Positions 1-64,000 of a stretch of DNA of 64,000 bases are shown here, piece after piece. The first letter of the stretch is position 1. Each line of letters opens with the position of its first letter. The notes below the pieces were generated by a model. It was not told where the DNA came from and made no database searches. It saw nothing but the letters and a program-made list of their open reading frames with translations. Source of the stretch: Alphaproteobacteria bacterium (GTDB lineage: Bacteria; Pseudomonadota; Alphaproteobacteria; SP197); contig OZ245842.1 in the NCBI GenBank assembly GCA_965228895.1, forward strand, positions 2,688,001 through 2,752,000. The letters run 5' to 3'. The translations under genes were made by a program, and so were the position numbers.

Positions 1-854
1 GCGGCCCGCTGCGCGGCCGCATCGTTGGACGGCGCCATGCCGCTCAGGAACGTCATCAGGGCGGACGGGCCGCCCGCGTTGGCGTGAAACCAGTAGAAGA
101 ACACCGTCATGCCGTAGGAGATGTCGTGCAGGGGCGTGCCGGCCGCGACGCCCTCATCGAACTCGGTGGCCCGGCCCTGCATATCGCCCGCATCTGGCAG
201 GGCCAGCGTCGCGAAGTATTCGGCCGATCCCTCGCCCCACCAAATGCCGCCACCGGTCACCGTGCTGTACTGCTCCGGCGAGAGCGACTCCGCTTGAACG
301 CAGTGGAAGATCTCGTGCGCGATCGTCTGCGCGATGTCTTCGGGATGACCGCCAGGCCCGAACAGGTAGGCGGTGATCAGACATTCATCGTCCAGCGCCG
401 GACCGTTGGCGACACCCAGGATCGAGCGCTCAGGCTCGCCATCCGCCATCACCGACTCCTGATCGTCCAGGATCAGGATGGTGATGTCGTCGACCCGGTA
501 GTTGCCGAGCATACCCAGCGCGGCGATCGCGGCACGCGCGCCGCGTTCGACCTCAGGCAGCGCGCCCGGCCGAAAAGCCCAATCGGCGTTGATATCGCGG
601 ATGCCCCGCATGTTGCGTGTGCCGCCTGGCGTTTCATAGGGAATGTCGAACTCGACAATGCAGGTCAGGCCCGAGATGGGATCGTAGATTCCCGTCGCCT
701 CGCCCGAGGTGCCAAAGTCGCTCAGATAGTCGGCATCCATGCAGTCGCCGAACTCAGCGCGGATTGCTTGTGGGGTCAACACCAACACCGCCATGACAAA
801 GCAGGCCAGAACGAGACACGCTCCCCTTAGGGCCAACACGGTTGCCTTTGTCAC
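1..854 (-). CDS. Secreted gluzincin-type zinc metallopeptidase-like protein (runs off the left edge; absent from the ORF track)
   Basis: Manual translation from GTG 854 (AGGAAGG RBS at 861-867): hydrophobic signal peptide ending QAIRA-EF, then IAHEIFHCVQ (HExxH, about 303-317) and WWGEGSAEYF (third-ligand Glu). No stop codon before position 1. Confidence 0.8.
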   Translation of the reverse strand, partial: MTKATVLALRGACLVLACFVMAVLVLTPQAIRAEFGDCMDADYLSDFGTSGEATGIYDPISGLTCIVEFDIPYETPGGTRNMRGIRDINADWAFRPGALPEVERGARAAIAALGMLGNYRVDDITILILDDQESVMADGEPERSILGVANGPALDDECLITAYLFGPGGHPEDIAQTIAHEIFHCVQAESLSPEQYSTVTGGGIWWGEGSAEYFATLALPDAGDMQGRATEFDEGVAAGTPLHDISYGMTVFFYWFHANAGGPSALMTFLSGMAPSNDAAAQRA

Positions 855-1350
855 CTCGGACCTTCCTATCCGCGCTCGGTAGGCTGCTCGGATCTTAAGC
901 GAATTGATGTCAGTCTTACACCAGATCGACCTGAACTGTCACAGGACGGGCGTCGCTGGAAGGCCAGAACCGATCAGCGCTGGGCTGGCTCGAACGCGCG
1001 AGACCCTTTCGAACCCGCTATATGGACTCGCGACTCGAAAGGAGTTGTCGTCACAAAGCACGACACCAAACATCCGAAACAGTGCTCGTGAGCAACGGTA
1101 GCTGCGCTAACGCCGTCGCCTGGGCACGCGATTGCGATTTGAGCCGTACGACAAAATGCAGCGTAACTGGAAGCACCGGGTTCAACGCCAGCGTCGACCG
1201 AACGGCGTGTGCGAAGACAGCAATTGCCTTGACAGCTCATCGGTCAAGACCGATTGGTGTCGCCAAAGCGCGAAGCATGACGTCGAGCAGAATGTTCGGG
1301 ACTGGCCGTCGGCAAGCAGGCGCGGGACCCGGTCAGGGGACAGTACGTTG

Positions 1351-2676
1351 ATGGTGGACCGTCAGACTCAGCGACAAGAAGCGCTCGATGCCGCGGCACG
1401 CGGCGATCACCGTACGGCGTTGGTCCAATTGCGCAAGCTCGTTGAAGAAGCGCCAGGCTCATGGCTGCATCACGCCGATCTGGCGCGTGAGTATCGGTTA
1501 CTTGGCTATCTACAGGATACAATTACCAGCTTTCGCCAGGCCATTGCCTTGGAACCGGACCGGGCGGAACTGCGCTGCGAACTGATCGACGTCCTCAACC
1601 GCCTCGACCGAACGCGGGTGATCGAGATCGAGTGCAAGGAGCTGCTTGACCGATTGGCGAACCGCGCCGATGTCCTGTTGCCAGCAGCCATCGCGCTCGA
1701 AAAGAGCGACCAGGTTGACGCCGCATTGGCGGCGCTTCGACGCCTTCTTGAAATTAAGCCCGACCACTTCGACGCTGAACAACACCTTAGACGCCTCCAA
1801 ACCGAACGGATCCCGCCCTGGCACTTCGCTATGATGAACGACGAGCCGCGCAATCAAGCATACGAGGCCGCGTTGAAGCGGGCGGTGACGCCGGACAGCC
1901 ACGTTTTCGAGATCGGAACGGGGTCGGGCATTCTGGCCATGCTGGCGGCACGTGCCGGTGCCAAGCGTGTCACGACGTGCGAAGCCAACCCACAGATTGC
2001 CAGGGCAGCAGCCGACATCATCCGTCACAACGGTATGGAGCAATCGATCACCCTAATCCCTCGTCCGTCTTGGGAGCTTGACGCGGACAAGGACCTGGGT
2101 GGACCGGCCGATGTCCTGGTCGCGGAGATCCTGAGCGACACCCTGCTCGACGAAGGTGTCCTGCGCACGACACAGCAGGCACGTAAGACGCTGCTAAAAC
2201 CGGATGCGCAGCTTATCCCTTACGCCGTCTCTGCAATGGCCCGCCTTGTCGGCGGCGAGGCTCTTGCCATGACGACGATGGTGGGAACGGTCTCAGGTTT
2301 CGATCTGTCGCCCTTCAACCGCTACATCCCAGCATCGCTCTCCATCAACACAGATAGCCGCGACCTTTTGACGCTGAGTGACGACTTGGAGGTCTTCCGT
2401 TTCGATCTGACGGAGGCAGTTCCCGAACCCGAAGAACGGCACCTCAGCTGCACGGCGACCGCTGACGGCCTCTGTGTCGGGATCCTGCAGTGGGTGCGTC
2501 TTTATCTCGATCACGAAACGATCTTCGAGAATCGGCCTGCCGACCGGTTCGCTCCATCAGCATGGCGTCAAAGACTGTTTCCCTTCGCTGAGCCGCTAGA
2601 AGTCTGCGCCGGCGACACAGTCGCCTTCCGGGCGGTCCACAACGTCGCAAGCCTTGCCTTTGACAGAATGACCTGA
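1351..2676 (+). CDS. TPR-repeat + PRMT-type (protein arginine N-methyltransferase-like) SAM-dependent methyltransferase
   Basis: Likely start ATG 1351 after AGGGGA (ORF track starts at 1132). N-terminal TPR-like helices, WHFAMMNDEPRNQAY, motif I VFEIGTGSG, double-E loop AEILSDTLLDEG, GFDLSPFN arm, SAWRQ (THW-loop equivalent). Confidence 0.85.
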   Translation: MVDRQTQRQEALDAAARGDHRTALVQLRKLVEEAPGSWLHHADLAREYRLLGYLQDTITSFRQAIALEPDRAELRCELIDVLNRLDRTRVIEIECKELLDRLANRADVLLPAAIALEKSDQVDAALAALRRLLEIKPDHFDAEQHLRRLQTERIPPWHFAMMNDEPRNQAYEAALKRAVTPDSHVFEIGTGSGILAMLAARAGAKRVTTCEANPQIARAAADIIRHNGMEQSITLIPRPSWELDADKDLGGPADVLVAEILSDTLLDEGVLRTTQQARKTLLKPDAQLIPYAVSAMARLVGGEALAMTTMVGTVSGFDLSPFNRYIPASLSINTDSRDLLTLSDDLEVFRFDLTEAVPEPEERHLSCTATADGLCVGILQWVRLYLDHETIFENRPADRFAPSAWRQRLFPFAEPLEVCAGDTVAFRAVHNVASLAFDRMT

Positions 2677-3018
2677 CTCTCCCGCAGGACACGGCTTCGG
2701 TGCTCTGCGCGAGCCTTCTCTCCAAAAAAGCTGGTCCTTGGTCAACGTTGACCACCCAACAAAAAGCCTCTGCGAGTCCACGGCTTGGAAGGGCTTGTGG
2801 TGGGGGTTCGGATGTGATCACCACGTGTTGCGCCAAGCTGTTGGGCTCTGAAAACGCAACACTGGCAGCACCGAATGGGAAGCCCGGGCTAACGCTCCGT
2901 CAGTTCGTTGTCGCCGATCGTCCGGTATGCCGGCATCGAATCTTTGCCGAGCGGGGCTGGTGGCGGCAACCGTCGGGAAGGCGTACATTGGACGAAGGGT
3001 CATCGTTCGTGGGTGCAG

Positions 3019-4716
3019 ATGTCGCAGGAAACTCCAAGGCAAACACAGCCTCTCGGCGTTCGTGCGTTTGTTGGGGTTTGCGGCGCGGGCGCAAGCAAGC
3101 TCGACAACCTGGATACTGTCTGTGGCAAACCGACCACCCGTTTGCGTGTCGGACCGACGTTGGTTGCGCTTGTCGGGCGAGACGAAGGCCCCCTCGCCTT
3201 TGATCAGTCGGTCAACGCACAAATCGTCTTTACCGGCCGGCCATTTGTCGATGATCGGCTGCTCGGAACCTGTCTGTTCGATGAGGGCGCGATCCCGGCA
3301 CCCGACCAAATCGACGGCAAGTTTGCCTGCCTCGTTCTCAAACCCGATGGGCTGGAGCTTCTGACGGATTTTATCGGCGCGGGCGCGGTGTTCTATGCTG
3401 TGGAAGGCGGGCGCCTTTATTTTGGCTCGCATCTGGGCCTGCTCGTGGCCGCCCTGCCCCATGCGCCCGAACTGAACGACATCGGGATTGCAAGCCAGCT
3501 TACCGGCGTACAGCTGTTCGACGAAACCCACTTCAGCGGGACATACAGACTAAAGGCGGGCGCTCAGCTGAGCGCCATCCTTAACACCGATCAGACAATC
3601 GACGTCCGCCAGTCCCACGGCAGTGGCATTCGCGGCTTGCTGGATATCGATGTCCCGCCGCTTACGACGGCCTCCTTTCGCGCTATGTTGGATAGCGGTG
3701 TCGCGCGCGAAGCCTACGACGCCAACTCCATCCTCATGCTGTCCGGCGGCCGGGATTCGCTCGCGATTGCCCTGGCGCACGCACCGACCCCGACACGCTG
3801 CGCCACCTATGGCGAGCCCAAGTCCATGGACGTGCTGAGGGCCAAACGGAGGGCCCGACGGCTCGGCCTGGAGTTCATGGCTGTGCCCTATCAGGACTGG
3901 ACGCTCGAAACCTACCAGGACCAGATCGTGGCGCTCAGTGCCGGGTGTTCGGGCTTGCAGACGGCGCACAACATCGTCGGTTTCGACTGGGTCAGCGAAA
4001 GGGCCAACCTGGCGTCCATCGGTTACCTTGGCGACGTGTTCAGAGACGCGCCGTTACGTGCGATGGAGGACGGTGCTGACGAAAGCGCTGTGCCGCCGCT
4101 CCTGGCGTTAAGGTTCAACGACCCGATCCTGAAGGACGTCTTCGCCAAAGAGCGTGAGACGATGTCAGAGTTCATCCTGGATACGTTTCGCGACCTCGCC
4201 CGCGACGTCGGCCCGCACAAAGCGCTCATGATCCTGCGTTTGCAATGGCATCAGGCGCGGTGGATCTCCATGACCTTTGACCTGTGCGACTGGTTTCTGC
4301 CCATCTCCTATCCCCTCATGCAACGCGATCTGATCGGTGCTTGGCTTCAGTGCGACCTGGAAAACCCGAAGGCTCGAGAGCACTTCAAACTCGCTCTGGC
4401 CGAAAGGCTGGCTGAACGTGGCTTTGCTGAAAACGCGCGCGGCAGCATTCCTGAACGGGTATGGAACAAGTTACTGGCGACCGTCACCAAGCTGAACAGA
4501 GGCGGTCGCGTCGTAAATCTTTGTGATTGGCAAGCGGTCATCGAGCGATCGCAATTCCGGCCAGAGAACTTTGATTGCGGCCATGACCGGTTGTCGGACT
4601 ACACCAGCCGTTCATGGGAGATCGTCCAGGCGGGGACCGAGCGAACCAACCTCAAACCGGCCGTCTATTCCGCCACCGCCATTGCCGCGGCAACCATGCG
4701 GTTCTCGCGAGGATAA
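3019..4716 (+). CDS. Asparagine synthetase-like ATP-dependent amide ligase (degenerate Ntn glutaminase domain + PP-loop domain)
   Basis: DGKFAC...TDFIG..AVFY...LYFGSH (Ntn-domain-like), LSGGRDS PP-loop, GYLGD. Start uncertain (ATG 3019 preferred over 2908). Confidence 0.75.
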   Translation: MSQETPRQTQPLGVRAFVGVCGAGASKLDNLDTVCGKPTTRLRVGPTLVALVGRDEGPLAFDQSVNAQIVFTGRPFVDDRLLGTCLFDEGAIPAPDQIDGKFACLVLKPDGLELLTDFIGAGAVFYAVEGGRLYFGSHLGLLVAALPHAPELNDIGIASQLTGVQLFDETHFSGTYRLKAGAQLSAILNTDQTIDVRQSHGSGIRGLLDIDVPPLTTASFRAMLDSGVAREAYDANSILMLSGGRDSLAIALAHAPTPTRCATYGEPKSMDVLRAKRRARRLGLEFMAVPYQDWTLETYQDQIVALSAGCSGLQTAHNIVGFDWVSERANLASIGYLGDVFRDAPLRAMEDGADESAVPPLLALRFNDPILKDVFAKERETMSEFILDTFRDLARDVGPHKALMILRLQWHQARWISMTFDLCDWFLPISYPLMQRDLIGAWLQCDLENPKAREHFKLALAERLAERGFAENARGSIPERVWNKLLATVTKLNRGGRVVNLCDWQAVIERSQFRPENFDCGHDRLSDYTSRSWEIVQAGTERTNLKPAVYSATAIAAATMRFSRG

Positions 4717-4797
4717 GGCTTGTCACCGTGGCCGGAACGTCGCCTGTACGCCGCCCCGGCAAACAGGGTGAACGTGACGGCACTTGGTTGAGAAATT

Positions 4798-4873
4798 TGG
4801 TAGCGGAGGAGGGACTCGAACCCCCGACACAGGGATTATGATTCCCCTGCTCTACCGACTGAGCTACTCCGCC
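4798..4873 (-). tRNA. tRNA-Met (CAT), probably elongator
   Basis: GGCGGAGTAGCTCAGTCGGTAGAGCAGGGGAATCATAATCCCTGTGTCGGGGGTTCGAGTCCCTCCTCCGCTACCA: 76 nt cloverleaf, anticodon CAT, encoded CCA, paired 1:72 (not initiator). Confidence 0.95.
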
Positions 4874-4889
4874 CCAGAAAGGTCCGCCG

Positions 4890-4918
4890 CATATAGAGTT
4901 GCGCTTCGGCCAAGTCAA
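4890..4918 (-). promoter_or_regulatory. Sigma70-type promoter of tRNA-Met
   Basis: TTGACT-N17-TATATG on the minus strand, just upstream of the tRNA. Confidence 0.7.
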
Positions 4919-4941
4919 GCCGGCGGCGCGCCCGATTGGGT

Positions 4942-6060
4942 CTAGGCGGCCAGCGCCTCGCGCCGGTCGATCCAGCCGCCGCCGATGACGCGGTCGCCGT
5001 CATAGAGGACGCAGGCCTGGCCGGGCGCAATCGCCTCGGCCGGCTCGTTGAGGACGACGCGGGCGCGGTCGCCCTCGAGCGGGGTCACATGGGCGGGCTT
5101 GGGCGCCTGCATGGAGCGCAGCTTGACCTCGCCCGGCAGGCCCTCGTCCGGCAGACCGCCGCCGTCGATCCAGTTGACGTCGCTGATGGTGAGGCTGGTC
5201 TCCTGAAGCGCTTCGCGCGGACCGACGACAACCCGGTGACGGTCGGGCTCCAGCCGCAGCACGAACAACGGTTCGGCGGCGGCGATGCCGATGCCGCGGC
5301 GCTGACCGACGGTGAAGTGGATGATGCCATCGTGGCGGCCCAGCACATTGCCCGCCTGGTCGACGATGTCGCCGGGCTCGATGGCGCCGGGCCGGAGCTT
5401 GGCGACAACGCCGGCATAGTCGCCGTTGGGCACGAAGCAGATGTCCTGGCTGTCGGGCTTGTCAGCGATGGCGAGGCCGAAGCGGGTGGCATGCGCCCTC
5501 ACCTCCGCCTTGGTCATGGCGCCGATCGGGAAGCGCAGCATGGCCAGTTGGTCGGCCGTGGTGGCGAACAGGAAGTAGCTCTGGTCGCGCGCCTGTTCGG
5601 CACCGCGATGAAGCTCCGGGCCGTTCGGGCCGTCGATACGCTGGACGTAATGGCCGGTCGCCAGACAGTCGGCGCCCAGATCCCTGGCCGTCGTCATGAG
5701 GTCGGCGAACTTGACCCGCTGGTTGCAGCGCACGCAGGGGATCGGCGTCGCGCCGGCCAGGTAGGTATCGGCGAAATCATCCATGACCGCCTGGCGGAAG
5801 CGCGACTCATAGTCCAGCACGTAGTGCGGCATATCGAGCATCTGGGCGACGCGGCGGGCGTCGTGCACATCGGTGCCGGCGCAGCAGCTTCCCGGACGCT
5901 GGATCGCCTGGCCGTGGTCATAAAGCTGCAGCGTGATGCCGACCACGTCATAGCCGGCCTCGGCGAGCAGCGCGGCCGTGACCGAGCTGTCGACGCCGCC
6001 CGACATGGCGACGACGACCCGGGTGGCCGCTTCCGGCTTATCGAATCCAAGCGTGTTCAT
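4942..6060 (-). CDS. mnmA: tRNA-specific 2-thiouridylase MnmA
   Basis: [10 protein letters not shown]-loop, [38 protein letters not shown]. Start at 6060 or 6072. Confidence 0.97.
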
Positions 6061-6091
6061 GGCCCGCAACATAGGGCGGAAGGCGCGGGGT

Positions 6092-7426
6092 TCAAGTGTT
6101 GAGGATCTCGACCAGGCGCGCGACCGGGCTGGCATCGCGGGCGAGACCGAGCGGCACCGAGAAGTGACCCTGGCGCCGGATGAAGAGATTTTCGTCGGGA
6201 ATCCGCCACCTCTGGGCGAAGGCCAGGCCGCCGGGGAACGGCGTGATCGTGTCGTGGCTGCCCTGCATCATGATGATGCGCTCGGGATCGATGCCGGGCT
6301 CGCCGATCGGCGCGGTCAGCGGCAGCCAGCCGTGAACCTGGTCACGGGTCCAGCCGACCTTGGCGAAGGCCTCGGCGGTGCGGAAGCCGGTCGCGAAACT
6401 GCCGTCCCAGGCGACTTCGTCGAGCCGGTCCGTGGTGGTGATCAGAAGCGCGGCGTCCGGTCGCATGGCCTCGGGCCAGGTGTCGGCATGGGCAACGGCA
6501 AGCTGGCTGTTCAGCGCCCCCATGCTGATGCCGCCGATACCCACCCTGCCCGGCCCGGTCGCGCGCGCCCAGCCGATCAGGCAGGCGATTTCGGCAACAT
6601 GGGCCTGGAACTCTTCGACGGCGCCGATCGGGCCATCGGCGACAAACGGCTCGCCGCCATGGACGCCCGGGGGACGTCGGCGCCCATGCCATGGCGCCTC
6701 AGGCTCAATGACACGAACGCGCCGCCCGGCAAACTGCGGCGCGAAGTGCAGCGAGCTGTCCCACATATCGGCCTCGATACCGATGCCGTGGCACATGATC
6801 ACCGTGTGGTCGTAGCCATCGGGCGGCTCGAAGACATGGGCCCAGACGGTGTCGCCCATGGCGGCGTTCGGACTAGGGAAACGCAGCCACGAGTGAACGA
6901 AACCGTCGGCGTGCACGGCGCGCGACTGATCGACCGAGGGTGGGTTCGACGGCGCCGCGAAGAAGGCCGCGGGGTCGGCGCAATGTGCGCCATAGCGGCG
7001 TTGCGCTTCGTCCGGCGTGATCGTCGAAAAACGAATAGCCGGCGCGCGACGACGCAAGAAGCGAAACCGCATGCGCGCCATCATGTAGGCGCCGACCGAC
7101 TGGCGCCGGCGCGCCGTCATGTCGTCAAGCCGCGCGCCCTTGCTGCCTGCGAACATCGCGTCCTGCCAGTCGAGCTCGGCCCGTTCGGCACTGGCCCGCG
7201 CCAACATGGTGTGCGCCAGGGCGTTTTGCAGGCGCGCGCGCCGGCTGCCGTTCGGGATGTCCATCGGTACGTTTGCCGCATAGTCGGCCAGGTCGTCGCC
7301 GGCGGTTTCGGTCGCCGCCCACAGCCGCGAGATGGGAAAATAGGTGCCGACCATGAAACGCAAGGCGAGCCGGTCGAACCAGGGCCTGAGGATCAGACCG
7401 CCGAGCGGGCCTTCGAAGAGTCGCAT
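6092..7426 (-). CDS. Alpha/beta-fold serine hydrolase (DUF2048/ABHD18-like)
   Basis: MCHG, PWHGRRR, GGISMG nucleophile elbow, HDTITP Asp, QGH His. Confidence 0.75.
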
Positions 7427-7468
7427 GTTTCGGCTGATGGTTGCGTCCGCCTAGGGTGGGTCTGGACC

Positions 7469-7801
7469 CTAGTCTGCCATCATGTTGCGGGTTTCCGACG
7501 GCAACGCGACGGTCAGACCGTCCAGTTCCTCGGTCACGATGATCTGGCAACCGAGCCTGGACGTCTTGGTCAGACCGAACGCGAGGTCGAGCATATCCTC
7601 CTCGTCCTCGGTCGGTTCCTGGAGGCGGTCGAAATCATCGTCGTCGACAATGACGTGGCAGGTGGAGCATGCCAGCGACCCCTCGCACGCACCTTCGATG
7701 TCGATGTTGTTGCGATGCGCGAGTTCCAATAGGGAAAGGCCCACCGGGGCATCGACCTCGATCCGGGTGCCGTCCCGGTCAATAAACGTCACTTTGGGCA
7801 T
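7469..7801 (-). CDS. fdx: ISC-type [2Fe-2S] ferredoxin
   Basis: True start MPKVTF at 7801 with GGAG RBS; [12 protein letters not shown] and SRLGCQ. Confidence 0.95.
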
Positions 7802-7868
7802 ACATACTCCGTTCTTGCGGCGCGCTTTTAATCCGAACCGGCGGTTCGCGTCCACCCCCAGCGGGTGG

Positions 7869-9053
7869 TTACGCTGCCGTGGAGTGCTGGCGAAGCCTGG
7901 AAACCGCCTCGACGAGATGGTCGAGGGCGAACTCGATTTCGGCCTCGGTCGAAAACCGTCCCAGGCCAATGCGGATTGAACTGCCGGCGCGCTCGTCGTC
8001 GAGGCCCAGGGCTCTGAGTACATAGGATGGCTCAACGACAGCCGAGGTGCAGGCCGAGCCGGTCGAGATGGCGACGTCCGGCATGGCGTCAATAAGATCA
8101 AGCGCCTTGATGCCGTCAAAGGCGATGTTCAGGTTGGCCGCCAGACGGTGATCGGGATCGCCGTTCAACGCAACACCGGGAATACGGTCCTGGATGCCCT
8201 GCCACAGGTGGTCGCGCAGCGCGCCCAGACGCCGGGCTTCTTCGGCCATGTCCTGCTTGGCAATCGCGGCGGCCTCGCCAAGACCGACGACCAGCGGTGT
8301 GGGGACGGTGCCGGAGCGGATCGTGCGCTCCTGCCCGCCACCGGAAAACAACGGTTCCAGCCGGGCCCGTGGCCGCCGGCGCATAAAGAGCACGCCGATA
8401 CCCTTGGGGCCATAAACCTTGTGACCGGAGATACTCATCAGGTCGATCGCCATGGCCTCGACGTCGATCGGTGTCTTGCCGATCGCCTGGGCGGCATCGG
8501 TGTGGAACATCACGCCGCGTTCCCTGGCCAACGCACCGATCTGCTCCATCGGCTGCAACACGCCGATCTCATTGTTCGCCGCCATGATCGAGACCAGCAG
8601 CGTCCGGTCATCGACCGCGGCGTCCAGCGCAGCGAGGTCGACCAGCCCATTTGCATCGACGGGCAGAAAGACCGTCTCGAAACCTTCCGGCTCCATCGCC
8701 TTGACGCTCTCGATGACACACTTGTGCTCGGTGACAACCGTGACGATCTTGTCGCGCTGATTGCGATGTGCACGTTCGAAGCGGGCGGCGCCCTTGATCG
8801 CCAGGTTGTTCGATTCCGTCGCGCCGGAGGTGAAGACGATCTCGCGCGGGTCGGCGTTCACGAGATCGGCGATCTTGCCTCTCGCCTCCTCGACCGCCTC
8901 GGCGGACTCGCGGCCGAGCGCGTGGCTGGTCGAGTGCGGATTGCCGAACTTCTCGGTGAACCACGGCAGCATGGCGTCGAGCGCGCGCGGATCGACCGGC
9001 GTCGTCGACTGATAGTCCAGATAGACCGGTGTCTTGATGTTGCGCTCTGTCAT
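7869..9053 (-). CDS. iscS: Cysteine desulfurase IscS
   Basis: [36 protein letters not shown]. Confidence 0.93.
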
Positions 9054-9066
9054 CGTGCCCTACCTC

Positions 9067-10170
9067 TTACGCGGCATGCTGGCCGCCGCCAAGTCGCTGG
9101 CTGATATCTGCCCACGCCGCCACGAGCAGCTCGATATCACGATCGGTGGTCGCCCAGCCATGGCTGACGCGTATGGTACTGGCGGCGACATCGCCGCGCC
9201 CCATGGCGGTTAGCACGTGTGACGGCCCGACCTTGCCCGACGAACAGGCCGACCCGGCGCTGACGGCAATGCCGGCCAGATCAAAGGCCATGACCAGGGT
9301 CTCCGCGCCGGCGCCGGGCATGGCGAGCGCACTGGTGTTGTCCAGGCGTTCGGCATCGGCGGCCATCACCTCGGCTCTCGGCGTCAACGCCATGACATCG
9401 GCTTCCAACCGATCACGGCGACCGCGCCACGAATCCAGGTCGTCATCCAAACAAGCGCGTGCGGCAGCGCCGAAGCCAGCGATCGCAGGCAACGCTTCCG
9501 TGCCCCCTCGCAGACCGAGTTCCTGGCCGCCGCCGCGCATGAGCGGGCGAAGCTCAAGGTCCCGCTTGCGCACAAGCGCGCCGGCGCCGGCCGGTCCGCC
9601 AAGTTTGTGACCGGACAACGTCATGAGGTCCGCGTCGATTGCGTGCAGATCGGCCTTGCCCGCCGCCTGCACCGCGTCGACATGCAAAAGCGCATCGTGG
9701 CGCCGCACGACGGCGGCAATATCGGTCAGGGGCTGAATCACACCGGTCTCGTTATTGGCCGCCATAACCGAGACAAGGGCGCTACCCGGACCCGGCGCCA
9801 GAAGCGCATCCAACGTCCCCGGTTGAACGCGGCCCTCACCATCGACAGGAATCGTGACGGCGTCATCACGGGCATTCAGGACCGAGGGGTGTTCGACCGC
9901 GGAGACCAGCACGCGTTCGGCCTTGAGACCGTTCAACGCCATCTGGTTGGCTTCCGTGCCACCTGACGTGAACGTCACCAGACGCGGCGCCACACCGGCC
10001 AGGGCCGCGACGTCTTCGCGCGCGGTCTCCAGAAGTGACCGCGCCCGTCGGCCGAAACCGTGCACGGAGGACGGGTTGCCGGTCACGCCCAGCGCAGCGA
10101 GAACGGCGTCGCGGGCTTGCGGCCGCAGCAGTGCGGTGGCGTTGTAATCGAGGTAAACGCGGTCGGTCAT
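9067..10170 (-). CDS. Second cysteine desulfurase (NifS/IscS family)
   Basis: YLDYNAT, TSGGTEAN, SGHKLGGP, SAGSACSSG. Confidence 0.93.
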   Translation of the reverse strand: MTDRVYLDYNATALLRPQARDAVLAALGVTGNPSSVHGFGRRARSLLETAREDVAALAGVAPRLVTFTSGGTEANQMALNGLKAERVLVSAVEHPSVLNARDDAVTIPVDGEGRVQPGTLDALLAPGPGSALVSVMAANNETGVIQPLTDIAAVVRRHDALLHVDAVQAAGKADLHAIDADLMTLSGHKLGGPAGAGALVRKRDLELRPLMRGGGQELGLRGGTEALPAIAGFGAAARACLDDDLDSWRGRRDRLEADVMALTPRAEVMAADAERLDNTSALAMPGAGAETLVMAFDLAGIAVSAGSACSSGKVGPSHVLTAMGRGDVAASTIRVSHGWATTDRDIELLVAAWADISQRLGGGQHAA

Positions 10171-10188
10171 GGTGCGGACAGCTGCTTC

Positions 10189-10653
10189 CTACTCGGCGGC
10201 GACGATATCCTCGTCAAAATCAGGCACCGCGCGGCATACCCGCCGTTCACAGATATCCTCAAGGGTCACCGATGACATGAAATCGCGGATGTGGTTGCCC
10301 AGCTCTTCCCACAGATCGTGAGTCAGGCAACGGCTCTTGTCCTTCATGCATCCCTCTTCGGGGTCCGCGCCACCCTTGCACCGCGTGACCCTGGTCGGCT
10401 CGTCGACCGCATCGATGATCGAGGCGACACAGATCTCGTTCTTCGGATTGGCCAACAGGTAGCCACCGCCCGGGCCGCGTACGCTGGCGACGAGTTCGGC
10501 GCGGCGCAACTTGCCGAAGAGCTGTTCGAGATAGCTCAGTGAAATCTCCTGTCGAGCCGCGATCTCGGCGAGCGAGACCGGACGTCCATCGCTGTGAAAG
10601 GCCAAGTCGACCATGGCCATCACCGCATAACGACCTTTACTGCTAAGTTTCAT
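10189..10653 (-). CDS. iscR: Rrf2-family Fe-S regulator IscR
   Basis: Start MKLSSKGRYAV at 10653; SLSYLEQLF, RGPGGGY, three Cys plus His ligands (TRC..GC..RCLTHDLW). Confidence 0.92.
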   Translation of the reverse strand: MKLSSKGRYAVMAMVDLAFHSDGRPVSLAEIAARQEISLSYLEQLFGKLRRAELVASVRGPGGGYLLANPKNEICVASIIDAVDEPTRVTRCKGGADPEEGCMKDKSRCLTHDLWEELGNHIRDFMSSVTLEDICERRVCRAVPDFDEDIVAAE

Positions 10654-10675
10654 GGCGGCGTCACGCTCCTTTGCA

Positions 10676-11395
10676 TTAGATGTCTCGACGTTCCTCGTCG
10701 ATTTCCAGGTCATTCGGTTCAACAACGTCAATGCCGTCGACACGGTTGGTTTCCAGCTCCTTGATACGGGCCTCAAGAACACTGACGTGATTCAACAGAC
10801 CATTGATCGCTTTGCTCACCGGATCGGGCATGTCCTGGGCCGAAGCGCCGTAGGCGGCGAAATGCGGCTCGGATTCCTGCTTGGCATGATCGACAGCGCG
10901 TCCGGGTATGCCGACCATCGTTACGCCCGGCGGCACGTCACGCACGACGACGGCGTTGGACCCGACAAGCGCGCCGTCGCCGACGGTAATCGGGCCGAGG
11001 ATTTTTGCGCCGGCGCCGACAACAACATCGTTGCCCAACGTCGGATGACGTTTTCCCTTTTGCCAGGTGGTTCCACCCAGGGTCACACCATGGTAGAGCG
11101 TCACGTCGTCACCGACTTCCGCCGTCTCGCCAATCACGACGCCCATGCCATGGTCGATAAAGAAACGTTTACCGATCTTGGCGCCGGGATGAATTTCGAT
11201 ACCTGTCAGCACGCGCCCGACATGCGACACAAAACGCCCGATCAGCTTGAGACCTTTGAGCCAAAGCCAATGGGAAAACCGGTAAAAGAGAATGGCGTGG
11301 AAACCGGGGTAGCACAGGACCACTTCAAGCCTGGTCCTGACCGCCGGATCGCGGCCGAATACAGAGTCGATTTCCTCGCGAAGCGCCTTCAGCAT
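10676..11395 (-). CDS. cysE: Serine O-acetyltransferase
   Basis: [28 protein letters not shown] hexapeptide repeats. Confidence 0.96.
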
Positions 11396-11470
11396 TGGGG
11401 GTGTCCTTGTTCAATCTCTCGACACGCCCGAACCGCGGGCGGCGAACCGCGCGTATCATCGGACTCGGTA

Positions 11471-11503
11471 GAGATAGAAAGTCCGACCACTCAGGTCAAG
11501 TAT
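11471..11503 (-). promoter_or_regulatory. IscR type-1-like operator overlapping the cysE-iscR promoter
   Basis: Minus strand ATACTTGACCTGAGTGGTCGGACTT (11479-11503) resembles the IscR type-1 consensus; contains TTGACC-N17-TATCTC. Confidence 0.65.
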
Positions 11504-11590
11504 TCATGCCGTCTCGGCACCACACATTTTCGCCAGACCCATCACCCAAAAAGCGCTGAAACCGGCGCTTTCTGCTGCATTTAGGAACCC

Positions 11591-12256
11591 ATGCCCGACA
11601 TCATTTTTAATGGTCCCGACGGCCGCCTAGAGGGTCGCTACACCCATGGCAAGGCGCGCAACGCCCCGATCGCCGTGGTGCTGCACCCGCATCCGCAGTA
11701 TGGCGGCACCATGAACAACAAGATCACCTACGCCCTGTTCCGCGCCTACGCGCAGGCCGGATTTTCGGTCATGCGGTTCAACTTTCGCGGCGTCGGACGC
11801 AGCGAGGGATACTATGACGAAGGGGTCGGCGAACTGGCCGATGCGGCAGCGGCCATGGATTGGCTTCAACTGCACAACCCCGACCGGGTTGGCTGCTGGA
11901 TCGCCGGTTTTTCCTTTGGCGCCTGGATCGGTGCCCAGGCGCTGATGCGCCGGCCCGAGGTCGACGGCTTCATTTTTGTCGCGCCCGGCGCTGACCATTA
12001 CGACTTCGCCTTCCTGGAGCCCTGCCCCTGCGACGGCATGATCATCCAGGGCGACCGGGACGATGTTGTCGACCCCATCGCTGTCGGCAAGCTGGCCGAG
12101 CGGCTGGACCGCAAGAAACACGATGTGACCTACAAGGTCATCAAAGGTGCCGGGCATTTCTTTGAGCGCGAACTCGACGAGCTGCAGGCCATCATCGACG
12201 CCTATGTCGCCGAACACACCAAACACTACAATCTGATCATCGAAGAAGACGGCTGA
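11591..12256 (+). CDS. Alpha/beta hydrolase (conserved divergent neighbour of cysE)
   Basis: HPHPQYGGTMNN, RFNFRGVGRS, GFSFG, GAGHFF. Confidence 0.9.
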   Translation: MPDIIFNGPDGRLEGRYTHGKARNAPIAVVLHPHPQYGGTMNNKITYALFRAYAQAGFSVMRFNFRGVGRSEGYYDEGVGELADAAAAMDWLQLHNPDRVGCWIAGFSFGAWIGAQALMRRPEVDGFIFVAPGADHYDFAFLEPCPCDGMIIQGDRDDVVDPIAVGKLAERLDRKKHDVTYKVIKGAGHFFERELDELQAIIDAYVAEHTKHYNLIIEEDG

Positions 12257-13348
12257 TCAGCCGGCGTTGGTCCGTGCCCTGTAGAGTGCGCCGCCGGTCG
12301 TCGGCACGTCGACACCGGTGGTCGTCGGCAGACTGAGCGGCAGTCCTTTGAGCGAACGGATCGCCAGATAGGCAAACGCCTCGGCCTCAATCGCGTCACC
12401 GTTCCAACCGACATCTTCAGCCGTCACCACATCGCCAATCACCTGGTCGGCGATGGCTTGGCGAATGGCCGGGTTGAGACGGTTGCCGCCACAGGCGATC
12501 CAGAGTCTCGGCACTTCGGGCACAGCCTCGACACCCAGTGCGACGGTCCTTGCCGTCAGCGCAACCAACGTCGCCGCCCCGTCAGCTGGCGACAGCCCCT
12601 CCAGATCGATGGAAAAGCTGTTGCGGTCGAGCGACTTCGGTGCCGGCCGGGTAAAATAGGGATCGCTCATGACGGCATCGACCCGTTCGTCGTGCACCTG
12701 CCCGGCACGCGCCAGTGCACCATCACGATCGAACGGTTGATCCGTATGACGGCGCACCCAATCGTCGAGCAGCGCGCCGCTGGGGCCGGTATCGAAGGCA
12801 ATGATCTCATCGCCGCTTATCCACGTAATGTTGGCAACACCACCCAGGTTGAGAACGGCGACCGGTCCGTCGGTCTTCAGGCCAGCGACGAGCGCGGCGT
12901 GGTAAAGCGGCGCGAACGGTGCCCCCTGACCACCTCTGGCCATGTCGCTGCGGCGCAGGTCAGCAATCACGTCAATGCCGGTTCGTTGGGCCAGCAGCGC
13001 ACCGTCCCCGATCTGCCAGGTCAGCCCTTCATCTGGCCGATGGATAATCGTCTGACCGTGAAAGCCAATTATATCTATATTTTCGTTAGTTAAGTCATTT
13101 TTATCAAGCAACGCCTGAACAACATCGATGTGTCGGAGGGTCAGCGCACGCTCGGCAGCCAGAACATCGCCGTGACCGCCAAGGGCGGCGCGGACGAGGT
13201 CGCGCTCCCCATCGTCATAGGCGGCCGTCACCGGCTGGCCCATCCGTTCGACGCGATGGCCGTCGCTCTTGAGCAGAGCGGCGTCAACGCCGTCAATCGA
13301 CGTACCGCTCATCAGACCTATCGCGGTCATCCAACCGTTCTCAGCCAC
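12257..13348 (-). CDS. anmK: Anhydro-N-acetylmuramic acid kinase
   Basis: IGLMSGTSIDGVD, GFHGQT, GGQGAP, FDTGP, PKSLDR. Confidence 0.96.
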   Translation of the reverse strand: MAENGWMTAIGLMSGTSIDGVDAALLKSDGHRVERMGQPVTAAYDDGERDLVRAALGGHGDVLAAERALTLRHIDVVQALLDKNDLTNENIDIIGFHGQTIIHRPDEGLTWQIGDGALLAQRTGIDVIADLRRSDMARGGQGAPFAPLYHAALVAGLKTDGPVAVLNLGGVANITWISGDEIIAFDTGPSGALLDDWVRRHTDQPFDRDGALARAGQVHDERVDAVMSDPYFTRPAPKSLDRNSFSIDLEGLSPADGAATLVALTARTVALGVEAVPEVPRLWIACGGNRLNPAIRQAIADQVIGDVVTAEDVGWNGDAIEAEAFAYLAIRSLKGLPLSLPTTTGVDVPTTGGALYRARTNAG

Positions 13349-13454
13349 CCGGATCTCCTATTGTGACGCCTGCGTTTGAGGGGCGATGGCGATTATGCTA
13401 CACGACGCGCCCCGTCACGAAGGACGGTTTCGCCAGTTACCCAGGCGCCACGCC

Positions 13455-14708
13455 ATGTCCAACGCCAAGTCCGACTTCATCCGCGAGATTCTCTGGCGCG
13501 GCTTCATGCATCAGTGCACCGACCTCGATGCGCTGGACGCGGCCGCCAGCAAAGGTGTCGTGACCGGCTATATCGGCTTCGACTGTACGGCACCCAGCCT
13601 GCACGTCGGCAGCATGGTGCAGATCATGCAGCTCAGGCGCCTGCAGCAGTCCGGTCACCGGCCGATCGTCTTGATTGGCGGCGGCACCACCAAGATCGGC
13701 GATCCCTCGTTTCGCGACGAGGCCCGCCCGCTTTTGGATGACGCGCAGATTGCCGCAAACAAGGCAGGTATTCGCCAGATCTTCGAGCGCTTCCTGACCT
13801 TTGGCGATGGCCCGAGCGACGCCATCATGGTCGACAACGACGAGTGGCTCAGCGAGCTGAAGCTCGTGTCGTTTCTGCGCGACGCCGGCCGGCATTTCTC
13901 GGTCAACCGGATGCTCTCGATGGATTCGGTCAAGCTGCGGTTGGACCGTGAACAGCCGCTGAGCTTCCTTGAATTCAATTATATGGTCCTACAGTCCTAC
14001 GACTTCGTCGAACTCTACCGGCGCTTCGATTGCGTCCTGCAAATGGGCGGCTCGGACCAGTGGGGTAACATCGTGAACGGCGTCGACCTTGGACGGCGCA
14101 TGGCCGATGCCCAGCTATGGGGCCTTACCACACCGCTGATCACAACGGCGTCCGGCGCCAAAATGGGCAAGACGGCCGAGGGTGCCGTCTGGCTGAACGC
14201 CGAGATGCGCTCGCCTTACGACTACTGGCAGTTCTGGCGCAATACCGAAGACGCCGATGTCGGACGCTTCCTGAGGCTGTTCACGGACCTGCCGCAAGAC
14301 GAGATCGAACGGCTTGAAGGGCTCGATGGGTCCGAGATCAACGAGGCCAAGAAGGTCCTGGCGAACGAAGCGACGCGGCTGTGTCACGGCGATGCCGCTG
14401 CCGCTGACGCGGCTGAAACCGCGAGGCGAACCTTCGAGGAAGGCGCCAGCGGCGATGCCCTGCCCGTCGCCGACATCACCCGTGTCCAGCTTGATGACGG
14501 TTTCCTGTTCTATGAGGGACTTAAGGAGACCGGTCTTGCCGCCTCAAACGGCGAAGCGCGGCGATTGATCAAGGGCGGCGGCGCAAGGGTAAACGACAAG
14601 GTCGTCAACGACGAGTTTCACAAACTCGGGCCCGACGACCTGGATGACGACGGCGCCATCAAACTCTCCGCCGGCAAAAAACGTCACGCCCTGTTGCGCC
14701 TTGCCTGA
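13455..14708 (+). CDS. tyrS: Tyrosine--tRNA ligase
   Basis: [31 protein letters not shown]-terminal S4 domain. Start MSNAKS at 13455. Confidence 0.97.
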
Positions 14709-14709
14709 C

Positions 14710-14791
14710 CCGCTCTATCCATAGATGGAGAGCGGATTCACGTCGTGAGGTGGAACCGTCCATCGGGTCCACCTCAACACGATCCGCTCTA
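14710..14791. repeat. Palindromic intergenic repeat (CIR/MITE-like) between convergent tyrS and the asmA-like gene
   Basis: AGAGCGGAT (14729-37) / ATCCGCTCT (14782-90) outer arms, GAGGTGGA / TCCACCTC inner arms, a GATTC (GANTC) site; the right end overlaps the TAG stop of the minus-strand gene. Confidence 0.7.
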
Positions 14792-17700
14792 ACGGTCGTG
14801 GGTCGCGCCGTCGATGTCGAACGGTCCGATCTCATCGTTGCTTGGCGCCGTGAAGATACTGCGCAGATAGCCGGGCGCCAGAACCGACAGCGGGTCGACG
14901 CCAACTTCGGGATCGGCATAGGGGCCTTCGACCTGATAGGTCACGGCAAAGATACCGCCGCCTTCGTCACCGCCGGTTAGAATGTCGCCGACAATCGGCA
15001 AGTCGCCCAGGATGCTGTTGACGACATAGGCCGGCACAAGCGTACCGTTTAGACCAATCGTGTTGCCGGCCAGATCGATATCGCCCTCGACCGTGATACC
15101 GATGCCCGGCCCATAAGCTCGCGCGTCGTCGATGGCGACATTATCGTTGCGCTTCTCGAACGGCACCAAAGCGCTGTTGAACACCAGCCCTTCACCCGAC
15201 ACCGCATTGGCAATGCTGGTGAAGGATGCCAGCGACAAGATACGCGCCAGAATGGGCGTCTTGGTCATCGTCACGTCATCGATGCGCATGACGCCGATCA
15301 CCGGCCGGTCAGGATCGGTGTCATCGATGCTCGCACGGATATCGATGGTGCCGCCGCGTGCATCATCGAACAGATCGAACAAGCGCATGGCATCGCCGGC
15401 GTCGCCAGCGGTGTGCGCGAAACGCCGCTCGTTTTCGTCGTGGCGCCAAATGCGCATGGTCATCGGCGCGCCACCGGCAAGCTCGCCGGTCAGGTGCAAC
15501 TCTTCCCAGCGTTCGGCAGCATAATCGGCCTTTATCGCCACCGCGCTCAGGCTGTCGTCGTCACTGAGCCACACACGGTCGATACGCCCCTCCAGATGGA
15601 ACGGCGGGAGTTCGGGACCGCTCGCCGAACTCAAATCGTTCATGTAAGGCACAAGGTCGAGGGCACCGCCATCGACAGCGATGTCATAACCGCCGTCGTC
15701 GCGCGCACTGAGCGAGCCGGCGAGGTCATTGCGGCCGAATGTGACACGCTCGAAGACGAGGCGTTCGAGAGCCAGATTATCGCCCGCAAGCGCGCCGCTA
15801 CCCGCGACGGTGACGTCGTCGGTCGCCAGGTTGAGTCGCTCAATCAGCACCCCGCCGCTGCCGCGATCCAGCAAACGCAACGCAAACCGCCCGCTATCTC
15901 CGGGTGGCTTGTCCAGATTTACGATGGGGAAGACGACCTCGGCAGGTGTCAGATCCACGCTAATGTCCCAGGCTGTCTCGCCGCCCCATGATTCCACCAT
16001 CTGGACATCAAGCGGCATCGCGCCGTCGATCGCGACCATGTCCGACACGCCGAGCGGGTCCAGGGCAGCGCGATCGATGCTGCCACTCAACGACAAGACA
16101 CGCCGCGGCTGCGCATCGGCCAGGAAAGCCTGACGCAGCTCAGCCCTGAACGGTACGCCGCCCAGCGTCATGTCGGCAGAAACCTCCATGCTGGTGTTGT
16201 CGGCGCGTAGCGAGCCCACCGCATCTTCAACACGAATGTCACGGAAACCGGACGGCAGACCGACGCCGCTGATGTCGGCCTGAATCTCGAATGTGACATC
16301 ACGGTTTGAGAGACCGGTCAGGTGCGGCAAACCGACGTCAAGGCGCCCGACGGCGGTCCCGGTCAGGGGCTCACTCCCCAGATCGAGTTCGTCGCCAACG
16401 CCGAGGCTCGGGTGGGTACCAATCTCGACGAGATCGTTCGCCGGTCCCTCAAACGCGAAGCCGATCGCAGTTCGGGAGTTGGCGCTTAGCGGCGCGATGG
16501 AGATCTCTCCCGCGCCGACCGTCAGGTCCAGCAGCGTACCGCCCTGGGTCTCCGCCAGCATCGCGTCATCGGCGATCGTGATCCGGCCATCAACACCGCT
16601 GATCGCCGGCATGTCGCCGTAATAGGTAATCGTGGTGTCCGACACGGTGCCTTCGAACCGGAAATCCTCCAGCGGCAGTTCACCGCGTTCAAGGTCTTCC
16701 AACTTCCAATCGAAGTTAAGAACCACGCTGTCGGCCGTGCCGCCGGACAAATGTTCGATGACCCATTCCCGTGACGACGAGGATGCAGAAAGCGGCCAGT
16801 AATCGGCCAATGCGTCGACCGGCAGGTTTTCGATCGTGACGTTCAAGTCGAAGACACTGTCGGGCCCAAGACCATCAAGCGTCGCATCGCCCGAAACCAG
16901 CGCCCGGTCGGTCACCACATGAAACGCCTGCAGCGTCAGATCGCTCAGGGCTGGCCCGACCTCTCCACGCGCCTCAGCGCTTGAGAACGCGATCGGTGCG
17001 GCAAAGAAACCCGGGAAATTGAGTGCGCCACTGTCGGCCTCCAACGCGAAACGGCCGTCCAGTAGGGCGAGGTCGCGGTCAAGCGTCAGTTGCACGCGGC
17101 CGGAGACCGGCGCTTCGATGCCGGCCAAGGGTTCAAGCCCCGGCACTGCGTCGGCCAGACTCTCGACCGGCACGCTCTGCAAGCCGACATGAGCGACCAT
17201 CAGGCTGTCCTCGCGCCGGTAGACCGCGGAGACGTCGACAGGCACATCGGCCTCATCGAGGCGCACCATAAGATCGCCGACCAGGCGCAGGTCGTCACCC
17301 TCATGACGCAAAACCAGGTCAGCCTGCGGCGCGTTCCAGACGACCCCCAGAGCGAGGTCGTCAATCCAGAGATCCGCATCGACGATACTGACCTGGTGGA
17401 GATCCTGAAGCGCCGGCAAGGCGTCGCCAGCGTCAAGCAGCGCATCCATGATCGCTTCGCCGCCCAGCACGCCTTCGCGATGGTCGATAAGCGCCTCTTC
17501 GCCCTCGGCTGTCCGGTCGGCGCTGATATCGAGCGAAACGGCGCCATCGGCGCTCCGCACGACACGGATCCAGGGCCGAACCACGGTAGCATCGATCGGT
17601 CGAAATTCACCGCGCAGCAAGGGGCCCAAGGCAAGGTCTATGACCACCTCACGGGCCGCGAACGCAGTCTGGCCGTCGACGCCGACGCCCCGCAGGCCGT

Positions 17701-17935
17701 ATCCTTTGACCTCCAGCGTGCCTTCCCAGTCACCCCAGGTCAGGACGGCCTGATCGATACCCAAACGGAACGCGCCGTCGTCACGGTTCAGCGCCGCCTC
17801 CAGGTACGGCGTCACGTTGCCCAGCACGATCGGGCCCTGAGTCAGCCGCCAGGTCAACGCGGCGAGCAGGATCACGGCGATGCCGACCAGCGTGCCGAGC
17901 AGATGGACCACAAATCGAGTTGCGCGGCGGGTCAC
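14789..17935 (-). CDS. AsmA-like/YhdP (DUF3971) periplasmic lipid-bridge protein
   Basis: N-terminal membrane anchor, about 1050 aa of beta-rich sequence, C-terminal GTLVPAY..NS..G.LP.VG and VDPLSVLAPG typical of AsmA_2. Confidence 0.85.
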   Translation of the reverse strand: MTRRATRFVVHLLGTLVGIAVILLAALTWRLTQGPIVLGNVTPYLEAALNRDDGAFRLGIDQAVLTWGDWEGTLEVKGYGLRGVGVDGQTAFAAREVVIDLALGPLLRGEFRPIDATVVRPWIRVVRSADGAVSLDISADRTAEGEEALIDHREGVLGGEAIMDALLDAGDALPALQDLHQVSIVDADLWIDDLALGVVWNAPQADLVLRHEGDDLRLVGDLMVRLDEADVPVDVSAVYRREDSLMVAHVGLQSVPVESLADAVPGLEPLAGIEAPVSGRVQLTLDRDLALLDGRFALEADSGALNFPGFFAAPIAFSSAEARGEVGPALSDLTLQAFHVVTDRALVSGDATLDGLGPDSVFDLNVTIENLPVDALADYWPLSASSSSREWVIEHLSGGTADSVVLNFDWKLEDLERGELPLEDFRFEGTVSDTTITYYGDMPAISGVDGRITIADDAMLAETQGGTLLDLTVGAGEISIAPLSANSRTAIGFAFEGPANDLVEIGTHPSLGVGDELDLGSEPLTGTAVGRLDVGLPHLTGLSNRDVTFEIQADISGVGLPSGFRDIRVEDAVGSLRADNTSMEVSADMTLGGVPFRAELRQAFLADAQPRRVLSLSGSIDRAALDPLGVSDMVAIDGAMPLDVQMVESWGGETAWDISVDLTPAEVVFPIVNLDKPPGDSGRFALRLLDRGSGGVLIERLNLATDDVTVAGSGALAGDNLALERLVFERVTFGRNDLAGSLSARDDGGYDIAVDGGALDLVPYMNDLSSASGPELPPFHLEGRIDRVWLSDDDSLSAVAIKADYAAERWEELHLTGELAGGAPMTMRIWRHDENERRFAHTAGDAGDAMRLFDLFDDARGGTIDIRASIDDTDPDRPVIGVMRIDDVTMTKTPILARILSLASFTSIANAVSGEGLVFNSALVPFEKRNDNVAIDDARAYGPGIGITVEGDIDLAGNTIGLNGTLVPAYVVNSILGDLPIVGDILTGGDEGGGIFAVTYQVEGPYADPEVGVDPLSVLAPGYLRSIFTAPSNDEIGPFDIDGATHDR

Positions 17936-18001
17936 GAAATTCCAGATACCGATTGAATTTTCATCAACTTAGTCGGTTTCCTCTCCTAACGGCGAGTCTC
18001 T

Positions 18002-20983
18002 ATGATGGACCCTATGCACCTGCCCTACCTTGGCGGACTATCCGACCTGCCGAAGCCCGCCGATGCGGAGCGTGCCGAACGTGGCCGTCTAGCATGGCAC
18101 GACGCCGCTGTCGCGGCAGGTCTTGGCGATCACGCAGAAGCGCTGGCCGCCGACCCGAACGGCCAGGCCCTGATGGCGGCGGTGTTCGGCAACAGCCCCT
18201 ACCTCTCCCGCAGCCTGGAACGGCGACCGTTCCTGCTGACCGAATGGGCCGAACAAGGTCCCGACCCTATAGTGGACGTGGCCCTTGCCGGCCTTCATGA
18301 CAACCGCCAAGAGCGGCCGGAAGCCATGATGAAGGCGCTGCGCGACGCCAGGCGTCACGTTGCCGTCGCCGTCGCCTTGTCCGATATCACGGGATTGTGG
18401 CCACTTCCGCGCATCACGGGCGCGCTCTCCGATTTCGCCGCCGCAGCGATAGACAGCGCTATGGCAAGCCTGCTGAACCAGGCTGCGGCATCAGGGAAAA
18501 TCAGCTTGGTCCACAAAGACGACCCGACACGCGATAGCGGGTTGATCGTGCTGGGCATGGGTAAACTGGGCGGTGGCGAGCTGAATTACTCCAGCGACGT
18601 CGATCTGATCGTCTTGTGGGACGACGAGCGGCTGCAGACAGCCGATGGCGAGGCTCCCCAGGCGATCTGCGTCCGTTTGACCCGCAATCTGGTCAAGATG
18701 CTGGAGGAGCGGACCGCCGATGGCTACGTGCTGCGCACGGATCTGCGGTTGAGGCCCGACCCCGGTGCGACACCCTTGGCGCTTTCTGTCGATGCGGCCG
18801 AACTCTATTACGAGAGTCTGGGCCAGAATTGGGAACGCGCCGCGCTGATCAAGGCGCGACCGGTCGCCGGCGATATCGACGCAGGGAACGCTTTTCTCGA
18901 CCGGCTGACACCCTTCATCTGGCGCCGCCACCTGGATTTCGCGGCGATCCAGGACATTCATTCGATCAAACGGCAAATCCATGCGCATAAGGGCGGCGGC
19001 CAGATTGCGGTCGCCGGACACAACGTCAAGCTGGGACGCGGCGGTATCCGCGAGATCGAGTTCTTCGCGCAGACCCAACAGCTGATCTTTGGCGGCCGCG
19101 AGCGGCAATTGCGTCCGCGCGCGACCTGCGATGCGCTGAACGCGCTCGTCCGGGCAACCCGCATCGACCGGCAGACGGCAGACGATATGATCGATGCCTA
19201 TGGCAAGCTCAGGCGTATCGAACATCGCCTGCAGATGGTCGAGGACGCACAAACCCACTCCTTGCCGGAGAACCCGCATGCCCTCGCCGCCTTCGCGACC
19301 TTTCTTGGCTACCATGACCCCAGCACGTTCGCCGACGACCTGACCGGCATCCTGCGCCGGGTCGAGAGCCACTATGCCGACCTGTTCGAAGAAGCCGAAC
19401 CGTTATCCGGCGGCGGCGATGGCGAGGAGGCCGGCAATCTGGTCTTTACCGGCAACGAAGACGACCCCGACACGCTCGCCACCCTGACGCGTATGGGTTT
19501 CGCCGACGCTGCGGCCATCGCCGCGGTGGTGCGTGGCTGGCACCATGGCCGTGTTCGCGCGACACGCAGCCACCGTGCCCGCGAGATCCTGACCGAGCTG
19601 GTGCCTGATCTGCTGGATGCCTTCGCCGGCGGCGTGAACCCGGATGCCGCACTGATGCGATTCAACGAGTTCCTCGACCACTTGCCGGCCGGCGTGCAGC
19701 TTTTTTCGCTGTTTCAGAGTAATGCCGGTCTGTTCGCGCTGGTCGCCAACATCATGGGTACCGCGCCGCGTCTGGCCGAACACCTGGCCCGCAACCCAAA
19801 TCTGCTGGACCATGTGCTGTCGCCCGACTTCTTTGATCCCTTGCCCGACGCCAAGGTTCTGGAAGCTGACGCCGGCGCCGATCTCGCGTTGGCGCAAGGT
19901 GAAGAAGACCTGCTCGACCGGATCCGCCGGTGGACCCATGATCGGGAGTTTCAGCTTGGTGTGCAGCTCTTGCTGGGCAAGGTGACGCCTAGCGCCGCCG
20001 AACACAGCCTCTCCGATTTGACCGATGCGGCGCTGCGCGCCCTGACGCCACATGTGGCCCATCAATTTGCGCTTCAACACGGCACGATCGCGGGTGGTGG
20101 CATGGCGGTGTTGGCGCTTGGCAAATACGGCAGCCGGGAGCTGAACTTCGGCTCCGATCTTGATCTCGTTTTCATCTATGGCAGCCGCGGCGACGCCGAT
20201 GCCTCGGACGGTCCCAAACCGCTTGCCACCAGCCAGTACTTCATCCGCCTGTGCCAACGCATGCTGAACGCGTTGACCACCATGACCAATGCCGGGCGCC
20301 TGTTCGAGATCGACATGCGGCTACGTCCGTCCGGCAGCGCCGGGCCCCTGGCCTCGGAGGTTTCCGGTTTCCTGCGCTACCAGCGCGACGACGCCTGGAC
20401 ATGGGAACACCTTGCGCTCACCCGGTCACGCATCATCCTGGCGCCTGACTGGCTGGCCCGGGAGATCAACGATGGCATCCGGGCCAAACTGGTTAGTCCC
20501 CGCGACGCCTCTAATCTGGCACGCCACATCGTCGACATGCGCGCGCGGATCGCCAGCCGCCATCCACCGCGCGACCGCTTCGACATCAAGTTCTCCGATG
20601 GCGGGCTGATCGACCTGGACTTCATCGCCCAGTTTCTGGTGCTGCGCTATGCCGACACGCACCCCTCGATCATTGCCAACAACTCCGTTGACGTGTTTGA
20701 GCGCGCCGTCGCGGCGGATCTGATCAATGAGCCTCTGGCACGCGATCTAATCGCCGCGCGGCAGCGTATGCATCAGGTCCAGGGCATCCTGAGGCTGGCC
20801 ATGGCGCAGCCGACCGACGAAGCGCAGTTCCCGCAGGCATTGTGCGACATGCTGGTGCGTATGACGGGCGACGAGTCCTTCGACACCCTGCGACAAGAGC
20901 TTGAAATCGATCAAGCTCGCGTCAAAGAAACGTTCGAGAACCTGATTACCAACATCGTAGCAAAAGAGGACAACGATCCATGA
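18002..20983 (+). CDS. glnE: Bifunctional glutamine synthetase adenylyltransferase/deadenylylase
   Basis: Two nucleotidyltransferase domains (GMGKLGGGELNYSSDVDL; LGKYGSRELNFGSDLDL), DLRLRP/DMRLRP, WERAA. Confidence 0.96.
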   Translation: MMDPMHLPYLGGLSDLPKPADAERAERGRLAWHDAAVAAGLGDHAEALAADPNGQALMAAVFGNSPYLSRSLERRPFLLTEWAEQGPDPIVDVALAGLHDNRQERPEAMMKALRDARRHVAVAVALSDITGLWPLPRITGALSDFAAAAIDSAMASLLNQAAASGKISLVHKDDPTRDSGLIVLGMGKLGGGELNYSSDVDLIVLWDDERLQTADGEAPQAICVRLTRNLVKMLEERTADGYVLRTDLRLRPDPGATPLALSVDAAELYYESLGQNWERAALIKARPVAGDIDAGNAFLDRLTPFIWRRHLDFAAIQDIHSIKRQIHAHKGGGQIAVAGHNVKLGRGGIREIEFFAQTQQLIFGGRERQLRPRATCDALNALVRATRIDRQTADDMIDAYGKLRRIEHRLQMVEDAQTHSLPENPHALAAFATFLGYHDPSTFADDLTGILRRVESHYADLFEEAEPLSGGGDGEEAGNLVFTGNEDDPDTLATLTRMGFADAAAIAAVVRGWHHGRVRATRSHRAREILTELVPDLLDAFAGGVNPDAALMRFNEFLDHLPAGVQLFSLFQSNAGLFALVANIMGTAPRLAEHLARNPNLLDHVLSPDFFDPLPDAKVLEADAGADLALAQGEEDLLDRIRRWTHDREFQLGVQLLLGKVTPSAAEHSLSDLTDAALRALTPHVAHQFALQHGTIAGGGMAVLALGKYGSRELNFGSDLDLVFIYGSRGDADASDGPKPLATSQYFIRLCQRMLNALTTMTNAGRLFEIDMRLRPSGSAGPLASEVSGFLRYQRDDAWTWEHLALTRSRIILAPDWLAREINDGIRAKLVSPRDASNLARHIVDMRARIASRHPPRDRFDIKFSDGGLIDLDFIAQFLVLRYADTHPSIIANNSVDVFERAVAADLINEPLARDLIAARQRMHQVQGILRLAMAQPTDEAQFPQALCDMLVRMTGDESFDTLRQELEIDQARVKETFENLITNIVAKEDNDP

Positions 20984-21450
20984 GTGGCCCCGAACCCGGC
21001 GACAAGGCACCCGCCTTCAAGGCACCCACCGATGGCGACGGCACCGTCGAGCTGGCCAAACTGAAAGGCCAGAATGTCATCGTGTATTTCTATCCCAAGG
21101 ACGATACGCCGGGGTGCACCAAGGAAGCCTGCGCGTTTCGCGATCAACTGCCCGATTTTACCAAGGCCGATGCGGTGATCCTTGGCGTGTCGCGCGACAC
21201 CGTCAAGAAACATGACAAGTTCAAAGCCAAATACGATCTGCCCTTTACGCTCGTGTCGGACGAAGACGGTGCGATCACGGAGGCGTACGGAACTTGGGTC
21301 GAGAAGAGCATGTATGGGCGCACCTACATGGGCATCGAACGCGCGACCTTTCTGATCGACAAGAAAGGTGTCGTGCGCGAGGTCTGGCGCAAGGTGAAGG
21401 TCAAAGGCCATTCAGACGCCGTTCTCGAGGCGGTCAAGGAGCTCGCCTGA
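20980..21450 (+). CDS. bcp: Peroxiredoxin Q / bacterioferritin comigratory protein
   Basis: YFYPKDDTPGCTKEAC. Confidence 0.95.
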   Translation: MSGPEPGDKAPAFKAPTDGDGTVELAKLKGQNVIVYFYPKDDTPGCTKEACAFRDQLPDFTKADAVILGVSRDTVKKHDKFKAKYDLPFTLVSDEDGAITEAYGTWVEKSMYGRTYMGIERATFLIDKKGVVREVWRKVKVKGHSDAVLEAVKELA

Positions 21451-21458
21451 CGGTGGCG

Positions 21459-22247
21459 ATGGGCTACCGCAGCGCGGCGGTTGCCGCGCTGCGGACAGAC
21501 GAACCGAAAGTCAAGGCTGCGGCGGCGCATGCCATGGCCGCGGCATGGCGCGACAACGGGCGCGAACCGGGATCAGGCGTGGCGCCCGATCGCCCGGCTC
21601 GTCCGGACCGACCGGTCCTGACACGGCCTGGCGACATGCCGAAACGCCGTGCGCTCACCACGCGCGCCGGCCAGGTTGCCCTGCTGCATGCCCTCGCGCA
21701 TATCGAGTTCAACGCCATCGACCTTGCCTGCGACATGATCGCCCGTTTCGACGGCATGCCGCCGGCGTTCTATGGCGATTGGATTGGCGTTGCCGACGAC
21801 GAAGCGCGGCATTTTCAGATGCTGCGCGACCGCTTGCACAGCTTGGACGCCGACTATGGCGACCTGGCGGCCCATGACGGTTTGTGGCAGGCCGCCGACG
21901 ACACACGCGACGACCTGCTCGCCCGCCTGGCCGTTGTGCCGCTGGTTCTCGAAGCACGCGGGCTCGACGTCACGCCGGCCATGATTGCGCGGCTGAAACG
22001 TGCCGGTGATCATGACAGCGTTGCCATACTGGAGATCATCTACCGCGAGGAAATCGACCACGTCGCCGCCGGCAGTCGCTGGTTCCGCTATGTCTGCGAA
22101 CAGCGCGACCTGGATCCCGAGCCGACATGGCGCGACATCGTCCGATCGCGATTCAAAGGCGCTCTGAAACCGCCATTCAATGAGCAAGCTCGGCAGGCCG
22201 CCGGACTACCACGCGCCTTTTATGAGGCGCTCAGCCCTTCGGCGTGA
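21459..22247 (+). CDS. Ferritin-like DUF455 family protein
   Basis: LHALAHIEFNAIDL, DEARHF, LEARGLD, EEIDHV. Start ATG 21459. Confidence 0.9.
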   Translation: MGYRSAAVAALRTDEPKVKAAAAHAMAAAWRDNGREPGSGVAPDRPARPDRPVLTRPGDMPKRRALTTRAGQVALLHALAHIEFNAIDLACDMIARFDGMPPAFYGDWIGVADDEARHFQMLRDRLHSLDADYGDLAAHDGLWQAADDTRDDLLARLAVVPLVLEARGLDVTPAMIARLKRAGDHDSVAILEIIYREEIDHVAAGSRWFRYVCEQRDLDPEPTWRDIVRSRFKGALKPPFNEQARQAAGLPRAFYEALSPSA

Positions 22248-22878
22248 TGCGATAAGCGCAACGCCGCGCGCCGGCCAAGATATGGCTCGTGCGCTCGACC
22301 GTCACCTTGTCGCCGAGGGCGCCTTGGAAGACTTCCAGCTCCGACCGGCACAAGCCCTGACAGACCTTTGCCGCAGCACAGATCGGACAGTGGTTTTCGG
22401 CCAGAATGTAGCTGCCGTCATCCTGGTTCTCCCACTCCGCCATGTAGCCTTCCTGGCTGCGCAGCTCGGCCAGTTGTGCGACGCGCTGCTCGACCGAGCG
22501 GCAGCCGTTCAGGCTCTTGCGGTAGCTCTCAAGCGTCTCGTCGGTGCGCGCGGCGATCAACCGATCAAGGCCGTCGGCGCCGAAGACTTTTTCGACGCTC
22601 TCCAGCATCGCTACGGTCAACTCGCTGTGGCTGTCGGGAAATCGGCCGTTACCTGTTTCGGTCAGATGCCAATGGCGGGATGGGCGCCCGACGCCTGCCC
22701 GCTCGTCGCGAAAGCTAACGAGATCTTCTTCCTGAAGCCGGTAGAGGTGCTGACGCACACCCATGGCCGTGATGCTGAGGCGTTCGCCCAAGGCCTGGGC
22801 GGTCATCTCGCCCTTGGTCTTGAGTAAAAACAGGATGCGATCCTGTGTTGATCGTTGGTCAGCGGTCATAGCGCTCAT
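22231..22878 (-). CDS. SufR-like HTH metalloregulator (putative Fe-S binding)
   Basis: N-terminal winged HTH (VRQHL..L, GRP), C-terminal ENHCPICAAA..CQGLC..E...RRC. Confidence 0.85.
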   Translation of the reverse strand: MSAMTADQRSTQDRILFLLKTKGEMTAQALGERLSITAMGVRQHLYRLQEEDLVSFRDERAGVGRPSRHWHLTETGNGRFPDSHSELTVAMLESVEKVFGADGLDRLIAARTDETLESYRKSLNGCRSVEQRVAQLAELRSQEGYMAEWENQDDGSYILAENHCPICAAAKVCQGLCRSELEVFQGALGDKVTVERTSHILAGARRCAYRITPKG

Positions 22879-22958
22879 GCGTAGCGGAGCTAAGAAAAAC
22901 TAGCATTTTCTTTCTAAATTGTCGAAGGGATGATGACGCCAGTCCAGTGCGTTATCGA

Positions 22959-24093
22959 TCAATTCGCCGATGCGGCCTCCTGGCCATCGCCGTCGGCGCC
23001 GATGCGCGACGCCAGTGCGGCGGAAATGAACGCGTCGATATCGCCGTCCAGTACCGCATCCGTGTTGCTGGTTTCAACCCCCGTGCGCAGGTCCTTCACC
23101 ATGCGGTAGGGCTGCAGCACGTAGGAACGGATCTGATGACCCCAGCCGATGTCGGACTTCTCGGCGTTGGCCGCCTGGGCCGCCTCTTCACGCTCCCTGA
23201 GTTCGCGTTCGTAGAGCCTGGACCGCAACATCGCCATGGCTTCGGCGCGGTTGCGGTGCTGCGACCGGTTGTTCTGGCATTGCACGACGATACCGCTCGG
23301 CAAATGGGTCAGACGAATAGCGCTGTCTGTTTTGTTGACGTGCTGACCGCCGGCGCCGGACGCGCGATAGGTGTCGACGCGCAGATCCTTGTCGTCGATC
23401 TCAACTTCGATGGTGTCGTCGATGACCGGCGAGATATCGACGCTGGCAAAACTGGTATGGCGGCGCGATTGTGAATCGTAGGGCGAAATGCGCACCAGCC
23501 GGTGAACGCCGGTTTCCGTCTTCGCCCAACCATAGGCGTTGAGGCCGCTGATCTTGACCGTGGCCGACTTGATGCCCGCCTCCTCGCCCGCGCTCGCTTC
23601 GATCGCCTCGACCTTGTAGCCGCGCCGCTCGGCCCAGCGCACATACATGCGCAGCAGCATCTCGGCCCAGTCCTGGCTCTCGGTGCCGCCGGCCCCGGCA
23701 TGCACCTCCAGGTAACAGTCGTTGGCATCGGCTTCGCCGGACAACAAGCTCTCAACACGGATCTTGTCGGACTTGGCGGCCAACGCTTGAAGCGCCTTGA
23801 AGGCGTCCTCGACCAGCTGTTCTTCGCCCTCGGCTTCAGCCAGTTCGGCGAGTTCCATGTTGTCGTTGAGTGCGGTCTCCATTTCGCGCACGGCATCAAT
23901 GGCGCCGGTCAAGCGCGTGCGTTCGCGCATCACCTTCTGGGCGCGCTCGGGATCGTTCCAGAGCTCGGGGTCTTGAGCGAGGTGCTCGATTTCGTCGAGG
24001 CGGACTAGGGCATTATCCCAGTCAAAGATGCCTCCGTACGAGGTGGAGGGAAGCTTCGATGCTGGCGCTCAATTCCTGCATATCCGCACGCAT
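22959..24093 (-). CDS. prfB: Peptide chain release factor 2, translated via programmed +1 frameshift
   Basis: ATG 24093, 23 codons to CTT TGA C (24027-24021) with internal GGAGG (24035-24031); the +1 frame continues into SPY and GGQ motifs (about 377 aa). Confidence 0.97.
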
Positions 24094-24208
24094 GGCACTC
24101 TCCGTTTACGTTTCGCGCGGCAACCTGACGATGTGCCGCCGCCGCGTCAAGCCTGCTTGTCCGCACGCACGCCAATTCAATCGGTTGGTCAGTTTCTGTA
24201 GGCTGCGG

Positions 24209-26623
24209 TCAATAGAGGCCGGATGCGTCGAGGCCTTCGGCGTGTTCGCTGCTGGTTGGGACGGAACCCTGCTTGAATGCTTCGACGATGACTCGGCTGG
24301 TACCGGCGCCGGGCAACAGGCCGCTGTCGGCGTCGATGCGCACGAGTTCGAGACCGGGCGGAATGCGGAACGGAATGCCCGGCGTGTCGGCAAGAGCCTC
24401 CTCCATGAAGGCCTTGAAGATCGGCCCGGCGACCGCAGAGCCCGCCTCGCGCGGGCCAAGCGATTGCGGCTGGTCGAAGCCGACATAGACGCCAACAACA
24501 AGATCGGGCGAGAAACCGACAAACCAGGCATCACGGTATTCGTTCGTGGTGCCCGTCTTGCCGCCCAGCGGTTTGCCGATCGACGAGATACGCGCACCGG
24601 TCCCGCGCAGCACGACACCTTCCAGCAACGACACCATCTGATAGGCGGTGGTAGCCTCGATCACCTGCTCGCGCAGATCCGGCAGACGCGGGATCTCCGC
24701 GCCGTCGCGCCAGACGTCAGCCTGACACACCGGGCAGGTTCGGTCGTCGCGTTGCCAGATGGTCAGTCCGTTGCGATCCTGAATACGTTCGATCAGTGAC
24801 GGTTCAATCCGCTTGCCGCCGTTGACGATCATGCCGTAGGCGGTCGCCATCTGGAGCAGCGTCGTCTCCCCGGCGCCCAACGCCATCGGCAGATAAGGCG
24901 GCAGGTCCTCGATGACACCGAAGCGCGCGGCGTAATCGGCGATGACGTCCATGCCCAACTGGTTGGCCAGGCGCACGGTCATCAGATTGCGCGATTTCTC
25001 CAGACCCAACCGCAAGGTCGACAGCCCATAGAATTCCTGGGTGTAGTTCGCAGGCCGCCAATCGGGCAGCCCCTCGCCCTGGGCGAAGACGATCGGCGCA
25101 TCCTCAACCAGACTGGCCGGTGTGAAGCCGTGATCGAGCGCGGCCATGTAGACGAACGGCTTGAACGCGGAACCGGGCTGACGCATCGCCTGGGTCGCGC
25201 GATTGAATTCACTGTCGGTAAAGCTGAAGCCACCTTCCATCGCCAGGATTCGTCCGGTGTGCGGGTCAAGCGCGATGATCGCGCCGCCGACTTCGGGGAT
25301 CTGGCGCATGGCGAGGAACCGGATGTCGTCGGCACCGTTCCAATCGTCTGGCGCATCGTAGTCCCTGACACCGATGATATCGCCCGGGGTCAACACATCG
25401 GACGCGCGGCTGACCGCGGGGCCCAGGCTGCCGTCTTCCTGCACCCGGCGGGCCCAAGTCAGATAGTTCGACGGAATGTAACCGGTGGTGCCGTCGTCCA
25501 GTCCAATGGTCGCGCCTGCGTTGTCGGCTTCCAACACAACACCTTTGAACCAGGGCGCCAATGCTTCGGGTTCCTCGAAGGCCGCGAGCCGCTCGGCCCA
25601 ATCATCACCCAGCTCCATGGTGTCGAACGGGCCGCGCCAGCCATGCCGGCGATCGTATTCGGCAAGGCCATCACGCAACACCGCGCGCGCGATATCCTGG
25701 AGCCAGGGATCGATCGTCGAGCGGACATAGAGTCCGCCTTCGTAGAGTGCGTCCGTGCCATAGAGATCGACGATCTGGCGACGGATGTCTTCGGTCGCGT
25801 AGTCGGCAACGGCCATATCGGCGGCGGCTCGCGGGTGGACCTCTATTGGTTCGCTCTGGGCTGCCGCAGCCTCGGCGCGCGTGATCAGGCCGTCCGCAAA
25901 CATACGCGCGATCACCCAGTCCCGCCGGGTCTTGGCCTCAACGGGTCTGTTGATCGGGTGGTAGTTGTTGGGCGCCTTCGGCAAAGCCGCCAGGTACGCT
26001 GCCTCGGCAATCGTCAACGCGTCGAGCGGTTTGTCGAAGTAGGCAAGCGCCGCTGCGGCGACACCATAGGCGCCGTAACCCAGATAGATCTCGTTCAGAT
26101 AGAGCTCGAGGATACGGTCCTTGCTCAACGCCTCTTCAATGCGGAACGCAAGAATGGCTTCCTTGATCTTGCGTTCGATCGAGACTTCGTTGGTCAACAG
26201 GAAGTTCTTGGCGACCTGCTGGGTGATCGTCGACGCACCCTGCATGCGCCGATCCTCGCCGAGGTTGCGCAAGTTGACGATGGCCGCACGAACGACGCCC
26301 AGCGGATCGACACCACGGTGTTCGTAAAAATGCTGATCTTCGGCCGCCAGGAACGCGTCGACCACGCGCTGGGGGATCGCCTCGATGGGAACGAACACGC
26401 GTTGTTGAATGGCGTACTCCGCCATCAGGCGGCCATCGCCGGCGTAAACGCGCGTAGCGACCGGCGGCTCGTAATCGGCGAGTTGCCGATGCTCCGGCAG
26501 ATCGCGGCCGTATTCGTAGAAGATGAACGCCACAACGGCGACCGCCGCCACAACGCCAAGCGTCAATAGCCCAAATAGCCAGACAAGGGCGCGTAGCACG
26601 CGAAATCGGCGTTGTTTTGCCAA
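24209..26623 (-). CDS. mrcA: Penicillin-binding protein 1A
   Basis: AAEDQHFYEH, QGASTITQQ, YLNEIYLG, PGSAFK (SxxK), SRN, KTGT. Confidence 0.95.
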   Translation of the reverse strand: MAKQRRFRVLRALVWLFGLLTLGVVAAVAVVAFIFYEYGRDLPEHRQLADYEPPVATRVYAGDGRLMAEYAIQQRVFVPIEAIPQRVVDAFLAAEDQHFYEHRGVDPLGVVRAAIVNLRNLGEDRRMQGASTITQQVAKNFLLTNEVSIERKIKEAILAFRIEEALSKDRILELYLNEIYLGYGAYGVAAAALAYFDKPLDALTIAEAAYLAALPKAPNNYHPINRPVEAKTRRDWVIARMFADGLITRAEAAAAQSEPIEVHPRAAADMAVADYATEDIRRQIVDLYGTDALYEGGLYVRSTIDPWLQDIARAVLRDGLAEYDRRHGWRGPFDTMELGDDWAERLAAFEEPEALAPWFKGVVLEADNAGATIGLDDGTTGYIPSNYLTWARRVQEDGSLGPAVSRASDVLTPGDIIGVRDYDAPDDWNGADDIRFLAMRQIPEVGGAIIALDPHTGRILAMEGGFSFTDSEFNRATQAMRQPGSAFKPFVYMAALDHGFTPASLVEDAPIVFAQGEGLPDWRPANYTQEFYGLSTLRLGLEKSRNLMTVRLANQLGMDVIADYAARFGVIEDLPPYLPMALGAGETTLLQMATAYGMIVNGGKRIEPSLIERIQDRNGLTIWQRDDRTCPVCQADVWRDGAEIPRLPDLREQVIEATTAYQMVSLLEGVVLRGTGARISSIGKPLGGKTGTTNEYRDAWFVGFSPDLVVGVYVGFDQPQSLGPREAGSAVAGPIFKAFMEEALADTPGIPFRIPPGLELVRIDADSGLLPGAGTSRVIVEAFKQGSVPTSSEHAEGLDASGLY

Positions 26624-26749
26624 GTATCTTCTCCCGGGAAGCCCGACTATGGCGCCAGATTATGGCGCGGATGGGACACCCGCCTTAAGTCCCGCCGTCA
26701 CACATTCAAGCGAATGGTGACGCCGTTAACCTTCTCATACCGTGAAGTC

Positions 26750-26797
26750 GAGCCAGATTCACGCTGTTGATTCAGGCGGCGAGCGCGATCCGCTCTA
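26750..26797. repeat. Degenerate second copy of the CIR-like repeat
   Basis: GAGCCAGATTCACG...GATCCGCTCTA matches the ends of the 14729-14791 element; two GATTC sites; overlaps the amiC TAG stop. Confidence 0.55.
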
Positions 26798-28063
26798 GTA
26801 GCCGCCGTCTTGGAAATGGACGTCGATCGCCGCGGTGATGGCCGACATGAACTGGCGACGATAGGACTCGCTGTTCAAGTTCAACTCTTCGTCGGCGTTC
26901 GACATGTAGCCCAATTCGACCAACACCGAGGGAACGTCCGGCGCCTTCAAGACACGGAAACCGGCAAAGCGGTGCGCGTTCGACCGCAACTTGACCGAGC
27001 TCTGCAACTCCGCGGTGAGCAGGCGCGCAAATTGGGCCGACGCGTTGGTCGTCTCGCGCTGCGCAAGATCAATCAGGATGTCGGTGGTCAATGGGTCATA
27101 GGCCACGTTGACGAAGTCGACGCCGGCGATCAGGTCGGCCTTGTTTTCCTTGGCCGCGAGTTGGGCGGCTTCGTCGTCGGATGCAGTTTCCGAAAGCGTG
27201 TAGACGCCGGCGCCGCGCATGCTCCGGTCGTCCATACTGTCGGCATGCACCGAGATAAAAAGATCGGCACCGGCGGCGCGCGCTGTTTCCACTCGCTCGG
27301 CGAGCCGCAAGAAGATATCGCTGTCGCGCGTCATGACCACAGTGTAACGGCCGGTCGCCTCGAGCTGGCGCTTCAGTTCGCGCGAGGCGTCCAAAACGAT
27401 GTCCTTTTCGTAGACGCCGCTTAGACCGACCGCGCCGGGATCAACCCCGCCATGACCGGGATCGATAACGATAACCAGTCTGTCGGGATTCGGTTTGATG
27501 CCCGGCAGCGGCGGGCCGTCATAGACCGGCACATCGAACGTGGTCGCTGCGACCTGCACGCTTGTTTGCTGAATCTCAACGACCGGTTCGGTCACGACGC
27601 CGGGCGCCTCCTGGGCAGCGACAAGGTCGAGAACGAAGCGGTAGCTGAAACTGGCCGAGGGCTCCAGGATGAACACACGCTGGACGCTGACCGGTCCGTT
27701 GACGTCGAGCACGATGCGCGAGTGGCCGGGCTCAAACACGCCAAAGCGGAAACCGTCGATCAGACCGGTCGAGACCTGTTGCGACTGTTCCGGGATTTGC
27801 CATGCCACTTCGGGCAGATCGATGACCACCCGGTAGGGGTTCTCCAGGGTCGAAATCTGGTAATCGACCGCCGTACTGACATCCAGCACGAACCGTGTCG
27901 CCTCGGCGTTGACGCCGGTCCTGACCCCGATCACCTGGGGTTCGGCGGCACGCGCCACATCCGTCGCCAAAAAGGCAGCCATCGCCAGGGCCATCACGAC
28001 CAAACCGCACCGTGTGCGCCACTGACACCAAGAACTAACGGTTGTCCGTCGGGCTTGCCGCAT
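26795..28063 (-). CDS. amiC: N-acetylmuramoyl-L-alanine amidase (AMIN + Amidase_3)
   Basis: AMIN (TRFVLD, YRVVIDL), IDPGHGGVDPGA, FISVHAD, SVLVELGY. Start uncertain. Confidence 0.9.
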   Translation of the reverse strand: MRQARRTTVSSWCQWRTRCGLVVMALAMAAFLATDVARAAEPQVIGVRTGVNAEATRFVLDVSTAVDYQISTLENPYRVVIDLPEVAWQIPEQSQQVSTGLIDGFRFGVFEPGHSRIVLDVNGPVSVQRVFILEPSASFSYRFVLDLVAAQEAPGVVTEPVVEIQQTSVQVAATTFDVPVYDGPPLPGIKPNPDRLVIVIDPGHGGVDPGAVGLSGVYEKDIVLDASRELKRQLEATGRYTVVMTRDSDIFLRLAERVETARAAGADLFISVHADSMDDRSMRGAGVYTLSETASDDEAAQLAAKENKADLIAGVDFVNVAYDPLTTDILIDLAQRETTNASAQFARLLTAELQSSVKLRSNAHRFAGFRVLKAPDVPSVLVELGYMSNADEELNLNSESYRRQFMSAITAAIDVHFQDGGY

Positions 28064-28400
28064 ACTAGAATGTCTCTGTCGCTGAACCGTCGCTTTTATC
28101 ACTGCCTCTATGGCATTGATAGACATGGGTAAAAAGCGACCCTATAGAATCACGATCTGCGCGCCACGGCAAGCCTTGGCGTGCACCCTGACTAAAGGAT
28201 TCAGGTGGAACCCCAAATTTTGACACCGAAACCGACATTCGGACCCAGCCATCCACCGACCGGCCATGCCGGCTGTGGACAAGGCCGTCCGGCCTGCGGT
28301 TTTGCGGCCATTTCCGGGGTTTCGCACGCAACCGCGACGGCCCCAAGACGGCGCGACTCGATCGCCGCCCTCCCGGCCGTCCCCGACAACAGGACCTTAC

Positions 28401-31118
28401 ATGACACGACGTATGTTGATCGATGCCGGCCACCGGGAAGAGACCCGGGTCGTCGTCGCAGATGGACAGGAGCTCCAAGAATTTGACGTTGAATCGTCAA
28501 GTAAATCGCAGCTTAAAGGGAACATCTATCTCGCCAAGGTAACCCGCGTCGAACCGTCGCTTCAGGCGGCGTTCGTTGACTACGGCGGCAACCGCCACGG
28601 CTTTTTGGCCTTCAGCGAGATCCATCCCGACTATTTTCAGATCCCGGTATCCGACCGCGAGGCACTGGCCGCCGAGCAGGCGCGCCTTGTCGACGAAGCG
28701 CGCGATGCCGACGAGAGTGAGGCCGATGAAGAGGCCGCCGCCGACGAGGCGTCCGACGCCGATGACGGCGCATCCGACGATCACGACGATGCCGAAGATG
28801 TGAACGACGACGGCGACGATGCCGACGACGGCAACGACGCGGATGACACCGAAGCCGAAGACGACGAGTCGGCTGCCGCGGCCGAAGACGACAACGCCGG
28901 TGACGACAGTGATCGCGACGACAGCGGCGATGACAACGCGGCAGGCGAAGACAGTGCATCAGACGACGCTGCCAAACCGGTCGCGGCCAGAAACGAAAAG
29001 CCGCGACGGCGACCGCGACGGCGCCGCCGTTCCAACAACGACGACGATCACGGCGATGATCGCGAACAGGTGGCGCGCCGCGAAGCGATCCTGAAGCGCG
29101 GCTACAAGATCCAGGAAGTCATCAAGCGGCGTCAGATCCTGCTGGTCCAGGTCGTCAAGGAAGAGCGCGGCAACAAGGGCGCGGCGCTGACGACCTATAT
29201 GTCGATCGCCGGGCGTTACTGCGTCCTGATGCCGAACACGCCGCGCGGCGGCGGCATCTCGCGCAAGATTGCCGATCCGCAGCAGCGCCGACGTCTGAAG
29301 ACCATCGCGCAGGACCTCAACGTGCCCGAAGGCACCGGCCTGATCATCCGCACCGCCGGCATGGGCCGCACGAAAGCCGAGATCAAGCGCGATTTCACCG
29401 GCCTGCTGAAACAGTGGGAGAGCATCCGCGAGGAGACGCTGAAGTCCGCCGCGCCGATGCTGATTTACGAAGAGGCGAACATTATCAAGCGCGCGATCCG
29501 CGACCTCTACACCAAGGATGTCGACGAGGTGCTGGTCGAGGGCGACGAAGGCTACAAGATGGCCAAGTCCTATATGCGCCTGTTGATGCCGAGCCATGCC
29601 AAGCGCGTCCAGCAGTACACCGACGCGGTACCGCTGTTTCACAAGTTCAATGTCGAGCACAAGCTTGACGCCATGCACAGCCCGATCGTCCAGTTGAAGT
29701 CGGGCGGCTACATCGTGATCAACCCGACCGAGGCGCTGGTCGCCATCGACATCAACTCCGGCCGCTCGACCAAGGAGCGCAACATCGAGGAGACCGCGCT
29801 CAAAACCAACAGCGAGGCGGCGGTCGAGATTGCCCGCCAGCTACGCCTGCGCGACCTTGCCGGCCTGATCGTCATCGACTTCATCGACATGGATGAAGGC
29901 CGCAACGAACGCGCGGTCGAACGTAAGCTGAAGGAAGCGCTGAAGAGTGACCGCGCCCGCATCCAGGTCGGTAGGATCAGTTCCTTCGGTCTGTTGGAAC
30001 TGTCACGTCAGCGATTGCGCCCCAGCCTGCATGAAGCACTGAGCGACGTCTGTCCGCATTGCGGCGGCAGCGGGTTTGTCCGCTCCATCGGCTCGACTGC
30101 GCTGCATGTCTTACGCGGTGTCGAGCAGGAGGGCATGCAGCAGCGTTCCCAATCGATCCGCGTTCAGGTGCCGACGGAGGTCGCGCTTTATCTGTTGAAC
30201 GACAAGCGACCTTCGCTGATCGAGATCGAGCAGCGCTACGATATGACGGTTCTGGTCGAACGCGACGAAGATCTGGTCCCACCGGACTTCCGTGTCGAAA
30301 CCGTGGTCCCGCGTACGGACGGCCAACCGATTGAGTTGCTCGCCGGTTCCGAGGCCGGTGCCCAAGACAGCAACGAGCGCACGGAAGCCGATGACGGCGA
30401 TGGCGAGGACGGCGGCCGGCGCCGCAAACGCCGGCGCAAGTCGCGGCGGCGGCGCGGCGGCGACGGCGAACGCGATAACGTCAGCGCGGCCAGCGACGGT
30501 GACGACGAGAACGCCGCCAACGACGATGACGCGGCGCCCAAGGCAAAATCTGATCGTGATGACGAGGAAGCCGGCGAAGGCCGCAAACGGCGGCGGCGCG
30601 GCAAACGTGGCGGTCGCCGTCGCCGCGGACGCGGCGAGGCCGCGGCAAGCGAGACCGCCGAAGCAGGTGCCGAAACCGCCGATGCCGGCAACAACGACGA
30701 GACTCAGCCCGGCGAGGAGACGCATCCTGGCGAAGCGACTGCATCGTCCGATAACGCATCAAGCGACGACGAAGTGAAACCCGAGAAGAAAAAGCGTCGC
30801 TCTCGCGCTAAGGCAAAGGACAAGAAGGCAAGCGAGGCGAAGAGCGGTGACGACGCGCCAACAACGCCTGAGGACTCCGGCGAACCGGCCGCCGACAACG
30901 GCAACGATGAGCCCGCCCCCTCTGCGGAGACGCCGGCCCGTGACGATGACACCATCCCGGTCGCCACGTCGGGTGGCGACGACGAAACCGCGACGGTATC
31001 GGGCGGCAACAACGGCGGTGGGCCGGTGCGAGAGCCCGACCCGACGCCGGATGAAGCCGCAGAGACGCCCCGCTCCGGCCCGCCGCGACGCGGGTGGTGG
31101 CAAAAGATCGTTCGTTAG
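28401..31118 (+). CDS. rne: Ribonuclease E
   Basis: MTRRMLIDA start, GNIYLAKVTRVEPSLQAAF, IDINSG, DFIDM, CPHC; acidic S1 insertion and disordered C-terminus ending RRGWW. Confidence 0.97.
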   Translation: MTRRMLIDAGHREETRVVVADGQELQEFDVESSSKSQLKGNIYLAKVTRVEPSLQAAFVDYGGNRHGFLAFSEIHPDYFQIPVSDREALAAEQARLVDEARDADESEADEEAAADEASDADDGASDDHDDAEDVNDDGDDADDGNDADDTEAEDDESAAAAEDDNAGDDSDRDDSGDDNAAGEDSASDDAAKPVAARNEKPRRRPRRRRRSNNDDDHGDDREQVARREAILKRGYKIQEVIKRRQILLVQVVKEERGNKGAALTTYMSIAGRYCVLMPNTPRGGGISRKIADPQQRRRLKTIAQDLNVPEGTGLIIRTAGMGRTKAEIKRDFTGLLKQWESIREETLKSAAPMLIYEEANIIKRAIRDLYTKDVDEVLVEGDEGYKMAKSYMRLLMPSHAKRVQQYTDAVPLFHKFNVEHKLDAMHSPIVQLKSGGYIVINPTEALVAIDINSGRSTKERNIEETALKTNSEAAVEIARQLRLRDLAGLIVIDFIDMDEGRNERAVERKLKEALKSDRARIQVGRISSFGLLELSRQRLRPSLHEALSDVCPHCGGSGFVRSIGSTALHVLRGVEQEGMQQRSQSIRVQVPTEVALYLLNDKRPSLIEIEQRYDMTVLVERDEDLVPPDFRVETVVPRTDGQPIELLAGSEAGAQDSNERTEADDGDGEDGGRRRKRRRKSRRRRGGDGERDNVSAASDGDDENAANDDDAAPKAKSDRDDEEAGEGRKRRRRGKRGGRRRRGRGEAAASETAEAGAETADAGNNDETQPGEETHPGEATASSDNASSDDEVKPEKKKRRSRAKAKDKKASEAKSGDDAPTTPEDSGEPAADNGNDEPAPSAETPARDDDTIPVATSGGDDETATVSGGNNGGGPVREPDPTPDEAAETPRSGPPRRGWWQKIVR

Positions 31119-31143
31119 AATGACGCCGGGTTGGTTCCGGCCG

Positions 31144-32307
31144 TCATTGCCTGAGCTGACTCGGTAGCCACGCCACGAGGCGTTGTGCCGCTTCGTCGAT
31201 ATCCGCTGTCGGCCCGGAAAACGAGATGCGTATGGACTGGCGCCCGCGCAGCGGATCGAAGTCGATGCCGGGTGTCATCGCAACACCCGTCGCATCAAGA
31301 ATCTGCTCGCACAGAGCTTCGCTGTCATCGGTCAGGTGAGCAACGTCGGCGTAAATGTAGAAGGCACCATCGGCTTGGCTCAGGCGGTCGAGCCCTGCCC
31401 TGGGCAACCTGTCGAGCAGCAGCTCTCGATTGTCGCTGTAAACGGCAACGTTGTCTCTTAGTTCGTCGTGACAGTCGAAGGCCGCAACGGCCGCGAACTG
31501 GGACAGCGTCGGCGGCGAGATAAAGAAGTTCTGCGCCAGCCGCTCGACCGATTTCTGCAGCCCTTCGGGCACGACCATCCAGCCGACGCGCCAGCCGGTC
31601 ATCGAGAAGTACTTCGAGAAACTGTTGATGACGACGGCATCGGCGTTCAGCCCAACAGCGCTCGTCGCGTCGAAGTCGAAGCCGATACCGTGATAGATCT
31701 CGTCGGAAATCAGACGGATCCCCTGGGCCGCGCAGTAGTCGCAGAGCGCCACCATGCCGGCGTGGTCGATCATCGTGCCGGTCGGGTTGGATGGGCTCGC
31801 GATGATCAGGCCATCCAGCGTGCCCTCATGCGCTTCCAGCATGGCGACCGTCGGTTGGTATCGGGTTTCGTGGTCAACCGGCAAGCCGACGGCTTCGATG
31901 CCCAAGGCACTCAGTATGTTGCGGTAGCAGGGGTAACCGGGCTCGGCAATGGCGACGCGATCGCCGACGTCGAAAGCGGCGAGAAAAGCCAGCACAAAAC
32001 CACCTGACGAACCGGTCGTGACAACGACGTGGTCGCTCGGAACACGGACACCGTAAGTATCGTCGTAGTGGCGTACGATGGCCTCACGCAGCGGCCCGAT
32101 ACCCAAGGCGACCGTGTAGCCCAGACGTTCATCGTCGATGGCGCGCTGCGCTGCCTGCCGCACCCCGCGGGGCGCCGACGTGCCCGGCTGTCCAACCTCC
32201 AGATGCAGGACGTCCCTGCCCGATGCCAGCCTTTCGGCGGCCGCGCGCATCACCTCCATGACATAGAACGGCGGCACGCTGCCACGGCTTGAGACCTTGA
32301 TCGCCAT
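31144..32307 (-). CDS. PLP-dependent aminotransferase class I/II
   Basis: PSNPTG, SDEIYH, NSFSKYFSMTGWRVG. Confidence 0.92.
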   Translation of the reverse strand: MAIKVSSRGSVPPFYVMEVMRAAAERLASGRDVLHLEVGQPGTSAPRGVRQAAQRAIDDERLGYTVALGIGPLREAIVRHYDDTYGVRVPSDHVVVTTGSSGGFVLAFLAAFDVGDRVAIAEPGYPCYRNILSALGIEAVGLPVDHETRYQPTVAMLEAHEGTLDGLIIASPSNPTGTMIDHAGMVALCDYCAAQGIRLISDEIYHGIGFDFDATSAVGLNADAVVINSFSKYFSMTGWRVGWMVVPEGLQKSVERLAQNFFISPPTLSQFAAVAAFDCHDELRDNVAVYSDNRELLLDRLPRAGLDRLSQADGAFYIYADVAHLTDDSEALCEQILDATGVAMTPGIDFDPLRGRQSIRISFSGPTADIDEAAQRLVAWLPSQLRQ

Positions 32308-32329
32308 GGTCAGCCCCAGTCAGCCCCAG

Positions 32330-33973
32330 TCAGCCACCGACCGCAAGCCCGAACCCGCGGGGGTCGTTGACGAAGCTGCAGCTCTCGGCGCTGCTGCGCA
32401 CACCGCCCGGGCAATAGATCGCGTTGACCCGACCGAGCTCTGGGAACGAGCGCAATTCGTAACCGCGGCCAATCAGGGCATCGAGAACGCTCTGCGGCAA
32501 CGACTCCTCGACAATGGCAACATTGGGCAAACCGGGATCGAAGACCCTGGGCGCATCGACGGCTTCGGCCAACGACATGTCCGCCTGCATGATGCCCGCG
32601 GCAACCGTCGCCATGACCGGACCCGCGACAATGCCGCCCGACGTCGCGCCGACAAAGATCACGTCTTGCGTATTCTCGTTCACCATCAGCGCCGGCATCA
32701 ACGACAAACCATTGCCCCAGCCCTCGCCTGGCCTTGCCGCCAGCACGATACCGGTCCCGGGCGCGACTCGGCCGTTGCCGAACAGGCTGTTCATGGTGAA
32801 GACGCAGGTTGCCGCATTGCCGAAAGCGTCGACGACGGCGACACTGGTAGACGCAGGATTTTCCTGTACCGGCGTGGGCGGCGCCGGCAAAGCGTCAAGC
32901 GGCGTGGCCGCAGCAGGGTTGTAGCTCGACATCAACAGGTCAACGATCGCCGGATCAGGCGGCGCATTCGGCGCCATGGTCCGCGCGACGGCGGCGCGAA
33001 GCGAGACCGCCGCTTGCAGGTGCGCCCGGGCCGACGGATCCGACTGGGCGAAGACGTTGCCATCGTCGTACATCGACCAAACCCACAAGCTCGTCGCTCC
33101 GGCATCGAAGCCGGGACCGGGAACATTCAGCGGTGCTTCTGCGCCGAAAATGACTTGCGGCACGGCGACGCTGTAGGTCTCGCGCCACGCGGGGCGGAAG
33201 TTACGCATGTCTTCGAGAGTGATTCGGTTGCCGATCGACTGTACGGCATCGACGAACTGCGCGGCGCCCAGACTGGTGTAAAAATCGCCGGCGCCACGCG
33301 TGCGAATATAGGTGAGCATGGCGCTCAGATCGAGTTGGATCAGCTCGTCGCCTTCGCGCAGCGGCGTACCGTCAGGTCGGGCAAAAATGCTACGCGCGGC
33401 CGGGTCCTCGATCAGGGCATCGCCGACCAAGGACAGATCGCGCGCCAGGGCCCGCGAGACCGGATGGCCGAACCGCGCCATGCGCTCGGCCGGCGTGATC
33501 AGGTCGGTCCACGGCAGGACACCCATTTCCGCGTGTAGCGCGGCCATACCGCGCACGGCGCCGGGGATGACGGTGGGCCGGAACTCGCCTTCCGGCGACG
33601 CGGCGGGCATGGCGTCGCGGAAGTCGATCAATCTTGCCTGATTTTCGCCTTGTGTGTAGCCGATACACGCACCACCTGCGGCCAGAGACGAGGCGGCGGG
33701 ATAGGTCACGGCGCTGGCGAAGAAATAGGCGACCGCAGCATCCGCGGCGCTGCCGCCAGCCGCCAAGGTCGAGCGGGCGACAAGAACGGCGCGCGGTTCA
33801 TCACCGGCGACGCCGCCGAAGAAACCCTCGACGATGGGCGTGCCCTCGGTAACGTCATCGTCAAAGCCGTCTAAGGAGTCGCAACCGATGACCGTTGCCG
33901 AGACCAGCAAAACCGCCGCACAATGGCGGACCATGCGTGGGATTGTCACAGCATCTGCGAGAGCGTTCCGCAT
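32330..33973 (-). CDS. Gamma-glutamyltransferase-family lipoprotein (divergent)
   Basis: GGSAADAAVA, IDFRD, PGAVRG, GDFY, STSVAVVD..GNA..C.FT.N..FG.G, DPR; lipobox-like VIGC; AAGGAG before ATG 33973. Confidence 0.85.
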   Translation of the reverse strand: MRNALADAVTIPRMVRHCAAVLLVSATVIGCDSLDGFDDDVTEGTPIVEGFFGGVAGDEPRAVLVARSTLAAGGSAADAAVAYFFASAVTYPAASSLAAGGACIGYTQGENQARLIDFRDAMPAASPEGEFRPTVIPGAVRGMAALHAEMGVLPWTDLITPAERMARFGHPVSRALARDLSLVGDALIEDPAARSIFARPDGTPLREGDELIQLDLSAMLTYIRTRGAGDFYTSLGAAQFVDAVQSIGNRITLEDMRNFRPAWRETYSVAVPQVIFGAEAPLNVPGPGFDAGATSLWVWSMYDDGNVFAQSDPSARAHLQAAVSLRAAVARTMAPNAPPDPAIVDLLMSSYNPAAATPLDALPAPPTPVQENPASTSVAVVDAFGNAATCVFTMNSLFGNGRVAPGTGIVLAARPGEGWGNGLSLMPALMVNENTQDVIFVGATSGGIVAGPVMATVAAGIMQADMSLAEAVDAPRVFDPGLPNVAIVEESLPQSVLDALIGRGYELRSFPELGRVNAIYCPGGVRSSAESCSFVNDPRGFGLAVGG

Positions 33974-35315
33974 TGTTCTCCTTGCGGTTTTTTCTACCAA
34001 TTTGGTTGTAAGTGCTCTGCCGTGGAGTCCTGCTTACGCCCAGTCCAGGCAGATCTCGATCCTGCGTGATGCAGAAATCGAAGATACCATTCGGGTTTAC
34101 TCTACGCCACTGTTCCAGGCCGCCGGTCTCGATCCCGCCTCAATCAACATCCATCTGGTCAACGACCGGTCGCTGAACGCCTTTGTTTCCAACGGGCGGA
34201 ACATGTTCATCTTCAGCGGTCTATTGATGAGCACCAATGATCCAAATCAAATCATTGGCGTCATCGCCCATGAGACCGGCCACATTGCCGGCGGTCATTT
34301 GGTCAGCGTGCGTGGCGAGATAGAGAAGGCGTCGGCGGCGGCCATTCTGTCGACCATACTGGGCATCGCGGTCGCGGCGGCCACAGGCGAAGGCGCGGCG
34401 GCGGCAGCCGGGTCGACGATCGGCGCGGGCATCGCCCAACGCGAGTTCTTCCGTTACACCCGAACCCAGGAATCGGCGGCCGATCAGGCCGCCCTCTCCT
34501 ATCTCGATGCAACCGGTCAGTCATCCGAAGGGCTCTACGACCTGCTCAAGACCTTCGAGAACCAGGAACTGCTCTCGGCGACCAATCAGGATCCCTATAT
34601 GCGGACCCACCCGCTGACCAGCGATCGCCTGCATGCTGTACGGCACCATCTGGAGGTGTCGCCCTACGCACAAACACCGTCCGGGCCCGACCTGGTGATG
34701 CGCCAAGATCGCATGGTCGCCAAGCTGGTCGGTTTCCTGGAAAGCCTGAGGGTAACCTTGCAGCGCTACCCCGAGAGCGATCAGAGTGTGCCCGCCCGCT
34801 ACGCCCGCTCCATCGGCTATTACCAAGACCGCCAGATGGACAAAGCCGTGCCGTTGATCGACGGCTTGATCGCCGAGGAGCCCGACAACCCCTACTTTCA
34901 CGAACTGAAGGGCCAAATGCTGTTCGAGACCGGGTCCGGTGAGCTGGCGATCGAGAGTTACGCACAATCGGTCGAATTGGCGCCTGACCAGCCCTTGTTG
35001 CAGGTCGGCTATGCCCGGGCCCTGATCGAAAGCGATCAGGAAGCTAATCTGGAGCTTGCCGCCAGCGCGCTGGAGCAGGCGCTGCGCTACGAGGAACGAA
35101 ACGCCAATGCCTGGCGCCTTCTTGGCATCGCTTACGGCCGGCTCGGCCTGGAAGCGCGCTCGGCGATGGCATCTGCAGAATCCGCCTACCTGACGGGCGA
35201 TCACGAACGATCGCAGTTCCTGGCCCAACGCGCGCTGCAGGGCCTTGAGTACGGCACACCGGACTGGCAGCGGGCCAACGACATCCTGAACGCCATCAGC
35301 CCCAGCGACGGTTAG
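33888..35315 (+). CDS. M48 metalloprotease with TPR repeats (BepA/YfgC-like)
   Basis: LNAF, HETGH, QESAADQ, THP, C-terminal TPRs, signal peptide ending AYA-Q. Start 33888 or 33933. Confidence 0.9.
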   Translation: MTVAETSKTAAQWRTMRGIVTASARAFRIVLLAVFSTNLVVSALPWSPAYAQSRQISILRDAEIEDTIRVYSTPLFQAAGLDPASINIHLVNDRSLNAFVSNGRNMFIFSGLLMSTNDPNQIIGVIAHETGHIAGGHLVSVRGEIEKASAAAILSTILGIAVAAATGEGAAAAAGSTIGAGIAQREFFRYTRTQESAADQAALSYLDATGQSSEGLYDLLKTFENQELLSATNQDPYMRTHPLTSDRLHAVRHHLEVSPYAQTPSGPDLVMRQDRMVAKLVGFLESLRVTLQRYPESDQSVPARYARSIGYYQDRQMDKAVPLIDGLIAEEPDNPYFHELKGQMLFETGSGELAIESYAQSVELAPDQPLLQVGYARALIESDQEANLELAASALEQALRYEERNANAWRLLGIAYGRLGLEARSAMASAESAYLTGDHERSQFLAQRALQGLEYGTPDWQRANDILNAISPSDG

Positions 35316-35464
35316 AGCAAATCCCGCTCTGGAATTCTATCCACCGTTTCACCGGAGGCATGGCCGGCGAGCGCCAATTGCGCGGCTCCTGCCCCATGCT
35401 ATAAACCTCGCCACCACGGCGTCCGACCGGATGCCGGCCGACCGCGACTGGAACGGAACGGACC

Positions 35465-35914
35465 ATGGCCTCCACGGTGCTCATCCTGAATGGCCCGAAC
35501 CTTAACCTGCTAGGCGACCGCGAGCCCGAAATCTACGGCTACGAGACCTTGGCCGATATTGAAGCGACGGCGCGTGAGCATGGCAAACACGCCGGGCTCA
35601 AGGTCGATTTTCGCCAGTCCAACCACGAAGGCCAGCTTATCGACTGGCTGCATGAGGTGCGTGGCAAGGCGATTGGCGTGATCGTCAACGCAGGCGGGCT
35701 GACCCATACATCGGTTGCCTTGCTCGATGCCTTGAACGCGATGGACATGCCGATCATCGAGGTCCACTTGTCGAACATCCATCGCCGTGACTCGTTCCGC
35801 CGCCATTCCTACGTCGCCCAGGCCGCGACCGGTTCGATTTGCGGTTTCGGGTCCCACGGTTATGTTCTCGCGCTTGACGCCATGGCGCGTTTGATCGAAC
35901 GGAAGGGTGCATGA
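35465..35914 (+). CDS. aroQ: Type II 3-dehydroquinate dehydratase
   Basis: [28 protein letters not shown]. Confidence 0.97.
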
Positions 35915-36360
35915 GCAGCAATTTCAAAGTCGATGCCGAGGCCATTCGCGAACTGGCGCATCTGCTCGACGAAACCGGGTTGAACGAAATTGAGATCGAG
36001 GACACCGGACGCCGGCTGAGAGTCGCCCGTGGTCTCACCAGCGTGCCGGCTGCCGCCGCGCCGGCGCCGGTACCGGTCGCGCAGACGTCGGAGGCCAGCG
36101 CGCCGGCACCATCCGACATCGCCGAAGCCGGTGCCGTCGCTTCGCCCATGGTCGGCACCGCCTACCTAGCGCCGGAACCTGGCGCGGCACCTTTCGTCAA
36201 GGTCGGCGACAGTGTCGCGGAAGGCGACACGCTGCTGATCATCGAGGCCATGAAGGTGATGAACCCGATCCGCGCGCCGCACGGCGGCACGGTCGACCGG
36301 GTGCTGATCGAGAATGGCAGCCCGGTCGAATACGGCCAATCTCTGATCATTCTCGCCTGA
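35911..36360 (+). CDS. accB: Biotin carboxyl carrier protein
   Basis: SPMVGT, EAMKVMN. Confidence 0.97.
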
Positions 36361-36365
36361 CGGCG

Positions 36366-37709
36366 ATGTTCGAAAAGGTCCTGATCGCCAACCGCGGAGA
36401 GATCGCGCTTCGCATTCACCGTGCGTGCCGCGAAATGGGCATCCGCACCGTCGCCGTTCATTCCGAGATCGACGCCGGGGCCATGCACGTGCGCCTGGCC
36501 GACGAAAGCGTGTGCATCGGACCGGCGGCGGCGTCGGAAAGCTATCTGAACATTCCGGCCATTGTTTCAGCCGCTGAGATCAGCGGCGCCGAGGCGATCC
36601 ATCCCGGCTACGGCTTTCTGTCGGAAAACGCCCGCTTTGCCGAAATCGTCGAGGAACACGGCATCACGTTCATCGGCCCGAACAGCGAGCATATCCGCCT
36701 GATGGGCGACAAGCTCGCCGCGCGTGAAAAGGCTGCGGAACTCGGCCTGCCGTTGGTGCCGGGCTCACCCAAGGCTGTCGAGAACCCGGGCGAAGCCTCC
36801 GAGATCGCCGATGAGATTGGCTATCCGGTCCTTCTAAAAGCGGCAGCCGGCGGTGGCGGACGCGGCATGACCCTGGTCCATGACGCCGACGATCTGGCCA
36901 GCGCCTTTTCGCGCACCCAACACGAGGCCGAGGCGGCGTTCGGCAACGGCGCGCTCTATGTCGAGAAGTATCTGGTCAAGCCGCGCCATATCGAGGTCCA
37001 GATCTGTGGCGACAGCTTCGGCAATGTCGTGCATCTGGGCGAACGGGATTGCTCGGTACAGCGGCGCCATCAAAAGGTCGTCGAAGAGGCTTTGAGCCCC
37101 GCGCTTAACGATGTCGAGCGCGCGCGGCTTGGCGACATGGCGGTCAACGCCATGAAGAAGCTGGGCTACACCAATCTGGGCACCGTCGAGTTCCTCTATA
37201 CCGGTGGTGAGTTCTACTTCATCGAGATGAACACGCGCCTGCAGGTCGAGCACCCGGTGACGGAGCTCGTTACCGGCATCGATCTGGTGCGCGAACAGAT
37301 CCGTCTGGCGACCGGCGCCCCACTCAGCTTCGGTCAGAAGGACGTGCGCTTCGAAGGCCACGCCATCGAATGCCGCATCACGGCCGAAGACCCCGAGACG
37401 TTCATGCCGGCGCCTGGCAAGGTGACCAGCTTCCACGCGCCCGGCGGCATGAGCGTGCGCGTCGATTCAGCACTCTATGCCGGTTACGCCGTACCGCCGA
37501 ACTATGACAGCCTGATCGCCAAGCTGATCGTTCATGGCCGCAACCGTATCGAATGCATGATGCGTTTAAGACGCGCGCTCGAAGAGTTTGTCATCGACGG
37601 TATCGCCACGACGATCCCCCTGCACCAGCGGCTTATGGCCAATCAGGATTTTGCCAATGGCGACTACGACGTCGCATGGCTGGAGCGCCTGCTGGCCGAC
37701 GAAGACTAG
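36366..37709 (+). CDS. accC: Biotin carboxylase
   Basis: IANRGEIA, HPGYGFLSEN, GGGGRGM, EMNTRLQVEHPVTE. Confidence 0.98.
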   Translation: MFEKVLIANRGEIALRIHRACREMGIRTVAVHSEIDAGAMHVRLADESVCIGPAAASESYLNIPAIVSAAEISGAEAIHPGYGFLSENARFAEIVEEHGITFIGPNSEHIRLMGDKLAAREKAAELGLPLVPGSPKAVENPGEASEIADEIGYPVLLKAAAGGGGRGMTLVHDADDLASAFSRTQHEAEAAFGNGALYVEKYLVKPRHIEVQICGDSFGNVVHLGERDCSVQRRHQKVVEEALSPALNDVERARLGDMAVNAMKKLGYTNLGTVEFLYTGGEFYFIEMNTRLQVEHPVTELVTGIDLVREQIRLATGAPLSFGQKDVRFEGHAIECRITAEDPETFMPAPGKVTSFHAPGGMSVRVDSALYAGYAVPPNYDSLIAKLIVHGRNRIECMMRLRRALEEFVIDGIATTIPLHQRLMANQDFANGDYDVAWLERLLADED

Positions 37710-37817
37710 GCCGGCGACAAACCGGGACCCGCCTGCGCGCGACGGCAAGAACCGGATCGCGTCTTGATTTCGCCGCTTCGCGATGCCATCAAATTAGATC
37801 ATGACTCAGGAGGCCAC

Positions 37818-38474
37818 GTGACGGGACTGACGCCGGGCCTGTTGTTGCGCGCCTATGCCGCCGGTGTGTTTCCGATGGCCGAACACCAGGACGACTCCGA
37901 GTTGTTCTGGGTCGACCCCGAACGGCGCGGTGTTATCCCTCTCGACAGCTTCCATGTGCCGCGAAAGCTGAAACGCACGCTCAAGCGCCATGTCTTTGAG
38001 ATCCGCGTTGATACCGTGTTCGACAACGTTGTCGAAGCATGTGCCGAACCGTCGCCAGGGCGCGAGACGACCTGGATCAACCACGCGATTCGCCAAGCCT
38101 ATGGCATGCTGCATCAACTGGGGCACGCTCACAGTGTCGAGGCGTGGCGCGACGGCGATCTTGTCGGTGGCCTCTATGGCGTCAGTCTGGCCGGTGCGTT
38201 CTTTGGCGAGAGCATGTTTTCGCGCACCACAGACGCCAGCAAAGTCGCCTTGGTCCACCTGGTCGAACGCCTGAGAGCCGGCGGCTTCCAGCTCTTGGAT
38301 GCCCAGTTCATGACCGACCATCTGGCACGATTCGGCGCGGTCGAAGTGTCGCGCGCGGCCTATCACCGGCTGCTTAAGGAAGCGATGAAGGTCGAGGCCG
38401 ACTTCTATTCGCTGGATTCGGCCTCAGGATCGGTCCCGGATTCACCTTCCGCGTCTTCCGACACCTCGTCGTAG
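37818..38474 (+). CDS. aat: Leucyl/phenylalanyl-tRNA--protein transferase
   Basis: GTG start after AGGAGG; [33 protein letters not shown]. Confidence 0.95.
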
Positions 38475-38848
38475 GCGGTCAGCGAACAATCCATCACCCA
38501 GATATCGTAAACCGGGTGCTCCAACGCCGAGACACCCGGGCTCGAGGCGAACATCCAACCGTTGAAAATGCGCCGCCGCTCCTCGTCTTTCATCTCGTCG
38601 ATCTCCAGAAAGGCCGTGCTTTCCGGCGTCTCTTCGGGCGGCGTCTTCTGGCAGCTGCGCGGCGTCACCTCCAGCGTGCCGAAATGGGCGACGCTGCCGA
38701 CGGGTACGGTAAACGACGTGAAACGCGCGGTGACCTTGTCCATGCCGCCCAGCACGACATAGGGATAGGACTCATAGGTCTGCGCGACAGCGCTATGCAC
38801 CGCCATCCAACAAAATCCAACCAGGCAGAAAGAAAGAACGGCCTTCAC
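38405..38848 (-). CDS. DUF2155 family exported protein
   Basis: [15 protein letters not shown]...[11 protein letters not shown]; GTG start overlapping the upstream stop. Confidence 0.88.
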
Positions 38849-39069
38849 GCGAAGGGTTTCTCCAGCGACGCGACGAGATCGGCCAGGACTTGTCGAACCT
38901 GCTTTTCGTCGCATCCCATGACGACCGCGTCTTCAAGCGCCTCTTGGGCCATCTCGTGAAGCTCTTCCAGGTTTTCGTTCAACAAGGCGAGCTTGTCGAC
39001 ACACGACACCGGCTCACCGTCCGGACCGATCCAAGTTTTTGGCAGGTATTTGTGATCGTTTGTGGGCAT
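38845..39069 (-). CDS. Small hypothetical protein
   Basis: 74 aa, typical codon usage, translationally coupled to the DUF2155 gene. Confidence 0.75.
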   Translation of the reverse strand: MPTNDHKYLPKTWIGPDGEPVSCVDKLALLNENLEELHEMAQEALEDAVVMGCDEKQVRQVLADLVASLEKPFA

Positions 39070-39159
39070 GGTGCTGTCAGCGCTGGGCCGTTTCGATGGC
39101 TGTCGTCCGAATCGAGGTGGCGGACACAGACGCGGATATCGGAGCGACCGGCGTCGCCA

Positions 39160-39624
39160 TCAACCCCCAGTGTCGCCCGACTGGCTGACACCACCAAACA
39201 GCGCGCGGGAAATCAGATCCATGATGTCGACGGCGCCTTGGGTGATCGTGATCTCCCCACCATCGGCCAGGTCGACGTCGGAAAAGCCCGGCTGCAGCGA
39301 GATATAGCTGCCGCCCAATAGACCGTCGGCGGAAATGCTGGCGGACGTGTCGTCAGGCAGTTGGACGTCGTCATCGATGCTCATCGACACGATCGCCTGG
39401 AAGTATTGGGGATCCAGATGCATTTCCTGCACCGAACCGATCTTGATGCCGCTCAGGCGCACATCGGCGCCCGGTTTGAGCGATCCGACCGAAGCAAAGG
39501 CGCCGGTCACCGTGTAGCCGTTGACCCGGGCCACGTCGGACTTGTTGTAGGCGAAGATGAAAAAGCCAATGGCGACGACAACCACCACCGCCCCGACCAG
39601 TGTCTCTATCGCTTTGCCGCCCAT
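39160..39624 (-). CDS. mlaD: MCE-domain outer-membrane lipid asymmetry protein MlaD
   Basis: ETLVG, GADVRLSGIKIGSV, GLLGGSYI.L.PG. Confidence 0.9.
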   Translation of the reverse strand: MGGKAIETLVGAVVVVVAIGFFIFAYNKSDVARVNGYTVTGAFASVGSLKPGADVRLSGIKIGSVQEMHLDPQYFQAIVSMSIDDDVQLPDDTSASISADGLLGGSYISLQPGFSDVDLADGGEITITQGAVDIMDLISRALFGGVSQSGDTGG

Positions 39625-39644
39625 AACGCCTTCTCTACCCCCGC

Positions 39645-40004
39645 CTATTCCGGTCGCCAAGCTTCATAGTCGCCGGTTGCGGCCGCACGATGGCCGCCCT
39701 TCAGGATGTGGCCCGGCGGCAGATAGCGCTCCTTGGTCCCGGTCAGATTGGGCAAGTGCTCTTTCTCCCAGGGCTTTTCGGGAAGCGGTGCCTCGCTGGG
39801 CGGTTCCGTCGTGGTGCGATGAAGCCAGGCATGCCAATCCGGCGGCACTTTCGATGCCTCCGGTTTGCCCTTGTAGAGCACCCAGCGCCGGCGCCAGCGG
39901 CCCTCTTTCACGCCCCGTTCCTGATAGTACCGGTTGCCGAACTCGTCGCTGCCGACCAGTTCGCCCTTCATCCAGGTATAGAGTCGTGTCCCGATTGTCG
40001 CCAT
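39645..40004 (-). CDS. NADH:ubiquinone oxidoreductase subunit NDUFA12 (17.2 kDa) homologue
   Basis: VG.DEFGNRYY, RRWV.Y, VPPDWHAWLH, NLTGT, YEAW.P. Confidence 0.92.
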   Translation of the reverse strand: MATIGTRLYTWMKGELVGSDEFGNRYYQERGVKEGRWRRRWVLYKGKPEASKVPPDWHAWLHRTTTEPPSEAPLPEKPWEKEHLPNLTGTKERYLPPGHILKGGHRAAATGDYEAWRPE

Positions 40005-40204
40005 ACACCTCTCCAGATCCTGCGACGCCCCACCAAGGGCGGCGCATATTGATCACGTCCGCCACGCGCCGTAAACCCTATCCGGAGTCGAGTCGCGCCA
40101 GTTTGTCGCAACACGGCGATTTCGCGGCTCCCCAGCGACCGGGTAAGGCATTAGATGAAGTATTTTTCGTAACGACTTGCCGGTTCTCGATAACTCGCCC
40201 CCGC

Positions 40205-40375
40205 GTACTATATGTGGTGTACGGCCGATTCTGGACCACATATTTTTGTCACAATCCACCAAATATAGTAGCTCGTCGGAACCTGCCCACAAAATCCGCT
40301 TGACACCACAGGCCTCCAGACTCACCATCACCGCCCGTTGAGGGTTAGGGGATCACCACCTACAAGATGTTGGGT
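40205..40375 (+). promoter_or_regulatory. NrdR boxes and sigma70 promoter of nrdJ
   Basis: 16-mers GTACTATATGTGGTGT (40205-20), CCACCAAATATAGTAG (40256-71), CTACAAGATGTTGGGT (40360-75) fit acaCwAtATaTwGtgt; TTGACA (40300-05)-N17-CACCAT. Confidence 0.75.
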
Positions 40376-40462
40376 GGTCAAGGGTGCCGGGGCATACGCT
40401 CCCAAAACCTGTAGACGGGACTCGATTTCAGTCTACGAACGGCCTTGGAGGTGGGGGCAAGT

Positions 40463-43400
40463 ATGCGTGTTTCGCGCCATTACACACAAGACGGCAACGA
40501 TGCCTATGACGGCATCACATTCCGCAAAGCGACCAGCGAAATTCGTAATCCGGATGGTTCTGTCGTTTTCCAACAACACGATATCAACGTGCCGGCGTCG
40601 TGGTCCCAGGTGGCCTGCGACATCATCGCGCAGAAGTATTTCCGCAAGGCTGGCGTAGCCGAGGAACTGGTCGCCGTCGAAGAGGCGGATGTCCCCAGTT
40701 GGTTGTGGAAGAAGCAGCCGGCCGAGCGTTCCGCTATGACCGGCGAGACCGACGCCTGCCAGGTCTTCGACCGGCTTTCCGGCACCTGGACCTATTGGGG
40801 CTGGAAGGGCGGCTATTTCGACGCCGAAGCGGACGCGCGCGCCTATTTCGACGAGATGCGCTACATGCTGGCGACGCAGATGGCGGCGCCGAACTCACCG
40901 CAGTGGTTCAACACGGGCCTGAACTGGGCTTATGGCATCGAGGGCCCGGCCCAAGGGCACCACTATGTCGACCATCAGTCGGGCGAGCTCACGCGCTCCC
41001 AGAGCGCCTACGAACATCCGCAGCCCCATGCCTGCTTCATTCAGGGCGTCGAAGACGATCTGGTGAACGACAACGGCATCATGGACCTTTGGGTGCGCGA
41101 GGCTCGCCTCTTCAAGTATGGGTCCGGCACCGGCTCCAACTTCTCCAAGCTCAGGGGCGGCGGCGAGAACCTGTCGGGCGGCGGCAAGTCCTCCGGTCTG
41201 ATGAGTTTCCTCAAAGTCGGCGACCGCGCCGCGGGCTCGATCAAATCCGGCGGTACGACGCGGCGCGCGGCCAAGATGGTCGTTGTCGATATCGATCATC
41301 CCGATGTCGAGGACTTCATCGGCTGGAAGATGGTCGAAGAGCAGAAGGTCGCGGCCCTTGTCGCCGGCTCCAAGCTCTGCGAGCGCCACCTGAACGAGGT
41401 CATGAGCGCCTGTCACGTGACGGATCGTCACGATGACGAACGGTTCGATCCGCGCAAGAACAGCTCGCTGAAAAAGGCGGTGCTGGAGGCGCGCCGCGCC
41501 ATGGTCTCGGAGAACTACATCCAGCGTGTCATGCAGTTGGCACGCCAAGGCTTCACCGGTATCGCGTTCCAGTCCTACGACACCGACTGGGATTCCGAAG
41601 CCTACCGCACCGTCAGCGGCCAGAACGCCAACAACAGCGTACGTGTCACCAACGACTTCCTGGATGCGGTCGGCAGCGATGACGATTGGGAACTTGTCCG
41701 CCGCACGGACGGCAAGACCCACAAGATCGTCAAGGCGCGTTATCTGTGGGATCAGATTGCCTATGCCGCATGGTCGTCGGCCGATCCGGGCGTGCAATAC
41801 GACACCACGATCAACGAGTGGCATACCTGCCCTGCTTCGGGCCGGATCAACGCGTCGAACCCGTGTTCGGAGTACATGTTCCTGGACGACACGGCGTGCA
41901 ATCTGGCGTCGTTGAACCTGCTGCGTTTCCGCAAGGACGACGGCAGCTTCGATATTGCGGCATTCGAACACGCGGTACGTCTGTGGACCATCACGCTCGA
42001 AATTTCGGTCATGATGGCGCAGTTCCCGTCGAAGGAAATTGCGCAACGGTCCTATGACTTCCGCACACTGGGCCTCGGCTTCGCCAATGTTGGCGGTCTC
42101 TTGATGGCCGGCGGTTTCAGTTACGACTCGCAAGAGGGTCGGGCGATCTGTGGGGCCATCTCTGCACTGATGACCGGCGTTTCGTACGCCACGAGTGCGG
42201 AGATGGCCCGCGAGCTCGGCGCCTTTCCCCGCTACCGCGAGAACGCCGACGATATGCTGCGCGTCATGCGCAACCATCGTCAGGCAGCACGCGGCGGCCA
42301 GGACAACTATGAAGCGCTGTCGATCACGCCTGTCGCGCTGGATCACGACAGCCTGCCCGACCGCGATCTCGGCGAGGCCGCGATCCGCGCGTGGGAATCC
42401 GCGGTGCGCCTTGGCGAGTACCATGGCTACCGCAACGCCCAAGCCACTGTCGTCGCGCCGACCGGTACCATCGGCCTTGTGATGGATTGCGATACGACGG
42501 GCATCGAGCCGGACTTCGCGCTGGTCAAGTTCAAAAAGCTGTCAGGCGGCGGCTACTTTAAGATCATCAACCGTACGGTCCCCACGGCACTCACACATTT
42601 GGGCTACAGCGAAACCCAAATCGATGAGATAGCGGATTACGCGGTGGGCCACGGTTCGCTGAAAGACGCGCCCGGTATCAACCACGAAACACTGGCGGCC
42701 AAAGGGTTCACGGCCGAGATCCTCGAAACCGTCGAAGCGGCGCTCGGCAACGCGTTCGATATCAAGTTTGTCTTCAACAAGTGGACCTTGGGCGCAGAGT
42801 TCTGCACCGAAATCCTGGAGATCAACGAAGCAGCGCTCGATGATGCCGGCTTTGATCTCCTGAAGGCGATTGGGTTCAGTCAAGACGAGATCGACGCAGC
42901 CAACATCCACTGTTGCGGCGCGATGACGCTTGAAGGTGCGCCGCACCTGAAGGACGAGCACCTGCCGGTTTTCGACTGCGCCAATCCGTGCGGTCGCTTG
43001 GGCAAGCGCTTCCTGTCGACCAACAGCCACATCAACATGATGGCCGCGGCCCAGCCGTTCATTTCCGGCGCCATTTCCAAGACCATCAACATGCCGAACT
43101 CGGCATCGGTCGAGGAATGTCAGGAGGCCTATCTGTTGTCGTGGCGGTTGGGTCTGAAGGCCAACGCGCTCTATCGCGACGGCTCGAAACTGTCGCAGCC
43201 GTTGTCGGCCATCAACCTCGGCGACGACGTCGACGACCTGATGGAAAGCGCCAACCAGAACGAGAAGGTGCATCACGTCGTCGAGCGGATCGTCACCAAG
43301 ATCGTGCATCAAGGCGATCGCGGACAGCGTCTACGCCTCGACAACCGTCGCCGCGGGTATACGCAGAAAGCGGTGGTCGGTGGTCACAAGGTTTACCTGA

Positions 43401-44137
43401 AGACCGGCGAATATGCCGATGGCAGCCTGGGCGAGATCTTCATCGACATGCACAAGGAAGGTGCGGCCTTCCGCAGCCTGATGAACAACTTCGCCATCGC
43501 CGTCTCCATCGGCCTGCAGTATGGCGTGCCGTTGGAAGAGTTCGTCGAGTCCTTCACGTTCACGCGATTCGAACCGTCGGGCATGGTCGAAGGCAACGAG
43601 ACGATCAAGATGTCGACCTCGATCCTGGACTACATCTTCCGCGAACTCGCCATCAGCTATCTGGCGCGCGACGACCTCGCCCATGTCGAGCCGAACGATT
43701 TGACGCCCGACACGGTCGGTCGCGGTGATGCCGCCGAGGAGTTCACCGGCGAAGGCGACAGCGGCATGAACGAAGTCGCCGAACTGCTGCGCCGCATCAC
43801 CAGCAACGGCTATACGCGAGGCCGCCTGCAGGTTTTGGATGGCGGTTTGAAAGAACAGACCAAGGTAACGACCTCCGAAGTGGAGGTTGTCGAGACCGAG
43901 ATGGTCGAAACCGAATCCGCATACGGCAACGTGTCGGTATCGGGAACGTCGGGTGCCGCCATCGCGGCAGTCGAGGTTGTCGATGCGGTTGTCGGCGACC
44001 GGGCCGAGAAGGTCCGCGCCGCGCGTATGCAAGGTTATGAAGGTGATCCGTGCTCAGAATGCGGAAACCTGACCCTGGTCCGCAACGGGACGTGCCTCAA
44101 GTGTGTCACTTGTGGCTCAACGAGCGGTTGCTCGTGA
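40463..44137 (+). CDS. nrdJ: Class II vitamin B12-dependent ribonucleotide reductase
   Basis: [38 protein letters not shown]-like domain and C-terminal Cys ribbon (CSECG...CVTCG.TSGCS). Confidence 0.97.
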
Positions 44138-44158
44138 CGATGCGTCCGGTTGCAGGCA

Positions 44159-44252
44159 CGGGTGGCCGACGCCCCTAACGGGGATTCCGCCGGCCACCGC
44201 TCATGGTGTGTCCTCCCTGACTTGGGGCGCGTTTCGGCGCGCCCCTTTTTTT
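44159..44252 (+). ncRNA. Putative MmgR/suhB (alpha-r8)-family small RNA
   Basis: Hairpin GGTGGCCG/CGGCCACC, then GGTGTGTCCTCCCTGACTT anti-SD motif directly followed by an intrinsic terminator. Confidence 0.6.
44224..44252 (+). terminator. Rho-independent terminator after nrdJ/sRNA
   Basis: GGGGCGCG / CGCGCCCC stem followed by a run of 7 T. Confidence 0.85.
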
Positions 44253-44334
44253 CATGGCGCCAGGGAGGAAAACAATCCTGACACGCCATCTCGGCTGCGC
44301 CAAATCAAACCAAAAATCGTTTGGTTTCCTGACC

Positions 44335-45471
44335 TTAGTTGGTGAAGCGCGGTGCGACCTGGGTCGCGAAGAGGCGCAGGCTGGACTTCACCTGATCGAA
44401 GGTCAGGCCGGGAACGTTGAGAAACAGCGCCAGATGCTGGCAACCGGTCTCGTCTCGTAACCGCTCGATCTGGCGCGCGACCGTGTCCGGCGTGCCGATC
44501 AAGACGAGATCGTGCTTCAGTTGGAACTCCAGCGCGCCGAGCTCGAGGTCGCCGTCGTCCAGTTCCGCTTCCGACACCGTCGCCTTGCGCATGCGGTAGA
44601 GATTGCCGCTGGCCCACTGGGCCAGACGGTCCAAACCCGGCGCCGTCGCGGCGAGCGCCTCATCATAATCCTCGGCGATATAGGCGACGCGCATAACGGC
44701 GAGACCCTCGCCATAGGCGACCTTCCTGTCCTGTGTCTCGGACGCAACTTCCTGGTAGCGGGTCCAGTTCTCGCGAATGCGGCCCAAGGACAGGAACTGG
44801 CACATGGTGCCGATGCCCAGCCGCGCACAGTATTCGTGGGACAACAAGGATTCCGCCATCGCCCAGATCGGCGGCCTGGGTTTCTGATAGGGACCCGGGA
44901 AGATGCCGATATGCTGCAATTCACCATCCTCGGCGTGATAGTCGGGATCGTGCGCCAAGGGATTGGCTTCCTTCCAACCGGGCGCCGGGAAGGTGTGAAA
45001 GCGACCTTCGTGGCGAAATGCTTTTTGGGTCAGCGCCTTCAAAAGAATATCGACGTTCTCCTCATAGAGTTCGCGATTGAGATCGCGGTCGCGGCGGTCG
45101 CCGGCGGGATGGAAGTTTTTGCACGCCCGGCTGTTGATGCCCGGCGCAATACCGATGTCGACACGCCCCCTGGTCATCTGATCGAGAAACGCGATGTCCT
45201 CCGCCAGCCTGATGGGATGCCAGTCCGGCACGACGTTGCCGCACTGGCCCAGCCGGAGCCGGTCGCTGTAGCGCGCGAGATCGGCGCCCAACAGCAGCGC
45301 GTTCGACCCGGACCGGTACCAGCCGTCCCAGGCAAAGTGATGCTCGGCAAGCCAGACGCCCGTGAAGCCGAGGTCGTCGAGCAACTCCGTCGTTTCGTGC
45401 ATCTCGTCGAACAGCAGCTCCCAGTCATAGGGATCGCCGACGTGGTAAAAGAGCGTGCTGTCGAAGCGCAT
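44335..45471 (-). CDS. Luciferase-like (LLM class) flavin-dependent oxidoreductase
   Basis: GFTGVWLAEHHF, HPIRLAED.A.LD....GR, PYQKPRPPIW, IGTPDTV. Confidence 0.9.
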   Translation of the reverse strand: MRFDSTLFYHVGDPYDWELLFDEMHETTELLDDLGFTGVWLAEHHFAWDGWYRSGSNALLLGADLARYSDRLRLGQCGNVVPDWHPIRLAEDIAFLDQMTRGRVDIGIAPGINSRACKNFHPAGDRRDRDLNRELYEENVDILLKALTQKAFRHEGRFHTFPAPGWKEANPLAHDPDYHAEDGELQHIGIFPGPYQKPRPPIWAMAESLLSHEYCARLGIGTMCQFLSLGRIRENWTRYQEVASETQDRKVAYGEGLAVMRVAYIAEDYDEALAATAPGLDRLAQWASGNLYRMRKATVSEAELDDGDLELGALEFQLKHDLVLIGTPDTVARQIERLRDETGCQHLALFLNVPGLTFDQVKSSLRLFATQVAPRFTN

Positions 45472-45607
45472 GGGTTTTTATCCACCTGTGGAAAACCGCA
45501 GGCAGACTATGGCGGCCTTAGGGCCCCAGCAACCGCTTGGCGCCGAATGTTGCATGCGCGAATGGATTGTGCTGCACTGCACAATATGGTGAAGCCGGAG
45601 ACACTGC

Positions 45608-46468
45608 ATGGAAACGGCAACGACCCTCGATCAGATGAGGGCGCGCCTGCAGGACTGGCGTGCCTCGGGCGAACGCGTCGGCCTTGTGCCGACCATGGGC
45701 GCCCTGCATCCCGGTCATATGTCACTGGTCGACGGGTGCCACGCAGCTGCCGATAGAGTTGTTGTGAGCCTGTTCATCAACCCGCGCCAATTCGGACCCA
45801 ACGAGGATCTCGACGCCTATCCGCGGGATCTGGACAGCGATGCGGCACAACTGGGCGACGCCGGCGTCGACCTGCTCTACGCGCCGACGGGCGACCAGAT
45901 CTATCCGAAGGGATTTGCGACAACCGTTTCTCTCACCGGCCCCGCCGAAGGGCTGGAAAACGAGCACAGGCCCGGTTTCTTCGACGGTGTCGCCACGGTC
46001 GTGACCAAACTCTTCCTGCAAACCCATGCCGACGTCGCCGTGTTTGGCGAAAAGGACTACCAGCAGCTCATCGTCGTCAAACGCTTCGTCAGGGATCTCA
46101 ATCTGGACATCGAGATCCTCGGCATGCCGACCGTGCGTGAGGCCGACGGCCTCGCCTGTTCCTCGCGCAACGCCTATCTCAATGCCGATCAGCGCCGAAT
46201 CGCGCCGCGATTGTGGCAGACGTTATCCACAGCGGGACAAGCGCTTGCCACGGCCGGCTCCCCCGAAGCGGTCGTCGCCGGTGCCAAGCGCGACCTTGAA
46301 GCCAGCTTTGATGAGGTGGAGTATGTCGCGTGGCGTGACGGGGAAACGCTGATGCCCAATCCGGCAGACGATCGGCCAAGCCGTCTGCTGGCGGCGGTCA
46401 AGCTCGGTACGACACGGCTGATCGACAATGTTGCGGTTGCACCAAGGCAAGGCGTGGGGTCGCCATGA
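45608..46468 (+). CDS. panC: Pantoate--beta-alanine ligase
   Basis: VPTMGALHPGH, FGEKDYQQ, READGLA.SSRN, RLIDN. Confidence 0.97.
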   Translation: METATTLDQMRARLQDWRASGERVGLVPTMGALHPGHMSLVDGCHAAADRVVVSLFINPRQFGPNEDLDAYPRDLDSDAAQLGDAGVDLLYAPTGDQIYPKGFATTVSLTGPAEGLENEHRPGFFDGVATVVTKLFLQTHADVAVFGEKDYQQLIVVKRFVRDLNLDIEILGMPTVREADGLACSSRNAYLNADQRRIAPRLWQTLSTAGQALATAGSPEAVVAGAKRDLEASFDEVEYVAWRDGETLMPNPADDRPSRLLAAVKLGTTRLIDNVAVAPRQGVGSP

Positions 46469-47325
46469 CAGCAAACCGGGTCAACAAATCTCAGCTTCCG
46501 GTCAACGAGGTACTCGGTCCCAAGGGCGGCGCGCCGATCGTCGGCCTGACCGCCTATACCGCGCCGGTCGCCAAACGGCTCGATCGGCATGTCGATTTCA
46601 TGCTGGTTGGCGATTCGCTCGCCATGGTGCTTTACGGCATGGTGACGACACGCGGTATCGATCTGGAAACGATGATACGCCACGGCCGCGCCGTCGCCGA
46701 ACACGCACACCAGGCGGTGATCGTCGTCGATATGCCGTTCGGCACCTATGAGGACGACCGCGATGTCGCCATGGCGAACGTCAAACGGGTCATGGACGAA
46801 ACCGGCTGCGACGCCGTCAAGATGGAAGGCGGCGCCGACCTGGCGCCGACCGTCGCTGATGTCACGGCAAGCGGCATTCCGGTGATGGGCCATATCGGTC
46901 TGATGCCCCAGCGCGCCAAAGACCGGTCGGGTTTCCGCACCAAAGGTAAGAGTGATTCCGAAGCGCGGCGCATCGTGAAGGACGCCAAGGCCATTGCGAA
47001 CGCCGGCGCGTTTGCCATTGTGGTTGAAGGTGTCGTTGACTCGGTGGCGCAAAACGTCACCGATGCGGTCCACGTGCCGACCATTGGCATCGGCGCTTCG
47101 GCGACCTGCGATGGACAGATCCTGGTCACCGAAGACATGTCGGGCTTGTTCACCGACTTCAAGCCGCGCTTTGTCAAACGCTATGCCGAACTCGGCGACG
47201 CGCTGGAGGCTGCGGTCGTAGCCTATGCGAACGACGTGCGCGAGCGTACGTTTCCCGGCGACGAACACGTCGTCCATGCGCCCAAGACATCGAAACCGAA
47301 GGAAGTCGATCGCGCCAAACGTTAA
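46465..47325 (+). CDS. panB: 3-methyl-2-oxobutanoate hydroxymethyltransferase
   Basis: LTAY, LVGDS, DMPFG, VKMEGG, GHIGL.PQ, DGQILV. Confidence 0.97.
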   Translation: MTANRVNKSQLPVNEVLGPKGGAPIVGLTAYTAPVAKRLDRHVDFMLVGDSLAMVLYGMVTTRGIDLETMIRHGRAVAEHAHQAVIVVDMPFGTYEDDRDVAMANVKRVMDETGCDAVKMEGGADLAPTVADVTASGIPVMGHIGLMPQRAKDRSGFRTKGKSDSEARRIVKDAKAIANAGAFAIVVEGVVDSVAQNVTDAVHVPTIGIGASATCDGQILVTEDMSGLFTDFKPRFVKRYAELGDALEAAVVAYANDVRERTFPGDEHVVHAPKTSKPKEVDRAKR

Positions 47326-47335
47326 TGGCTTTGCC

Positions 47336-48127
47336 TCACTGCAGGTGCAACGACAAGAACGCCTTCATGCGCATATAGGCGATGGCCGTGACGTCGGGGT
47401 CATAACGCATCAGGTGGCCCTGATAGATGCCGGGCGCGCCTTCCCAATCGAACGCATGGGTGGCGCCGGGGAAGACGACGAGATCGAAACCGTCATCAGC
47501 CCGAACCTCCTGCTTCATCGCTTCGCACAACACCGGCGCGGTCGCCGTATCCTCGCTGCCGACCAGGACAAGCAACGGCGCGTCGAGGTCAGACGCATCG
47601 GACTGGCAGCGTGGATAGAACGCAACCGCCACCTCGAACATGTCGCTTGGCGCGACCTGATTGACGATGCCGCCGGCGATCGACTTCAGGGCCGTCGTGC
47701 CACCATCGGACCATCCGACGACGCCAATACGCTCGGCATCGACGAATGGCTGCGCGGCCAGGTACGCCCGGCCGGCAAACGCATCACTGATTCGCAGGTC
47801 GGCATTCACTGTGGCGTCGGCACTGCCGCACACCGTTTCGATACCCCGCGGTCCAAGACTATCAATGCGAAGGGAGACATAACCCCATCGCTCCAGAAAC
47901 CCCTCTTCCCATTCCCAGGTGAGATCGGTGCCGTTGCAACCGTGCAGCATGACGACGGCAGGAAACGGTCCGTCGCCGTCCGGTTTGTTGAGTTTTGCCT
48001 GCAGCGTCACGGTGGCCCCGGTCTGGTCTGTCACCGGAAACGCGACGATCGTGCTCTCGGCATGCGCCAGCGAGACCGACGACAGGGCGGCGATGCCGAT
48101 CAAAAGGCTGGCGACAACGGCTTTCAT
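47336..48127 (-). CDS. Secreted dienelactone hydrolase-family protein
   Basis: Signal peptide MKAVVA...AHA, HGCNG, GWSDG, FYP.C, PGATHAFD. Confidence 0.85.
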   Translation of the reverse strand: MKAVVASLLIGIAALSSVSLAHAESTIVAFPVTDQTGATVTLQAKLNKPDGDGPFPAVVMLHGCNGTDLTWEWEEGFLERWGYVSLRIDSLGPRGIETVCGSADATVNADLRISDAFAGRAYLAAQPFVDAERIGVVGWSDGGTTALKSIAGGIVNQVAPSDMFEVAVAFYPRCQSDASDLDAPLLVLVGSEDTATAPVLCEAMKQEVRADDGFDLVVFPGATHAFDWEGAPGIYQGHLMRYDPDVTAIAYMRMKAFLSLHLQ

Positions 48128-48236
48128 GGCGACCCAGTCTAACGCGAGATACGGCGCCGACAACGATCGTCTCCGATTAACCGGACCGCAACGCTATCGA
48201 AAGTCTAGCTGCCGCAAGGCGATAGCGCCTTGCCGC

Positions 48237-50042
48237 CTATTCCTGCGCCAGGGTCGCTTCGCGCGCCTTCTTGTCGACGTCCGGCGCCAGGCGGATGTGC
48301 AGCTCGCGCAGTTGATGCATGGAGGCTTCCGACGGTGCGCCCATCATCAGGTCCTGGGCCTGCTGGTTCATTGGGAACAGCGTGACCTCGCGGATGTTCG
48401 GTTCGTCGGCCAACAGCATGACAATGCGGTCGATACCCGGTGCGATACCGCCATGGGGCGGGCAGCCGTATTGGAACGCGTGATAGAGCGCGCCGAACCG
48501 CTCCTCCACATCGGCCGCTGTGTAGCCGGCGATCTCGAACGCCCGCACCATAGTCGCGGGTTCGTGGTTACGGATCGCGCCGCTCGCCAACTCGATACCA
48601 TTGCAGACGATGTCGTACTGGTGCGCCAACACCTCCAGCGGATCTTGGTCGGCCAGCGCCGCGGCGCCGCCTTGCGGCATGGAGAACGGGTTGTGGCTGA
48701 AGTCGATCTTCTTGAGCTGTTCGTCGTAATCGAACATCGGATAGTCGACGATCCAGCAGAAGCGGAACGCGTTTTCATCGACCAGGCCAAGCTCGGCACC
48801 CGTGCGCGTGCGCACCAGACCGGCGATCCGTTCGGCCTCGGCCAATCTCGCGCACGAGAAGAACACGGCGTCGCCATCGCCGACGCCGGTTGCCTGGCGA
48901 ATGGCGTCGAGCTCCGCGTCGCTCAGCAGCTTGGCGATCGGTCCCTTGCCGGCGCCGTCCTGGAAAATGACATAGGCGAGCCCCTTGGCGCCGTTCTCCT
49001 GGGCAAAACCGATCATCTTGTCGAAGAAGCTGCGCGGCTGAGCGCCGGCACCGGGCGCGGGAATGGCGCGCGCGACGGCGCCTTTATGAATCTGTTCGCG
49101 GAAGATCTTGAATTCGCTGTCGCGGAAGATCTCCGTCGCATCAGCGTTTTCGATGGGATTGCGCAAGTCCGGCTTGTCGGTGCCGAAGCGCAGCATGGCG
49201 TCGCGAAAAGCAATGCGTGGGAACGGCATGTCCGTTACCGGCCGGTCGCCGAACTCCGCGAACACGCCGTGCATGACCGGTTCGATTGCGTCGAACACGT
49301 CCTCCTGTGTGACGAAACTCATCTCCATGTCGAGCTGATAGAACTCGCCAGCCGCCCGGTCGGCGCGCGCATCTTCATCGCGGAAACACGGTGCGATCTG
49401 GAAATAGCGGTCGAAGCCCGAGGCCATGACGAGCTGCTTGAAGATCTGGGGCGCCTGGGGCAACGCGTAGAACTGGCCGGGATGCAGGCGGCTCGGCACC
49501 AGAAAGTCCCGCGCGCCTTCCGGGCTGGATGCGGTCAGGATCGGCGTCTGAAACTCGTTGAAACCCTGGTCGACCATGCGCCGGCGGATCGATGCCACGA
49601 CGTTGGCGCGCAGCATGATGTTCCGCTGCATGACTTCGCGTCTGAGGTCGAGGAAGCGGTAGCGCAGGCGAATGTCTTCGGGATAGTCGGCCTCGCCGAA
49701 CACCGGCATCGGCAGCGCTTCGGCTTCCGAGATCACGTCGAAGGCGCGAATACGGACCTCGATATCGCCGGTCCCGAGTTCCGTGTTCACGGTCTCGGCG
49801 CTGCGCTCGACGACCGGCCCCTCGATCGTCACCACGCTTTCCGAACGAACCGCCTCGGCGGCTGGGAAATGTTCGCCATCGGTCTCGATCACGCATTGGG
49901 TCAGGCCATAGTGGTCGCGCAAATCGACGAACAGCAGATTGCCGTGGTCGCGCTTTCTGTGGACCCAGCCCGACAGGCGGACGGTCTCGCCGACGTTGTC
50001 ACGGCGCAATTGGCCGCAGGTATGCGTGCGATAGCGGTGCAT
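48237..50042 (-). CDS. aspS: Aspartate--tRNA ligase (probably non-discriminating Asp/Asn)
   Basis: Start [10 protein letters not shown] at 50042; RDHG (His), [24 protein letters not shown]. Confidence 0.97.
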
Positions 50043-50217
50043 GGAACGTGTCCGGAAATCTAAAGTGAGGCCGGCCCGGCCGGCAGGGCGCGTAAACCAC
50101 ACGTTGGCCCCCATTTTGTCAAGGACACTTGGCCTCCTGGGCCCTCCTGCGCCCTCCCAGGCATTTCCAGCGGCTTTCCGGTGTTTCCGCCGCGTTCCGG
50201 TGCTATAGAAGGGCTCC

Positions 50218-51378
50218 ATGACAGTTCTTACCGACCCCGCCGAGGTCGCGGCGCTCTGCGCCCGCCTTGGCCAGCACAACATCGTCACCGTCGACACCGA
50301 GTTCATGCGCGAGCGGACCTATTGGCCGATTCTGTGCCTGATCCAGGTCGCCAGCCCCGATGAGGCCGTTGCCATCGACCCAAGGGCCGACGGCATGGAT
50401 CTGGCGCCGCTGTTCGACCTGCTGCGCAACGCCGAGGTTCTCAAGGTGTTTCACGCCGCGCGCCAGGATCTGGAGATTTTCTACCATTTGATGGGCGAAG
50501 TGCCCCACCCGATCTTCGACAGCCAGGTTGCGGCCATGGTATGCGGCTTTGGCGAGCAGGTGAGCTATGAGCAGCTCGCCAAGCGCCTGGCCAATGCCAG
50601 CATCGACAAGGCATCGCGTTTTACTGACTGGTGCCGGCGCCCCCTGACCCAAAAGCAGGTCGACTATGCGCTTGCCGACGTCACACACTTGCGAACCGTC
50701 TATGACAAGCTGTCGCGCCAACTGAAGAAGAACAAACGCACGGACTGGCTGAGCGAGGAAATGGATGTTCTGACCAGCGCGCAAACCTATAAGACCGACG
50801 CCCGCCAGTCCTGGCGGCGCATCAAGATGCGCGGCGCCAAACCCCAGCAACTCGCCATACTTCGCGAACTCGCAGCATGGCGCGAGGAGACGGCGCAAAG
50901 CCGAGACGTGCCGCGCAACCGGATCATGAAAGACGATGCGCTGGCCCAGATCGCGACCCAGCGCCCGACCAGCCGCGAAGAACTCGGCCGCGTCCGCATG
51001 CTGCCCAGCGGGCTGGCCAACAGCGCCGACGGCAAGGCGATCCTGGAGGCCGTCACCAAGGGGCTCGCCGTGCCGCGCGACGAAGCGCCGCGTAAGGACA
51101 GCAACGGCCGGCCCGACAAGGAACCGCCGGCCGGCCTGGTCGATCTGCTGAAGACTCTGATGAAGGCGAAATGCGAACAGGCGGGCGTGGCGCCAAAGCT
51201 GGTCGCCAACATGGCGGACGTGGAGAAGCTCGCCGCCGAGGACAACCCGGACTCGCCCTTGATGAAAGGCTGGCGCTACGAAATCTTCGGCGCCGACGCC
51301 ATGAAACTCAAACGCGGCGAGCTCGCCTTGAGCGCCGACGAAAAGGGCCTGAAGGTCATCGACCTGACGAAGAGCTGA
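50218..51378 (+). CDS. rnd: Ribonuclease D
   Basis: VDTEF.RE.TY, FHAARQD, DW..RPL, YALADV, HRDC region, GWR. Confidence 0.95.
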
Positions 51379-51387
51379 GCGCTACCG

Positions 51388-52389
51388 TCAATGCCGGCTC
51401 AAGTAGGCCTCGGCCAGATCGCAGCTGTCGCGCGTGAAGTCATGGCCGATCTCACGCGCGAACGCCAATCGCTGATACTGATAGCCGACCCAGCCAACGA
51501 GCTGCAGGCGGCGTAGCATGATGAGCGTCCAGATCTCCGCCTCGGCATCGGCAGGCACGCTGGCGACACGCCGGTATCCGGCAAGCCAGCTCGCGATCAG
51601 ATCGGGCACGTCGGGCCTTTCCTCCAGGAAACTCAGCGCCGTCGCGAGATCATAGAGGAACCAACCGAAACCCAGATCGTCGAAATCGATGATCGCCGTG
51701 CGATCGCCTTCGACCAGCAGGTTCGCCAGGCGCAGATCCGCGTGGATCAGCCCGAAATGATCGTTGTCGACAGGCAGTGCGCCCAGGCGCTCGCGGACCG
51801 CGCTATCGACGCGCGACAGCAGCGCCAGCGTCTCGCCGGCAACATCGATCCCATCCCGCCAGCTCTGCCAGTTCAGTTTGTCGTCGAGAATGACCTCGGC
51901 GGAGAGCGTCGGGCGATGGAACCCCTCAGGCGGCTGCCAAGCCCGCGCCGCCTGGTGCATTTCCGCCGATATTCCACCGAGTCTCTCGAAACCTTCGACC
52001 AGGTTGTCCTCGTCCGGCTCGCTGCCGGCAATGAAACTGTAGACCACCGCGTGGCGCGGCCGGTCGAGGTCGCTTGCATGCATGGTCTGCACCAGCCTGC
52101 CGTCACGCGCCGGCTTGACCTTGGGCACGACGATGTCGGTGTTGTCGTGCAGGTGCATCAACCAGCGCATCTCCGATGCAATCTGGTCAGGCTCGTGATA
52201 GGTCAGCCGTCCGGAGCTGACACGAACGACATCCTTCTGCCCCGACACCGGATCGTCGACGACATAAACCTTGTTTTCCGACTCACTCAACAAGCGCACC
52301 GTCGTCTTGTCGGAGTAATCGTAGCGGTCGAGAAGATGGGCAGTTTCGCGCGCCAGCGCGGCGATGAGTTCGGCGGTATCTTGAACCAT
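51388..52389 (-). CDS. Aminoglycoside-phosphotransferase/homoserine-kinase-type II family kinase
   Basis: SEN, IHADLRLANLL, IDFDD..FG...YDLA. Confidence 0.88.
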   Translation of the reverse strand: MVQDTAELIAALARETAHLLDRYDYSDKTTVRLLSESENKVYVVDDPVSGQKDVVRVSSGRLTYHEPDQIASEMRWLMHLHDNTDIVVPKVKPARDGRLVQTMHASDLDRPRHAVVYSFIAGSEPDEDNLVEGFERLGGISAEMHQAARAWQPPEGFHRPTLSAEVILDDKLNWQSWRDGIDVAGETLALLSRVDSAVRERLGALPVDNDHFGLIHADLRLANLLVEGDRTAIIDFDDLGFGWFLYDLATALSFLEERPDVPDLIASWLAGYRRVASVPADAEAEIWTLIMLRRLQLVGWVGYQYQRLAFAREIGHDFTRDSCDLAEAYLSRH

Positions 52390-52396
52390 AGACGCG

Positions 52397-53173
52397 CTAG
52401 AGCGTGCCGCTATAGCTGCCGCCATCCATGACAAGGTTCTGCCCGGTGATGTAGCCGGCGTGCACGCTGCACAGAAAAGCGCAGGCGGCGCCGAACTCGT
52501 CGGCCTCGCCGAAGCGGCCGGCGGGATTGCTTTGGGCTTCGCGCTTCATGGTCGCTTCGAAGTCCTCATCGTTTTGGGCGCGCTTGGTCATGGTCTGGCG
52601 CAGACGGTCGGTGTTGAACGGGCCGGGCAACAGGCCGTTGATGGTGACGTTGTGGCGCACGGTTTCGCGCGACAGCCCGGCGACAAAACCGGTCAGGCCG
52701 GCACGCGCACCGTTGGAGAGGCCGAGGATCGGGATCGGCGATTTGACCGCGGCCGAGGTGATGTTGACAACGCGACCGAACCCGCGATCGATCATGCCGT
52801 CCACCGTTGCCTTGATGAGGAAGATTGCCGACAGCATGTTGGCGTCGAGCGCCTTGATCCAGTCGTCGCGGTCCCAGTCGCGGAAATCACCGGGCGGCGG
52901 ACCGCCCGCATTGTTGACCAGGATGTCCGGCGCGGGACAGGCCTCGAGCAGCGCCTGGCGTCCCTCGTCGGTCGTGGCGTCAGCCGGGACCGGTATCGCG
53001 CGTACGCCTGTCGCCGACGCAACCTCGCGGGCCGTCGCCTCGACGGTCTCGGCCGTGCGTCCGTTGATCACGACATCGACCCCTTCCCTGGCAAGCGCCA
53101 TGGCGCAGCCCTTGCCCAGCCCCTTGCTGGAGGCGCAAACGATGGCCGACTTGCCGGCTAGTCCGAGGTCCAT
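52397..53173 (-). CDS. Short-chain dehydrogenase/reductase
   Basis: ASSKGLG, LVNNAGGP, NITS, LSNGAR.GL, PG...T.R. Confidence 0.92.
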   Translation of the reverse strand: MDLGLAGKSAIVCASSKGLGKGCAMALAREGVDVVINGRTAETVEATAREVASATGVRAIPVPADATTDEGRQALLEACPAPDILVNNAGGPPPGDFRDWDRDDWIKALDANMLSAIFLIKATVDGMIDRGFGRVVNITSAAVKSPIPILGLSNGARAGLTGFVAGLSRETVRHNVTINGLLPGPFNTDRLRQTMTKRAQNDEDFEATMKREAQSNPAGRFGEADEFGAACAFLCSVHAGYITGQNLVMDGGSYSGTL

Positions 53174-53868
53174 GCTTCATCTCCCGTGAACGATGCCTGT
53201 TGTTCGAGGACGCGGCGTGCCAGTGGTATGGTGATGTTGCGCCGCTCGGCGAGCGACAGGCTGTCGAGACTTTCGACCAGACTGCCGACAGCGGCGAACG
53301 AACGTTCCATGCGCATGACGAGATAATCAATCACATCATCGGCAACGCGTAGCTGCCGATCGTCGAACAGTTTGACCAGAACGGCCGCCAGGAGACCATC
53401 ATCGGGCGCCGTCACCGCGACAGTCGGTATGGCGGCCAGACGCGACATCAGGTCGGGCAGAGCGATCGTCCAGCGCGCTGGCGCGTCACGCCCGGTCAGC
53501 ATCAAGAAACCGTCTTCTTCGCGAACCAGATTGATGACGTGGAACAAGGCTTCCTCATCGACGCCGCGATCGGAGTCTTCAACCACCAACCGGTGCTCAG
53601 GTCCCAACGCATCGATCACGTTGGCAACCGTCAACGCGCTCGCCGCGATCAGGCGCGCGCCTGACCGGTGCTGCCAGACATGGGCCAGGTGGCTCTTACC
53701 GCTAGCCGCCGGTCCATAGAGCGCCAGCGCCCGGCCCGGCCAGTCGGGCCAGCGGTCGAGCCAAGCGACGGCATCGCGGTTGGCGTCAGCGACGACAAAA
53801 TCCTCGGCGTCGAGCGCATGGCGGTGTTCGAACGAAAGCGGGATCTGGTCGGCCGTCACGGTCGTCAA
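53158..53868 (-). CDS. hda: DnaA regulatory inactivator HdaA
   Basis: QIPL clamp-binding-like motif, GPAASGKSHL, LFH.IN, PDL.SRL, RMERS. Confidence 0.9.
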   Translation of the reverse strand: MTTVTADQIPLSFEHRHALDAEDFVVADANRDAVAWLDRWPDWPGRALALYGPAASGKSHLAHVWQHRSGARLIAASALTVANVIDALGPEHRLVVEDSDRGVDEEALFHVINLVREEDGFLMLTGRDAPARWTIALPDLMSRLAAIPTVAVTAPDDGLLAAVLVKLFDDRQLRVADDVIDYLVMRMERSFAAVGSLVESLDSLSLAERRNITIPLARRVLEQQASFTGDEAWTSD

Positions 53869-54959
53869 AGTGGGTAGATGAGCCAGATGTCGCCCCGTTC
53901 GACGAGCGCCAGGCCCTGTTGGCGCAAGGTCGACTGCAGTCGTTGAACGTCGCCGAGGTAGCGCAGGTTAACGCGTGCGCTCTTGGCCGACAGGACAATC
54001 GTCTCGACGTCCTGGATGAGCGCCGTGCCCGACAGGACCCGGCGCATCTCCAACCAATTGGCGAGGTCATCGAACGACACGTCGACAACGATCTCATCCT
54101 GGGAATCAGGCGTCAGGAGATTGGCCATCTTCCACGTCTCGTTGACGCTTTCATCGGCAACCATGACGGCGTTCACCAGGTCGCCGGCGCTCAACGACGG
54201 GACAACGCGTGAGCCGAGGATGGGCACCTGCTCACCAATCGCCTCGGTATAGGTGACTAGCGATAGGCTGTTCGAATTGCCCGCCTCGATGGTGGCGACC
54301 AGAACACCTTGAGCGCCGTAGCGTTCGGCCAGCGGCTCCATCAGGGCCCAATTGCCTTGGACCGCGTCTTCGGCATCGAGCGACAGCAGGTCGGAGAGAT
54401 CGCCGAACGGCGCGCGCAGCGCGATTAGACCATGGCCCGGCGGCGCGTTCTGCCATGCTTGCAGCCACACGGCGTCGCCTTCCGACCACAGCAGCGGCGT
54501 ACCGCCGCGCACCAGAACCGGCAGCACCAACAGGGTCGGCCCGGGCGATTCGGCGAACGGAATGTTCTGAACGCTGAGCAGCGAGCGGACAGCTTCCGCA
54601 TTAAAGCGATAGGTTAGGTTTGCGACGTAACGTTCGGAAGATACACGTTCTTCGTCGACACCAAAACTACGCACCAAATCGGTCAACTGGCCCTGGCCAG
54701 CGCTGATCGCACGCTGCTGATCGCCGACCGGCACCAGGCGCTGCATGAGGAACCGCCAGGCCATCTGCTGGCCGTTGGCGAGCGCCGTGTTGCGTGCGGC
54801 GTCGGCGCTGTCGGCGGTTTCGTCGACCATCACGTTGCGGACCACGAAGGCGTCCTGGGCATGCGCCGGAACGAGACCGTTGAGGCCCGCGGCGAACGTT
54901 ACCAATCCTACTGAAACAACAAGGAGCCTGAGGCCCCATCGGCGAGGGTTTTGCCGCAT
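53865..54959 (-). CDS. DUF2066-family periplasmic protein
   Basis: Signal peptide ending AHA-Q, V.VD.TA..A..AR..A, conserved position between purM and hda. Confidence 0.8.
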
Positions 54960-55028
54960 TGCAAAGACGTTCCCATGACGTATGTTGAGCCGACGATAAC
55001 AGACCGCCGTTCGGGGAGCGAGGCCGCC

Positions 55029-56102
55029 ATGACAGGCCTGACCTATAGGGACGCAGGCGTCGATATTGATGCCGGCGAGAGTGTGGTTGAGGCGATCAAG
55101 CCGCTGGCCCGCGCAACCATGCGTCCGGGCGCCGATGCCGCGCTTGGCGGTTTCGGCGGCGTCTTCGACCCGCGCGCCGCCGGTTTTGAAGACCCCCTTT
55201 TGGTCTCCGGCACCGACAGCGTCGGCACCAAGTTGAAGCTGGCGATCGATGTCGGTGTCCACGACACCGTGGGGATCGATTGCGTCGCCATGTGCGCGAA
55301 TGATGTGCTCGTCCAAGGCGCCGAACCTCTGTTCTTTCTGGACTATATCGGCATCGGCCAGATGGAGGTCGATCTGGCCCGCGACCTCGTTGCCGGTGTG
55401 GCGGAGGGCTGCCGTCAGGCCGGGTGCGCCTTGATCGGCGGTGAGTCCGCCGAACTGCCGGGGCTCTATGCCGCCGGCGATTACGATCTCGTCGGTTTTT
55501 GCTGCGGCGCCGTCGAACGCGATGGCCTGCTGCCACGCGATGACATGGCCGCCGGCGACGTGATCCTGGCTCTGGCGTCCAGCGGCGTGCACTCCAACGG
55601 CTTTTCGCTGGTGCGTAAGGCCATCGCCCTGCGCGGCCTTGATCTGGCCGACGACGCGCCGTTCCAGCCCGGCACCAGCTTAGGGATAGCTCTGCTCGAG
55701 CCGACGCGCATCTACGTCAAGAGCTGCCTTGCTGCGATCAAGGGCGGCGGGGTGAAGGCGCTGTGCCACATCACCGGCGGCGGATTGACCGAAAACATTC
55801 CACGCGTCCTGCCCGATCACCTCAGCGCACACGTGACGGCAGGCTCCTGGCAGGTCCCCGCCGTCTTCCCATGGCTTGCGACCGGCCACCAGGGTTCGGG
55901 TATCACCGCCCAAGAGATGGCCCGCACCTTTAACTGCGGCGTTGGCATGATCGTTATCGCCGCGCCCGAAGACGCCGAGACCGTCGCGACAACCCTTCGC
56001 GATGCCGGAGAGTCGGTGTGGCCGATCGGCGAACTCGTCGCGCGCGATGACGCCGGGCCGTTGACGATCGACAACCTCGACAGCGACTGGCTCAAAGGCT
56101 GA
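55029..56102 (+). CDS. purM: Phosphoribosylformylglycinamidine cyclo-ligase
   Basis: [47 protein letters not shown]. Confidence 0.98.
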
Positions 56103-56110
56103 GGCTGGCG

Positions 56111-56755
56111 ATGAAGGTTGCGGTGTTCATTTCCGGGCGCGGCAGCAATCTGCAGGCGCTGATCGACCGCTGCGCGGACGGCACGATCCCCGCCGAGATC
56201 GGCTTGGTCCTGTCGAACCGGCCGGACGCCCAAGGTTTGACGCGGGCCGATCAGGCCGGCATCCCGACCGCCGTTGTCGACCACAAGACGTTCAGTACGC
56301 GTGACGACTTCGATGCGGTGCTCGACCGCACGGCGCGCAAGGCCGGCTGCACGTTCATCTGCCTGGCCGGCTTCATGCGGATCCTGACCGATCGGTTCAC
56401 GCGCAACTGGCGCGACCGCATGATCAACATCCATCCGTCGCTGTTGCCCGCCTTTCCGGGCATCAACTGCCATGCCCGCGCGATTGAAGCCGGCGTACGG
56501 ATCTCCGGCGCGACCGTCCACTTCAGCCGGCCCGAACTGGATGCCGGACCGATCATCGTTCAGGGCGCCGTACCGGTTCTGCCCGACGACGACGAGGACG
56601 CACTCGCGGCGCGGATTCTCGATGTCGAGCACCAGATCTATCCTCTGGCGCTGAAGCTGATTGCCCAAGGCCGCATCACCGTGCGCAACGAGATCGTCCG
56701 GATCGACGACGCCGACTTTGTCGACGGCATCATGATCAATCCGTTGCCGGATTAG
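56111..56755 (+). CDS. purN: Phosphoribosylglycinamide formyltransferase
   Basis: SGRGSNLQAL, LAGFMR, NIHPSLLP, GATVH, LDAGPI. Confidence 0.98.
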   Translation: MKVAVFISGRGSNLQALIDRCADGTIPAEIGLVLSNRPDAQGLTRADQAGIPTAVVDHKTFSTRDDFDAVLDRTARKAGCTFICLAGFMRILTDRFTRNWRDRMINIHPSLLPAFPGINCHARAIEAGVRISGATVHFSRPELDAGPIIVQGAVPVLPDDDEDALAARILDVEHQIYPLALKLIAQGRITVRNEIVRIDDADFVDGIMINPLPD

Positions 56756-56806
56756 ATCATTTAACGCTTACGCGTAGCCGGTGATGCCAACGAGACCAGA
56801 AATGTA

Positions 56807-56869
56807 CTAGGCGAGCACGTCACGCAGGGCGATAATCGCCGTCGTCAGATCGTCCTTCGGCCGCAGCGT
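56807..56869 (-). pseudogene. Orphan diverged copy of the last 20 codons + stop of the hisC-like gene
   Basis: Translates TLRPKDDLTTAIIALRDVLA* versus TLGPEDDLQTAIEALRDVLA* at 59629-59691; 49/63 nt identical by manual ungapped alignment. Confidence 0.85.
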
Positions 56870-57171
56870 GTTTGTACCCAACCCATGGGACGTGCGCCGG
56901 ACAAACAACATGTCTAGCCCTTGGCTTTCCAGGCACTCCTAAGACGCACCGTCGCCATTCAAAATGCGATCGCGTTGAGTGCAGGGCGACCGCACAAGCA
57001 CACGACCCCACGGTTGCAGGTGCGAGTTTCCAGGCCTACACTTTCAACTATTGCGAGCCCACCGATCCAATGCCACAAATCTCTCATGGGCTAAGGTTGG
57101 TGAACACAGAGTAGCTCTGTGTACGTAGGGCATTTGAACACCTTCTTGACACCGAGATACGGGGGTTAGGC

Positions 57172-58311
57172 ATGGGTGTAAATCAGTGGCTAGATAAAGT
57201 GGTTAGCGAGACCTATGAAGCTGCCTTAGATGGCGCCCGCTGGACTTCAGTCCTTCGCCTAATTGAATCCAAATTTCATGGAGTGAGCGCCACTTACTTT
57301 GTTCTTGATAGACGAAACCATCGAATACGACATTGGTCAGATCGAAACATCGAACAGTCGGGTGTGAAGGAGTATGACGCATACTATGCGTCCATTGATC
57401 CGCGAATACAGTATGCCGAAAAATACAGTTGTTCTGGATCCACTATTTATGATTATCTACATTCGAGCGAAGAGAGTATATCATCAAGTGAATACTACAA
57501 CTGGCTTTCCGAGCGCGACCACCGCTATTACATTGCAGGTATCACCCTACACGATCCGGCTCGCCTAGGCGTCATATCTGTACAGCGCAATGCCAATGGT
57601 GGACACGTCAGCGAGACCGAGATTGCCTTGTTTCGCGAGCTAGTGCCGCATTTTGCTCGAGCGACTCGGATAAGCGACAAAATTGGCTACGTTTCGTTGT
57701 TTGAGAACTCGATGCTGCAGATCATTGATCAGTTGCCATTCGCTGCACTGTTGTTAGATGACCTCGGCAAATGCGTCTACGTGAATCAATTGGGTGAAGC
57801 AGCACTTTCTCGCCATGATGGGTTTAGGATCAGACCAGACGGCAAACTCCAGGCTGCGGACACGCTCAGCGACGAGAGGCTTCAACACGCTGTTGCCCGC
57901 GCAATACGTTACTCGGTCGATCAAACCACCCGTCCGCCAAAGGAAGCGGTCTCTATCCGACGGAACACTTGCCGGAACGCCTACATCGCGTTTGCACTCC
58001 CTCTGATACATCGTGATGGCTTTGGGGGGCTTCGCACTCCAACTGTTCTTGTTCTTCTTAGAGACCCAGACCATGAGTTTCAGGTCGAATGTGATCGTAT
58101 TCAATCAGTCTTCGAGCTGACAGCTGCGGAGGCAAGGGCAGTCTGTGCACTCTGTGGCGGGCAAAGCCAAGGAGCGTACGCTCGAAAGACTGGGCTATCT
58201 ATCGAGACCGTGCGGTCACACGTGAAGAGAGCTCTCGAAAAAACAGATACTCACAAACAGGCTGAACTTGTCGCGTTGATACTACGAACCTTGTCGGGCC
58301 TCCCTAAGTAG
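57172..58311 (+). CDS. LuxR-type HTH transcriptional regulator with N-terminal sensory and PAS-like region
   Basis: LVPHF.RA, PAS-like LLLDD.G....VN, C-terminal FELT.AE......L..G...S.ETVRSH.K....KT.T..QAELV. Confidence 0.88.
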   Translation: MGVNQWLDKVVSETYEAALDGARWTSVLRLIESKFHGVSATYFVLDRRNHRIRHWSDRNIEQSGVKEYDAYYASIDPRIQYAEKYSCSGSTIYDYLHSSEESISSSEYYNWLSERDHRYYIAGITLHDPARLGVISVQRNANGGHVSETEIALFRELVPHFARATRISDKIGYVSLFENSMLQIIDQLPFAALLLDDLGKCVYVNQLGEAALSRHDGFRIRPDGKLQAADTLSDERLQHAVARAIRYSVDQTTRPPKEAVSIRRNTCRNAYIAFALPLIHRDGFGGLRTPTVLVLLRDPDHEFQVECDRIQSVFELTAAEARAVCALCGGQSQGAYARKTGLSIETVRSHVKRALEKTDTHKQAELVALILRTLSGLPK

Positions 58312-58371
58312 TCGAAGCAACTGCCCAACAGTCAGCGCAGTCAATGATTGGTTGGGCGAAGCCGCGAAGTG

Positions 58372-58393
58372 GCATCACCCGTTTGGGTGACGC
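58372..58393. promoter_or_regulatory. Palindromic operator candidate downstream of the LuxR-type regulator
   Basis: GCATCACCC-GTTT-GGGTGACGC (perfect TCACCC/GGGTGA core). Confidence 0.5.
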
Positions 58394-58626
58394 GGGCTAC
58401 AGCACCCAATTGATAATCTGCTCAAGTCGACGATGTAGGGTGAGGCTGGAGCAAAAAGCTCGTTGACTGAACGTGTGGCAAGACAGTCGGCGAATCACAG
58501 GTGCAGTGCTAGCGGGATATCGCTACGCCCATACCTCAGCCCGCGCGTCAACCAGACTCAGCTGCATGTCGAAGTGTCAGTTGGGTCTGACGAACAACAG
58601 ATGGCCTCATCGTGACGGAGGGATTG

Positions 58627-59511
58627 ATGGACTGCCTTAGTACACTAGTGACTAGCACTTATCGGGAGGGCTCTGAGTGGAACCGGGACTACAGGCTTTC
58701 TCAGTATGTATCCAAGGAAAGCTATGATCGACTTAAGCAAGACCTTTCAGCAGATGCGATCGTCTATCGCATTCCGCTGGGCGGAAGCTACTCAGATTAC
58801 AAAGCGAAATCTCGACGGATGGTTAGACGTAGCAACGCATCTTTGACTGAGGCACAGGCCCATAACGTCCTGTGGACTGGGCTTGATCAAGACTCGCTAC
58901 CTGCGTTCCAGGCATGTGTGAGGGCTGCAAGTTACGGCCTGTTTCTACATGCCGGCAAAGCGACGGAACAACATGTTGAACTGCTCCTCAGCTACAGACC
59001 AACACCTGAGGGCGACGAAGACCTGAAGCTCAAATGGTCGGGCCCGACTGACGGTCTAGACCTACCTAGCACAATTGACGCACACGGCGAGAACACAATC
59101 ATAATCGACAGGCCCTCGAGCGACGAGGAAGAGCGACTAATCGCCGCAAATGGAGAAGGTGGGATTTCAACCGGGGCGGTGCACATCACTGCCTATCCGC
59201 CTCCACCTCCGGAACTTCCTGTACCAGCTTGGGCTCAAGCTCAAGTTTATCTTGGCGGAGGCTCTCACACACTAGGGGAAGGTTACGAGCTAAGGAACAT
59301 CAGGTATTGGCCCCTCGATCAGCCACATACACACGCTTTCCGTTTTGACGTCTTCGGCTCGAATGGATTACTGAGGTCAGATGTTCCCTATGAGGGCCGC
59401 AACCAACCGCAATGGACGAAAAAGACGATTGAGATTGACGGTTACGTCCTGGAATTTGGATTCTCCCACTGGAATGACTACATGGGGACCCTTCACTACA
59501 GGATGTATTGA
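58627..59511 (+). CDS. Hypothetical protein, two regions joined by a Pro-rich linker
   Basis: GGAGGG RBS before ATG 58627; about 294 aa; PPPPPELPVP linker; no recognised family. Confidence 0.75.
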   Translation: MDCLSTLVTSTYREGSEWNRDYRLSQYVSKESYDRLKQDLSADAIVYRIPLGGSYSDYKAKSRRMVRRSNASLTEAQAHNVLWTGLDQDSLPAFQACVRAASYGLFLHAGKATEQHVELLLSYRPTPEGDEDLKLKWSGPTDGLDLPSTIDAHGENTIIIDRPSSDEEERLIAANGEGGISTGAVHITAYPPPPPELPVPAWAQAQVYLGGGSHTLGEGYELRNIRYWPLDQPHTHAFRFDVFGSNGLLRSDVPYEGRNQPQWTKKTIEIDGYVLEFGFSHWNDYMGTLHYRMY

Positions 59512-59628
59512 AGGACAATCCAGTCGGCTGACGGAGTTTTGGGCGTATTCTGCAGATTGCCGTAGCCATTCTCGCGTCACTTAAGCGGCTACGCAAAGAG
59601 ATGTGCGGTGCAGCAGCCTGTTGCCGGG

Positions 59629-60702
59629 CTATGCGAGGACGTCGCGCAGGGCTTCGATCGCTGTCTGCAGATCGTCTTCCGGCCCCAACGTCACCCGCAG
59701 ACAATCCGGCAGCTTGTAGCCGCCCATCGGCCGAAAAATGACGTCGCGCTGTTTCAGGGCATCAAAGACACCGGCCGCCTGATCGGCTCCGCCGGGAAAC
59801 CGCACGAGTACATAGTTGCCATGACCGGGGACGGGCTCAAGGCCCATCGACGTCACCGCGCCTTCGAACATCGTGCGAAGGCGATTGGTGAGATCGCGGT
59901 GACGGTCGACATGCGCGGTGTCACGGACTGCGGCGTGAGCGGCAGCAAGCGACGGCGCCGTCAGACTGTTGGGCAGTCGCAACCTGTGCACCATGTCAAT
60001 CACGTCCTGCGAGCCATAGGCCCAGCCGATGCGCAGACCGGCCAGGCCGTGCATCTTGGAGAACGTGTGGAGCACCACCGTGCGCGCACTTTCGCGCGCC
60101 AACGCAAGGCCATCGTCGTAGGCGGGGTCATTGACAAACTCGCCATAGGCGGCGTCCAGAACCAGCAACACATGGTCCGGCAGGGCACGTTCCAGTGCGC
60201 GGACCGTCTCGGCCTCCAGCAACGTCCCCGTCGGGTTGTTCGGATTGGCGAGGAACAGGATGCGGGTTTCCGGCGTTACCGCGCGCAGCAGGTGATCTAT
60301 GTCGACGGTCATGCCCGGTTCCTCGGCACGCACCGCACGGCCACCGGCAATGCGTGTGGCGGTATCGAAGAACAGATAGCCGTAGCGGCTGGTCAGAGCT
60401 TCGGTACCGGGCCCAAGATAAGCGAGCGCCAGATAAAGAATCACCTCCATCGATCCGGCTGTGCACACGATACGTTCGGGCTCGATATCGTGGATCTCGC
60501 CGAGCGCGTCGCGCAGAGTTCGCGCGTCAGTATCGGGATAGATCTGCGGCCGCGCCATCGCTTCTCGCGCCGCTTCGATCGCATGGCGGCTGGGCGGGAT
60601 GGCGGCTTCGTTCGACGCCAGTTGGATGGCGCCTGGGTTGCCGATCTCCGGGAGTTCATAAGGCGACAACACCTCGAGATAGGATTGCGCGATAAGCGGC
60701 AT
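59629..60702 (-). CDS. Histidinol-phosphate aminotransferase-like PLP enzyme
   Basis: LASNE, YPD, NPNNPTG, LDAAY.EF, TFSK.HGLAGLRIG. Confidence 0.9.
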   Translation of the reverse strand: MPLIAQSYLEVLSPYELPEIGNPGAIQLASNEAAIPPSRHAIEAAREAMARPQIYPDTDARTLRDALGEIHDIEPERIVCTAGSMEVILYLALAYLGPGTEALTSRYGYLFFDTATRIAGGRAVRAEEPGMTVDIDHLLRAVTPETRILFLANPNNPTGTLLEAETVRALERALPDHVLLVLDAAYGEFVNDPAYDDGLALARESARTVVLHTFSKMHGLAGLRIGWAYGSQDVIDMVHRLRLPNSLTAPSLAAAHAAVRDTAHVDRHRDLTNRLRTMFEGAVTSMGLEPVPGHGNYVLVRFPGGADQAAGVFDALKQRDVIFRPMGGYKLPDCLRVTLGPEDDLQTAIEALRDVLA

Positions 60703-61655
60703 CAGTATCCCCTGACTGGATCGACGATGTTGAAACGTTCTTGACCGGCAAGGTGGCGGCCAAGGTTGTCGGCGAAAATGTCGAGCGCCGCTGCTTCCCA
60801 GCCCTCGAACACCGCGCAGCTATGGGGCGTGATGATCACGTTATCCATATCCCAGAACGGCGCGTCTTCGGGCATCGGTTCGGGATCGTAGACGTCCAGC
60901 GCGGCGCCACCGACCTGACCATTTTTTAGCGCACTTTCCAGTGCCACCGCATCAACCACCCCTCCACGCGACACATCGACGAGATAGGCGCCCGGCTTCA
61001 TCGCCGCGAAAGCAGCGGTGTCGATCATGCCGAGGGTTTGTGATGTGCGCGGGACGCACACGGCGACGACATCCGCGCCCGCCAGCGCGCTGTGAAGGTC
61101 GTCGGTGCCATAGACTTCGTCGACATGGGCCATCGGCTGTGGCCTGGCGCGTGTGCCGACCACGCGTATGCCAAGTGCCGACGCCTTCGCGGCAAGCGCC
61201 TGGCCGGTACTGCCCAAGCCGACGATTGCCATCGTCAGGCCGCGCAGGTCGCGAACCGTTCCCGGGCACCATTCGTGGCGTGCCTGGGCACGCATGAAAA
61301 ACGGGAACCGCATAGCAAGCGCAACGACTGAACCAATTGCGTACCAGGCCATGGATTCTGCTGCGACACCGGCGCCGTTGGTGACGGTTAGACGTTCCGG
61401 ATCCCACGCGCCCAGATGATCGGCACCGACGCCGCCGATCGCGATCCAATCCAGGCCGGGCGACGTCTTGAGCGCGTCCGCGGGGTAAGGCCGATCCTCG
61501 AAACGAATGTGGAACTGAACCTGTGGCTGAAGCTCAGCCAGCGTGGCCGGCAACGCGGCGTAGCTGCCGCAGCCGTGAACCTCGATGTCGGGGAACCGGG
61601 CCGCGAGCCGTTCAACGAGCGGCTGCGGATCGGCATCATGAATGAGGACACGCAT
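60702..61655 (-). CDS. D-2-hydroxyacid dehydrogenase family protein
   Basis: GLGSTG, SRG.VVD, ALDV...EP, ITPH. Confidence 0.92.
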   Translation of the reverse strand: MRVLIHDADPQPLVERLAARFPDIEVHGCGSYAALPATLAELQPQVQFHIRFEDRPYPADALKTSPGLDWIAIGGVGADHLGAWDPERLTVTNGAGVAAESMAWYAIGSVVALAMRFPFFMRAQARHEWCPGTVRDLRGLTMAIVGLGSTGQALAAKASALGIRVVGTRARPQPMAHVDEVYGTDDLHSALAGADVVAVCVPRTSQTLGMIDTAAFAAMKPGAYLVDVSRGGVVDAVALESALKNGQVGGAALDVYDPEPMPEDAPFWDMDNVIITPHSCAVFEGWEAAALDIFADNLGRHLAGQERFNIVDPVRGY

Positions 61656-61681
61656 CGTCGCCGCGCCTCCCCGGTTCGGTG

Positions 61682-62104
61682 TCAGCCGACGATTTCGTCG
61701 TCGGAGAAGAAGAACGCGACTTCGCGCGCGGCGTTTTCGGCGGAGTCCGAACCGTGGACCGAATTGGCTTCGATCGATTCGGCGAACTCGGCCCTGATGG
61801 TGCCGGCGTCCGCATCGGCGGGATTGGTGGCGCCCATCACTTCGCGGTTCTTGGTAACGGCGTTGTCGCCTTCGAGCACCTGCACGACGACCGGGCCGGA
61901 GGTCATGAACTCAACCAGCGAACCATAGAACGGACGCTCACGATGAACCTCATAGAACGCCTCGGCCTGCTCGTGGGTCATGGCGATGCGCTTCTGGGCA
62001 ACGATCCTGAGACCGGCGTCTTCCAGCTTGGCGTTGATCTTGCCGGTCAGATTGCGGCGGGTGGCATCCGGTTTGATGATCGAGAGCGTACGTTCGGTGG
62101 CCAT
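61682..62104 (-). CDS. ndk: Nucleoside diphosphate kinase
   Basis: [24 protein letters not shown]. Confidence 0.98.
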
Positions 62105-62260
62105 GGTGTGTGGTCTTCTTTCTGGTGAGAACGAGGGGTCACATGAATTTCGCGCGCCTTATAGGGCGTTCGCCTGTCAGCGTCCACCATCCCCACTAAA
62201 GGCCTTTGTCAGTCAGAACGCATCGCCAGCCCGCTCCCGGCGGCTTGAACGGCAAGAGCT

Positions 62261-62734
62261 TTAGCTGCCGGCTTCGCCGCCTGCCTCGGCCTTTTGTTCC
62301 CAGCCGCCCTGATCGGTCTGCTGCCAATAAGTCAAATGATGGCCGCCTTCCTTCAGCGACTTCCAGCGCACCCGCGCCGCGGCCACCGCGGTCTCATCAC
62401 GGCCGTCGAACATATCGATAATGCGCTCGAACGCCGCGGCCTCGCCGGCATCGGCGCCGCCGGTCAGCACAAGGACGGCAGCGCCGTTCGGGTTGGTGAC
62501 GTGATCGGTGAGATAGACCGGCTGGTCTGAGGGATCGCCATCGGCCGCCGTGCCGTGAGGCAGGAACGAGGCGGGATCGTAAGTCCACAAGGCCGCGCTT
62601 AGATGCTCGGCCCGCTCATCGGACTCGGCAACAACCACCGCGCGCATGCCCCGCGAGACCGCCTTTTCCAGCAGTTTGGGCAAGGCCCTCTCCAGAGGTG
62701 TGCGCAGAAGGTGGTAGAAGCCGATCTCGCTCAT
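62261..62734 (-). CDS. holC: DNA polymerase III chi subunit
   Basis: FYHL, LWTY...SFLPHG, AR.RW, YW.Q; follows pepA. Confidence 0.93.
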   Translation of the reverse strand: MSEIGFYHLLRTPLERALPKLLEKAVSRGMRAVVVAESDERAEHLSAALWTYDPASFLPHGTAADGDPSDQPVYLTDHVTNPNGAAVLVLTGGADAGEAAAFERIIDMFDGRDETAVAAARVRWKSLKEGGHHLTYWQQTDQGGWEQKAEAGGEAGS

Positions 62735-62739
62735 CGGTG

Positions 62740-64000
62740 TCAGCTCTCGTACTGATCCTCGACGAAGGTATCGAGCAGGCGCACACCATAACCCGTCGCC
62801 CCCTTGGGCGTCAGCGGCTCGTCCGACTTCACCCAGGCGGTGCCGGCGATATCCAGATGCGCCCAGGGCGTATCGCCGATGAACCGCTCCAACAGAACGG
62901 CACCGGCCGTGCTACCGGCTTCGCGCGCCTTGCCGACATTCTTCATGTCGGCGATGTCGGATTTGATGTCCTTGCTGTAGCGGTCGCCCAGCGGCATGCG
63001 CCACAACTCCTCGCCGACCTTGTCGCCGGCGGCGACCAGCGCATAGGCGAGATCGTCGTTGTTGCTGAACAGGCCGGCCTTGTAGCTGCCCAGCGCGACG
63101 ATGATCGCCCCGGTCAGGGTCGCCAGATCGATGACCTGCTTCGGCTTGAAGGTCTCGACCGCGTAGTGCAGCGCGTCCGCCAGCACCAGCCGGCCCTCCG
63201 CGTCGGTGTTGATGACCTCGATGGTCTGGCCCGACATGGTGGTCACCACATCGCCCGGCCGCTGGGCTGTGCTGGACGGCATGTTCTCGACACAGCCGAT
63301 GATGCCGACCACGTTGGCCTTGGCGCTGCGCGCGGCGAGCGCATGCATCAGGCCGGTGACACAGCCCGCGCCCGCCATGTCGAATTTCATCTCCTCCATG
63401 CCGCCGGCCGGTTTGATCGAGATGCCGCCGGTGTCGAAACACACACCCTTGCCGACCACCGCCAGCCACGGCGCGTCGTTGGACGCGCCTTCCCAGCGCA
63501 TGACCACGAGCTGGGATTCACGGGCGCTGCCCTGGCCGACACCGAGCAGCGCACCCATGCCGAGCTCGGTCATTTTCGCTTCGCCTAAAACTTCAACATC
63601 AACACCTAACGCGCTCAATTCACTTGCTCTTTTGGCGAATTCCTCAGGATAGAGCGTGTTGGCGGGTTCGCTGACGAGGTCGCGCGTCAGCGCCACACCG
63701 GCAGCGAGCGGCTCCAGCCGGGCCAGCCGCGCCTCGCCTGCCTCAGGGTCGGCGCTGACGACGGTCAGGCGCTCCAGGCTGGGCAGATCGTCGTCCTTCA
63801 GCTTGGTGCGGTACTTGTCGAAGCGATAGCTGCGCAGCCGGACACCGTGGGAAAAATCGCCGCCATGGGCTGCCTTGACCGACAACAGCGCCGCGTGCTT
63901 GACGCCGACCCGGTTCAGATGGGCCGCGACATTGCCGCCCAGGCGCTGGCGGCCGAGGTCGGTGATGTCGTCGAAGTCGCCAAGGCCCACGGCAACGATG
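62740..64000 (-). CDS. pepA: Leucyl aminopeptidase (5' end beyond the window)
   Basis: [41 protein letters not shown]. Confidence 0.97.

Follow-up and report, generated by a model that had tools for sequence, protein, structure and literature searches.

Two eukaryotic arginine methyltransferases of the PRMT type frame the protein described here: PRMT9, which has a known spliceosomal substrate, and the PRMT7 of T. brucei, a homodimer that produces only monomethylarginine. PrmA, whose name many databases give to the bacterial family under study, has the class I Rossmann core in common with it and is not known to possess either the PRMT beta-barrel or the double-E loop. In the reviews consulted, PRMT-type protein arginine methylation is treated as a eukaryotic system, in line with a sequence-only reading of this DNA, which had held that the modification is not established in bacteria. 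That statement needs narrowing, however, since bacterial PRMT relatives are already in print: a 2012 review places the nearest ones in secondary-metabolite operons and proposes a bacterial origin for the eukaryotic PRMTs, and review passages on streptozotocin biosynthesis describe SznE/StzE as a methyltransferase of the arginine guanidino group, whose product, N-omega-methyl-L-arginine, is supplied to SznF. The 2012 review was the only paper turned up by our literature searches on bacterial or prokaryotic PRMTs, which returned no paper on a TPR-fused bacterial form.

Such a TPR-fused form is encoded in the window, that is, the whole stretch of 64,000 nucleotides of alphaproteobacterial DNA that was analyzed. 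The gene occupies positions 1351..2676 of the + strand, stop codon included, and encodes a 441-amino-acid protein with TPRs and a PRMT7/9-type methyltransferase, present as a single copy in the window genome. The open frame listed for this strand spans 1132-2676 and begins with TTG; the ATG at 1351, preceded by AGGGGA 10 nt upstream, yields the 441-amino-acid product. A start at 1351 is sensible, given that the database copy of the identical protein is 441 amino acids long and that 450-amino-acid homologues with 72-75% identity align across 96% of the query. In a comparison with a homologue of 76% identity over 441 codons, 91, 50 and 252 differences were counted at the first, second and third positions, respectively, and this dominance of third-position substitutions points to a real, conserved gene under purifying selection.

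The first 155 residues of the protein (1351..1815, + strand) form a TPR domain, in which nine helices at residues 2-153 of the AlphaFold model build four TPR-like pairs and a capping helix, with Pfam matches to TPR_19 (1.8e-06) and TPR_14 (2.2e-05). This domain is followed by the PRMT N-terminal helix motif WHFAMMNDEPRNQAY (residues 157-171; 1819..1863, + strand), the conserved form here of the helix that closes the SAM pocket (YFxxY / WHFxMLND..RN type), which a phmmer search of PDB sequences aligned with WHFIMLNDTKRNTIY of PRMT9 and FHYAMMNDEERNNFY of T. brucei PRMT7. The SAM-binding features of the Rossmann domain extend from motif I, VFEIGTGSG (residues 185-193), through VTTCE (residues 207-211), which contributes the post-I acidic residue (1903..1983, + strand). 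The double-E loop EILSDTLLDE (residues 259-268; 2125..2154, + strand), with its E259-x8-E268 spacing, was aligned residue for residue with SEIFGTMMLGES of T. brucei PRMT7 by the same search.

The C-terminal beta-barrel domain covers residues 282-441 (2194..2673, + strand), with strands at residues 282-439 of the model. It takes part in the full-length superposition on the PRMT7/9 barrels and superposes as a whole domain on those of PRMT7/9/3/6/1 (VIA-align, Z 27-31); its Pfam PRMT_C match is weak (E 0.043, residues 314-428). A helix-loop-helix insertion seen in the model at residues 303-325 of this barrel carries the GFDLS motif (residues 316-320; nt 2296-2310, + strand). The equivalent of the THW loop is SAWRQ (residues 403-407; 2557..2571, + strand), which aligns with tCWEQ of module 1 and SHWKQ of module 2 of PRMT9; at this position W405 is conserved in at least 90% of the family, Thr and His are not kept, and the His is an Ala in the window protein. 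Across an alignment of 56 family members, G189, G191, G316 and F317 are invariant, and E211, W157, H158, D164, R167, N168, E259, E268 and W405 are invariant or at least 90% conserved. The open frame at 1351-2676, the N-terminal TPR-like repeats and the full set of motifs that had been picked out from the letters of this DNA were thus all recovered, the repeats through the helices of the model and the Pfam TPR matches, and the motifs at defined residues of the translation and throughout the 56 relatives.

Comparison with PRMTs of known structure linked the protein to PRMT7 and PRMT9 by sequence. Our phmmer search of PDB sequences gave E values of 2.2e-32 and 1.3e-30 for PRMT9, 9.4e-31 for T. 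brucei PRMT7, 4.6e-26 for mouse PRMT7, and 1e-9 to 1e-15 for PRMT1/3/6 and CARM1. The PRMT9 alignment paired query residues 123-282 with chain residues 102-262, running from the last TPR across the junction into the catalytic domain. When a profile built from the 56 family members was scored against the sequences of PRMT structures, mouse PRMT7 reached 316 bits (first module, 211.7 bits), bovine PRMT9 310 bits and T. brucei PRMT7 221 bits, compared with at most 151 bits for PRMT1/3, 136 bits for PRMT6 and 127 bits for CARM1. The bovine PRMT9 match was a single stretch (profile positions 68-435 against chain 49-450), showing that the TPR and catalytic parts align jointly with this enzyme.

The structural evidence was consistent with these results. 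The AlphaFold (AF2) model, built from the 56-member alignment, was confident throughout (pLDDT 94.6, pTM 0.87). Foldseek ranked bovine PRMT9 first (1e-25, 465 columns), followed by T. brucei PRMT7 (target TM 0.78), and VIA-align superposed the model on T. brucei PRMT7 with Z 31.3 (309 aa, rmsd 3.1, 28% identity), on human PRMT9 with Z 30.5 (285 aa), on bovine PRMT9 with Z 29.5 (400 aa, model 30-441 against chain 20-470), on mouse PRMT7 (4c4a) with Z 29.1 and on C. elegans PRMT7 (3wst) with Z 28.1. Other PRMTs gave Z 27-28, so that the lead of PRMT7/9 is modest, and identity to PRMT7/9 in the structural alignments is 22-29%. The predicted fold is therefore unambiguously that of a PRMT, with a modest lead for PRMT7/9. 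Of the PRMT hallmarks examined (Rossmann motifs, double-E loop, N-terminal helix, beta-barrel and THW loop), the protein lacks only the canonical Thr-His of the THW loop, which is also absent from the catalytic module of PRMT9.

Each of the solved relatives differs from the window protein in its architecture. PRMT9 (human 6pdm/9ay9, bovine 8rbk) has TPRs followed by a PRMT module in the same order as the window protein; sequence alignment extends over the junction and the WHFxM(L/M)ND..RN helix, the whole unit superposes (the 400-residue match given above), and the THW loop of the catalytic module lacks the His (CWEQ), like SAWRQ here. However, PRMT9 is a eukaryotic enzyme with only 22-25% identity to the window protein, and its pseudo-dimer is formed with the help of a second PRMT module; the window protein has a single module and ends at residue 441. 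T. brucei PRMT7 (4m36/4m38/5eku) is single-module like the window protein and is the best structural match to its catalytic part, but it is eukaryotic and has no TPR domain. The metazoan PRMT7 (mouse 4c4a, C. elegans 3wst), in turn, has tandem modules and, unlike the window protein, no TPRs.

Taking into account that many relatives carry the PrmA name, we considered whether the protein could be a PrmA-like protein methyltransferase acting on another acceptor, such as lysine, an N-terminus or glutamine. Several sources call the relatives "50S ribosomal protein L11 methyltransferase", and the Pfam PrmA match has an E value of 1e-11. This match is nevertheless confined to the Rossmann core (profile positions 154-240 of 296), as is that of Methyltransf_25, and the NCBIfam prmA model (TIGR00406) scores 38.4 bits, far under its cut-off of 183.15. 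In addition, the top fold and sequence matches listed are all PRMTs, and both glutamates of the double-E loop are conserved, making this alternative improbable. PrmA identity itself was rejected on the core-only Pfam match, the TIGR00406 score and the unmatched N-terminal L11-binding domain. A place in a defence system was also considered and discarded, as the sole PADLOC match, to mad2, was restricted to the Rossmann core (6.2e-12, residues 174-291).

The sequence-only reading had proposed a single-module PRMT7/9-like enzyme with N-terminal TPRs, not a methyltransferase of the PrmA type, and had looked to structure prediction with Foldseek for PRMT7/9 as the top hits. PRMT9 and PRMT7 are indeed the top fold and sequence matches, the beta-barrel is present in the model, and PrmA and small-molecule methyltransferase models fall far below their cut-offs; taken together, the phmmer, Foldseek and VIA-align results and the barrel support this proposal. 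An active, SAM-dependent guanidino-N-methyltransferase of the PRMT fold is very probable.

The gene belongs to a large bacterial family. A HMMER scan of 1.84 billion cluster representatives (50%-identity clusters) returned 12,728 matches at E<=0.001, 3,912 at 1e-10 and 690 at 1e-30, and the best 150 matches listed all had E values of 6.5e-57 or better. The nearest ESM Atlas clusters, 97-100% bacterial, were of proteins with TPR and PrmA assignments (score 0.98), and a eukaryotic PRMT9 cluster came next (0.95). In species genomes, 79 loci were found in at least six bacterial phyla, including Azospirillum, Sphingomonas, Sphingobium, Ramlibacter, Magnetococcus, Streptomyces and Actinomadura as well as members of Bacteroidota, Cyanobacteriota, Bdellovibrionota and Kiritimatiellota. 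Two architectures occur in the family, namely TPR plus methyltransferase and methyltransferase alone (about 349 aa). A word-indexed search found relatives named "L11 methyltransferase", "tetratricopeptide repeat protein", "type II protein arginine methyltransferase" and "PRMT7". The TPR-fused bacterial protein is an uncharacterised member of an already-known kind of enzyme, whose sequences are already in databases, some of them under KEGG-style PRMT names.

Among close relatives, homologues of 71-76% identity were identified in three related genomes, and the distribution is patchy: the gene is present in 6 of 60 other related genomes (E<=1e-10), in 3 of 23 genomes of a neighbouring genus and in neither of the two same-genus genomes. 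Its presence in only 6/60 related and 0/2 same-genus genomes means that whatever the enzyme modifies is not essential.

A tree of 79 catalytic domains was built with a quick IQ-TREE run (LG+G4), omitting the partial sequences L011, L084 and L091, and L072 and L090, which had no ORF match. In this tree, the window protein pairs with the copy of the related genome G029 (100% support) and then with that of a Rhodospirillaceae MAG (96%), within a 12-row clade (92%) in which every row has an N-terminal extension of at least 100 aa. This clade is nested in a 38-row set (99%) composed of 26 extended and 12 methyltransferase-only rows.

Searches for longer or fused forms that used the single protein returned four weak matches, one of them a methyltransferase embedded in an NRPS. 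When the alignment was used instead, most matches were proteins with TPRs alone, and two long forms that combine TPRs with PRMT modules also appeared. Each of these two is about 1,090 aa long; their scores against the bacterial profile are 3e-93 and 4e-81, and one belongs to the green alga Parachlorella. In the tree, both are placed among the bacterial sequences, beside one from Kiritimatiellae (98% support), a position that hints at exchange between domains in the TPR-PRMT family.

We also weighed whether the gene could have been imported recently from a eukaryote, or the assembly contaminated with eukaryotic DNA, since the nearest solved relatives are all eukaryotic and the bacterial tree includes a protein of a green alga (P0281). 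This explanation is scarcely credible: the gene lies between bacterial genes on a single bacterial contig of 5.5 Mb, its family includes the 690 cluster representatives at E<=1e-30 and spans at least six phyla, with the predominantly bacterial ESM Atlas clusters mentioned above, and the protein is 71-76% identical to other alphaproteobacterial copies, compared with 22-29% to PRMT7/9.

The window gene stands alone. Its divergent neighbour (3-854, minus strand) encodes a HExxH-type protein, and on the other side lies an ORF for a 565-aa PP-loop protein with weak similarity to asparagine synthase (AsnB-like; 3019-4716), followed by a tRNA-Met gene (4798-4873, minus strand) and mnmA. No promoter-like site was detected at the locus, and the one terminator-like site is within the next gene. 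The 71-76% identical homologues have a housekeeping neighbourhood, in the order EPSP-synthase-family gene, DUF2948, UPF0262, LMW phosphatase, the homologue, maf and RNase E/G. A tblastn search with the two window neighbours against 91 loci gave no match, and Pfam searches with the 54 ORFs closest to the gene at 20 loci (one or two per side, chosen from 135 ORFs within 3.5 kb) revealed no recurring family. Clustering of the ORFs of 83 loci and the window showed that neighbours recur only within actinobacteria (SznF-like and Rieske proteins) and within Azospirillum (an MFS transporter). There is, in consequence, no conserved neighbour to name the substrate.

The segment carrying the gene is variable: in the same-genus genomes both flanks are retained, with 87% identity on the tRNA-Met/mnmA side and 80% for the HExxH gene, but the methyltransferase is missing and the AsnB-like gene lies elsewhere. 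Its G+C content is about 0.60 over 900-4700, compared with about 0.68 beyond. No direct repeat of the tRNA-Met end (att-like repeat) was found at the locus. The lower G+C content and the adjoining tRNA-Met gene, together with the patchy distribution and an in-frame TGA that breaks one of the three copies of the neighbouring genus, that of genome G025, could fit a catalytically dead scaffold or pseudoenzyme, or an accessory gene decaying in a variable region. Such a status is highly improbable for a protein in which the SAM-binding and catalytic motifs are all intact and conserved, the substitutions fall predominantly at third positions and the model is confident over its whole length.

A more serious alternative is that the enzyme methylates free L-arginine, or a small guanidino metabolite or short peptide, at the omega nitrogen, as SznE/StzE does, with the TPRs serving scaffolding or regulation. 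SznE/StzE is bacterial and, as described in review passages, methylates a guanidino nitrogen of arginine, the chemistry proposed for the window protein; the 2012 review, which assigns the closest bacterial relatives of the PRMTs to operons for secondary metabolites, points in the same direction. In our dataset, ten actinobacterial methyltransferase-only homologues, which have no TPR extension and share 35-41% identity with residues ~116-437 of the window protein, adjoin genes for a Rieske protein and for a 460-472 aa protein with Haem_oxygenas_2 and cupin domains. The latter combination is the SznF architecture, and the adjoining homologues are, on the strength of this gene neighbourhood, probable relatives of SznE/StzE. 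These ten sequences keep the catalytic motifs of the window protein; indeed, conservation of the WH, RN, IGxGxG, CE, double-E, GFDL and W motifs does not differ among the 51 extended, the 18 methyltransferase-only and the 10 SznF-neighbour sequences, so that these motifs do not reveal whether the substrate is a protein or a free amino acid.

The genomic setting and the tree argue against this alternative. No SznF-like gene was found in the window genome (98.7% complete), either with a SznF-like protein as query or with PF14518, for which a control search matched 2 of 14 genomes; no SznF-like HDO + cupin N-oxygenase flanks the gene, and no biosynthetic-cluster genes lie beside it in the window. 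By contrast, SznE/StzE belongs to a biosynthetic cluster with SznF, uses free L-arginine and has no TPR. Furthermore, the rows with a SznF-like neighbour, which have no TPR extension, fall outside the 38-row set that contains the window protein, and the four-repeat TPR domain of the latter is packed on the catalytic domain as in PRMT9, an arrangement typical of protein recognition. We therefore consider a free-arginine enzyme possible but unlikely.

We favor by a little, as the substrate, an arginine residue of a protein or peptide that the TPRs recruit, and this is the best reading of the PRMT9-like TPR arrangement, the lack of a biosynthetic partner and the position in the tree. According to this protein-substrate proposal, the Rossmann domain of a single-module class I methyltransferase would bind SAM, E259 and E268 of the double-E loop would hold the guanidinium of the substrate, and a terminal (omega) nitrogen of the guanidinium would receive the methyl group. 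The four TPRs, collinear with the TPR and first module of PRMT9, would most likely recruit the protein or peptide. The product may be protein-bound mono- (or symmetric di-) methylarginine, and, if the enzyme behaves like every PRMT solved so far, its active form is presumably a homodimer whose subunits meet through the helix-loop-helix insertion of the barrel. Several observations count against this proposal: the only biochemically described bacterial relatives in the literature consulted, SznE/StzE, use free L-arginine; the catalytic motifs fit either kind of substrate; the canonical His of the THW loop is an Ala; the Z lead over other PRMTs is modest; the gene is patchily distributed; and the gene has no conserved neighbour that would name its substrate.

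A broader proposal, which we advance only tentatively and consider rather doubtful as a whole, is that the protein is a genuine bacterial protein-arginine methyltransferase whose TPR and catalytic unit shares ancestry with the TPR and first module of PRMT9, that the bacterial family is the stock from which eukaryotic PRMT7/9 arose, and that PRMT-type methylation of protein arginine is a widespread, overlooked bacterial modification. Because PRMT9 has the same collinear TPR-catalytic layout, the bacterial origin proposed for the eukaryotic PRMTs could be tested directly by phylogeny. If the family makes free methylarginine instead, it would point to an unexplored metabolite outside streptozotocin-type clusters. 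Should its substrates be bacterial proteins, bacterial physiology would gain a further regulatory modification, and the enzyme would provide a tractable single-module, TPR-bearing model of PRMT9/PRMT7.

The methyltransferase gene lies within a variable segment (window 900-4800), in which G+C is about 0.60, below the value of about 0.68 beyond it. Between the same flanking genes, one same-genus genome holds approximately 6 kb of other DNA. The segment is abutted by a tRNA-Met gene (4798-4873, minus strand), and a search for a direct repeat flanking it found none.

Downstream of the methyltransferase, the plus-strand ORF at window 3019-4716 encodes a 565 amino acid PP-loop protein with an SGGRDS motif. 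Its likeness to asparagine synthase is weak (TIGR01536, 6e-07; 28.8 bits against a cut-off of 267), and a Pfam search at 0.01 returned no match. Same-genus genomes carry copies of this protein that are 75-77% identical, at other loci, as well as paralogues at 66-68% identity; the gene is linked to the methyltransferase in none of the 91 loci. At the start of the window, a minus-strand ORF (3-854, extending past the window start) encodes a protein with the HExxH motif IAHEIFH, probably a secreted, metalloprotease-like protein. This product matches the flagellinolysin and MXAN_6640 HExxH models weakly (0.004-0.005), and Pfam assigned it to none of its families.

Among homologues of the methyltransferase in other genomes, a copy with 71-72% identity in a related genome (L011, G025:C3, 9613-10891) is split by a single in-frame TGA near residue 70, which marks the gene as a pseudogene or else stems from an error in sequencing. 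At L012 (G043:C66, 8661-13045, minus strand), the genes for a 524 amino acid TPR-PRMT homologue and for an AMP-binding (acyl/aminoacyl-adenylate forming) enzyme upstream of it share four bases, where the start of the former overlaps the stop of the latter, suggesting that both genes are co-transcribed in that lineage. In a Flavobacteriales MAG (L067, 3397-9439), proteins that combine TPR and SpoIIE (PP2C phosphatase) domains are encoded on each side of the TPR-PRMT homologue, a neighborhood of signaling type.

The bacterial family profile also matched two long TPR and PRMT-module proteins, P0281 of Parachlorella kessleri (1088 amino acids; 3e-93) and P0287 (1096 amino acids, 608 member sequences; 4e-81); their matches to PRMT7/9 are at 1e-27 to 1e-31. 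Both were placed within the bacterial tree, adjoining a Kiritimatiellae sequence, and they lie as close to the profile of the bacterial family as to PRMT7/9.

Finally, at L063, L065, L073-L077, L080, L082, and L088, homologues consisting of the methyltransferase only are found with an SznF-like Haem_oxygenas_2 + cupin protein and a Rieske protein. The actinobacterial SznF-like-paired loci span Streptomyces, Actinomadura, Streptosporangium, and Actinokineospora, and have the appearance of biosynthetic pairs of the SznE/SznF type (N-nitroso or related).
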